Shown: positions 1 through 64,000, counted from the stretch's first letter. The stretch: DNA of 64,000 nt from Nageia nagi (GCA_050084985.1 JBITNC010000001.1:41540001-41604000); one strand, 5' to 3'. Translations and numbers: made by a program. Notes: generated from the sequence alone by a model not told the origin.

Positions 1-207
1 TTACAATGTTTTGACAACTTTTGCAACTTTTTTACAACTTTTGCAATTTTTATAGATTTGCATAAATTAATTACACCAACTTTAACCGAGCATTAAACAC
101 ATTCTCAACATAAATGAACATCTCTATCCATACTCCAAACACTATATCACAACACCAACTAGATCCCATTGAGTGTATTAACAATAATGATAATATTTTG
201 CTCAATA
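1..207 (-). repeat. 3' LTR (partial) of the Sirevirus-like copia
   Basis: Collinear with 6740-6945. Ends ...ttgctcaata (CA decayed to TA), directly followed by the PPT complement atctccccattt. Confidence 0.9.
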
Positions 208-402
208 ATCTCCCCATTTAGAATTGTTGGCAACACACAAGTAAATACTTGTAACTCTTCTTCCCCTTTGACAACAATGAAAAATGGCTACTACAAACTC
301 CCCTTGAGTCCATACAAAATATTATTAGAAAAATATTAGTATTGATAGTAAAAATCACAAACAAGAGTAAAACTATAAGATAGTAAGAAAATGCCCCCCC
401 TA
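208..402 (-). other. Polypurine tract cluster (multi-PPT)
   Basis: atctccccattt (208-219), ttcccctttg (261-270), actccccttgag (~297-308) and gccccccctaag (~393-404), all purine runs on the minus strand upstream of the 3' LTR. Confidence 0.7.
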
Positions 403-3400
403 AGAATGTGGTCCTGAATGCTAGTCAATGCTTGGGAAGTGGAGTCACTCCAAACTTTTTGCAATGTACTCAAAAACTTCATTAAGCAATGGTTTTATAA
501 AAATATCTACTACCTACTCTTTTTTTGGGACAAATTTGAACTTGACCTCTCCTTTAACAATTTTCTCCTTCAAGAAATGACACTAAATGGCATTGTGTTT
601 TGTGCGAGAGTGCATTATTAGATTATTTGAAATGTTTATAACACTTGTATAATCACACTTTATTGAAATAGGATCACTAAAATGAATACCAAGATATTTT
701 ATATTTTCCTTCATCCAAAATACGTGGGTGCAACATGATACCATTGCAATATATTCTACTTCTATTATAGATAAGGATATTGACTCTTGCTTCTTACTAT
801 ACCATGCTACAAGTCTATCATCGAGATAAAATGCACCTCTACTAGTGATATTCCTATCATCCACATAACCTACCCAATCAACATCTGAATATGAAATAAG
901 TGTGAAATCCTTGCCTTTTAGGTACCAAAGAATATAATCCATTATTCTTTTGATATACCAAAAAATGCATTTTACTATTAAGACATGTGTTTCTTTCAAA
1001 CTTGATTGAAACCATGCAACCATGCAAATTGACTGTAAAATATCTAGTTGTGTGACCATCAAATACAATAAGCTCCCTATCATATATTTGTACATGGTTT
1101 GGTTGACTAGTGTGACTTGTCATCTTTTCTCAACTTGCAACCTATTTGCATTGGAGTGCTAACTGGCTTGCAATCCTCCATAATGAACTTCTTTATCATT
1201 TCTTTAGTATATTTGAGAAATGAAAATGCCATTCTTTAACTAATTTACTTGAACACCAAGAAAGTATGAGAGTTCACCTATCATGGAAATTTCAAACTCA
1301 CTTTACATTTGATTGGAAAAGTTTTTGCACAACTCATCTTTGCATCCTCAAAAATTGATATCATTTGCATACATAATAATAATGATTTGATAGTCCTTTT
1401 CAGTTTTTATATAAAGATTGCTATCAACCATAACCTTTTTAAAGCCTTGTTGTTAGAGAAAGGTATCCAATTGCACATACCAAGCATGAGGTGATTATTT
1501 TAGACCATACAATATTGTTTTTAGTTTACATACCATATTTGGATCCTCTTAAAGTTGAAAACCATTAGGTTGTTCAATGTAGACTTCCTCTTCCAATTTT
1601 CCATTTAACAATGTTGATTTTACATTCATTTGATATACTTTGAAGTTCTTATAAATGCAAGAGCAAAAAACATTTGAATTGCCTCAAGTCTAGCTACTGG
1701 TGCAAAAGTTTCTTCAAAATCAATACCTTCAACTTGTCCATATTCCTTGCATACTAATCTTGATTTATTTCTTACTACCTATCCATCTTCATTTAACTTA
1801 TTTTGAAAGATCCACTTTATGTTGATCACATTTTTATTTTTGGCCCTTAGTACTAGTTCCCATGTTTTATTTTTCTCGATTTGGTTTAATTCCTCTTCCA
1901 TTTATTTTATCCCACTTTCTTGATATGGTTTTTCTCAACCTTTTATTATAACACTTGTATGCTTTACTTTTTTTCAAATAGCCAAAAAATATACCTTCAT
2001 CTACTTTATCTTCTAATTTACCAAGATTTTTATCAGTTCTCATGATGTAGCATTTGCTTCCAAACACCTTGAAATATCTCACTATTACTTTTATATCAAG
2101 CCATAACTCATATGGTATCTTATTTTTACGTGGTATCAATAAGCATCTATTTTGAATGTATACTACTATGTGAACTGCTTCCTTCCAAAATTTGTCAGTT
2201 ATTTTTCTTTTAGTCAACATAGTTCTAGCCATTTCATGTACTGGTCTATTTTTTCTTTTCATAAATCCATTCTATTATGGTGTCCTTGGTACTTAAAAAC
2301 TATTTCTTGATACCATGCTCTAGATAATACTCTACAAAATCCTCTGATATAAACTTGCCTCCTTTGTCTGATCATAGGAACTTAATTTATCTTTCCATTT
2401 GATTCTCAACTTAGTTCTTGAATGCCTTAGACATGTCAAGAGCTTCTAATTTTTGCTTTGAATATTATACCCACATCATTATTGTATATTTATCAATTAA
2501 TAACATAAAATATTTATCACCATTTATGCTTTATATTCTCATGGGTCCACATAAGTATATATATATTAGTTCTAAAGGCTTGCTAGTATGATATTCTTTC
2601 ACTTTGAATTTAGCTCTGGTTTGCTTTCCTTTTTGACATGAAATCATAAATGGTACTGGATGGTTTTGTAATACTCGGTGTATCTCTCAAAGCCTTCTTT
2701 AAACATATTTTCACTAAATTATCAAAGCTAATATGCCCAAGTCTCTTATACCAAAGTTAATCTTCATCCTCCTTTCCAAGGAAACATGATCCCTTTGAAG
2801 TCTTTGTCAATGTATATAAATTTCTAGAAGTCTTTATGCCAACTATAACTAACCTATCACTATCCATTCTTCTAATTTCACATCCATATTTCTAGAATAT
2901 TACATCATGTCCTCTATCACAAATTTTATTGACACTTAACAAGCTATGTTTCATTTTGATCATAAATAATACTTCCTATGGCCTAATCTTTCCATCATTG
3001 ATATTGAATATGCCTCTTCCAATAATTTTTGCTCCATCATTATTGCTAAATTTTACTAATCCACCTTCATACTATTGCAGTTTCTCAAATCTTCTTTTAT
3101 CCTTGATCATATGGCTAGAACAACCACTATCTAGTATCCGTAGAGCTAGTTTATCCTGTGCTTTAAAAGTTGTTTGTACTATGAGTGATTCCTCATTATT
3201 ATTTGATTTCTCTTTATCCTTCCATATCTATTTTACTTTAGGTTTGATCTCTTTTACATGTTCTTCATTTTTTATTTCCTACATAAAGTTTTCTTGGATT
3301 TTTCTATCTTATCTCATGGATTGAAGTCTTCTATCTTGAATACTATTTGAATCAAATCTATTTCTACAAAATCTTGCTATGTGTCTAAAGTTATGACAAT

Positions 3401-5107
3401 TATAGCATTCTACTAGATATTCCATTAATGGTCTAAATGCATTCCTACTTACAAAAGTTCTTGGTGCAACATTAAATTTGCAATTTGATAACTTATGACC
3501 ATAAGCATTACATTTAAAATAATATCTATTAAAGGAAAGATTGAACATAATTTGTGTTCTTTTCCAAGAATTTATAGGTGCCATTAATTACCTTCTTCTT
3601 TGGTGGTAGAATTTTGTGAATCCATCATAAATATTCCTCTCTTTCCATGCATCCTGTTTTCCTAGTTTCTTTTCTTCTTTCTTGAAAACTATTGTATTCT
3701 CAATCACTCACATATTTGATTATTTCCCTTTTTTAAAATCTAAACCAAAATTGTATGAAGAATTTCATGGGGCTTTTATTATTTATCCCAACTTTATGGA
3801 ACTACCCTTAAGAACTTGATACGAATTAATTCTCTGAGTTATTTCTTCTGAGTGCATCCTCAAACCGACTATCTCCTCTTCAAAATTTATTGCAATTTTC
3901 AATTTTCATAGTAAGTTACACCTCTAGATCTTCATGTATTTTTTTGGATTCCTCAACTTGCAATTTCAAATTGCTATAATATCATTTGCATCATCAAGTC
4001 TTCTTTATATCTTTTTATGCATTTTCCTTTTCTTTTTTAATTCATCAAAGGCTGCAATTAGTTCACCTTCTAGATCAAATTTTTCCTTTTCTTCCTTTTT
4101 TGATTGTTTAGCTTCAAATGCCTTAAATAATACTTCATTACGTTCTTCCTTAGACTCACCATTAGTACTCTCATTTGATGAAATTGCATTTTTTGTTATG
4201 ATGCTCCTTTTCTTTGGTTTCTTCCTTTTAAAATTGGATTTCTTCTTGTTGCTTCTTTCTTTGTATGAGTATTCCTCATTATTGTTCTTTTTCTTGTAAG
4301 GAAATTTAGCTATAAAATGTCCAAAATATCTAAAATTGAAATATTTAAATGGCAATTTTCCTTTAAATTTCCCTTTCCTCTTTTTAATTTATGAAAAAAA
4401 TTTACTTCCATATGGTCAGATAGCTCTTCTTCCTCTAAAGTTGATTTTACTATTGCATTTTTTGTGCTTTAAATGTTATTTTTCTATCAATGGGTTTTAT
4501 TTTTTTTATTCTCATTTCATATATAGTTAATGAACCATGCATTTCATCCATACTAAAACTATTCAAATCTTTAGCTTCTTCTATTGCTAAGACTTTAAAA
4601 TCAAATCTAGGAGGAAGAGACATAAATACCTTTTTTCACAATGATGGAATCCTCTATTTTTTCAATAAGTCTTCAAATTGCATTGATAACCTCATTGAAT
4701 CACAACATGTAAGCCTCTATGGTCTCATCTTCATTCATATTGAGTGCTTCAAACTAAGATCGATGAGTCTACGAATTAGCTTCTTTAATCTTATCATCAC
4801 CTTCATGAATGCTTTTCAACTTATCCCATATTTATTTCATTATCTTGAATCCCATCAATTTTACAAGTTCATTGTTGACTAAGCTACACATAAGTGCATT
4901 TTTTTCTCTGGCATCATACTCAAATAGCTTCTTTGCTACATCATCGACTAGAGGAGTAGAAGGTATTGTGTATTCATTTTTGAATGCATCCCATATAATG
5001 TATCCTAATGCATAAAGATATGTTTCCATTATGATTATCCAAAAAACATAATTTGTTCCATCAAATAATGATTATTTGTTCGATGAAAAACCTTTTCCAC
5101 TGACCAT
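400..5107 (-). pseudogene. copia gag-pol polyprotein remnant
   Basis: Starts MVSGKGFSSNK*SLFDGTNYVFW..METYL (gag N-terminus). Zinc knuckles at 3309-3584 and ~4300-4355. Integrase EMARTML...FW.EAV (1867-2262). RT MEEELNQIEKNKTWELV (~1860-1910). RNase H YSDVDWVG..DDR...EVEYIA...CD.TS (583-1095). Many stops and frameshifts. Confidence 0.92.
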
Positions 5108-5160
5108 AGTGTCATAGACTTAAGATCTATCATAGTTGATAAAGCTAAACCTGGGAACCC

Positions 5161-5172
5161 ACTTTGATACCA
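5161..5172 (-). other. Primer binding site, tRNA-iMet type
   Basis: Minus strand reads TGGTATCAAAGT, versus the canonical TGGTATCAGAGC, 2 nt from the LTR edge. Confidence 0.85.
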
Positions 5173-5174
5173 CT

Positions 5175-6945
5175 TATTGAACTATGTGTGACATTGAGAG
5201 TGGGGGTGAAGAAGTGTGAATTAAAAATTTAACCAACTATAAAATTCTAGCAATCAAACACACTCACAAAAAGTATGCATCACATAACAAAATATTTATA
5301 GTGGAAACCTGATGTGGAAAAAATCACTATGCTAATGGACTACTTGGGATCCCACCCAAATCTAGTTGAAAATAAAATGGATAGAATTTTACAAATTTTT
5401 GCAACACCCACTATGATTATGGTACCAAACAACTAAATATTTTGTAGCACCCACTACATGGTGCTCTAATCCTAATTTTCAAACACCCAATCAGTAAGAT
5501 CTCAAAGCTGTAGCAAAAATGAATCCAATTCTTGAAGATCTTGAATGGTCTTGCTCAACTTCAATCTCTTCTCACACTGATTATCTCAATTAAACTACAC
5601 TTCAACAATCTAAAAGCTGATTCTATACACACTCAACAAAAATATTTTCCACAAGCTCAATAAAAACACTCAAAATAAAATTGCAAATTCATACCACAAG
5701 ATGATGTTTTTAGCTCTCAATGACATTTCCCATAGGAGACATGATGAACTTATAGATCTTCAAATTTTGCACACTCTAGAAAAATAATGGGATTAAATGA
5801 ATTCATAGATAAAAAGTTATATCCAAAATTGTGAGACATCCTTCATTATCTCTTTTCACTCTTTGCTTAAGAAAAAAAACACTTCTTTTTGTAACTCCTT
5901 CTCAATAAGTTTGTTGACCATTTCTATTTACACGTATACCTCTAAAATGTCATTATTTTGTTGTGTCACTTAATTTTAATAAATATGATTTTTTTAAAAA
6001 TTACACTATGTAGTATATAGTCATATATTTCAATAATGTAAAATACACCAAACCATCACATTTTAAAGAGACATTTTGTCAAACACTTCACAACTAAAGT
6101 ATGGACACCTTGCACAAACTCATATCTTAGGACCCAAAATTGAGATGGTTCAAAATGCAAAGTTGCTCATTTTGATAAGCTAATCATAAATAAACCATTA
6201 GATTTTGAAATTTAGAACAAAACATAAAGGATTTTACCATTTTATCACTATCTTACAAAACTATCCAAAATTAAAAAAAGTGAGAAATTATCTTTTTGTA
6301 ATACATACCATTTCTTCCTCAAATGTCTATTTGATTTGAAATTTGAAATTTATGCATATATTAGTGCCAAATACCTCCAATTAAAAGTTTTTAGTCTAGC
6401 TCCATATGGGTTTCTTAATATTCCACCTATAAAGTGGCATTTGGGTCACTTTTTTTGATACTGAATCAACACTGCAACTCCACTTCCAAATGAAAAATAA
6501 GGCTCCAAATGATATGTTGGGCTATCCAATATAGTCCATTGGCATATATGTGCAACATTTTCATTTTTTTGTATTTTTTGCAACTTTTACAACTTTAACA
6601 TGTTTTGACAACTTTTGCATCTTTTGAAATTTTGCAAAAACATGCTGCAACAACTTTTCCTAAGCATTGAACATATACATGCATGCACCAAACATCTCCA
6701 AATAAGCTCCAAACAAATTTTTGATAAATTTTGCAAGTTTTACAATATTTTGCAAACTTTTGCAACTTTTTGACAACTTTTGCAATTTTTGTAGATTTGC
6801 ACAAATTAATTGCATCAACTTTAACTAAGCATCAAACACATCATCAACATCATTGACCATATCTATCATTCTCCAAACACTATATCACAACACCAACTGG
6901 TTACCATTGAGTTTATTGACAATAATGAAAATACTTTGCTTTACA
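5175..6945 (-). repeat. 5' LTR (~1.77 kb) of the Sirevirus-like copia
   Basis: Begins tattga (decayed TGTTGA) after the PBS and ends ...gctttaca at 6945. Its distal part matches 1-207. Confidence 0.85.
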
Positions 6946-8638
6946 CATAATTAGGTTCTAATCATAACTACCAAGTAACACATATCAAAGGATAATGGTT
7001 CTCTTAATATTGATATTTATTTGGATTTTCCCTATTTACTTTCTATATGTAAATAGCTTATTATGAATCTATTCAAACCTTATATTCAATACTAAATATT
7101 TTTAACCAATTGCAAATTATTTATTATTATGATCTATATGACATAGTGAATATCTTATTAGGTTTTCAAACTATGATTATCGAGTATAAAACCATTTAAC
7201 TCAACATATTCATAATACTTTCACATTAATTCAAGTTATTATGATTCTATATTTGAACTTATAAACTACTGATCAAAACTTTCATCATAATTGTTATCCT
7301 AATTTGTATAGGGTACATTTAATAAAACCCCATATTACATGGTGGATTATTAATACCAACAAGGTACATGAACTAGGTTCATTATAAAGTCTTATTATAA
7401 TTTATTTCTCATCATAATCTATGTTCTCATAAATTCTTTACTAGGTTTATCTAACCATGAACAAAGTTCACTTAATATGGTCTTACCTTGTTAATACAAA
7501 ATACCTCATAAGAAGTTAATTCAAAATTTATACACATAAGTTTAAGAATGATCCTATCTATAATATTTGAAAACCTAAATTTTGTAGGAGGTATTCATAT
7601 AATCATATGTTATTTTCTCTAATGTAGAAGACTCCTCTTTGTATTAATTACATCTCATATTTAGTTTTGATAACAAAAGAAATAGTGCATTCATCATGAA
7701 CTCAAATCATTCTCCATCAACATTAAGGATTTGATTAACATGGGAAACTCTTGATGTAATGTCAAACAACAAACCCATAAACATGAGGCTGCATCCAACA
7801 AGAATTATATTATTTGAAACTAATGAAATACATCATAGTGTGAATATTTTAATACATCATGAAAGAACACACAATGGTCTTAAAAATTATTTATGAAGAG
7901 AAATTTTCTTCATGCATTATCTTGGTGTAAGTCCCCTTTATCTTTGGAGTTCTTCATCAAGATTGGTTTAATATTTATGGATAGTGCCTTGATTCTCAAT
8001 ATTCAAACATCATCCCACACATCAAATTTTTTATTTCATACCCCAATTCTCTTTTGTTTTTACAAATACCCCATGCCCTTGATATTAAGGTATAACAATA
8101 TGAAGTAGTTTATCATATAAAATATTTTCTTCACTCGAAAGCATTAATATAAATCCATGATCATGTTTTATTATTTTTTGGTACCCATATTGAACACAAG
8201 AATTAAACCTTTATTACTAAAAGGTAATGCTTTATACTCTCATAAATAATAATGGATGTTAAATAATATTTGTCAAGAATTTAGCTACTGATATAACTTC
8301 AACTAATATATACACCCTTACTATGTATAAAATTTACCAAAAATAGAGGTTCAAAATAATACCTACATTTCAAAGTTATTGTATATTCCACCAATAAAAT
8401 ATTATATGAATATAAAAATGATTATATGGGTTGGCAAATTTATTGATATATTAAATGTATCTAGCAAGTACTTACTTTTTGTAGAGTTTATAAGGTGATA
8501 ATATTTTTTGAAGCTTCTTTTGCATACTTAAAATAGAATGGATCAAGAATTAATTCATTTTTTGTGGAATTGGTTAAGTGGTAATCATGCTAAGGTACAA
8601 GTTCAATGTTTAATTTCCTTTCATTTTGAGACATACAT

Positions 8639-9810
8639 CTATGAGTCAAAATCCTTGTACCTGGACCACTCAAACACCTATGAGCAATTCAAGAATCTTA
8701 AAACATTTGCATCTAATTTTCTTATGTTAATTATTGAAAAGATTGAAAATGATAGGATTTACCAATTTTCCTTTGTGCTTCAATTATGCAATGTGGTATC
8801 TATACCTAAAAGGAAAATAAAAAGATTATGGAAGACTTAAAATCATAAGTCCTTTAGACCTTGTGACCATCCAAGTGGGTTGAAACCCCAAATCAAAAGG
8901 GTTGCAAGCCTCTTTTTTCCAATCAAGAGGAGGATAGAAAATATTAAAATGCCTATGATACAAATATGATATTAAAGTATAGACTAGAAAAAAAGCTTGT
9001 GTAAACAAATGTGATAATGCTAATTGACAATGATTTGACAATGCTATGATAAAGATTGACCAAAACCTACAAATGCATAAATATTATCTTAAATGATTAC
9101 ACATGACAATGATAATAATGGATATAAGGTAAAGAACCCTATATATAATGCTAGTAATGCTTATTGAACAATAAAGATATTCAAACCCTAAGGTTTAAAC
9201 CTTAAAGGTAAAAAAACCTAGGTTGAATCCAAGTATGAATTTAGACTAAATACAACTATATGCCAAATAATTATGAATGTACAATTAAATAAAGGATACA
9301 ATTCTATAATGGAGATTGTTTGAAGTTTTAAACATGCAAAAACCCATGCAATCCATGATGAATGACATAAGCAACCTCAATTTACCAAAAGATACCTCAA
9401 TCCATGGAGCATGGAGAAGTGTTCCCAAGGTGTAAAGAGGTAATCTCAAGTCTTGATATAACCCTTTGAAAAATTGATGTCATAGGTATTGATGTATGTA
9501 GTAAATTGTAAGAGTTACAAAGCTTGTGTAAAGGTGTGTATAGAAATAAGAGTCTCAAAAAGTGATCCTAGATTGGATTTTAAAAACCTTAACCAGGATC
9601 ATCCACATGACTGTATGACCTATAGGATTGTTTGGGAGACTAGAACCAAAGTGTTAAGAATAATGTAAAGGCCAAAATAGTGTTGGTCAACCTAGTTGAA
9701 AGTGCTATAAACACACATTAGCTAGACATGAGAGTATATGATATGATAAATGACATAAATGTTAGTATAACCCTATCAACAATGCAAAATATGATTTTAG
9801 GATGTTTACA
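8639..9810 (-). repeat. 3' LTR of the Tat/Ogre element
   Basis: atgagtcaaaatccttg...ggatgtttaca aligns with 25845-26845. Followed by attacccctttt (PPT complement). Outer TG end is not recognisable. Confidence 0.9.
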
Positions 9811-11789
9811 ATTACCCCTTTTTATGCTAAGCTCCGAACATGTGAGAAGCTGAGTACAAAAACATGTTAGATAGTAAACTGATAATCAATAATGATAAAT
9901 GATAGCAAAACTATTAGGATGAGAGCTAGTTTTGGTGCATGATAGGTCATATTAGATCATCCTAATCACTTGACTCAAGTTCAGTTTTGGCACATGATAA
10001 TTCATATAGGACAAAATTGATCACCATGAAGATCCAATGAAGTCTATTTTGATGCATGATAGGCCATATAAGATGAAATTGAACCTCATGATAATGACTT
10101 GTGATAAAATATAACAAGTGGATCAAATAGCCATTAGAATAATAAACCAAAAATTTATTTTAATCTAATTTAATCTAATCTAAGCATGGAAAGGGAAATG
10201 ATATCTACTTTGCTTCAACATTTGAAGGGTGACATGAAAGGAAATGATCTCTACTTTGCCCCAACAATTGAAGGGTAATATAATCTTTGCTTTTCCCCAA
10301 CAATTGAAGGGAAGGATAGTAGGCTTGCAAACCTACCAAGCATGGGGCAATAGCATGGAGGCATATGACACTTATACCAAAATGAGAAATCCAAACATGA
10401 TGATGTATGAGTATGTTGATCATCAATCAATCATGTCAATTTGGTAATTATCTAGCAAACACTTATGATGTAAGAAATGTTGACCATGCATTGGATATGC
10501 CCCTAATGAATTCAATGATGTACCTACTAAAAGTGCAAAAATTTGATCAATTCAAAATTGTGTGTGAAGCTCTTCCCCTCAAACAAGGTGTGATGGATGA
10601 TAAGAAAGGATACCTAACCATTTGAATGAATGGATAAGAAAATGATGATCATGATCAAAGGTTTACAAATTGAGATCTAAAAAGAGCAAATTATCTAGGT
10701 GATTACAAGTCATCCAAGCGATTAGGGTTTGAGTGAATTGTACATATGATTGGATGTCTCTAGGATGATCTAATTAGGAAAAAAATGAAAAATAAAAAGG
10801 AAAAAGACTAGGGTTTAACTATTTATTATTGAAAAGAGACATAAAATACTGTGAATATGGATAAAAAAACTTAGGAAACTAAAGAGGATGGATTGTAGTT
10901 GAAAGAAACATGTTAGAGACTACATAAGTGGCTACTATAGAACCAAGACTAGGAGGAGGTCCACCTAGTGATGAGCTGCTAGCCAAAAATATAGGTTGAA
11001 GAACCCCTCCATTTTTATTGGTAAGTAGTATTAAAGAAACATTTACTAAATTATCAATCTCAAGAATAGTTTAATAGGAGTTACTCATGCTAGTATAGTG
11101 TTTTTAAAACCCTTGAACACCAAACTAGGATGGAAACATGTAGGTAAAACATAGATAATGCATAATCCATTAGTGTTGTGATTACCAAGTTATGGATGAA
11201 ATTGAAGAGCTACAGGGCACACTAATCGTATCCAAAAATTGTATATCATCCAATAATTATAGGCCATGAGACTATGGATGGATCAAATGCCATGTGAAAT
11301 AAATAATGAACTATATAACCAATCATAACTCATAGATCAAGGAACCCATAACCATAATAATTAATGAAAAACCACATTAAGACTATGCTTGATAGATAAT
11401 TTAGATGTATTTTGTTTTATGATATGTAAGTTTATTATAGTTATGCATTTTAAAATTTCAATTTTTATGCTTAGGCATGTTATTTTTTCAAAATTAACTA
11501 ATTAAAAATCGTCCAACACCTAGGCAGCCCAATTTAGGGGTCATCTGAGTGAAGGATGACTATGTAAATTGTCCAAGCAATTGGACCAATAATCCAAGAC
11601 CTAGATGAATAGGTTAAACTAGTCTCCCCTAAATAGGGAGATTTTGACTTAAGCAAGATAAACCAAAAATGAAAAGTGAAAACCTATATGAAAACTTAAA
11701 TAAACATCCTAGGTGAAACATAGGACTAACATAAATGTAGAGACAACTATTGTAGAAGTAGATAATACAAAAATAACTAACAAACCTCA

Positions 11790-12420
11790 AAATTTATCCC
11801 AAATGAAACTCAAGCATAAATTTCGATCACTGTGGATGGAGGTTAGAGTGACACTAACATAAGTGGACTAGAATTGGCTAGATATAATAGGGCTAATTGG
11901 ATCCATCAAGATTCTTAATACATGATCACATTTAATGAGTAGTTTGATCTTGATAGATGCATGTTTTTGATCCTAATAGGGGAGATGACTATGAAATTGG
12001 AGGATGTCTACTGAATATTTTGGGTACCATTAAAGGATGAGCTAATTATGGTTATGATAGATAGGGTAATGATCTATCCATATGTTAATGAGGGCTATGG
12101 GACCTAGGACCTCCTGAATGTAAGGGTACTCATAGCATCCCTCTATCAAGATGGTTTCCTAGGGTGACTAGAGGCCATGGCCATGTTGCTAATTTCCTCA
12201 TTTATGCTAACAAATTCCTTAGGACCTAGGTTCTCATGGAATATGTTTGAGGTTGTGACAAGGATGGTATAAGAGAGCACTATGTTCATATGGGGGCCAA
12301 CCCTACTATCCCAAACTTATGGTGAGCTAGTGGTAGCAGCTCGTAGCAGGAGAGGTGTGATTACCCCATTACTCCTTCAGGTGTGGTCCTAGGAGTACAT
12401 TCATCCAAGGAGGCCAAATG
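11790..12420 (+). pseudogene. Plant Mobile Domain (PMD, PF10536-like) ORF, antisense to gag-pol
   Basis: One frame from 11946 reads DLDRCMFLILIGEMTMKLEDVY*IFWVPLKDEL...MLLISSFMLTNSLG...MFIWGPTLLSQTYGEL...PLLLQVWS*EYIHPRRP. This matches the PMD motifs GE(M)T(I)TLEDV, WG.A.LA.LY..L and LQ.W.WE. Confidence 0.85.
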
Positions 12421-15400
12421 GACTTCCAATGATGGTACATATAGGAAGATGATAGGAGACATACCATCGATGGTAGGAATTGAGCTCCCCTATGCACCAT
12501 GTTGGGAGCATGAGAGAGAGAGAGACCCTAGATATGCCCCCATGAGGGGTAGATAGATTGGTATAGGGACATGCAAACATCTTGTAGGGGTAGGTGGTGA
12601 AAAAGTAGGAAATGAAGATGGTAGTAGAGAGTTATGTTGGGGCTCTCCAAGGAGATATATAAAAACTATTGATAGTGTATGTAGTAGTGGCTAGAGAGAG
12701 GGATTCGCTTCAAGCATGAGCTAAGGATAGAGTAGGTCCTGGTGCTGAGGTTAGTATGTAGACATATACAGTATTAATAAGATTGGGAGATAAAGTTAAG
12801 ATGATGATAGACATGACTATTTAGTCCAATACCAAGACTATAGGGATAATGATAGTATTAGGGAGGTGGGCCCTTGTAGGATAGGGAAACATGGCCAAAT
12901 AGTTATGTCAGGATCTAGATGATGTAGATACGGTGACACTAAGAGCACAAGCATGGTGCCATTAGTTGATAGAGGTAGGGATAAATTTGTTGGACCCAAA
13001 GATGTCTAGGATAACCTCACTTGTGGAGCACGTTTGGGAGCATGGCTAGGAGCTAGAGGAGTGAGGGACACTAAGTGAGATAGCCCACACCACCTCAAAG
13101 AGTTACCATAGAGATAATTATAACTATAGAGATAGGGATAGGGAAAACTATAGTAGTAGAGATGGAGATAACATGAGAGATAAGGATTAGTGCTGATGGG
13201 CCTATGAGATGTGCCATCTCATAGGTCATTGTTAGACTATTCAAGTCTCCTCTATATATCGATCAAAGCTAAGTAGTAGGGGAAAGTATCCTATCAAGGG
13301 CTTAGGTTAAGGGTCAAGGGGAGACCAACACTCCCTTTAGCTAATGTAGACATCGAGATGACCCTATACCCTAGGGGTGTAGGCATAAGACTAGACTACT
13401 ATGTATTTTTAGTGCCATAATGCATGTAGGATGTATATTTTGAGTGACAACTATGTATATGCAAGAATTTGATGTACGTTTGTGTATATATGATGGATGT
13501 ATGGACATAATATATTGTGCTATGTTATTTACATTGATATGATATGTGATGCTTTGTGACTATATGTTTATGTTGAATATGGAATGATGCATTTAATTAC
13601 ATGTCATGTATGCATTAGATAATGAATGCACTTAATGATAATGAAATGAACCTAAAATGAACATTAAAATGAACCCTAAAGGAACACCTAAAATGAACAT
13701 GTATGCTTAATCACATATGATGGAAAATGAACATGTATGAATAACACATAAAAAAATGACACTAAATGAAAAATATAAATGATTAATAAAAAGATATCAT
13801 AAAATAATGACAAATAACAAAATGCATAAACATAATATGGGTAATCATGGCAATAAGACCAAAGTGATAAAAAATAACTAAAATATACATGTACCATAAA
13901 AATGGATTAGAAATACATAAGAAGATAATAATAACACCTAATACTAAATTAAATGACACAAAATATGAAAGGAAATATACCCTAATGACAAATGAACAAA
14001 GGAAAAACTAAGAAAATGCTACCATATTCTTACCATGATAGTGCATAAAATGAGGTAGGGAAAATGCCATGTAGACCCTCTTGAAGTACTCAATTTACAC
14101 ATATCATGGAAAATAAACCACAAATTAGGTTGGGACATTTCCAAAATGCAGCCGAATTGGCCCAAAACAAGGCTGAAGTGAAATCGACATTTTCAAAAAA
14201 GTGAAAAATTATGAACTTCAATGGACAATAACAAGTGACCATATTGATGATTTGATGAACTAATTTGATGATACAATAGAAAGTAGTGTGTTATAATTTT
14301 AGGATTAAACAATTTGAAGAATTAAGGTTGTTTGATCTATTTTCAAAACCAAAATAGAAGGCTACCTGGCCCAAGGTGATAACCCTTCATTATTCATTAG
14401 AAGTGCATAATTATGAGTAGCTTGATAAATGACTTACACAAACTGACCTAGGGATGAATTTAGATTATGAAATATGACATTTTGATTGAATTTAGATTGA
14501 TAATAAATAATCAATTGATGAATTTGAAAATTGACCTGATTTGCTATGTTTAAAATGACAAAATCAGAGCCAACTTTTAAGGGTACCAAATTTCAGGAAC
14601 TTCATCCTTGAACCAAAATGAGTGACCAAATGGTTATTAAATGAATCAAAATTATACAAAATGATATGATAGCATCAAATGAGATAAAATATGAATAATT
14701 TAAAAGTCAATACCACAATGTTATGTAGGTCAATAGATGAGGGTGATTGTGTGCATGTGTGTAAAGGGTCAACTTCAAACTTTAAACAAATGGTTCTAAT
14801 GTGATCTAAAACAAATGAAATTGAATTCTTAATGATACCAATATGAAATTAAAACCAATTAAATAAACCTCTCATAAATAGTCAGGGTTAGAATGGTTTA
14901 TGAAAGGCAAATGAAACCCAATTTTAACAAAATGTAAAGGATAAAAACATGATGAAAGTGAACAAAAATGCAACAAAAGCACAACATGACTACAAATAGG
15001 ACATCAAAAAAGATATAATAGAAATAAATAGTGATAAAAAGAATAAAATAAGGACCTTCATCCATGAATTGATGGTAGTTCATCCATGTCACAAGTCATA
15101 ATAATTTTGCATGGTATTTCCCCCAAAAACCATGATAGTCTACAGTTTATGATCAATCCCAAGGGAATGAATTTTAGGAAATCTAATATTTGATTGAGAT
15201 CCAAGTGGTTGTTTCATCACTAAAAATTCATAGATCATGTATGGTGACAAGTAACATGAATGGACATGTAAACATTTTGGGGATGGGGTCTATGCATGAA
15301 TAGGATACAAAGGACCCAACATAGCAAATAAAACTAACACATGTACAAAAGCAAGAGAAAATGGTAAAGAAAATAGTAACTTGGTACAATTGAGTTAGAT

Positions 15401-15919
15401 TAGGGTTGACTTCCATGCATGTCCAAGATTGTACTTGCTTCATCATGGAATGAAGATAATGTCCAATAGCCACAACCCATATGTGGAGTAAAAGCAAGGA
15501 AATAAAATGATTCATGCAAAGTGATGAAAAAAAGATCAAAAGACACAATGATATAAGGACTGATGCATGATAGGGAGATGAGTGACTAGTGATCTTTATG
15601 CACCCATAAAAGGTAGGATGAAACTAAAAAGTGGAGAACCAACTGAGTATTGACTCCTAATGACATGATAAAAAATGAAACAAAGTCATGAAATAAGAAA
15701 AAAGATACACACATAAGCCCATGGGAATGATTGCATGTAAGACACACCTTGGTACTTAGTGTAGGATAAATGAGTAACGAGAGAAAGAAGACATGATATT
15801 AAAATAAAGCAAAGTTGAAAAGATGAGATGCAAGCACAAACAAACACAATTGATAATCCAAATACAAACAAACAAAGATTGATAAATAAGGCAAAGATTA
15901 AGCATACAATTGATGAAGA

Positions 15920-18900
15920 TGAATGATGTTAATAAGATCTAACTCTTCCTATCCTTCTAAATCTAACAAATGATAGGCACCTTCATTGAATATCTTCTTG
16001 AATATGTAAGGCCCTAACTAACTCAATGCAAACTTATCTCAAAGAGGCCTCTCAAGGTGTGGTTGTTGCTAATTCTCTTTAAGTAGCAATAACCAATCTC
16101 ATATTCTCTAGGTCTAATCTTTTGTTATACACATGTTTCAATTGCTATTGATAGACATTATGATGTTGGATAGCATTGACAGATCTCTCATCAAGAAGAG
16201 TGAGCTGATCTAAATGGTCTTTTCTAGCATCCTCATCTAGAATGAGACCTTGGAGCTAAATCCTTGAATATAGAATCTCTAACTCAAGTGACATGATGGC
16301 TTCCACACCATATACTAGTGAGAAAGGGGTTGCCCCTATAGGTGTCCTAATACTAGTGCAATAGGCCCACAAATCATAGGGGAGACACTCATGCCAATTT
16401 ATGTTATTATCATTGACCACCTTTTTCAAGATCATGATAATGGTTTTGTTATATGCTTCTTCCTGAGTATTACCCTAAGGGTAATACAACATGGAGAAGG
16501 AATGGTGAATATTGTAACCATTGCATAATGCTCTCACATGTTGACTCTTGAAACTTAGTTCATTATCTGATATAATCTTATGTAGAATGCCAAACCTACA
16601 AATAATATGAGTGTTAATGAAGTTACCAATATTAGTACCTATGGTGGACACAAGTAGCTCAACCTTGATCCACTTGGTGAAATACTCCATTACAGTGATA
16701 GTAAACTTAAGGCCTCCAAAAGAGGGAGGTACAAACTACCCTATGAGATCTAAACCCCACTATGTAAAAGATCGTATAGATTGGATAGGGTTAAGTGCCT
16801 ATGTAGGTAGATGCTACAAATGAGAATGCTATTGATATTTAACACATTTATTGACATATTCTTGATAGTCTCATTCCATGGTAGGTCAATAATACCTCAT
16901 TCTAAGAATACATTTGGTAATAATAGTTCCATAAAAATGACCACCACATATTCCATAATGACAAGTTTGCATGGAAATAGCTTGATCATAGAGCTCTAAA
17001 TAGCATAAAAGAGCACCATCGTATGATTGTTTATAGAAAATATATTCTATTATAGCATAATGAGAAGCTGTCTACTTGAACATCCATTTTTCATCTGTTG
17101 ATAAGTTAAGAGATGTAGCATTCCACTTCAGATATTCATGCAATTGCTTGTACCATAATTCATGTGGCTTGATAGTGATCTCATAAATTGAGGCTAAAGA
17201 TAGACTCTAAGGTAACAAAGTCTTAAGGACTGATTCTTAAAATTCACTATCTACATATGCTGAATTTATTGATGAGGATTAGGGGAAATAAGTGACCCTA
17301 AGGATGCCATGGTGTTCGTAAATCGACTAGATGATCTAGGGGTCATCTCAATATTTTAGGATTTAAATGATTTTATCAATTTTAATATCACATATATGTA
17401 AGTATTTAAAATCTCATTATGAAATTAATAAGTACCCAAAATATGATTTACAATTAAATAAGAATCTCCATAGATAAGCAATCTTTCAAATTTAATATCT
17501 AAGGTTGTATTAAGTCCTTAGATTAATTCCTCATATTCTACATTATTATTAGTGCATGAGAAATCAAGTTTGGAAAAATATTGTATAGAGACCCATAAGG
17601 AGTGAAGAAAATAACTCTAGACCCTCTCCCTTGTTCACATATCAACCCATCAAAGTGCATGATGATGTCATATTCTTCCTGGGGATCTACTACCTCATGA
17701 ATCTCATTAATCTTGAATACATCCTCATCAGGGAGGGTGATCTTAAGAGGTGTAGTAGCTTGAATAGGTTCCTTTGTGAATTGATCTATGATAACTTGAC
17801 CTTTGATGGACTTTTGACTAATAAAAATTAAGTCAAACTCTGATAAAAACATGATCCATTTGGTAGTGCTAGTATTATGACTTGCTCATCATATATTTTA
17901 ATAGATCATACCTAGAGATCACATAGGTGGTATGATTAAATATGTAATGCTTGAGTTTATTTGTGGAAAATACAAGTGCAAGGTAAACCTTATTGATATA
18001 ATCATACCTAAGCTCATTATCGATAAGTGTATTACTAAGGTAGTATATAGGTTACTCCTTTCCCTATTTGTTATTCTGAACTATCATGAATCCTAGTGCA
18101 AAACCAATAGTTGAAAGATATAGATGAAAGGGGACCTTATCCTTAGGAGGAATAAGAACTTGAGGATTGAGTAGGTATTGCTTGATGTTGTCAAAATATC
18201 ATTGAAAACCCTCATTCCATCAAATTGCACCCCCTTTTTAAAGAGCTCATTAAATGATTGACACTTGTCAAAAAATTAACTTATGAACCTCCTGATGGCT
18301 TGTATCTTTCCTTGAATACTTATTAAGGTTTTAAACTCATGAGATAGAGGGATGCTAATGATGTAATTCAATTTCTTAGGGTAAAAATCTATACCTCTTT
18401 TGAAAATAATAAACCCTAGCAACTTGCTTGAGTTGACCCCAAAAATACATTTCCTAGGATTCAATTTGAAATTATGCTAGAGTAACCTCTAGAAGATCTA
18501 GTCTAGCACTTTCCAATGCTGGTCTTTGATTTTATATTTGGCTATCAAGTCATCTACATAGTCCTCTATAATATCATGCATCATATCATGAAACCACCTA
18601 AGTCATGACATGCTGATAGGTTGCTTTAACATTCTTAAGTCCAAATGACATAACCTTATAATAGTACATTTCCCATTGCATAGTGAATGCAATCTTGTGT
18701 TGGTCTTGGGGAGCAATCCAAATCTATTTGTAGATGAAGAAACCATCCATGAATGATAACATCTCATATCCTATGGTATTATAAACCAAGGCATCAATTT
18801 TAGGTAATGAGAAATCATATTTGGGATAAGCTACATTGAGATATCTGAAATCTATACAAACCTTGATATGACTATTTGGCTTACCATTGGGAACCATATT

Positions 18901-21900
18901 AGAAACCCATTGGGGATAATTTATATAAATAATAAACTTGGCATCTAAGAGCTTTTGAATTTTATCCTTGATCTATAGTGACTTTGATAGATTAACCTTT
19001 CTAGGATTTTGCTTGACTGGCTTCACATATGGATAAGTAAAAATATTATGAACTACAACATTAGGATCCATGCCAGGCATATCCTAATAACCAAAGGAAA
19101 ATACCTTGGCATATAATAATAACCAAAGGAAAAGACTTTGGCATATATTTTTAATAGTGTCATGGTTGTATACCTTTTTGCTTCATCTAAAACATCTCCC
19201 AAATAAACTACCTTTGGATCTATAGGATTTTCATTGATATTTATCTCAATTGACATCCCCATGTGCATGTGAGATCCATCCTCTAAATGCTTAAATATAG
19301 GAAGGTATGCATAATAATATTTATCCAAATTTTTGATGAAATAAGATAGAATGGACGAATCAACTTCATCAAGGCAATTAGAAGAAAAAGACACATCACC
19401 CAAGATAAGTGAAGGACCCGACAAAGGAGAAGAGAAATCTATAAACAAAGGAATAATAGAATTATGTGAGTTACAATCAAAAAAAGGAACAAAAGGTTAT
19501 GAAACATCCAATATAAGGCTACATTAAGGCTTATGGAAGAAACTATTTGCGATGAAACACTCCGAAGCATGAGGACTAGATGGACCAAAATACAAGTTGA
19601 TGTCATGCTCATCATTGTGTGTCACCTCATCTTCTAGAAGATTAAGATCAACAAATTATTATTCTATAAGTTTAAGTTTAAGGCCATAATACCCTAGACT
19701 ACATTTATCTTGATTAAATTGAAATAAAATAGAAAAGTTATTGACATATCCTTGCTATTTCCATTTATCGAAGAGTTTATGCACTTGTTCAGGACATGAA
19801 AGATATTATGTTTTGGCACAAAGTTTCTCCTTGAGAAAATGCTTGAGGGGAATATAATAGAATGAATCCTCACCTGCATAAATAAAATAAGATTGTTTAG
19901 ATGTTGGCCTAGTGGGATGATAGAGCCTAGAGCATGTGGGGATTCTTGAGGTCTCCCCAAGTCTTTTATAGAGGGAATATGAAAAAGAACATAATTTATA
20001 TGATACTCCTCCTTTTTGAGAAATTAATACTTGGTGAGATTAGTTGGTGGTGAAACAACAATATTTACATGATGTTGGTTGTAAGGATTAGGACTAACTG
20101 AAGAGGAAGAGGGCTCATCATTCTACTATGAATTAGATACTAGACATGATGAAGATAAATGGAATTGATCGAGTGGAGGGAGTAGATGATAAGATGGTTA
20201 ATCATTCACATGGATGGGATCTAATGATTGGAATAAGGTCATGTAAAATCCTTAATAGACTTACCATATTGACATATAAAGGGATCCACCCCCAATCGAG
20301 ATGAGGAAGATGGTTATGAAGATGAATTAGATTGAATGGAAAACAAGGTCAAGGATGAGGGTTCATGTGAATGTGATGACATAGGATTAGGAAGATTGTT
20401 CACAAGAATGGTGATAGGCAAAAGATGCCCACATGGCATCTAAGGGGACTCAAGAGAGAAAGTGAAGTTATAGTGACTAAAGGGGTTTTGATCATCTATA
20501 ATATAATGGAATATTCTATTATGTAAATATTTAAAATATTTATGTAAAGTAGATGGAACTACCTCCATGTATTCTATCCATTATCTACCTAAAACCTTCT
20601 ACCACATGACAAGTAGCTACTACTTCTTTGATTACAAATTTAACTAGAAGAATAAATATGACCATGGTTGTAGCAAAAGTGTTATTGAGGGCTCTAATGG
20701 TAAGAATAGAAGCATTCAAAAAATTGATAGGAACCTTAAGTCTCTCAAGTGCTACAGAGGATATGACATTAATTACAGACCCATTGTCTACCAATACTCT
20801 CTTTGAAGGATGAGAATCTACATAGGTGAAAATGTACAAAGCCGGGTGCTTTGGCTTATTAGGTGGAGAATGTTGAATCTCATCTTGAAAGAAAGTAATC
20901 ATAGGTCTAGTAGTACTTTGAACAACCCCTATGAAATATCCAAAAGAATTGGGATTGTTATCATCTAGCTCAATGGCTTTTAAGATATTGTTCAAATCAT
21001 TCCTATGTTCAAAATATTGTTGTAGTAAGTCCCATAGGGATAAATTTGTTTGGGTAGTCCTAAGTTACTATTCTAACTAAGTTTGTATAGTCATTAGTTC
21101 TTTGGATCTTGAATCTGAATATGAACTCTAGCTTGAGGTAAATGTTGTGGAATTCTCACCTACCTAGGAGGAGGAGGAGGTGCTCGATCATTACCTCTAC
21201 CTATTCTAGTTTTCACCCCAATCATGTTACTATCATAAACCTCTATAATTTGATATGCTAGAGGTGAATCCATGATACTCATAAATGCATAATTAGGGGC
21301 TATATCAATACCTCCCATAAAGGGAAAATTTGACTTGATATCACTAAAACCCACCAACTCATTATTCTATCTAGGATTATAATCATGGGTAACTTGATGC
21401 ATCACTTCTGAAGAGATCTAATTGACATTATTGTTATGCCTAGGCAAAGAATCCTAAAAAATAGCCAAATTTTTGTTAGGTTGGGCCATTGTATTCCTAG
21501 TTGATACTTGCCCATTATTAATTAACCTCTAAATAGTGTTTCTAAACCAATTAATTACATTTATTAGTATCATGCCCTTTGTACCAATGGTAAATGTAAT
21601 ATTCATTATCTTTGTACTTTGGTAATTTCTCCTAATTAGGATCCTTAGGTTTAATTTCATGAACATTGACCAACTACACATCTAAAAGTTTCTTCAAAAT
21701 GTCCTCAATAGGCTTGTCCAAAGGAGTCCAAGGTTTATGTGGCCCTTGCTATTGAAGTTTCCTAGGCCTATAAGCATCTTATGGGTTATTTTGATTGATA
21801 TTCTACCTAGGTCTATCTTGTGGTTATGGTTGTAAAGATGGATTGGCCTTGGGTGGTCATGGATGAGCTAACTAAACCACATGATGTGTTGGAGGAACCT

Positions 21901-24191
21901 CATGTGATACCTGGTTACTTTGGGATTTTTGATACAAAGTACTTGGATTTTTTCCATTTTTACAGTACTTTAGACTATTGTTCTCCTTCTTTCTAACTTT
22001 GATCTCACCATATTGAACCTTGGCATCTTTTATGAACTTAGCTTGAGCGAAATCCTCATCAAAGGTATGATGTTGTTGAATCCTAAGTATAGAGGAGATA
22101 TGTTTGTTGTAGCTTTGGGAGAACAACTTGACCAATTCCTCCTAGGGAAAGTATATGGCATATTAGTGACAATATCCCTCCATCTATATACATAATATGA
22201 AATGCAATCATAATCAAACTATGATAATTTTCCTAAGTCCATGATAGGTGCTCTCTTACATATGTTTATGGCAAAGTGATCAAGAAAATTATAGGCTAAT
22301 TGCTCAAAAGAATAGATGCTATGCTATGGGAGATTATTGTACCAATCTCAATATTAAACTACAAGCATCATAGAAAATGTATTAAGCATGAGAACATCAT
22401 TTTTACTAATGATATAACAAGAATACTTAAACAATCAAAGATGTTTTTTTAGGATCCTCTTTTCCTTTAAACTTATCTATCTTTAGGATTTCAATTTTAT
22501 AAGGGAAAGTATTAGTTGGTACACTTAGATGATTGGGCTCATTACAAATAGAAGTATACAATAACTTAGACTTACCATGTTCACTAACTCAAAGTTCCAT
22601 GTCCTCTAACCATTTCAAGATTTCATCATTTACATTGGGAGATTGAGTACTAAAAATAGGTCATTATTTTGGAACCATACTGATAGGTTGATCATCATAC
22701 TACTCAAATTGGTCATCATAATAAGGTTCCTAATCCTTCCCATATGACTAATCATACTATCATGTATCAAAGGTCACCTTAGGTCCAATGTGTGTAAGAT
22801 TTCAATCCAAAACCCCTCTAGTATAAGAGTCCTACAACTGATGAATCAAAAATAGAGGGGTTCCAAGCAAAGAGGCTTGGGCATGGTGAGAAGATTCCTC
22901 ATACACATGACCATAATGAGCTATGAGGGATCTAGTGTGAGTATATATGTGAGGATGATCTTTAGGATGATGTGTGTATACTTATCATGAAGGCACCACT
23001 ACATGAGAAGAAGAAGAATAATGTGGTTGTAGTGTTGGATTGGTTGGGTATGAATGAGACTCATGCCCTACATGGACCCTAGGTGTAATGATAGGCTATG
23101 AATAGGACATAAGAACATGTGGTATAGTGGGGCAGACATGAGGAGAACTAACATGGCATTAAGGCTTAGGATCATACAAAGGATGATACACATAATAAAT
23201 CTTGGTTTGGTGTGTAAGATGTGAATCATAATATATGCAAGTCAACCTCAAACCACTAAAGAGAATCATAATAATATCTAACCCAATCACCAGGAGGGGA
23301 TGGTGGTGTATTATAGAAAATGAGACCACATGGCTCAGGGATAATAGGTGGGAAAGTTAGAGGTTTAAGACAAGGAATTGGAGGATCATGTATGGAATTA
23401 AATGCAGTTGGCTTAGGATAAGGTAGGGGTAGATCAAGTGATACATTGACATAAGGAGGTGTCCTAGGATGCAACAAAGGTTCCTCATAATAGGATGTCT
23501 CATGAGCTTCATTGACTACATAATGTGTGAAGGGATGTAGTGGAATATATCTAGTGATGGGGGAAGTGGGGATATCATTGATATGTCCATCTAATATCTC
23601 TTCCTCATGCTCAAGAATTTGAGAATAGGTAACCTTAGTGATGGTAGGTAACTATGGTGAAGGTTCCCTACTAGGGGCATCTAATGGATCAAATTGGGCC
23701 TCCTAAAACTCCTTATATAATTAATGGATCATAGGATCACTCATGAATATCTCTTACTATGACATTTGTGGCTTTGTAGAATGAATGAGAATGTGAGCAA
23801 AGTTAGGTTTAGGATGAGGCACACAGTCATCAAACTCATGTTGAGATATATGAAGAGGATCAACTTGTGAAGGATCTATGTGAGGAGGCACTATAGGTTG
23901 CTTTAAATAAATATGACCCTCTAACTAAGATAAAATAGCTCTATGAGGTATCACATGACCTCTCTCCTCTTTCTGAGGGGTGGAATCAAGAACATAGAAT
24001 ATATCTAATGTCTACTTGAAATTGAGGCAAGGTGATGCAGGGGAAAAATCACACTAGGGTGAATGATGAGGTGTAGATGATTGAATATGGGATACATGCA
24101 AATAGAGAAGAGAATTTGATTGGTTTATTTGATTATTACATTTCTCTTCCTTAGTTTCTCTAGGTCTATGTTGACCCCTAGTCTCAACCAT
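15920..24191 (-). pseudogene. gypsy gag-pol remnant (Gag, protease, RT, RNase H, additional RNase H, integrase)
   Basis: Putative start MVETRGQ at 24191. Protease VLVDNGSVINVI (20585-20995). RT EDYVDD (18549-18566) and NPRKCIFGV..KLLGF (18276-18464). RH end LSEFDL...KSIKGQ followed by aRH IMHFDG (17538-17852). Integrase YFTKW...ICRFGI..KIISDN (16475-16690). GPY motif at ~15970-16020. Confidence 0.92.
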
Positions 24192-25839
24192 ATGAACATA
24201 CCAAGGATTTTTTATCCTTAGTGGGTACATGAGACATTATGGTAAAAGGATAGGATGAATGAATCTATTAAGAAATTTTAAACAAAATCTAAATCATACC
24301 ACTATGAAAATTAAATAATGTGAAAGCAATAAATCACCCAAAAAGAAGCCTAAAATTTTGTTAAAAGATCTTATTTAATGTAGATGCACTTAATGCCAAA
24401 CAACATAAATGATAACACTCACTTCAAAAAATAAATCTAGATGATAAGATGCAATGGTGAGAGATAGAAATAATGATTATCTTTTTAATTTCTTCATTGT
24501 TCAATTTGACACATTATCTTTTTTAGTGAGGATTGATTTTAAAATGCACTTGTAAATTTTGAATCAATCTTTTTTTTTTAAATTTTCCTAAAGATGATTT
24601 TAGTCAAGTTTTAACAAGGTAAGGATCAATCTCAATGGGTGTGAATCATTTTTCAAGGGTATTCAGGTACCTCTAATGACACACATCATCAAAAGAGGGG
24701 GGTTCCCACCTTGGTGATGAAATCCAAGTATGGGTTAGGTCATGGGGATGAAGTCCACATGCCCTAAATACTCCCTAGGATTTTGAAGGACTTTGGTTTA
24801 AGAATAAAATATCATGTGTAGCCTAACAATGATATGCAATGCAATTACACCCCCAAATTCTTATCTTTTCAAATAAAATCAAGGCACTCCCCCCCAAGTA
24901 TGCTAAAATGATAATTTGTTTTTCTTTTCTTTTCAAATGGAAAATAATGCAAATATAGAAATTATTTTGATGCACCAAGAAATAAAAAATGTGACCCCAA
25001 CAATAATGAAATCCTTATATAAGATTATAAATTTTAAACACCAAAGGTAAATTTTAAAGTTTTTGCAACAACCCCCCAATATGCAATGTAAAATTCACTA
25101 AAAGAGATAGCAATCCTAGATACAAAGAGTAACCAAACAATATGGACTAAGTGCTAAAAGATATTCAAAGATTAACATGTCTAAGAATGTTCCTTCCTAC
25201 TCTAAGCTTTATGACCAAAATCAAGATTACAAGGCTCTACTATATGATCATCCACTACATGGATGACTATGGTAAAAGTGTTAGTTGTTCGGATGATTAG
25301 AAGTCATATTGACAACCATAGTGCACTTAGAGATAAAATTTAAAATTAAAAACTTAAGCTAAAATAAAAACTCTATGATAAGGATGAAAAGACACATCTT
25401 GTGATAAGGAAACCCATATTTTATAGATCAAAACTTGATCTTGGACTATTGTCACTAATATAGATGTGATCTAGATGTGAAAATGCAAAACACAACTAAA
25501 AATAGTTTACAAAAAAAAAATCATCTGGCATTGAGGCAACTATAAAATCATCCAGATGACTTGAGGGTCATACTTTAGGAGGGTGATTTATAGTTAGAAT
25601 AAGTTTGCATACATATGATTTTCTCTATGGTGATAATGGCCCTTTGAAATTTTCATATTAGGTTCTATCCATGCCTAGTAGGTTATCTTGCAAGTTTCAT
25701 GGAAAATCATTTGTAGAAACTCTCTAAAATGCAAGAAACATCCACAAATTAAGGCCACCAAAAATAAGGTTAAAGGTTTTGGGAATCCTCTTTTGTCTTA
25801 GGGTTCTAGGACTAGTAGGGTGCCACCATGATTGCTAAT

Positions 25840-26845
25840 TGTAAATGGGTCAAAATCCTTGCACGTGAACCACTCAAACACCTATGAGCAATTCCAAGAA
25901 TCTTGAAACTTTTGCATCTAATTTTCTTATGGTAATTATTGATAAGATTGAAAAAGATTGGGTTTAGCAATTCTCCTTTATGCTTTAATGCTATAATGTG
26001 GTGTCTATACCTAAAAGAAAAACAAAAATATTATGGGAGACTTCAAATCACAAGTCAAATATTATGAGAGACTTCCAATACGATCTTGAGACATAGACTA
26101 AAACAAAGCTTGTGTAAACAAATGTGATAATGCTAATTGTCAATGATTTGACAATGCTATGATAAAGATTGAATAAAAAATACAAATGCATAAATATTTT
26201 CTTAAATGATTACATATGAAAATGATAATAATGGATATAAGGCAAAGAACCCTATATTGAATGCTAGTAATGATTATTCAACAATAAATATCTTCAATCC
26301 TTAAGGTTTAGAACTTAATGGTAAAAAACCCTAGGTTGAAGTTTTAAACCTACAAATACCCATGAAATACATGATTAATAATATAAGCAACCTCAATTGA
26401 CCAAAATATACCTCAATACATGGAGCATGGAGAAGTGTTCCCAAGGTGTAAAGAGGTAAGCTCAAATATTGATGTAACCCTTCAAAAAATTAATGTCATA
26501 GGTACAAATATGCGTAGTAAATTGTAGGAGTCATAGAGCTCATGCAAATGTGTGTAAAGAAAGAAGAGTCTTGAAAAGTGATCCCAGATTGGCTTTTATA
26601 AATCTCAGCTAGGATTTTCTAGATGATTGTGTGATTTAGAGGATCATATGGGTGACTGATGAGTCATCCAAGTGATAGGAAATAAAGTGTTAAGAACAAC
26701 TTAAAGGCCAAAATAATGTTGATCAACCTATTCAAAAGTGCTACAAATAGACATAAGCTAGAAATGATAGTATATGATATGATAAATGCCATAAATATCA
26801 ACATAACCCTATCAACAATGTAAAATATGATTTAGGATATTTATA
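25840..26845 (-). repeat. 5' LTR of the Tat/Ogre element
   Basis: tgtaaatgggtcaaaatcc...ggatatttata, with internal deletions relative to the other LTR. Preceded by a decayed PBS-like tract (25820-25838, minus TAGCAATCATGGTGGCA). Confidence 0.9.
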
Positions 26846-26903
26846 GGTAATCATGCTAAGGTACAAATTCTATGTTTAATTCCTTTCATTTTGAATTATA
26901 CAT

Positions 26904-28120
26904 TACTTTAGCACATATTGTTAGTAGAAATACACATACCATAGATCTATTTTTATCTCTCATCGAATGTTAAAAAAACCTTTCCCTTTCCCTTTCTTAT
27001 TAAACCTAAACCAAATTTGAGGTATGCTAAAAAAGAGAGCAAAGAGACCTTGTTTCAGGGTGAACATAAGGAAAGAGATGGCTTTTTAACTTAAATAATT
27101 CATCAGCATAATTTAATCTAACATAAATCCTCTAAATTCTTTATAAACCTAGCCACAACATAGGTCCATATTCTTACTTGATGGAAATTAATAAGAGTAA
27201 TGGCATCATATTCTACTAGAAGGAGGTGAATAGATAATACAAATGGATTCAAGAGAGACTTATGGATACTAAAATATTTATATCCACTTGTAATCACCAT
27301 TACATCCTTAAATAATATGAAAAAGGAAATATATTCTATTATTTATAAAATAAGAATATAACATCAGGTAATATTTTAACATGAATATGCTAAAATAGAG
27401 GAAGAGCATATTATAAAAATTGAATAAGATTTCTATTGATCAAGTCCTATAACAAATGCTTTCCTTGGAGGGAGTGGAGTGGAGAGTACATTTATTTAAA
27501 ATCTCCTTAAAAATATTTATAGAAAAATTTTGGGATAATATTTCCAAATTTTCTACTATGGATTAAATCATGTTTTTCTATTTTATGTGGGACATAGAGA
27601 TTCTTACTTGGCCCATTTTCTTTTACTAGATTTTTCCTTTAGCCAAAATTTTAATAGTTCACAATTATTTGAGCCACTCCATGTGGGCTTTAAATAATTT
27701 GAGGTGGAATATTTGTATAATACCTTTAGGATTTATTTTTCCCTTTTTAGACTATATAATAGGTTCAATAATTTTGGGTAATTTACTTTAGAGGTGAATG
27801 AAATATACAAAGGTAAAAAAATATTGCCAATATTAAAAATATTTTTTTTATCAAGACAAGTTATCTAGGTAATTTATTTCTTCCTTGCATGCATGATAAA
27901 CTCACTATAATTTTTTATACATTATTACCTAAGGGGTATTCTTGTCCTGCAAAATTTTTAAAATTGTTAGTGTAACCTATATTCAAAGAGTTAATATCTT
28001 CAAAATCAAATTTGATATTATGAAACTTCAGACTATCAATATTGATAATTTCTCCAACTTATTCTTAATTTTACTAGCATATACATTCATAACATGATCA
28101 AATCTAGCATCAATATCATA
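26904..28120 (-). pseudogene. Highly degraded copia integrase-C/RT remnant, probably the continuation of the 31850-33477 element
   Basis: Only weak motifs: KFHNIKFDFED (resembles IISRDV.F.E, ~27997-28030) and VEYDAI (~27199-27217). Confidence 0.35.
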
Positions 28121-28209
28121 AATCAAATATGAAAATGAACTTAACAATGTAAATATGAAAATGAACTTAGCCATGTAATGCCATTTGAAACACAATTAGG
28201 GTTTCACAT

Positions 28210-31200
28210 ATGATTATCAATGAAGCAAGGATGGTGAGGTTGTTACAAAAAGATATTTATCTTGCTTCTAAATTAAACCATACCTTGTTTAGTATAGGAA
28301 AAATGATGAAGAAAAATTTGAAGTTGATTTTTGAAGATAGAGCATGTATGACTTATGATAAAAATAAGGCAAATAGGATGGTGACAATAGTTAAAATAAC
28401 AAAGAACATATTATTTCTATTGAAGTTTATTATTGGAGAAGAGGAAAAACAAGATCATATGGCTATGGATAATAAAGGACATATTTGGCACCCTAGATTT
28501 GGCATCTAAATTTTGCAAGTTTGAAGACATCATCATCTCTTGTATATGGATTTCCAAAGGTAGAAGGCCCCAAGGAAGTATGTGAATGATGTTCCATGCG
28601 AAAGTATCATTTCTAGAAGGAGAAGTGTGGTGGGTTTAATATCTATTTCAATTAGTTCATTCTGATATTTATGATCCAATGAACATGTTGAGTATTGGTA
28701 AAACTTTTTACTTTCTCACCTTCATTGATAATTACTCAAGAATGTGTTGGGTGTTTTTCATCAAACACAAAGATGAAACCTTTAATTATCTCAAAGAATT
28801 CAAATTTTTTTATGTATAATTAAAGTGGAAAAAAAAATTAAATATTTAAGGACTAATAGAGGAGGTTAGTTTTTTATAATAAGTTTTTTATTTTTGTAAA
28901 TAATGGGACATAAAATGATAAATGACATCAACCTACACACCTCAACAAAATGGGATGGCTGACAGAAAAGCTAGGAGTTTGGTTGAGATGAAAAGGGTCA
29001 TGTTATAAAGTAAAATATTAACAAATTCTTATTAGGATGAAGTAATAATTACAAAAGTATATATTCAAATTAGGTGTCCAATAAGAATTTTGGAGAATAT
29101 GACACCATATGAAGCTTGGTGTGGGAGAATAATAAATATGAATCATTTGAAGGTATTTAAGTGTGTAGCCTATGTGAAGATTATTGATAAAAAGAGAAAG
29201 AAACATGATGCAAAAAGTGATCCATGTGTGTTCATTGGTTATAATGATCATTCCAAAATGTACAAATTATACAACCCCAAGACTCATCAAATAATTATCT
29301 TAAGATATATAATTTTTGACGAACAAGGAGTTTGGGGTAGCAAAAAGGTGTTTGTTAATGATGGCATTCTTGAAGATAACTCACCAAATTTGTAAGTTAA
29401 TGATTAGCCTAATAATGTGTAAACTATAAAAATTATAGTACAATCTTCTAAAAGTAATAAAAATTTAGTCCCACCAAGCATAAAAGTTCCCATAAGTTCA
29501 TCCTCAAGTCCCTCAAATAGTCCAATGTCCATTTACCCAAACACTAACAATGATTCAAGTATTTTGTTTGATATTAATAGGTGCAATAGAGGAAAATGAT
29601 ATTTCAAAGATCATCCACCATCATAAATCATGTATATAAACCTTAACAAAATGATCACTAGGATCCAATCCCAAGAGATGAACCAAGTAGTGAAAAGACA
29701 TGAAAATTTGATTATTGGTAGATGAAGATGATGTAGAGCCCAAGGGTGGAAGTGTGAACTTTGCTTTGGTATTTAGTTCAAAAGGAGTTGAAGATTTTTA
29801 ACCTTCACATTTTGAACAATCTTGTAAACAAAAAGTTTAGGTGCAAGCTATGTAAGAGGAGATTAATGCAATCATAAAAAGTGATACATGTGAACTTTAT
29901 GATTTTCCAAAAGAAAACAAATGTGTAGGCTCTAAATATGTATACAGGATAAAATATAATAGTGATGGAAGTGTAGAAAGGTACAAATAAATATTGGTGT
30001 CCAAAGTATTTACTCAAAAATGTGGTATTGATTTTGATGAAAAATTTGCAACAATTGGTAGGCAAAATACTGTTAGAATTATGTTGTTATTGGCAACTCA
30101 TAAAAGATGGAAAATCCACCATATGGATGTAAAATGTACTTTTATTAATGGATACTTGAATGAGGAGGTTTATGTGGAGCAACCATAGGGTTTTGTTGAA
30201 AATAAAAAAGAATATCAGGTCTATGATTTGAAAAAGATATTATGTGGATTGAAGTAGGCCCTTGGAGCATGTCGAAAAATAATTGATAGCTACTGCTAAG
30301 ATTGTGGATTCATTTGAGCAAGAGTTAGCCCACACACTACTACAAAAAATAAGGTAATAATATTTTACTTATGTGTTTGTATGTGTATGATCTCATATAC
30401 ATAGGAAATAATTCAAAATTGAATGATGAATTTAAAACTAAGCTGATGCAAGAATTTGAAATGAAGGATTTGGGTTTGATGCATTACTTCATAGGAATGG
30501 AAGTACACAAAAATAGTGAGGAGATATTTATTTTCCAATAAAAACATGCCAAATATATGTTAAAAAGGTTTGATATGGACATGTGTAAGCCTATTTCTAT
30601 GCCAATTGTTCATGGAGAGCTTTTGTGTGAAGAAGATAGGGATGATAAAAAAAATAAAACTAAGTTTAGGAGCATAGTGGGAAGTCTCATGTTTCTCACT
30701 AATACTAGACCTAATATACAATATGTTGTTTCATTGGTGGCTATATTTATGAATGATTCTTCCATTATGAATTTGAAGGTAACAAACAAAATATTGAGGT
30801 ATATTATAGGTACTACAAATTTTGGTATTCAGTACTCCCATTTAAACAAGTTGGAATTATTTGGGGTATAGTGATAGTGATTGGGGGAGTAAAATTGATG
30901 ATAGAAAGTACACAAGGAAAAATTTATTTTCACTTGGTTCATATCTAATTACATGGAAAAAAAGCAAATACAATGGTATTATCTTTAATAGAGGTTGAGT
31001 TATTACACTTACTTTAGCACGATCTTAAGCCTTATGGCTTTGCAAAGTCTTGGAGGATATTGGTAAGAGGTAATGTGGACCTATATTACTTTTTTGTGAT
31101 AACATAAGTGTCATTCACTTGGAATAAAATCATGTACATCATGCTTAATCAAACTACATCAATTTGAAGTACCATTTTATTCAAGACATGATGGAAAATA

Positions 31201-31736
31201 AAGTGATTGAGCTTGGGCATGTTGACGCTAAATTTTAATTGATGGATATATTCATAAAAGGCATAACTAAAGCTTAGTTTTTGATTATGAGAGAGTCACT
31301 TGTGAGACCTCATCATCAAGGGGGATTATGTTATAAGTCAAAGCTCTCATTAAAGTTCAAGTCATTTTGTTGTCCTAGGACCAACACTATTATACCTATT
31401 CCATCACCAATGCATCCATGCCCATGCCAGTGCCAACACTATCATTTTTAATGTTTTATATGTGATATTTCATTTACTATTTTTTGAAAAGTGTTAGAAA
31501 TTAAACTTTTAGCTTTTTGTATTTTGTATTGATCCTAATTTTAAATTTGAATGTATATGTTCATTTGTTTGTATCCAGAGTGAGTTTTGGATGTAAAAAG
31601 ATTGAAGTTTGGTCTAATATTATATCTATGTACTCTATTGGTGTGAAAATAATATTATAGACTCTATTACTATCTCTGGTTCATTTTCTCAATTATTGAG
31701 TTTTTATTATTTTATTGTAGCCTTAATTCTTCAATA
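28210..31736 (+). mobile_element. 5'-truncated Ty1/copia element (post-protease region, INT, RT, RNase H, PPT, 3' LTR)
   Basis: IWHPRFG (GAG-pre-integrase). YFLTFIDNYSR. TPYEAW...HLKVF. HMDVK.TF.NG.L.EEVYVEQP. FRSIVGSLMFLTNTRP. PPT aagggggatta at 31318-31328. LTR tgttataag...ttcaata at ~31329-31736. No gag or 5' LTR. Confidence 0.88.
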
Positions 31737-31849
31737 TGCATATAGCTAACACATTGAATGATTTAAAATGATTAGCATTCAACTTAATCTCTTACTAATA
31801 TTTATATGGATTTATTTTCTTAGGTTTAGTAGTACAATTCCTATTCAAA

Positions 31850-33477
31850 ATATATGTTATTGTAATAACTATAAAATTCCAAAAAGAGTTACTCATGTCC
31901 CCTTTTTTAGCAACATGCTTCTACCCATATCCATAAAAATTTAATTATTTTCCAATTTTATTGAGGTGTGTATGTAGTTATAAGTTACCTCTACATATTA
32001 TTATCATAATAAAATTGTATAAATTTACTTGAGTAAAAATCAACATAATAAATCCTTAAAGCCTTTATTTTACATCCATATTTATTCTTTATAAAGGATT
32101 TCAAACTCTTCAAGGCATTTAGAGTCCTATATTTATGTTTTAAAAACTAGACCTAACACTTCTATGAAAATCATCAATAAGAGTAATGAAATAAGATAAC
32201 ATGACTAACATTTTGATTGGGATTAGTACAAAAATATAAAATATATTTATTGTAGTAGGTATGAGGTCCTCTATATTATCCCTATAAGAAACCTCTCTCT
32301 AGGATGCTTTATTTTAACACATCCCTCACAAACTCTTTTGTTATAATCAACTTTATTAAGACAACAAACTAGTTTTTGGGAATTCAATAACCTCAAACAT
32401 TAAAAATTTAAATGACTATATCTTAAGTGCCATTGTTCCATAACTAGCTCTTATTCTTAGTTGTAATATTTTATAAAATAACCACCTTGAGTTCCAAACA
32501 TTAAAGGGAATATTTAGTTGCTTAATATTAGAATTATGATGAAAAATTTCTTCCTCTAGTTTTCTAATAGATGATGTATTTCTTGCTATAAGATTTATAT
32601 ATTTATAGTTTCCTTCATAAATATTCCCTCCATGAACAAATTATGCTTAAGACCAAGTGTATAGTAAATATCATGAACATTATTTTTCTATCTTTTATTT
32701 TCACCTCCACCACATCTTGGGTAAGAACATTTATAGGCTTACTAGATCCCCAAGCTTAATCTTTATCTATGACATGATTGAGGAATCCAAATCAATAAAT
32801 AGTATCTCTTGAATATTATTATCAGCCATGTTATAAGATAAGAACAAGTTGATTTTAGTATCCCTATTCTCATTAATATGATTCATTAATATAATTTTCT
32901 CTTTTTTCCTTCATTAGATACATTAACTCTAATTTATTTCAAAATATCCATACCTCTTGTAATGATAGCATTGAATATTCCTTTTATCACTCCTTTCTCT
33001 TCCTCTACCAAGAGCTCTTATGTCACCTTCTCCTTTGAAACAATTCTGATTTTTGCTTTCCCCTTTATGTTATACTTATTCATGTGTCTTTGTACTAATG
33101 TCATCAATCCTTGAGATAATCTTACATTATAGGAAAAAAGCCTTTTAAACACTCTCACTAAAGGCATGTCTCAGTATCTCCTTATGAGATAGAAGAGAAT
33201 CAATAAGATAATCGAACTCTAATATTGTCAAATTCTCTCCTCAATGATAATGGTAACATGGCCCATCTTGGTATGAGTGTTCTTAATCCTTTGTCAACAT
33301 GAACTTTATTCTCCATCCTTTCTCCAAGAGTGATCATTTGTTGATAACATCCTTTACTATAACATAATATATATTCATGTGAATCCTCAAGTTCTTAAAC
33401 ACCCTCTTCAAGGTCTACAATTTGACCACCCTATGAATCCCTTAGTAAGCCTCTTATAATGCATTCCAACCAAGTTG
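31850..33477 (-). pseudogene. Old copia gag(UBN2)-integrase remnant, split by the CACTA insertion
   Basis: Minus strand gives WNAL*EAY*G...VVKL*TLKR (33400-33470), LRTLIPRW...LTILEFDYLIDSLLSH (33180-33290), WHLRYSHLN (~32407-32432), VCEGC (~32318-32333) and YFITLIDDF (~32167-32195). Confidence 0.75.
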
Positions 33478-34339
33478 CACTACTATATTAAACCCAATTT
33501 GTGTCCTTTTTTATGTCAGATCTCTTTGTTATTTTTTTTAAAAAACTTTTCCTAGTTTTTTGATGCAGAAAAGGATGCAAACTACAATACCAAAATTTGC
33601 ATCTTTTTGGCATACTTTTTGCTTTATTTTTTGCATCATTTTTTTACATCTAAAGGTGTCTAAATTTGCATCCAAATTTGTGTCTCAAGGTATCTTTTTT
33701 TGCATCCTTTATTTGCATCAAAAGGGGTCAAAAATTGAATTCTTTTTTGCTTCCAAAAGGGTCTTTTTTTTCATTAGATTTTCCTGCATTGCATCACTAA
33801 TTATGTCCACAACTACATCATTTTTGTCTAAAAATTATATTAAAAAATTGATTATTAATATTTAATATTATTTTTTCCATTTCCATTGAATCTTCAATCA
33901 TATGTAAAAATAATATGCCAATTTCACCAATCATATGAAAAAATAATACGTGAATCATATGCACACCAAAATAATATGCTAATTGTATGCTGCACCTATT
34001 TTGATACGCAATCGTACACCAATTGTATGCCAAAATAATATGCTAATAATATTATGTAAAAATATGATAAAAATGGGTAAAAATATGCTAAATTATGTTA
34101 AAATATATATTCCAAAATATGGGTTGACAAAACCATGATAACATCCACATCAAATTATTTTGAAATAACATATATATAGACATTTGAATACACCAAAAAT
34201 GCTATATATATACATAAAAATATGTCAAAGTGATATACACGTTTGTGTTAATACATCCACATGATATCTCAAAAATGATAAAATGATATTATCTACATCA
34301 TGAGTATAAATTGATATTACAACTACTAGTTCGTAGTAT

Positions 34340-35970
34340 CAATATCATTACTAGATCTAGATTTAGTACCTATAGACTCACTACTAGTACCTGACTCACT
34401 ACTTGATCCACTACCTGAGCCACTATGTGACCTACTATTATCTGAGCCATTATAATGACTACTCCCTACCATGCTAGGTTGACATACTGGCTCACTATAT
34501 GCCCTACTAGTATGTGTTTACTTATCATAAAAAATCATTGAATCTTACATCTAGGGTAGATGAAGAATCACCCTCCTCTAATGCATCCACCTATGATGCA
34601 CCCCCTTGCGATGTTGCCCCCTGCAATGCAATACCCATCTGTAAATAATAATAGAATAAATATTAGTGTGTGTATAATCATACTTATGAAACATATGTAT
34701 CACCTACAAGAAATTCATGATATGCCTTTATTAATTAAAATAATAGAATTTACTTACAACAGCATTCAACATGTCCCACAGGGATTGTAATCATATGTAA
34801 TGCCATATTGGCATTCATTCTCATTAGGAAATTGATTGAAATCTCTCAACTATAAAAAATGTTAATTAGTACTATATTAAAAACCATTTACCTATATCAT
34901 TTAAAATCATTGCATGCAGTAAATATACTTACAAATCAGACTTACATAGTCTTCACCCCTCCACTTTCTATTCGATGCATAATACTATGACCCAATTTGG
35001 CAAGTCAGGACTTTGATGATTTTTCTTGTGGTGTATCCAAGCCTTCAAATTTCATTTTTTTTCCTTGGATAATTTCTTTAGTAGCATCTTCCAAACCATT
35101 TTATGAAATAGTTAATTAGTATTATGTTAAAAAAATAAAATATATATGTTCAAATAATAAATATGGATGATAATATTGATCCATATATACCTTCTTATGG
35201 ACGTAAATTGGTTTTGTGCTAGTGTTATTTGGTTAGTGGGAAGTTTTATCACTTTTATTTTCACATGATCTATAACCATTTTTAGATTCAAGCTTGCCTA
35301 CTAGATCACTTTCTTCTTGCTCCACCCTTCACTAAATTCATGTTTCAAGTTTGTTATTATTCTCTACTTTGCTGTAAAAATATAAATTATAGTAAATTAG
35401 TTTGTCTCTTGAAATATTAAATTAACAAAAGCAAAACATACATACCAAAAAATGATGCAAAAAATAAAAACAACTAGATACCAAAGTCATCTTGTTTCTT
35501 CCATGGCTTGTTAAGGGTTTGTATAAATTCTATTATTACAACATTCTGGAGGGATTTGTAAAATAGTTTACTTAAAAAATAGTTGAAATCATATTAGTAA
35601 GTGATCAATATACTTCTAATCAATGTGTAAATTTATATTTTTCAAATAAAAACTATTACCATTATCATCTTTTAAGACCTCTCCATTCTTTCTCATAAAA
35701 ATTTGAAGATTTTTAGAGCCTTGAGTCATAGTCAACATAGATTGTTGATTGATCGACTTTGATAAAATAATATATTACATGGATCACATCACAAATATGC
35801 TTCAAAATATAAAATAAAATAATTTTGTATCACTTCTTAATAAATTAACTAATTAATTATAAATAATTACCTGAATGAGCGATGCCATGTCCCTGTAGTG
35901 TGGTAACACCACCTGCTACTCTAGCCTCATCACCCCCAACCATCGACATCAACTCATATTGGCTAAACAA
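34340..35970 (-). pseudogene. Multi-exon gene inside the CACTA, divergent from the transposase; probable TnpA-like (Ptta/En/Spm) accessory gene
   Basis: Repeated minus-strand donors (tacttac/attacc on plus, e.g. ~34751, 34926, 35656, 35866) bound GC-richer exons. HRIESGG*RL.KSDF at ~34930-34975 resembles the H..G.GG motif of TnpA-like proteins. Ser/Gly-rich C-terminal exon at 34370-34520. Confidence 0.5.
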
Positions 35971-36801
35971 TCATTTAGAAAATTTGACACCCCCCTTTAA
36001 CTTCTTTTATTGTTCAATAAATTAATAAAATAAGTGATTACATTTCTTACTTAATGAAATATATATAGTATTATTTAAAATTGTGTTGATATTACATAAT
36101 ACATATGGATACTTACAAGTGGTTTTTTATTTTGAAATTTCATCCTTCGCTTTTTATGCATCCTTTTCTTTTGATTTTCTTTTTTCCTTATAATGTTATT
36201 TAGTAAACTTTAGGGGGAATTTGAAAAACCCTAGCATATGAAATTAACTTTCAATTTTAGTAGGCATTATTGATAGTATATAGTCAAAATTTAGAGAGAA
36301 TTCCAAAAACCCTAGCTTTTTTAGTTTAAATTCATGAGAATTAAAAAAAATCTATTATTTTTAAGTGTAAATTCATGGGAAATTGAAATATGTAAGTAAA
36401 AATCTACATACCTTGTGAAAATTAGGAATAATGCAGATGAATTTGCAAGAAATCCTTTCTCCCACAAAATGCAAAACCTTATGAATAAACATACCAAAAA
36501 ATTAAAAAATAAGTTAAAATAGAGTGAAATCAGGTATAAATCAAGTTATAATTTAATGAAATGAGCTATAAAGGAACTTACTTGATGCTTTACCACTGGA
36601 AATCAAATTTTGTATCTCCTTTGACCAAGAAATGGGTATTAGGAAAGTGATAGGTAGCCCTACCTTTTACTTTTTAATTTTTTAGTGTAATACAACACAA
36701 AAAAGGATGCAAATTTGGGTGCATACTTTTTTGCATCCAAAAACGCCCATTTTGAAAAAAAATAAAAAAATCAAAATTTTAAGTTAAAATCATTATTCTT
36801 C

Positions 36802-37207
36802 AGGTTAGTCATTAGGGTTTGCGTTATTGGTTAGGGTTACTATTAGGGTGAATGTTAGGGCTAATGGGTAAGGTTAGGCTTAGTGGTTAGGGTTAGTGTT
36901 AATGGTTAGGATTTAGGGTCAAGGTTAGGGTTAACATTAGCATTAGGGTACTTAATGGTTAGGGTTAGGGTTAATGGTTAGGATTAAGGTTGGAGTTAGG
37001 GTACTTAATTAGTGGTTAGGGTTAGGGTTAATGGTTAGATTAGGGTTAGGGTTAATGGTTTGGGTTATTAGTGGTTAGGGAAGTATTAGTGATCAAGGTT
37101 AATGGTTAGGGTTAGGCTTAATGGTTAGGGTTAATGTTAATGGTTTAGAGTTAGGGTTAGGGTTAGGGTTAGTGTTAGGGTACTTAGTGGTCAAGTTTAG
37201 GGTTAGG
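36802..37207 (+). repeat. Degenerate telomere-like (TTAGGG-based) array 1
   Basis: Many GGTTAGGG/TTAGGGTTAGGG units interspersed with ttaatgg and ttagtgg variants. Confidence 0.95.
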
Positions 37208-37550
37208 AAGGGAAATGCATAGTGGCTATTTATTGTAAAGTAGCTATTTTTTAATATTTTTAATTTGCTATTTTTATTCTCATTGGCCTAAGCCCAAGTA
37301 GCCTAATTGTTTTGGATTTTTTTTCTTGGTTAGTTAGCCAAAATTTTATAACTTCAAAGTATTTTTTATATAAATTAGCCAAATATAACCCCCACCATAT
37401 TCATACCTTATTCCCTATATTTTATAAATATTTTCAATTTTTCCAAGTGAATTGACTATTGGACATAAGTTTTCTATGAAAAAGATTGCATATCTAAAAG
37501 AAAATAAGACCTATTATAAGAGGAGAAGATAAGGGAATTGTTACAAAAGA

Positions 37551-38147
37551 AAAGTGACTTATTATAGAAGAAAAGTTACTTGTTACTAAAGATGAGCATC
37601 TTTTTACTAAAGATGAGACACTTGTTACTAAAGATGAGTATCTTGTTACTGAAGACAAATGACTTATTATTGAAGTTGAGCAACTTGTTACTGAAGATGA
37701 GTGACTTGTTACTATTGATGAAAAAATTGTTGCTAAAGATGAGAAAATTGTTATTGAAGATGACTGACTTGTTAGTGAGTATCAAAGTCTATTTAACTAA
37801 ACATGAGTAACTTGTTACTATAGATAAGTGACTTGTTACTGCAAACAAGTGACTTGTTACTATAAATAAGTGACTTGTTAATAAAGATGAGAAACTTGTT
37901 AATGAATATGATCATCTTGTTACTGAAGATGAGTGACTTGTTACTAAATATGAGTGACTTATTACTGAATATGAGTGGCTTGTTACTAAAGATGAGCAAC
38001 TTATTACTCAAGATGAGTGACTTGTTATTAAAGATATGCAAGTTGTTACTAAAGTTGAGCAACTTTTTTACTAAATACCAATGACTTATTATTGAAGAGG
38101 AATAACTTGCTACTAAAGATAAGCAACTTGTTGTAGAAGATGAGCAT
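37551..38147 (+). repeat. 21-bp minisatellite, ~28 copies, consensus ~ACTTGTTACT(A/G)AAGATGAG(TG/CA)
   Basis: Visible 21-nt period. Produces the heptad ORFs LLLKMSD and SNKSLIF in the ORF track. Confidence 0.95.
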
Positions 38148-38380
38148 TAAATCAGTATCAAGATGAACATTTGATATAAACTAATATTTCAAAATCACTT
38201 GTAATTTTTACCTCTCTTAGAAAATGATATCAACTACTAAATTTTTTATAACAAAGTTCTTCAAAATTTAAAATATCACCATTGCTTCTATGATATTTTA
38301 TAAAAAAATTGCCAAGATTTTGAAATTATTTCACCAGTATTTTATTTATTTTGATTCACCAAAAATCCTTACACATAACC

Positions 38381-38834
38381 TTGGGGTTAGGATTAGGGTT
38401 AGAGTTAGGGTACTTAATTAGTTGTTAGGGTTACTATTAGTGGTTAGGTTAAGGTTAGCATTAGGGTTAGTGGTTAGGGTTAACATTAATGACTAGGAGC
38501 AAGGTTTGGATTAGCAATTAGGAATTGAGTTAGGTTAGGTTTAACATTAATGGGTAGGAGTTAAGGTTAGGGTTAATGGTAAGGGTTAGGGTTAGGGTTA
38601 ATGGTTAGGGTTAGGGTTAGAGTTAGGGTACTTAATTAGTTGTTAGGGTTAGTGGTTACATTAGGGTTAGTGTTAGGGTTACTGGTTAGGGTTATTAATT
38701 AGGGTTAGCATTAATAGCTAGGAGTTAGGGCTTGGGTTAGCAATTAGGAATTAAGTTAGGGTTAGGGTTAATAGTAATAGGGTTAGTATAAAGGTATTTA
38801 GTGGTTAGGGTTAATGGTTAGGTTAGGGTTAGTG
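38381..38834 (+). repeat. Degenerate telomere-like (TTAGGG-based) array 2
   Basis: Same unit set and strand as array 1, e.g. agggttagggttagggttaatggttagggttagggttagagttaggg at ~38582-38627. Confidence 0.95.
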
Positions 38835-39090
38835 TCTCTACCCATAATAATAAATCCTAAAAGAACTTTGATTGATGATGTATCTTCTATTGCATAGAAT
38901 GTATATCAACATTTTATATTTGTAGTTGAAAGTTTTTTACTTCTTTAATATTTCTAATTCTAAAAGTAAACATTTTTCTTGTGTGTTTTTTATTTGGTAT
39001 AGGATTGAAAATTTATAGATTATTATTATTCATGTACTAATCTCTTTTTTTCGTTAAATTGTAAAACAAGTTAGTGACTTGGCTTATATA

Positions 39091-40519
39091 ATGCCACCAA
39101 GGTGAAGTAGTGATGTATCATCAAATTTAGATATTCATATGCCACTACCTCTATGTTAGAGAGTTGTTAGGATTGATGTGTCATCTAATTCATAAGATTT
39201 TCCTACACCAGTTACTAAGAGGTCAAGGAGTGATGTGTCATATGATTCAGAGGAGTTTCCCCCACCAGCTATTAGAAGGTCAAGGAGTGATGTGTCATCT
39301 AATTTAGATGCATTTTTTGCACTAGTTATTAGGAGGCCAAGGAGTGATGTATCATCTAATTTAAAGTTTAAGATATTTCCTATAGGTCCTATGAGGAGGA
39401 GTGATGTTTCATCAGATGAAGATGAGGTAAGTCTAATGTTATTATGTAAGATGTAGATAGAAATGTAAGATAATCTAAGTTCTCACTTTCATGCATGATA
39501 TTATTTGTAATATTTAGCTTTATTTTATTGCTAATGTTGTAGGAACAAAATGTATAAAGTATTAATGATTCATCATCATTAGAAGATGATGATTCCTATG
39601 AGGTAATTAATTAGGATCAATATTTTTTTTTTTTTTTATTCTTATATATTTAATGATATCAAATAAAACTAAATAAAATCAATATGTACATCCAGAAGAT
39701 GAAGCCAAAATAATGTGTAGGTCCATCAGATGAAGTTAGAGAGATGCATACAAGAATAAGATTTCAAAATGGCTTCATTATTAATTAGAACTAGAGGATG
39801 ATGCACATGAGCAACCATTTTATCTACCAAAGGAGAATGTTCATGATTTGAGTTTGATGTGCATGCCATAAAAGCTACAACTTAAATATCAACATACATA
39901 TGATCATGGGGAATACAATGCATGGTCAGTTGAAATGCCTTTTCCAAAGGGTTATGAAATCTTTCCTTATTTTGGTCATTGATACATGATCAAACCATAT
40001 GAAAAGTGCTCTAGATATGGTTTATTTATACATAGTACTATGGTTGTTACTCCAAGTTCTAAGATAGAACCATTGATGCCATTTTATGGGTCAGTTTACA
40101 TAGCAATGGATTGGAGATAATTAGCATGATATATGTATAATATGTCCACATATGGATTATGTACAAATGCTTTTGATATTCCATATCTTTAGTATTCAAA
40201 ATGCATATACATTGATGGTCAACAAAAAATACAAGGAAACATAGTTGGATACATAAATAGTTTTGTAGGTGAAGAATGAGTACCAAATTATGAATTTCAC
40301 CAATGTAATAATGATAAATAAGACTTCATGGGTAGACAAATGAATAATTATATAGTTATTGTTCCTATTAAAACTCTTAATGTTGGTGATGAGCTACTAG
40401 CTCACTAGAGTTATAAGAGACCTACTCCAAGATGTAAGGAATGAATTTTGGAGTTAGAAGATGATCAAAATGTAAAAATTCATCTAGGACCAAAACCTAA
40501 AAATAAAAATAAAAATTAA
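39091..40519 (+). pseudogene. SET-domain (lysine methyltransferase-like) gene carried by the CACTA, three exons, inactivated by nonsense mutations
   Basis: Exon 1 39091-39426 (ATG MPPR..., RSDVSS repeats, donor GAG|GTAAGT). Exon 2 39543-39602 (AG|...|GT). Exon 3 ~39692-40519 (acceptor apparently mutated) stays in one frame: YMIKP..KCSRYGLFI...PLMPFYGSVY...YGL...IYIDGQQKIQGNIVGYINSFVGEE*VPNYEF...YIVIVPIKTLNVGDELLAH*SY. SET motifs appear in canonical order. 12 premature stops and no frameshift in exon 3. Confidence 0.82.
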
Positions 40520-40892
40520 TATATTATTGATGTGTATGAATGGGTGTTTTAATTTGTATATATGGATAATATGTATATTTGGATGTATCAATTTGTTATA
40601 GTTATGGATGTATTAATTTGTTATATGTATGGATGTATCAAATTATATGTATTGATGATTAATTTGTATGGATGTATCAAATTATATTTACAGAACTATC
40701 ATGTGTATCAGTGGATGTATCAAATTAATTTGCACTTGTTACATTTATTTTTTAATTCTAAATTAATGATTTGTAACAACTAATTTTATAGGAAATAAAT
40801 AGTCATTGTGACCACTCAAGAATGATAACTATTACACCAACATTACCTTGAAATAATGTAAGTAGGAGTGATAAAAAGATACTATAAAAAAT

Positions 40893-43800
40893 ATGGAACC
40901 TAAGAAATATGAAAAGTTTATGTCTGAACCAAATCCAACAACTCTTATTCAAAAACCTATGTGGGATTCAAGTACTAATAATGATGAATTAAGAGAGGAT
41001 AATATTGATAATGATGATGATGTTGATAATTATGTTGATGAAGAAAATAGAATTAATGGTTTACTTGAGTCCCTATATGTTCATGTTGATGATGATGAAA
41101 AAGATGATGATTTAGAAGGGATAGCATGTATAGTGCTTCCAGAACTAAATTATATGAACCAACACAACTCTATTATCGATAATCCTACTTCTAATGAACA
41201 TAAAAGCCAAAAATGGATGGTTAGATACAAGTTTCACTTCTCTTTTGAGGTATGAATTCTATTTTTTTATGATATTTTGATTTTTGATATTTTAATTTTA
41301 ATTAAATTAACTACATATAATGTTTTTTAATTAGTATTAGAGGTTACTAAAAGAAAATTTATTTCCAAGTGATAATGTCATCCCAAATTCATGCAAAAAA
41401 GCATGTGACATTATGAAGGATGTAGGGTTCGAGTATAATTCATACCATGCATGTATTAATGCTTGCATATTATATAAAAGAGAATAATATGATACAAAGA
41501 TTGAATGTCCAATGTCTAAAGAATCAAGATACAATGAAACATGAAAAAAACCTCCAAATCAAGTTATTCATGTAATGCCAATCCTTCCTAGGTTGATGCA
41601 AATATTCTAGTGTAAGTCACTTGTAGAGTTAATGGATTAGAATACAAGAAATAGAAGTGAAGAAGGTGTGTTGTGTATACTTGAAGATAGTGAAGTAATG
41701 AAACATATAGAGGAGAAGTGACCTGAAAAAAATTTAAGGATGAACCTAGGAGTGTTAGATTAGGTTTAGCAATGGGTGGTGTTGATCCATTTTTGAACCA
41801 AACATCTATTTATTCATGTTGGCCTATTGTTATAATCAATTATAACATATCTTTGTGGATGTTTATAAGAAAGAGCATTTGATATTGGATATTATATTCC
41901 ATGGATTGAAATAGGTTAAACACATGGATGTCTACCTTAAACCAATAATTGACGAGTTGCAACTCTTGTGGAAAGGAGTTCAAATGTATGATATAAGTAG
42001 ACCTATCAATAAGAGGTCATTTAAATATTATAGCATACTATGTTGGACTATACATGATTATCTAGGGCTTTCTATTTATGCATGTATGCATATATACATG
42101 AGTATATTTAATTTTTTATAATCATATAAATTATATGCATTATCTAAATAAACTTATCACAAGTCTTTGTACGAAAGGTTGTCATGCTTGTCCATGGTGT
42201 GCAAAAAATATTTCATCAAGATTTTCAAGTAAGATGAGTAAGATGGAATATATTGGTCATAGGAAATATTTTCTAATGGATCATACTTTTTTAAAAAAGG
42301 GAGCCTATGTTCTAGTAGATAAAACCCCTATTCCTATTTACGAAGCTCCTATGAGTTGGTTCATAAAGTACCAATAATGTGTGGAACATGTTAGACAAAG
42401 AGCTTGTGATGAAGGTATTGCATTAGGATCAGATGATGAGATTATTGTTGAAAAAAATGATTTACTAGAAGGTGAAATATAATACAGTATAATATATTTG
42501 TAATATGTTTATTATTTTGAAAATATATAATGTTTATTATGAATTGGTTGCATGTTTTTTAGGAATGAACAAATTATCAATATTTTATACACTAGAATAT
42601 TGGAAGGAGTTGTTGGTGACACATTTAATGGATCCTATGCATATTGTAAAGAATGCTGCAACTTCTTTGTATCAATATATTACAAACAAAGAAGTAAATA
42701 CTGATGCCATGAGAAATAACTTAAAATATATTAAGAAAATGAGATCTTTATGGATAACTTACAATCAAGATAGAAAAAAGTACTTATGAAAACATGGATT
42801 ATGAAAAATGATGACATGGAAAAGTTACACAAATGTATTCAAAATATCAAAACACTAACATATTATGGATCATCTCTAAGAAGTGTATTCAATGCTGATG
42901 GTAAAATCACAAGATTCAAGACTCATGATTACCATAACTTCATGAAGGTATTGATATCATATTATATTTTTCACATTTTCCATAAAAATAAAAATATTTT
43001 CCATATTTATGCCCATACTTTTTGTAGCATATTTTTCCAATTGCAATTTGTGGATGTGGGGTCTACTTGTTGATCTCAGACATGCAATCAATCAACTATC
43101 ATTATTTCTAAGGTATGTTATGTTATAGTATGGCTCCATGAAAAATAATATAGCATGCATTTATTCTTATTTTCTAATATTTTATGCATTTTGACATGCA
43201 ATATTTTGACAATATTATATTTTCATGAACAAGTGGCTATATTCAAAGGAGATACATGTGGCTACAATAGATCAATGGCATAGAGAGATTGTTGAAATTA
43301 TCTGCAAATTAGACATAAAAGTGCACCTATTGATCCACCTAGTAGATGATACTGATATTGTAGGTGTTATGAGTATTAAAAATATATTTTTATGGAGAGA
43401 TTTTTAAAAGTGCTAAAGGGATTTGTTAGACAACATTCACGACTAGAAGGATCTATGGGTGAGGAATACATTGTACAGGAATCATTTTTTTATGCAAGTG
43501 AGTATCTATTCCAAATAGATCCTTCTATCCCAAATATGTGGAGTGCAGATAAAGATAATGAGAAATTAGAAGGGAAGGTCTTAGAAACATATAGAACACC
43601 GTATTCTCTTAAAGGTATTAACTATGTTTTAGATATGTACAAGCATTTTGGATATATAAATTTTATAAATGCTTAATTACTAGCTAACAAGTTTGTATTA
43701 TGGTATTATGAATTTATAGATTATGAGCTTCAGGAATCTATAAATCAATTTATAATGATGCATTATGCATGTTGCAAAAAGTAGATCGAATTGTACAAAA

Positions 43801-44566
43801 CTAAAAGAAAGGAAATTGAACAAGATGTGCCTTATTTCATAGACAGAATCAAAGGGTTACATCTAGTCTACTTGAAAATCTAAGAGAGGAAAATTGGTCA
43901 CAAGAATGTCCAAGGTCATGGATGAAGAATGAAATTGAAATGAAACAACAAGCTACATGAGGAAAAATAGATGAAGATGATGAAAATGCATTAAATATCA
44001 CTATAAGATGTAAGTTTAAGGTAATTATTTTTATTAATATTTTTTATAAAACTTCAATTTTCATGTAAATATGTGTAAGCACTTATAACATTTTTCATGT
44101 AAATATGTGCAGGCACTATCTTTCCTTGCAATGTGGGCATATGGTCAACACTTCAGAAAAGAAAAGAACGACGAGAGAAGAATGACATTTGATTGTGGAG
44201 TGATGGCTGATTTTGATCAAGAAATTCATGCAAGTTCAAGAGATAGGAAAATTAAAATATGTTGAAAAAATTCAAGAAATTATACAATTAGATTATAGGT
44301 CATTTCAATATGTGATATTTAAATGTAAGTGGTTTCACACACTCGATAGAAGAATAGTCTTGCATGATAAACCTAGTGATTACTTTACAATCGACTCCAC
44401 ATGCATTTTACGTGACAACAAAGAGCTTTATATTTTACTACAACATTGCAATCAAATATATTTCATCCCTGATGTTGATGATGATAAAAAGTCATTTGTA
44501 ATTGAATGTAATCCTAGAGGAAAACATACTATACATCTTGATGATGAAGAAGATAATTCGCAATGA
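40893..44566 (+). pseudogene. CACTA transposase (TnpD-like: Transposase_21 + DUF4218 + DUF4216), intron-containing
   Basis: YHACINACILY...ECP (~41440-41510). RLGLAMGGVDPF...YSCWPIVIINYN (~41757-41848). MDVYLKPIIDELQLLWKGV (41924). KGCHACPWC. HLMDPMHIVKN. KTHDYHNFM. KVHLLIHL. MERFLKVLKGFVRQ..R.EGSM.E.Y (43392). IQEIIQLDY...FKCKWF (44213). Confidence 0.95.
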
Positions 44567-45480
44567 TAATGTTGTAATTGATATGCTTTTCACTAGTATC
44601 TTGAACTTTTCATGTGTATATCTTTCTCATTGCTTATGGTATTGACAATATTATTTATTTTTAACTCCATACTTACAATTGCAAATGGTATATTTACAAA
44701 AAGAGCACAATGGAATAATGTAGATGGGCTGGAACTGAATTATTTGCTTATAAAATGATAAGGCAACTATGAACTCATGATATAGTGATAAATTAAGAAA
44801 ATTATATTAACTTATATAATTATTTAATATGGAAATGAAAAGGTTCGTTACAAGTCGATGGTATCTTACAACACCAATTCACTCCATCTTCAAAGGAAAA
44901 ACATGAGCAATTATTTTTCATCATTTGAATATATAGATCATGCAACATCAAATTATGTAAAAATTTAAGAGAATCATTCAAGTACAATTAATCATTACAA
45001 GCTGTGTGTAGGAAACATTAACGACCATATTTGCATCATGTATCTTGTAAAATAATTCTCCTACTTTTATAATGTGTATTTTCTTATATTTTGCATTATT
45101 TTCCACCAAATTTCGAAAAGTTTAATGTGACATACATCCATGGTAGTCGAATTTCATAATAAAAATGATTGCAAATTTTTTTTCCTTGTTTAAGTTTTTT
45201 CGATTCAAATTGGTGTTTGAATTTGCATCTTAATACCTTGGGCATTCTTGAAAAAACTTTTTTTTTCCACGCAATGCTAAATTTTGATGCAAATTTTATG
45301 TCCAAATTTGCATCCTTTTTTGTATCTAAATTTATGTCCTTTTTTGCATCGAAAAAATTTTAAATTTTGAAAAAACAATTTGACACATGCTGATGTAGGA
45401 GGATGCAAATTTACATCCTTTTTCTTTTTTCATGATTGAAGATGTAAAAAAGGATGCAAATTGGGCTTTTGGTAGTAGTG

Positions 45481-45750
45481 TTGGGTTGATTTGACATTTG
45501 CAATATTTGAAAATAAGCTCTTGTCTAGGGTTGTCTGAATGGGGCAAAGAGTTCTTCTTCTTTACCTCATTTATTTGCTTATCATTTTGAGGAATAATTT
45601 TCCTATTAGCTAGTTCAACATAATCAACTACTATAATTATATCCTCAATATTTTTTTTTGTAAACAACATCCTCATCTTGATGCTTTAGTAGTTATAATC
45701 TTAAGCATTAAACTTTGGAATGGGAATGAATTTATTGTTGTTAACCATAA
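45481..45750 (-). pseudogene. N-terminal gag remnant of the copia interrupted by the CACTA
   Basis: DYNY*SIKMRMLFTKKNIEDIII..DYVE...KKKNSL is the copia gag N-terminus (NY..W.IKM..L). It continues into the WNAL segment left of 33477. Confidence 0.75.
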
Positions 45751-46329
45751 TGCTTAATCAATAATAAATGAAGTTCACATGTATTAAAATTGGAAAAGAA
45801 TTTGATAATAATTACGATGACAAGAATACAAACTCAATCCAACCCTAAAATTAGTTATAACAATATATTAAATATGAAAAACTAGAATTCAATCCTAAAC
45901 AAAAGCAATATAAAATCTAAAGACTTAACATTATCTAAAAATAAATTGTAGATGATTTGAAAGTACAACAGACATAAGATGAAAGTTATACAAGCATAAT
46001 AAGTAAAATCCAAACATTCTGCAAAAGTATTACAAACACTTAAAATTTATTGGAACACATTTTTTATAGTTAAACATAGACAAGCATAGAAACTTCATGA
46101 TATTTACACAAGGAGGAAAAACTAATTGTATGCTGTTGGTTACTTCTATCAGCAAAATAAAATAATCAAATCACTTCAATAACACATTCAACTTGTTACT
46201 CCCTCTTGCAAACTGTTTTATCCTTTCGAATCTACTACTGTTACATGCTAGCAAATATTGGCTAGGAATGATGTTTCTGTCTCTCATTCAATTCTTATGA
46301 TTGAAACATTTCTTACTTAACCAATCTCC

Positions 46330-46770
46330 AGTCGTAAAATCCATCAAGAAGATTTGCAAAATAGTGGTATTGGAATTCTGCATATAATATAATAGCTGTA
46401 CATGTTTAAAAATAATTTACATCCAACACATAATCGGATTGCATGAAGAAGCTACGGCTGCAAGTCTACATCCTCGAAGAAATTGATGTGCAATTTTGAG
46501 GTACAATTGATTTTTACATCCTTTACCACAAATTTAATAAACAGAAAGGCCGGCATAGTTGAAAATTCGCGTTAAACAACCTTACAATTATCAAATGTTT
46601 AATTGGCTTCTTATTCTTAGCATTGGCCATATACATGCATCAGGGATAAGCTACTTTGACGTCGTATAATATAGAATGAAGCAGGCGAAAAATGCTTTGA
46701 ACATTCAGGATATTATATTCAAAACAGAGGCCCTATTTGGTAGTATAATATCAATTGAAGTTGGCGGAAT
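46330..46770. promoter_or_regulatory. CpG-retaining patch, candidate unmethylated cis-regulatory region
   Basis: About 11 CpG in ~450 bp against near-absence in the surrounding TEs. Contains TTGACGTCG (~46656-46664), GGCCGGC and TCGCGT. Confidence 0.4.
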
Positions 46771-49700
46771 ATGCATTGAATATTCAGGATATTCAAGACA
46801 GAGGCCCCCTGTAAGATTTGGTTTTGATTTTTTTTTTAAATTAACAATTATATCAAAAAGAAAGTTCATTGTTGTAGATATTTAAATAATGGACTGCATT
46901 TTTACTTTACTTATAATAAACCATATTCATATTTTTCTAAATATATGTAAGCTTCATATCCATTTAATATTCAATAAATAAGGTTAATCATTTAAACAGT
47001 GATATTAGAAAAGTAATAATTTATTTAAAAATTTAATATATATTTTTTCTCCTGAAAAATGTTGACTGTGAGGTTGATTTATGAGTTTAAATAATTTATT
47101 TTATTTTTAAAATGTATAAAAAGATTCTGAAATTATTCTATCATTATACTTGTTGAGCATTTTTGACTTTTAAATTAGTAAAAGTATGTTGCCTTATTTC
47201 TATTTCAAAGGTAGGATCAAGAATAACACTCTAATACTATAATATAAAGTTTTAATATTATTATCTTACATATACATTTAAAATTATTAATTCATTTATT
47301 TAGTATTTTTTTGTTGATAGTTCATCTTTGTGGATTTATATTTTGGAATTATATTGGGTGTCTCTTTTAATACTTGAGAGTTTTCATATCTACTTTCTCT
47401 CCAAGTCAAATTTTTTTATAATAATTAATTAATTTACATTTATTTACTTTTAAAAAGTATTCAATTTTGATTTTAGTTTTCAAGTTTACATAAATGATAT
47501 ATAATAACTAAATAAAGGAAATGATGTTGGTTTAAATTCAAACATTCACCATGAAAACTATTTATTTTATCAATTTTTCCTTCTATGTGTAAGGTATAAT
47601 TATTCATTTAATATAAAAATGCTTTAATTTATAATAATTACTTTTATTATTTTAAAAATTAATATTGATGTTCTACAATATTTTTGACCAAAAGTTTTAT
47701 ATTTTGATATAAATAAAAATATATTACTTCATTTAAAAAATATTGAATTATAAAATTTAATAAATGGTCAACACATCATTTATATGGTCATTTTCTTTAT
47801 GTTTAATTATATTATTCAAGAATAAATATATGATTTTGTACATCTAACCTTTTTTGTGAATAAGTTTACCCTTTGAAGAAAATCACCTAGGTTCATGTTA
47901 CGACACAATTTGATCCCTCTTGTATAATTTAGATCTTGTATCAGGCACCAAAGAGAAATACTAAAAATATTTTTAAGTGGATTTATGATGCTCATTAGTT
48001 TATAACATGAGTTTGATTCATGCCTTTGGTTAAGGACATCCCCTTGAAATTTCGCTAAATTTTTACGTACATCTAATATACTAGATATAAGATTAAATAA
48101 TAAATCTCACAATATTCTACATCTATATTAAAAAAGTTATGGACTTAAGTTTTCAAAGATAGTACTTGATTTCTCTTAATTTGGTTCATTGATATCTTGA
48201 TTCCTTAGTCTAGATCCAAAACTAAATGGTTGCACCTACACAATACCAAATAAACTTTTAAATGTGTATACATAGAGGCTTCTCTTGACATTCATTGAGT
48301 TTTGATACTACATCAAAAGGATGATCAAACCTCTAAACACAATTCAAGGTTTGGATAAAATAAAATGACACGAAATTATGAATATGACGTACCTTGATCT
48401 TATCTATGCAAATGACTTAAAGTATTCTACATCTAAAATAATTTTGATACAAATGAAAAAATGTAAATTGTAGATATGAAGATACAAACACATTTTACTA
48501 GACATAAAGGATATTGATATGGTGATGAGGTAGAAGATGCAACTTTGAAGATGTATAATCAATTTTTGTAATGATAGTTATTTTAGAACTAAGAGACATT
48601 ATCATTGTAATGATGAAATTCATAATAGAATAAGCCACAATAGAACTTGAACTCTAAAGGTTATAATATATACAATTTTGATCATAGTTTGAAGTTCTCA
48701 TCATTAAAATTTATGAAATTTTCATAGGTGTATTTATAGAATAAATTTATGATTACCATTCAAAAATCAATGTAATTGACTATTAAATAGCATGTAATTA
48801 TAGTGGATTGCAAATAAATTCAATTTTCTTAATTTTGATGTCATCCCCACTAAATTTAGAATTTTCCATAATTTTAAGGACATCTAAGTGTTTGTATACA
48901 TTGAATGTATATAGGTTTGATTTTTTGGTATATGCATTTTCTCCTTTTTATACTACATTATGAGTGAGAAAGAAGACTTTAGATTAATAGTATTTCCTTA
49001 AAAAGAGTAAAAGAACATTTAACTGATGACAATTATGTGTGAGCTTAAGTTACCAAAAAAATAAGAATGATGTATAGGCCCTTAAATTTCTATAATGATT
49101 ATAAGCCTTCCCATTCAAGTTAGGAGTTTTTGAGGAAGGATAAATGATTAAGATGATAAGTTTCTTGAGCTAATTAATTTTTGAAAAAAATCTCAAGTTA
49201 AGAAGACATAACTCATTTTTGAAGTGTGCTTATAATTTTTTTGTACAGAAAAGTTCAAGGTCTTCTTTTTATATGATAAGGTTTTAAAAAAGAAAATTTA
49301 AATTTTATTTATCATTTTCCACTTTGAATTCTATAAGTGAAAACAAACCTATTTCATGGGATATTAACAATTTTGACTGCTAATATAGCTACTAGAAATC
49401 ATGAAGACCATGTATGACTCATGCCCCATAAAAGACAAAAAGGTAATAATAGTCTCATCTTATTTTTCTTCCATTTTTGCAAAAGTATAAATAATAAAAA
49501 TAATTTATTTATTTATGCAATTTGTAAAAGTATAAATAACAATAATAATTTATTTACATTTGTAATTTAAAAACAAAAAAACAAATTACAATTTTAATGC
49601 GATCAAGGTGCAACTTTGTCAAAATTGGATATGATTTTGTTTAGAATAAGGAAAAATTATAGAAATCAATAGTAGTTTAGACATTTGAGCATAATTTTGA

Positions 49701-50179
49701 ACAATAAAATAATTTTCAAAATTGTAGTAAAATGAGAACTTAAATTTTATTTCATTTTTTCTATTGTTCAAAAAATATTTTCCAATGATTTTTTATTTTT
49801 ACTTATTTTTAGACATAGTTATTTACAAGATAATTATGTTTATATATATTTTAACTCCATTAATTGCTTTATCATTATTCAAATATATTTTTCTAAATGA
49901 TCTTCGAGGTATTTTAATGAGATTAAGAAATGATCATCTTTGAGTTGGTGGATTTTCTTATCTATGGATGATAAGTAGATGATATGACATCAGTTTTACA
50001 TTCCATTCTTCAATTGTGAAAGATGAAAATGACTATGTAGCATCTATATAAGATTATTACTATTCCCATAGAGGGTGCTTCAATTTAGATTCTTTCATAT
50101 ACATCCATACATATACATCTATTGTGGAAATAACATATATTATATTTCATCGTTATTCATCTCTAATTCCTACCCAGAT

Positions 50180-50752
50180 TTATCTGTGATTAGATAGCCA
50201 TGACGCAGTTAGTATTTCACTAGAGATCAGAAACTCTTCCAAAAAATCCTCACCCAGATCCTCCACTTCTATCACAAACCCACTATTCCTAGCTCCATTC
50301 GACTCTTCCTCTTCTCCAATGCCAGTGATATCCTCGTAATCAGTGGAGACATTGTAGCTGCATATGGGGAAGTTTAGAATAGCACGAGGCCCTCTAATTT
50401 TAAGAGCAGCTTTGTCATAAGCCATGGCTGCCTCTAATTCGGTGTTAAATGTTCCAAGCCACACACGTCTACTATTCCTACGTGAATCCCTGATCTCCGC
50501 TGCATACTTTCCAGATGGACGCCTTCTCACTCCTCTGAAATGCTTCCGTCCTCCTTGTTTATGTAACTTCTGCTCCCTATGATCTTTAATGGCACGATCT
50601 CCTTGGAAATCAACTATATGACGGCATGCAGTGGGCAAATATTCATGATGCCTTGCATCTCCATAAGAGGTAGAAGATGGCAGATTGATTGCATGATCTT
50701 CTGAAGCTTTTTTTATATGATAGAGTGGGGCATTTCTTTTATGTGAATCCAT
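50180..50752 (-). CDS. AP2/ERF transcription factor, ERF subfamily group IX-like with C-terminal EDLL activation motif (190 aa, intronless)
   Basis: [59 protein letters not shown] with ERF-type A14/D19, and [16 protein letters not shown] (EDLL-like). The ORF is intact and retains CpGs. First in-frame ATG is at 50752 (the track starts at a TTG at 50776), with an in-frame stop upstream. Confidence 0.95.
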
Positions 50753-50819
50753 TGTAGATTCGTTTGTTCTAGACAAAACAATGAGGGGATCTTCAGGGTG
50801 TTTCTGTGGATAGACTCCT

Positions 50820-51120
50820 GCTGTTATTTATTTATCTCCAAGGCCGGTGAATGTGATTTCGGTTTTGACCATGTTTGTCATTCCAATGGGCCTTTGTTTT
50901 CTAAGCACATGGGGAGCTGCTGGTCATCGAAGAAGCTTCTAACTTCAGTGTGATTTACCGTACGTAAATCTGAGTGCCGTGAGATGGTGCATCTCTAATC
51001 CACCTAACACATAGCGTCTTCAACCCTGTTAAACAACTGGTGACAATGTTTTGAAGGTTGAATGTATCAATTTTTCTTTTTTTCTTTTTTTTTAAAAGGA
51101 CAACATGATGGTCAAATGTT
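50820..51120 (-). promoter_or_regulatory. Proximal promoter of the ERF gene
   Basis: TATA-like ATAAATAAATAA (50824-50835, minus). W-boxes TTGACC (50865-50870) and GGTCAA (51110-51115). TACGTA at ~50961. CpGs retained. Confidence 0.55.
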
Positions 51121-51599
51121 TGGGGTTTTTAAAGTTTGAATTATAAATCACATTAAAATATATAAAATTTATTTGTAGTTATAAAAATTTATATATTTAT
51201 GTTTGTATGTGAAAAAAAGAAAAATGAATTTTCCATTAAATAAAAATAGTAGATGATTCAAACATATATTGTAATATTTAAGAAATGTAATAATATTTTG
51301 AAATAGATTCTATTTGGAAGTATAATAGATAGAATGTTGCTATTCTAGAATATGTTCTATATTGTTAATCTAAGCTTAGTATAGAATAGCATAAAAAGTT
51401 AACAATATTTGAACAAGAAGTAGGAAAAAATAATTATATTTTATTATTCCTTTCGGAAAATAAAGATACGATAAATAAATCATCCAAACTACTTATGTAC
51501 CTCACATAAACTACTTCATCCCACAAATCTATTGTTGTTACATGCAAATATTGGTTAGAGATGATGTTTTATCTTCCCTCTAGTTACAAGAATATGTTA

Positions 51600-54200
51600 C
51601 CAACTATCATTACAAAGAATATGTATAGTTATGTTTAGTAAAATAGGAGTTACAATATCCAAAGTGGATGATAAATTACATATGAATACTTTAAGTACAT
51701 GAATTAAACTTTATATTCATCAACATTATCTTCTAGCAAAACTCTAAGCGATCACTTCAAGACCAAAAGAAAAGTAATTGCTAGAAGTAGATATTTGATC
51801 ATCTAATTAAATACCTCCAAAATCCCAATTATTAAATTCAATAAGTTCCATTTCATGAGTAGAATGATAATGGATGCTGAAATAGAGTTAAGATTACTTG
51901 CTCATGTACCTAGAAATAAGTGAAATGGCATATATAATGTCATCCATCCGATAAATCCATTCATCCCTAAATTATATACTTCCATTCTAAAAGGAGTCAT
52001 GCATTAATCCTAAATTATTTATCTAAAATTCATTCATCATAAAAATCTAGAACTTATTTCTAAATATATTATCCATATAAATCAGGTTATCAATATAGAA
52101 AAAACGAGGAGAAGATCATTGCCTTCATTCTTATTGAAGAGGATAGGGTCACCTTTACTACCCTTGAAGTTATTTTATTAAAATTATCAATCAATTTAGG
52201 CATTCAAAGCCCTTGGTGCTTAGTTACAATTATATACTATCCTCTTCAACTTATACACATATTGCTCTATTCCTTTAACCTCAAATCCTTGAGTTTTTTA
52301 TATAAGTGATGTACACTCCATCTTATTTGAGATGCGATGGTAAACACTATCATAAAAACTTCTCATCTTATTACTGGTGTAAGAGTTTCCTTGTAATTAA
52401 TTTTATATCTTTGTTTGAAATCCCTTAGCAACAAGTCTATTCTTATATCTTTCAATGTTGTGATCACTATTGGATGAAATTATCTCAAGCTCGTATTACA
52501 TGTATCTACAAATATTAGTTTAGGCATCTTCAATTCAAGAGGACCTAAATTTAAAGCAAAAATTACTAACTCATATTTAACCTCTTTTTTTTTATCCCTT
52601 TAGATGTGTAACCATTCTAGAACCTTGAATACTTATTCTACATCCATGTCTATTTTTCATTAAGGATTTGAATGTGTTGAAAGTATATAAAGCTTCATAT
52701 TTATGTTTTAAAAAATAAAAACAACACTTTGATGAAAATGTAATGACCCTCCTTAGTAGATTAGTAGGCTATTCTTAGTGATGTGTGGTGGGATTATGTT
52801 AATGTGTGTAGGCTATTATGTTTTGATGTATGGTGTGCTTAAGGGGTGGCAATGTTATGAACCCATAACATATTATTTATGTTATATTAGTATTTATCCC
52901 ACATGTAATAGGGTTTTAAAGGTGAAGGGTCATAAAGGGCTATTTATATGAGCCTTCCCTATTGTAATAACCAAGCAAGGAATATAGTTTCATATTAAGG
53001 AGAGAACTTGTTCTCTAGGAGGTGCCCCCCTCGAAGTGGTGCAAGTGATTCAATTACTTTAACAAGTGGTATTTGTATTGGTTTGGCATATTTGAATAGT
53101 ATTTGCATACGGAATGGTTTATGTGTATAATTGGTTATTATGAAATAGTGGGTTCTTAACAAAAAAATATCAAAAAGTAATTAAATAAGTTGATTTACAT
53201 AAGCTTTTGGTTTGGATCTTTCAAGAAATATCATGAAAACTAATTGCAATGGGTATAAGGTCCTCCATGATTTATCTCTAGGAAGCCTCTGTATAGCATT
53301 CTTATCTTTAAGTCATACCTTACAAACATCTTTATTATCAACAACTTTAGTTAAACCAAAAACTAGTCTTGGGGAAGTCAATCACCTCAAACTTTGAAAA
53401 CTTGAGTGGCCATAGATTTAGCAAAAAAATACTAAATCTTATCCTCAATTTCAATATTTGAAAAGAAACCCTATTAAGGTTAAAAATTCAAAGGGAACAT
53501 ATGGTTTCTTGATATGGGTATTTTGGTGATTACTATGTTCTTATGGCATTTATCATATATGATGCATTATTTATCATATATAATATCCTTACAGTTTCTT
53601 TCACATATATTTTGTGGACTCAACAAATATTAATTAATATAAATTATATATTAAATAACATGAATGTACTTTTTACTACTTTTATATTCACATTCATAAG
53701 ATATTAAATAGCTACCTCCAAAGACCTATTATCCCCATGTTAGATCTTTTTCAATTATTTGATTTTTTCTTTCTTATTGTCCTTTTTCTAACATCATCAC
53801 TCTTTCAAACTCTTACATTAGGGAAAAAACCCTTTTCATGACACTTACTATAAGTATTTATTAGTCTCTCCTCATGATATAAGAGAAAAAGTAAAGTGAT
53901 CCAAGTCTAATATTGTCAAATATTTTCCATCAATAACATGGTTCATTTTGGTGTGAGTCTTCTTAATACCTTCTTGGTATCAATTTTATTTACTATCCTT
54001 TTCTAAGGTTATCTAGTGTTTTTATCACTTCCTTCACTCTAATACAATAGTAATTAACACTTTGAACCTATTACATCCTTAAGTTCTTGAATTCCCTCTT
54101 TTTGTGTTCTAACTACTTTTACGTAGTCATTTCTCTAAGTAAGCCTCTTATAAGGCATTCCAAGGATCTTGGATTGACTTGGAATTTATTATTCTTGGAA
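51600..54200 (-). pseudogene. Old, internally deleted copia remnant, same family as 31850-33477
   Basis: RT IERYKNRLVAKGFQ (~52414-52457) and an LKQAPRA-like segment (~52205-52230). Integrase YFLKHKYEA and YLITF split by a solo LTR. 53820-53970 is homologous to 33130-33290 (gag UBN2). Confidence 0.7.
52739..53161. mobile_element. Solo LTR (423 bp)
   Basis: TGTAATGACCC...GGGTTCTTAACA inverted ends. TSD GAAAA/AAAAA. Interrupts a contiguous integrase motif. Confidence 0.85.
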
Positions 54201-56132
54201 ACAAGCTCTTGTCTATATGTAATTTAATATTATATAATTATAAAGGTTTCTTATTCTTTTCCTCTTTTATTTACCTATCATTTTGCGAATAGTTTTCACT
54301 ACAACATAAATCCCATTTAGCATCAGAGTAGGAATCATGCTAGTTAAACAACATATCATGATGCCATTAGCATAAGTAAGAATCAAACATTTATTTTATA
54401 TAATTTTTTCATTTTCTAACTTTATAGCTAACTGTATTATTAATGCTATTTCTAATACTAAAAGCATTTAAAAAATAACATTAGAAAACCCTAAAAATAA
54501 AAAAATATAGGATGCCACATAGATTATGCACATGAATCATGATCTAACCATTTATTTCATTATTTTATCAAGGTTTAGATTATTTATATTAAATCATGCA
54601 ATGCATATTTTGCTTACTACAAATACACATGGCTCACTATGCTCTTCAACATGTGTAAAACTCTTGAAGTTCAGCATCATCGATAATACCCTTCTAGAGG
54701 AAACCTTATTTATTCACTCATCAATCACATTGAACTTAAATTTTTCCATTTCATGTATAATTTTTTACAAGAAACTCTTGTCCATATGTATGTCAAATAT
54801 GGACATTTAGTGGATTCCCATGAAGTTCTCCATTGTATGACTGAATGATACATCTTCTCATGAAGTATGATAATTTCAGATTACCAAAGACATAGATTTC
54901 CTTGAAAGACATTAACATAGTTTTACCAAATATAAAAATAATACTATTATTCCAATGAAATTAATTCACTTTTCTCATCGTACTCAAAGCATGCACCAAA
55001 TTGGGGATTTGCCATAGGGTTTATACATAAATCAAAGTATCTTTCAAATTAGTTTTTCTTTCACAAAATGCAAAAAATAGAAGCACTATTCTAACCAACT
55101 CAATTCACCTTTCCTAAAATCCTCATAACAAAAACCAACAAGATTTATACATACATCAAATATGATTTTGTGAACTACAATAATTGTAGGATATGCACAA
55201 AATAATTAAATATACATTCTTGTTCGAAAATCTACATTTTAATGCAATACTTGATGCCCAATGATGTGTAAGTGATTCTATAATTGATACAAAATTTATT
55301 TTTTATGACTCCCACTCTGACATAATATGACATTATATTGATTCAATATGATGCTATATCACATTTTTTTATGATGCTAAAACTGATGCTATTGTTGATG
55401 TGTATGTTAGTGTCAAACCTGGTAGTAGGATTTTGGGAAAAAACTAAAAATAACAAAGGATTATAATTATAACCTAACACTAAATTGTGTTTATATTTTA
55501 GTATTTTTAATCAACTAGTTCAATATAATCAACCTCCATAATAACCCAAAGGTATGTCTTATCAACAACATTCTTTTGTTAATGATTTAGTATTTATAAT
55601 CTTATCCATTCAACTTTGAAATGAAAATGATTTTTGGGCATGATACTTAATCAACAATAAATGAATTTTATCTCTAATAAACATAAAAAGCCTTTATCAA
55701 TGATCCCTTATCTTTTTCTCCCAAAATAGCTTTGATCTTCATCTCTAACACAAAACCTCACTTTATCTCTCCATTAATTGCTATTTAGAAATATCTTCTC
55801 CCAATATTTAGATCCTCTTCTGATCATACTCCTCTACCTTTTCAATCTTTTGGTTTGCATAATGTAGCCTCACTAGACTAAAAAAGGGCTTTAAGTGGAA
55901 ACAATTTGATATAGTTTTTAACTGCCTCAATTTTGTGTTTAAGTGGCAATTTTGTGGGATGATTTTTACCCATACCTAAAAACAATTTTAGGGTAGGGAA
56001 AAACTACTCCTTAGTGAAAATAATAAAAAATAAAAAAGGTGTTCTGAGGGAACTTAAGCATGTTCTTGGAATGTTTTCATCATTTTGAGTTTTTTATTCT
56101 GAGGTGGTGGAGGAGAGAGGAGCATTTGTTGT

Positions 56133-59100
56133 TCTTAGAAAACTTAGGAGGATAAAAATAAAATTATTACTAAAAATTGAAAGTAAAAACTATGCAAGGT
56201 TAGAAATTATACCATAAAGAGTGAGAAACCACAAAATGGAGAGAGATAAGAATTTGTTAAGGGGGAAAATAAAGAAAAAATCCCCTACATTGAAAGGATG
56301 GCAAAAGGAAAAAGAAGAATATAAAAGATATATAAAGAGCTCATTACAATGATTTAGGAGAATTCCTAGATGAAGAAAAGAGAAGAGAGCACCTGCATAA
56401 ATAGAGGTGGAGAGAGGGGGTTGCAAAGTAACTTTTAGATTCTAAACTTGCCACCTTGAAATAGGAAAGGTGGGAGTTATAAAATAACACCCATTCTAGG
56501 ATTTAAAAATTAATGTAACTCTCATTCTATAATCATATCAAATGAGGAATAAAATGAATTATTTTCACATATTTGTGAGAATAATCACAAGTCCATAAGA
56601 GGTAAAAAAAGGTGTAGGGATTCCTTTGGAATATACCTTACACCCAAAAATGAAGATAAAAAATTATCCTATAACCTAATGTGAGAATAATATCACTAAA
56701 CTAACCAAGTAAAGGTTATAAATTCTAACATCCCCCTTTAAGCTTTACTTGGGGATTTACAAAGATACAACAATATGATGCTAAAAAACATCTCCCTTGA
56801 AGAAGCACTTGAGGTCTTGAAGAAGAAGGGGTCACCACCATGAAGAGATAATAAGTCCATATAAATAATCTATGATGTTATATATAAGGATCATTTGAGC
56901 TCTATCATAAGCAAAAGAAAAGGACCAAGAATAGACTACCAATGCAATAAAGGCCATGCAGATTGTTGATCAAATAAGAGCTTCAAAAATAAAGGAAGGT
57001 GCATAAAAAAGAAGAGCTCCACTATACTGAAGACTCCAAATAGCCTTCCAAAATAAGGCTCATAGGCCACAATAAAATCCACCAAGAGCAATATAAGCTC
57101 AAAATAAGAAGGTGTGGTCATAAGAAATCCAACAATCCATTCTTCAAAAAAGTGGTCTCTTGCTAGCCTCCATACATCATGGAAAAATGGAACCTTGAAA
57201 AACACAAACATCTCAAGGTGCCCCATTAGATATTAATAATAATAATTAAATTACCTCAAATTTTTATAAAAAGAAGTAAGCATCATAATTATAGCATATA
57301 AAATGCACATTAAAAGTGCAACATTAACATAATTAGATAAATTACACCAAAAAATAAGCATATATTAATCTTTTAAAGAGATGTGGAAAATAAATTCATT
57401 ATATATTATCCATTATGGTTCAAAATGGCATTAAAAAAATAATAAGTTACCTTTAAGGTAAATAATCAAATGCCAAAAACATAAAGAAGGAACCATAAAT
57501 TGATTGAAATTACTTTATTAACCATGCCACAATAATTTAGGGGAAGTGAATTCAAAGGTGTATGAATAGTCATTATGGCCAATTAGACCATTCATACACT
57601 ATTAAGCACAAATCCAAAAAATAAGTGTTTCTATGTTGCCTAAGACATAAAACACTTAAATTAAATGAATATTATCATCAAAAAATAATTTAGATTTAAG
57701 CTCTCATCAAATAAATGGATTAAAGGATTATGATAAGATATTCTCCTTAACAAAATTAATTATCGTTTAAGCACAAGATTAAAATCATATTAAAAAATAA
57801 ATTCTTAAAAAGTTAATAATGATCTTCAAAAAAAAGTGATAATATAAATAAATAAATAGCATAAAAAGTATGCCAAATATCATTTTTTCTATATAAAAGC
57901 ACTAAACCTTATTGAATAAGTTTTAAGAAACCCTAATATGGTTTAAAATAAAAGCAAAAGAAAAAGTGAAGCAAAAACATAAGAACATGGTAGTGATGGC
58001 AATATGGAGGGGCTACAAAGGTAAAAAAGGGGTTTGAGAGCTTTGAGTTGCAAGAGAATAGGAGGGGGGCCTAGATTCTATGCTGGAAGAGAAGCAATTC
58101 TTTATTAGGGTTCATTTTAGCCACAAATATTTGTTAATAAATAAATTTTAAGGATCCTCAAGATTGAAAATGGCTATTTTCAAGAGTTATAAAAAGGTCC
58201 AATTCGCAAAAATTTTCCAAATGTTGTAAATTTTCTAAATCAAATCACCAATATTTTAATTTTCTTTCAAAAATAGCCATTATTTTTCATTTTTTTTTTA
58301 AATTGATATTTTCAAAACATTTTTGAGCTAGATTTGCCATAAATTTTCTAAGGGAGTTTTGTAGAGGGGCTCTTAAAATGAACCTTGGTCTTTATCAAGA
58401 GATTCCACATCATGCAACACATGCAACATTCAACTAGGGGGAATATGCAAGGGAGCATCAAGGTGAAGTCAACTCATTTTGGTGAGAGGCACAAAAAAAT
58501 AGGAGCCAAGCAACTAGAGAGGTTCCAAACTAGGTCATGTATAAAGGAAAAGGAAGGGATGTTCCAAGGATAGCATTAGGGGGGAGGATAGATGAGGCCT
58601 TTTTCCATTAGAAAGGATGCACAATGTACTAGTTTACAAAGAGAAATGTAAAAAAGGTAGTAAGGGGGAAAAAAGAGTTCCTCATGAACATGAGAAGCCG
58701 TGAGTGAGACCTAGAGTGTTGTAAATATGAAAGGGTTTTGTAGCAAAGGCTTAAAGGTATAGGGATTTCAATGAGTAACATACAAAGGGGTGGCTAAGCA
58801 CCTGAGGGGCCAAGTGGTTGATGATAGGTCTTAGGCCTAAAAAAATTAAAAAAAGGTCATCAAAGCATAATAAGAAGGGTGCCCATGTTTAGGCTATAGA
58901 GAAAAAACTTGTGGTGCGTAACATTGATGAACAACTAGGGGGTAAAGAAGAGGTGGCACTACCATACAGGAAGGGATAACATGGAAGAGATATAAATATT
59001 GATATGGCATGTGAGAAAGACCCATTCTAGGGTTTTACAAAATAATAAAAGAAATGAATTTTTACTTCTTAACAAAATAATATTAAGGTAAATTTTTATT

Positions 59101-59956
59101 ACTAAATCAAGTTTTTTTTTCAATTAAATAAGTATATTTCAACAAAAAATAATTGCACATAATGAGAAAAAATTGAGCTCCTTTTTTGTTTAAAAAAAAA
59201 TTGCAAGAAATCTCAACAATAAAATGTGTAAAAAAATGTTAGAGATAAATAAAAAGTCTCTCCAAAAATAAATGCTCCTCAAAAGATGTGGCTAAAAAAT
59301 TGCAATAAAATTACTCAAATCAAGATTAGTAATAATGTCATGGCTCTAGTACCATGTTAGAAATTTTAGGAGGATAAAATAAAATTATTAATAAAACTTG
59401 AGAGTGAAAAATATGCAAGGTTAGAAATTATACTATCAAGAGTGAGCAACCAAAAAATGGAGAGAGACAAGAATTTGTTAAGGGGGGTAAATAAAGAAAA
59501 GACCCATACATTGCAAGAATGGAAAAAGGCCAAAGAAGAATACAAAAGAGCTATAAAGAGCTCATTATAATGATTTAGGAGAATTCCTAGATAAAGGAAA
59601 GAGAAGAGATAACCTTAATAAATAGAGGTAAAGAGAAGGAGTTGCAAAGTAACTCCCATATTCTAAACTTGGAACCTTGCAATAGGAAAGGTTGGAGTTA
59701 TAAAATAACACATATATTAGATGAAGGAGTTACGAATTATGTAACTCCCATTATAGAATCATCTCAAATAAAGAATAAAATGAATTATTCTCACATATTT
59801 GTGAGAATAATCACAAGCCTATAAGAGGAAAAAAAAGGTGTAGGGATTCCAGTGGAATATACCTTACACCAAAAAATGAGGATAAAAAATAATCCTCTAA
59901 TCTTATGTGAGAATAATCTCACTAAACAAACCAAGTAAAGGTTACAAATTCTAATA
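56133..59956 (-). mobile_element. Non-autonomous LTR retroelement (LTRs ~600 bp, ~2.6-kb non-coding interior)
   Basis: LTRs 56133-56730 and 59355-59956. Perfect 5-bp TSD GTTGT (56128-56132 and 59957-59961). PBS TGGTACTAGAGC (59343-59354, minus). PPT complement tccccctttaag at 56731. No gag/pol motifs recognised. Confidence 0.9.
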
Positions 59957-60229
59957 GTTGTATTGGTGAGATAAGAGAGGAGAGGGGAGACCATATGAGA
60001 GGATACATAGTAAGACCATAGGTGATGAGGTGAGATGAGAGGAGACATGTTGAGAGAATGTGAAATTAGGTATTTTAGTTCATGATATTGTAGTATTATT
60101 TTATAGTTTGTAATCTTGTATTCTTCTATATTTTGTAGATATGATTGTGCTTTGTATTTTTATGTATTCTTTTATAAAACCTATGAATCTTGCAATCATT
60201 TTAGACCATAAAACTATATTTGTATCATG

Positions 60230-63200
60230 CACTCACCCATTTTAGGGTTTATGGGTATATTTTAGTAGTGATAATCAATATTCCTCAATATATTTGTATG
60301 AACTAAAAAATTTCATTTTATAAGCACCAAGTATACATGCCTACACCCAATTCAGGGTTTATGGGTATTTTGGTTGTGAAGTTCAAAGCTTTCTCAATAT
60401 AGCCTGCACAAACTATAACATTCAATTTACATGAACCAAGTACACATGTGTACACCAATTTAAGGTTTATGGGTATTTTGGTATTGAAGTTGAAAGCTCC
60501 CTCAAGATAGCATACATAACTAAGAAGGTCAACAATGCATGCATAATGATTAATTCTATGATAGCAAGACATGCACAAAATGAAAGTGCAGAGAATTTTA
60601 AGCAGATAAAATTGTTAGGTGTAAAATTGGCTACATGATGAAACAATATACTTTAAGTTAGAAAAACCATGCTCGTAATACTTAATAATTGTTCAACCTA
60701 TAAATTTAAATGCTATGTTATCTTACCTCCACTATAAAGGTTGGATTTATTTCCTCTAGATAAACTATTCAAATCAAAATGAATTAGATAATTCATGGCT
60801 AACTACATTTATAAGCTCTCAGTAGATATATCATAGTTATGCTTCAACATATTTCATAATGTTATCACACAACCGACATGGATTATTCAATAGGTCAAAG
60901 AGTTTAAGGGAATATTTGTTGCAGCCATGAATTTCATATCCTTTGATCATTGCATTTTATGAAAATATGTTTGCATCATGCATATTATCAAATAATTCCC
61001 ATGGCTTTTGTATTCTTCCATATTTTGCATACATGTCTATTGTCCTTTTCTAGAAAACTCATTTTGTATGTATCATACAAACATTGCAGACCATGAAACT
61101 ATTTGGATCATGCATCTTGTAAAATAATTCATAGGCATTATGTATTCTTCCATATTTTGGATACATGTATATGGGCCTTTTCTAGAAAATCCATTTTTGT
61201 ATCCTACAATCATTGCATACCATGAAAATATTTACATCATACATATTGTCAAATAATTCTTGAGCCTTGTGTATTTGTCCATATTTTCCATACAAGTATA
61301 TGAGCCTTTTTCATTAAATCCCTTTTGTGCATACCCTACAATCATTATAGTCCATGAGGCTATTATGGTGTATCACACTTGCAACTATACCATATGAAAT
61401 GAAATATTTTTTTCCTATATACATATGTAGAGATGAAGCAAAATACTTTATACGATGTCTAATAGGTGATTCTCAAAATAGCCTACATAAGACATAACAT
61501 TCAATTTACAAGCACCAAGTACATACATGCACACACCCAATTCAAGGTTTATGGGTATTTTGGTAGTGAAGTTCAAAGCTCCCTCAAAATGAGATGAGAA
61601 GCCAAGTAGGTCAACCATTCATGTATAATGATTAATCCTACAATTGTAGGATATGCACAAAATGAATTATTATATATATTTTTAAGAATATGTAATTATT
61701 AAGTGTAAAATTGGGTACATGAGGAAACACTATACTTAAAGATAGTATCAAAAATCAATCCAAAAGTGGTAAGTTACAAAAAACATGCTTGTAATACTTA
61801 TCAATTGTTCAAACTAGAAATTTAAATGCTATGTTGTCTTACCTCCATAATAATATATAAAGGTTGGATGTCTTTCCCCTTGGATAACCTATTCAAAACA
61901 TAATGCATTAGATAATTTAGGGCTAGCTATATTTATAATCTCTCAATAAATGTATCACCGTTATGCTTCAACATTGTTCATAATGTTAACAAACAACCAA
62001 CCTAGATGATTTAAAAATATGATATGAAAATATCCAATTCCACCATATGATAAGAAATTAAGGACTTTTAAGTAGATACATGATGTAAGGATTGGGAATT
62101 GTTTGATGTAAATATAGTTTCTACAATATTTAATTTTGTTAATACCCATGATCATCACAATCCATGAAAGTGTGTTTGCATTATTTTATGTATATCCTAT
62201 TATAATTACAATCCATAAAATTATATTTGAATGAATGTCTCTAAATGCAAGATGCATTTGTAGTCAATCTAATTTTGATTTACTAGATTTGAAAGATGTA
62301 ACTTACTTCAGAGATATTCATTATACCACATGGCTATAAATACTTTAATAGCATGAGTGACACTTATTACATTATTCTAAGATTCATCATTACACAATTA
62401 TACTCATATTCTTGAGCCTTGTCTATTCTTCCATATTTTTCATACATGTATATGGACCTTTTTCAAGAAACCCATTTTTTGTGTATATTAAAATCATTGA
62501 AAATCTTGAAACTATTATGATACAATCTAGGAAATAAAGAAACCCTCAACATGTTCCATTATTCAACCTAGAAATTTAAATGCTATGTTACCTTATCTCC
62601 TATGATGTCCCCCTTGCATGGATGTAATTAATTATAGAACCCAATGGGTTCCTCTTGTAATATATTTTATTATAGCATTGTATTTTCATATTTGTAACTT
62701 GGGATAGAAGACTTAATGGGTCAATGGACCCCATTGTAATCCCTAAGTGGGACATCTCCCTCCCAAATTTTAGATTAGGTATTATTAGTGCACTTGGAGA
62801 ACTCGATCTTGATTATGGGAATCCCAAGGTCTATTGTTAGATTGAGATGATGGATGGTCACCTATATGCTTGCACCAACCTTGAGGAGGCTCCCATATCA
62901 CCACATTAGCCTAGTATGGCACCTAGAACCCATGTTTTCCCCCTTTACCCATGTGGGCATGCATGGAACTCCTAGGCTCTCATGTTGGCACTTAATGTAC
63001 CCCAAGCCTTGACATTCGCATGTCTAATCCTTAGAAACCCACGTTGGATATTTTGGGCCCCCAAGTGACCAACATTGGATTAGAGGATCTAGGTGATGAA
63101 TCTTAGGTGAGATCTAGATAGAGCAAGTGTATAAAGAGACATTGGAGCCTCATTACTAGATATTACTGATTATACATTCATCTCTTGATACTATCCTATG

Positions 63201-64000
63201 TACATAAGACATTAGTAGTGCTAAGCAATACCTTAGGTACAACATCTAGGGGGATTTTAGGTTGAGGGATCTTGATCATCTACAACATTGGTGCAACACC
63301 CTTACCCATCTGGTGGTATTCCAAGGTATAGCTTCTACCTTTAGTGGTTAGCCAGGGTTTGAGGAGGTATCCTTCAATGGAGAGGATTCAGATTCTAAGG
63401 GAGCAATAATGTCCCATGGTTCCATTATCAATACCATAGTGAGAGACATTTATATACGTCCTAGTTGGCTCCTTGGAGGCCAATGTCAACCCTCTTAGGA
63501 TTGGTATTGTATTGTTGATATTCTATATCATACATATAAGTGTTTGGGAATTGTATCTCATACTTTATGTTACGTGTACTTATCTTATGTATCATTAGAG
63601 TATTATTGTATATGTATGCTTATGTAAGCCATACATTGGTATTGTGAGGTGTGGTACATTATTATATGCTAGTATTGGTCATACATTGGCATATTGATAT
63701 TGATTATGCTTTGTATGGATCCCCTAACCCTAGCATTGATGAATTGAGGATTTGTATGTTTGTAATTATTTTTCTAGCTCAAATGTTGGGTGTATACTTG
63801 TGTTATTTGGGTTTAATTGCACTTGAGTTGTAATTGGATCTTTAGACTTCCATAATAAGTATATTAATATACAAAGGTTGTATGTGTTTCCCCTAGGTTA
63901 ACCTATTCAAAATATCATGAATTAGATTACTTAGAACTAGCTACATTTACAAGCTCTCAAAAGATATATCAATGCTATGCTTCAGCATTGTTTATAATTT
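60230..64000. pseudogene. Mosaic of duplicated PLS-class PPR gene fragments in both orientations
   Basis: Minus strand: HYACIVDLL..CYLEGA.NF.TKIPI.P (60318-60555 and 61494-61635) and ~140-bp tandem units MY.KYG.I.KA.ELF.KMHD.N.VSW.AMI.GY.QNGF.EKA (60950-61365, 62400-62520). Plus strand: MIARHAQNE...KQIKLLGVK (60558-60630). Block 60415-60870 is repeated at 61494-62000 and partly at 62561-62600 plus 63847-64000. Confidence 0.85.
62601..63846. mobile_element. Solo LTR (~1.25 kb)
   Basis: Starts tatgatgtcccc (decayed TGTAATGTCCCC type). Flanks are TCTCC and CTTCC, while the uninterrupted paralogous block (~61840) has a single CCTCC, which defines the insertion site and TSD. Confidence 0.8.

Follow-up and report, generated by a model that had tools for sequence, protein, structure and literature searches.

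A fossil CACTA transposon of Nageia nagi with a decayed gene for a putative, remote SET/PR-like domain beside its transposase

Introduction

Can a plant CACTA transposon carry, beside its transposase, a gene of its own with a SET-like domain, and what would such a gene have been for? The question is raised by a 64,000-nt stretch of Nageia nagi DNA, analyzed here as a whole and referred to as the window. A first-pass annotation, made from the sequence alone, had placed in it a spliced gene with SET motifs that is interrupted by many stop codons and lies within a CACTA element. Transposon-encoded chromatin factors are rare, examples being VANC in VANDAL elements and TET/JBP in fungal elements. 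We therefore asked whether the gene and its element are genuine, whether the gene is a property of the transposon family, and how far its likeness to SET domains can be supported statistically.

Materials and methods

Related loci (L001-L005) were collected by a profile scan of JGI metagenome contigs, using an alignment of short fragments as the query. The query for the homology tests was the six-copy protein alignment projected on the codons of the window, with X at every break; this family alignment is shallow (Neff 1.6). SET references were retrieved from IMG/VR with a DNA pattern for the motif INHSCxPN, which yielded 54 loci. Pfam verified twenty of the reference ORFs as members of PF00856 (37-83 bits versus a cut-off of 22.4), and 16 viral domains were aligned.

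Results

The element and its two genes

The CACTA element occupies 12,003 bp of the window (33478-45480). Its 5' end at 33478 reads CACTACTATATTAAACCCAATTTG, so that the terminal inverted repeat opens with CACTACTA (the CACTA start), and its 3' end at 45480 reads CAAATTGGGCTTTTGGTAGTAGTG, the inverted counterpart of the 5' end. Identical TTG trinucleotides flank the two ends, and a 3-bp target-site duplication is typical of the CACTA superfamily. The layout of the element outside the SET-like gene is as follows.

33475..33477, no strand: 5' target-site duplication TTG, identical to the TTG at 45481-45483
33478..33512, + strand: 5' terminal inverted repeat (CACTACTATATTAAACCCAATTTG...), after which TTTGCATCC-type subterminal repeats come next
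36812..38831, no strand: internal repeat hub 5' of the SET-like gene, consisting of minisatellites around a 21-bp array
40550..40731, no strand: TGGATGTATCAA-type short repeats between the SET-like gene and the transposase
40822..44566, + strand: decayed Tnp2-type (TnpD-like) transposase gene with PF02992, DUF4218 and DUF4216 fragments
45446..45480, - strand: 3' terminal inverted repeat, reverse complement CACTACTACCAAAAGCCCAATTTG...

The repeat hub comprises two blocks of TTAGGG/TTAATGG-type minisatellites (36812-37191 and 38384-38831) with the 21-bp array, repeated 29 times, between them (37526-38144). The transposase was recognized from ORF fragments at 41924-44566 (+), which match PF02992 (Transposase_21/Tnp2, E 2.5e-10 and 4.2e-7), DUF4218 and DUF4216. 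The CACTA ends, the TTG duplication and these matches bear out the earlier statement that the SET-like gene resides inside a genuine CACTA element; as reported, it also precedes the transposase, with both genes on the + strand. Overall, the element is a long-dead member of a high-copy plant CACTA family of the En/Spm type.

Related copies and family abundance

The five related loci are 77-87% identical in DNA to the element in the window. The order of modules (telomere-like minisatellite, SET-like gene, transposase) is repeated in L001-L003 and partly in L004 and L005. More precisely, L001 is collinear with window positions 38386-41810, L002 with 39340-44621 and L003 with 39226-42282, while L004 and L005 are rearranged relative to the window. 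Minisatellites of the repeat hub were found in L001-L004 too.

A much larger number of copies was found among Logan contigs. In each of four runs, labeled as four organisms, between 3,301 and 19,182 contigs matched the region 38900-41400 at a likeness of at least 80%, most of them having less than 95% likeness to the window. With thousands of contigs in four runs, the region is not a single-copy capture. The view that the gene is encoded by the family rather than being a one-off is thus upheld both by these contigs and by the module of the five loci, which is collinear in L001-L003 and partly so in L004 and L005, and the CACTA family with the SET-like gene is very abundant and old. Several further sets with copies are air metagenomes, which would fit pollen.

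At the protein level, an exhaustive phmmer search with the 45-aa longest stop-free piece (39983-40117) against 1.84 billion representatives returned four fragments, 57-90 aa long, that belong to this gene, all of them unnamed singleton clusters from metagenome or Logan assemblies. Two other phmmer matches of this piece, P0001 and P0003, were rejected as false positives driven by repeats. A word-based search with P0006 gave nothing further, and nothing usable came from querying the atlas with the 45-aa piece. The 64-kb window itself holds no second copy of the SET-like gene. As to RNA support, the runs holding copies are DNA or unclassified, and none is recorded as RNA.

Exons, splice sites and reading frame

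Comparison of the copies led to the following model of the gene, in which 112, 20 and 259 codons add up to a protein of ~391 aa.

39091..39426, + strand: putative exon 1, starting with the ATG at 39091, 112 codons, Ser/Asp/Arg-rich
39427..39542, + strand: putative intron 1 (GT...TAG or CAG), boundaries conserved in other copies
39543..39602, + strand: putative exon 2, 60 nt, 20 codons (EQN..SSSEDDD..E)
39603..39739, + strand: putative intron 2, donor GT at 39603 conserved, two all-copy stops inside
39740..40519, + strand: last exon, revised model, 259 codons and TAA at 40517-40519, with 10 acquired stops

Both the ATG at 39091 and the donor of exon 1 (GAG/GTAAG at 39426/39427, the slash marking the boundary) are kept across copies. 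Exon 1 carries an in-frame tandem repeat of 57 nt (3.4 units, 39169-39361) that encodes RRSRSDVSS-type units. The acceptor and the donor of exon 2 are likewise kept across copies. Indels in exon 2 are mostly multiples of three among the copies, the exception being L005, and in the window this exon has one private TAA.

The last exon had been described as a single frame running through 12 stops. Such a frame exists: the stretch 39695-40507 comprises 271 codons and exactly 12 stops (5 TGA, 4 TAA and 3 TAG). The start originally proposed for this exon, however, had to be moved. All six copies share the stops at 39731 and 39737, and therefore 39695-39739 (~15 codons) was not coding in that frame. 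There are two candidate acceptors for the last exon, TAG/39740, which fits phase 0, and the alternative AATTAG/39789. Because no acceptor other than the TAG at 39737-39739 both joins exon 2 in phase 0 and keeps the last exon free of ancestral stops, we placed the start at 39740; the last exon thus probably begins near this position, as judged from the aligned copies. Its first part is variable, with many indels at 39757-39815 that are not multiples of three and, in the window copy, a private 1-nt deletion near 39770.

The frame 39740-40505 differs sharply from the other two frames of the same six-copy alignment. Of its 255 columns, none is a stop in all copies and one is a stop in the majority, whereas all-copy stops occupy 11 and 18 columns of the other two frames and majority stops 15 and 29, respectively. 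Some 8% of random codons are expected to be stops in DNA of such composition (the window is 68% A+T). The absence of all-copy stops implies that the common ancestor was open in this frame.

Acquired stops and neutral decay

Every copy is broken by stops and frameshifts, the positions of which differ between copies, and no intact copy of the gene was found among the copies examined. The ten stops acquired by the last exon in the window are listed below together with the codons of the other copies.

39782, + strand: TAA in the window, CAA, TTA or AAA in other copies
39869, + strand: TAA in the window, CCA or CAA in other copies
39980, + strand: TGA in the window, AGA or CAA in other copies
40118, + strand: TAA in the window, CAA or AAA in other copies
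40127, + strand: TGA in the window, AGA or TCA in other copies
40190, + strand: TAG in the window, AAG, CCA or AAA in other copies
40277, + strand: TGA in the window, TGG in other copies
40319, + strand: TAA in the window, GAA in other copies
40406, + strand: TAG in the window, TAY in other copies
40442, + strand: TGA in the window, CAA or CAC in other copies

The first-pass annotation had explained most stops by changes of CAA, CGA or CAG, which overstates the case: about 5-6 of the 10 acquired stops fit CAA or CGA, and three are clearly of other types (TGG>TGA, GAA>TAA and TAY>TAG). Among the copies, G>A and C>T together make up 43% of the changes.

Pairwise dN/dS averages 1.27 among copies, with no sign of purifying selection. 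This value is biased upward, since the G>A and C>T decay falls on the first and second codon positions, which are richer in G+C. Variation is lowest at third positions (79% A/T), which have 74 minority bases as opposed to 137 at first and 132 at second positions. The copies drift neutrally after insertion, and dN/dS is uninformative on selection during the active period of the family. The copy in the window makes no functional protein.

SET motifs in the C-terminal domain

Two parts of the last exon are of interest with respect to SET domains.

39983..40195, + strand: region collinear with SET-N/SET-I (xGYGLF, PFxGxVY), conserved among copies
40196..40420, + strand: SET-C-like half (YIDG..GN..GYINS....PN ... 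IVxVPIKTLNVGDELLxHYSY), with statistical support for SET

All motifs that had been pointed out were recovered in place: RYGLF at 40013-40027, PFYGSVY at 40079-40099, YIDG..GN..GYINS..PN at 40208-40288 and GDELLAH*SY at 40385-40414 (the asterisk is a stop). At the presumed position of the GxG loop, the window has RYGLF, and L005 and P0005 have GYGLF. In the SET-C-like half, the window stops replace W (40277), E (40319) and Y (40406).

The motifs that bear on catalysis give a mixed picture. The catalytic-Tyr motif is present as GDELL(A/V)HYSY in L001, L003 and L005 and as DDEILVHYNY in L002; in the window, its first Tyr codon has become the TAG at 40406. The cofactor/pseudoknot motif NH(S)xxPN is not found as such, its His position being occupied by Ser. 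The substitution of NS for NH noted earlier is indeed a feature of the family, as all copies have (I/V)NS except L005, which has INN. In addition, all copies have four extra residues before PN, with the Asn and PN kept. The His-to-Ser change and the four-residue insertion together make catalysis doubtful. To our knowledge, PR domains likewise lack NH. The gene is also devoid of pre-SET and post-SET Cys clusters, in agreement with the initial description.

Tests of SET homology

Direct searches with single pieces were uninformative. Pfam gave no PF00856 match for 15 stop-free pieces of 28-94 aa from the window and other copies; a VID27 match obtained with longer pieces of other copies was sub-threshold and was discarded. 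Neither the stop-free pieces of the window nor a C-terminal tiling profile (A5) matched any PDB sequence. AlphaFold2 models of two stop-free halves had mean pLDDT values of 61.6 and 45.7, which is too low for a fold search.

Profile-profile comparison gave a different result. When the six-copy alignment was compared with the 16 viral SET domains using hhalign, the score was 42.0 (Prob 89%, P 2e-6). The match spans YIDG..GN..GYINS....PN...IVxVPIKTLNVGDELLxHYSY, exactly in the register proposed in the first-pass annotation. For comparison, 150 column shuffles scored 12.9 +/- 2.4 with a maximum of 21.4, and the reversed alignment scored 10.2; the real score is thus ~12 standard deviations above the column shuffles. 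Stop-free pieces (A5) aligned by hhalign to full viral SET ORFs (A6) in the same register (P 2.8e-4, probability 41%).

The signal is unevenly distributed along the domain. The C-terminal half alone gives P 7e-8, whereas the N-terminal half alone scores 9.95, which is at the level of its shuffles (8.4 +/- 1.4). The proposed SET identity was therefore supported for the C-terminal half and received no statistical support of its own in the N-terminal half. In the best local match of the N-terminal half and in the extended alignment, RYGLF and PFxGxVY fall on the GxGlF and xxGE motifs of SET-N. Since the SET references had been fished with INHSCxPN, segments were retested without this motif. The segment following PN reached P 1.9e-6 by itself (score 28.6 versus a shuffle maximum of 14.4), and the YIDG..PN segment with the fishing motif removed reached P 0.001.

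Two further searches were in line with this. The window and L001-L005 were scanned in all six frames with a SET HMM, stops being treated as X (1,296 chunks). The best E-value was 0.0019, and the top six chunks include the frame of the gene in L001, L004, L002 and L003; the window copy was not ranked because three of its key residues are stops. When a stop-free piece of L003 (79 aa) served as the query of a language-model search, 25 of 30 named matches were PF00856 clusters (score 0.91). A PRDM2_PR cluster was at rank 19 with a score of 0.89, and its 169 shared features out of 256 were the most among the matches listed.

Judging by these comparisons, we take the C-terminal half for a genuine SET/PR homologue, albeit a remote one, which may lean toward the PR type. 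As a whole, the domain is probably a complete minimal one of the SET type.

Relation to the transposase gene

The SET frame terminates at the TAA at 40517-40519, a few codons at most from the stops of other copies. The distance from this TAA to the transposase ATG at 40822 is 303 bp. The latter ATG is kept in all four copies compared, and in L001 its equivalent opens a 157-codon ORF into the acidic N-terminus of the transposase. Another ATG of the window, at 40893, heads a 120-aa ORF and is in frame only because of a private 1-nt deletion. Given the stop of the SET frame and a conserved ATG of the transposase's own, the two genes are separate in DNA. Two further sites are conserved, a GTAAGG at 40434 within the SET tail and the acceptor-like TTTTATAG/G at 40791. 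In En/Spm, TnpA and TnpD are made from one transcript via alternative splicing, and by analogy, co-transcription with alternative splicing may have taken place here as well.

Discussion

We consider it likely that the window holds a fossil copy of a high-copy CACTA family whose founder had two genes on one strand, and that the SET-like gene was intact at the time of amplification and decayed neutrally afterwards. The first gene of such a founder would have had ~390 codons in three exons; its product would have combined a Ser/Asp/Arg-rich N-terminus, containing the in-frame repeats, with a highly divergent SET/PR-like domain at the C-terminus. About 300 bp downstream, the second gene would have encoded a Tnp2-type transposase from its own ATG. 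The SET-like gene would have remained intact while the family amplified, and every copy examined would later have decayed, largely through G>A and C>T changes. During the active period of the family, the protein may have served in trans as an accessory factor, either as a lysine methyltransferase or as a non-catalytic SET-fold binding protein, with chromatin/histones or the transposition machinery as its presumed target.

The gene could also have been acquired passively. CACTA elements often capture host gene fragments, and the founder might have picked up a segment of a host SET gene that was then copied along without ever serving the element. Such a passive passenger would agree with a dN/dS of ~1.3 among copies, all of them broken, and with the loss of the His of the cofactor motif. 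Neutral drift after insertion is, however, expected for a passenger and for an accessory gene alike, so it does not discriminate between the two. What a captured fragment would not lead one to expect is a complete gene, from its ATG through conserved splice donors to its stop codon, a last exon with 0 all-copy stops in 255 columns despite an A+T content of 68%, and a fixed place beside the transposase in every copy that spans the gene. Moreover, HMMER finds nothing among ordinary SET proteins and no piece matches the Pfam SET model; this great distance from ordinary SET proteins argues against a recent capture. We therefore regard passive capture as rather improbable. We give still less credence to the notion that the protein is not SET-related at all, being some other CACTA accessory protein whose motifs resemble SET by chance. 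The pieces without Pfam or PDB matches, the non-significant N-terminal half, the uninformative AlphaFold models and the shallow family alignment (Neff 1.6) would all be consistent with it. It would nevertheless have to account for two separate segments that match SET (P 1.9e-6 and P 0.001) and do so in the correct order, for an hhalign score ~12 standard deviations above column shuffles, for an unbiased six-frame scan that picks the frame of the gene in four copies, and for an independent language-model search in which, with every Pfam family open to it, SET/PR clusters come up.

A different arrangement of the same two genes would be a fusion, with the SET exon spliced in frame to the transposase exons to give one SETMAR-like protein. 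The common strand, the spacing of 303 bp, the conserved GTAAGG at 40434 with the acceptor-like TTTTATAG/G at 40791, and the splicing of TnpA and TnpD from one En/Spm transcript are compatible with this. Against it, the SET frame ends at 40517-40519, with stops within a few codons in other copies, and the transposase has its own ATG at 40822, conserved in four of four copies and followed by a 157-codon ORF in L001. A fusion thus seems very improbable.

Returning to the two-gene founder with an accessory SET-like protein, one may ask how far its function can be specified. An autonomous lineage of canonical plant CACTA elements could have encoded an active SET/PR-type lysine methyltransferase, which would have marked the element's own chromatin or a transposition factor and thereby favored its spread. 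We are inclined to doubt this more specific proposal. If there was such a methyltransferase, it was possibly made from the transposase transcript by alternative splicing, as happens in En/Spm, and a related species may still harbor live copies.

Comparison with known systems places the gene at some distance from each of them. The order of motifs, (G)xGLF, xxG, (Y)IDG..GN...IN-x, PN and G(D/E)ELL..Y.Y, is like that of SET (PF00856) and the PRDM PR domain (PF21549). Unlike in SET (PF00856), the His of NH is Ser here, four extra residues precede PN, pre- and post-SET Cys clusters are missing, and Pfam's own model matches none of the stop-free pieces. As for the element, the CACTA termini, the 3-bp duplication, the subterminal repeats, the set of Tnp2, DUF4218 and DUF4216, and the presence of two genes on one strand are all as in plant CACTA/En-Spm elements. 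The difference lies in the gene beside the transposase, which is SET-like instead of being of the TnpA (Transposase_24) or ULP1-protease type, an unusual cargo for a plant transposon. Full-text literature searches returned no report of a SET gene in canonical plant CACTA elements.

SETMAR, a host gene in which a SET exon is fused to a mariner transposase, resembles the present case in that a SET domain adjoins DNA-transposase coding sequence; here, in contrast, both genes are part of a mobile element, the SET-like gene with a stop and the transposase gene with a start of its own. VANC, the anti-silencing protein of VANDAL elements, is not a SET protein. The analogy with VANC of the Mutator-like VANDAL elements would be one of role alone, namely that of a factor acting on the element's own chromatin.

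A parallel among transposons is PAG2 of Plavaka elements (EnSpm/CACTA superfamily) in the red alga Bostrychia, an accessory gene with a SET domain (bioRxiv 10.1101/2025.02.11.637652). In PAG2, a DNA-methylase domain is joined to a SET domain that InterPro recognizes directly, and the gene sits in giant Plavaka elements together with two other accessory genes (bioRxiv 10.1101/2025.02.11.637652). The two cases share a CACTA-superfamily transposon with a SET accessory gene; in Nageia nagi, a small SET/PR-like gene stands alone in a canonical plant Tnp2-type element. SET ORFs have been described in other superfamilies too. HarbingerS is cited in PMC12730594 (for Kojima and Jurka 2014, Repbase Reports) as carrying one, and the SET ORF of proto-Helentron closely resembles Clr4 (CDD E 3e-24; PMC4067079). 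Like the element studied here, HarbingerS and proto-Helentron are DNA transposons with their own SET ORF beside a transposition protein, although they belong to PIF/Harbinger and to the rolling-circle elements, respectively. Unlike the Helentron SET, the domain in our family is detectable only by profile-profile comparison.

The value of the finding is limited by the fact that every copy seen is dead and that the supported homology covers half of the domain. Within these bounds, a SET/PR-like gene as standard equipment of an abundant Tnp2-type CACTA family would extend the theme of transposon-encoded chromatin factors to land-plant CACTA elements, and it has a bearing on how PR-like domains arose outside animals. 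With such a family, one could also ask whether histone marks can be written by a DNA transposon to its own advantage. An active SET/PR methyltransferase, if it did exist in this family, would represent a transposon-borne chromatin writer in seed plants.

Repeats in and around the SET-like gene

The decayed CACTA element bears repeats at both ends, upstream of and within the putative three-exon SET-like gene, and in the spacer that follows it.

Repeats of the element (window coordinates)
33560-33760 and 45290-45470: dense TTTGCATCC / GGATGCAAA subterminal repeats, both element ends
36812-37191: first degenerate TTAGGG/TTAATGG-type minisatellite array, inside the element
37526-38144: 21-bp tandem array, 29 units of AAGATGAGTGACTTGTTACTA, inside the element
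38384-38831: second degenerate TTAGGG/TTAATGG-type minisatellite array, inside the element
39169-39361: in-frame 57-nt (19-codon) repeat, 3.4 units, within exon 1 of the SET-like gene
40550-40731: short TGGATGTATCAA(A/T)TT repeats, spacer from the SET-like stop codon to the transposase start

A perfect 22-nt copy of the subterminal repeat is also found at 36697-36718, inverted relative to 45302-45323. The 21-bp array sits between the two minisatellite arrays, and the SET-like gene begins just downstream of them; a minisatellite of the same type likewise lies upstream of this gene in four related loci from metagenome contigs (L001-L004). The exon 1 repeat codes for RSRSDVSS..FP-type units, the number of which varies between copies (L001 and L003 have one unit fewer). 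Copy number of the spacer repeats differs as well, across L001-L003. By analogy with CACTA subterminal motifs, the spacer repeats might be candidate sites for protein binding.

L004 (1-2516) and the fifth related locus, L005 (1-5767), are rearranged copies. The SET-like gene of L004 is cut short at the window equivalent of 40376, where it adjoins an inverted transposase fragment (42942-43932); L005 holds an inverted 5' part of the gene and two partial 3' parts.

When the longest stop-free piece of the SET-like frame (45 residues) was used as a phmmer query, the top-scoring proteins, P0001 and P0003, matched it in 11 and 6 stretches, respectively. Both are repeat proteins unrelated to the family and were rejected as short-query false positives.

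Transposase start and possible splicing between the two genes

ATG 40822, kept in four copies, is the first codon of the transposase frame (window 40822-41255; L001 3175-3645) and in L001 begins a 157-codon ORF. The window's own ORF is headed by ATG 40893, in-frame solely through a private 1-nt deletion. Two conserved splice-like motifs are located nearby.

40434-40439: conserved GTAAGG, within the SET-frame tail
40784-40792: conserved acceptor-like site TTTTATAG|G, upstream of the transposase ATG

Judging from these two motifs, alternative splicing could take place from one gene to the other, a situation comparable to that in En/Spm.
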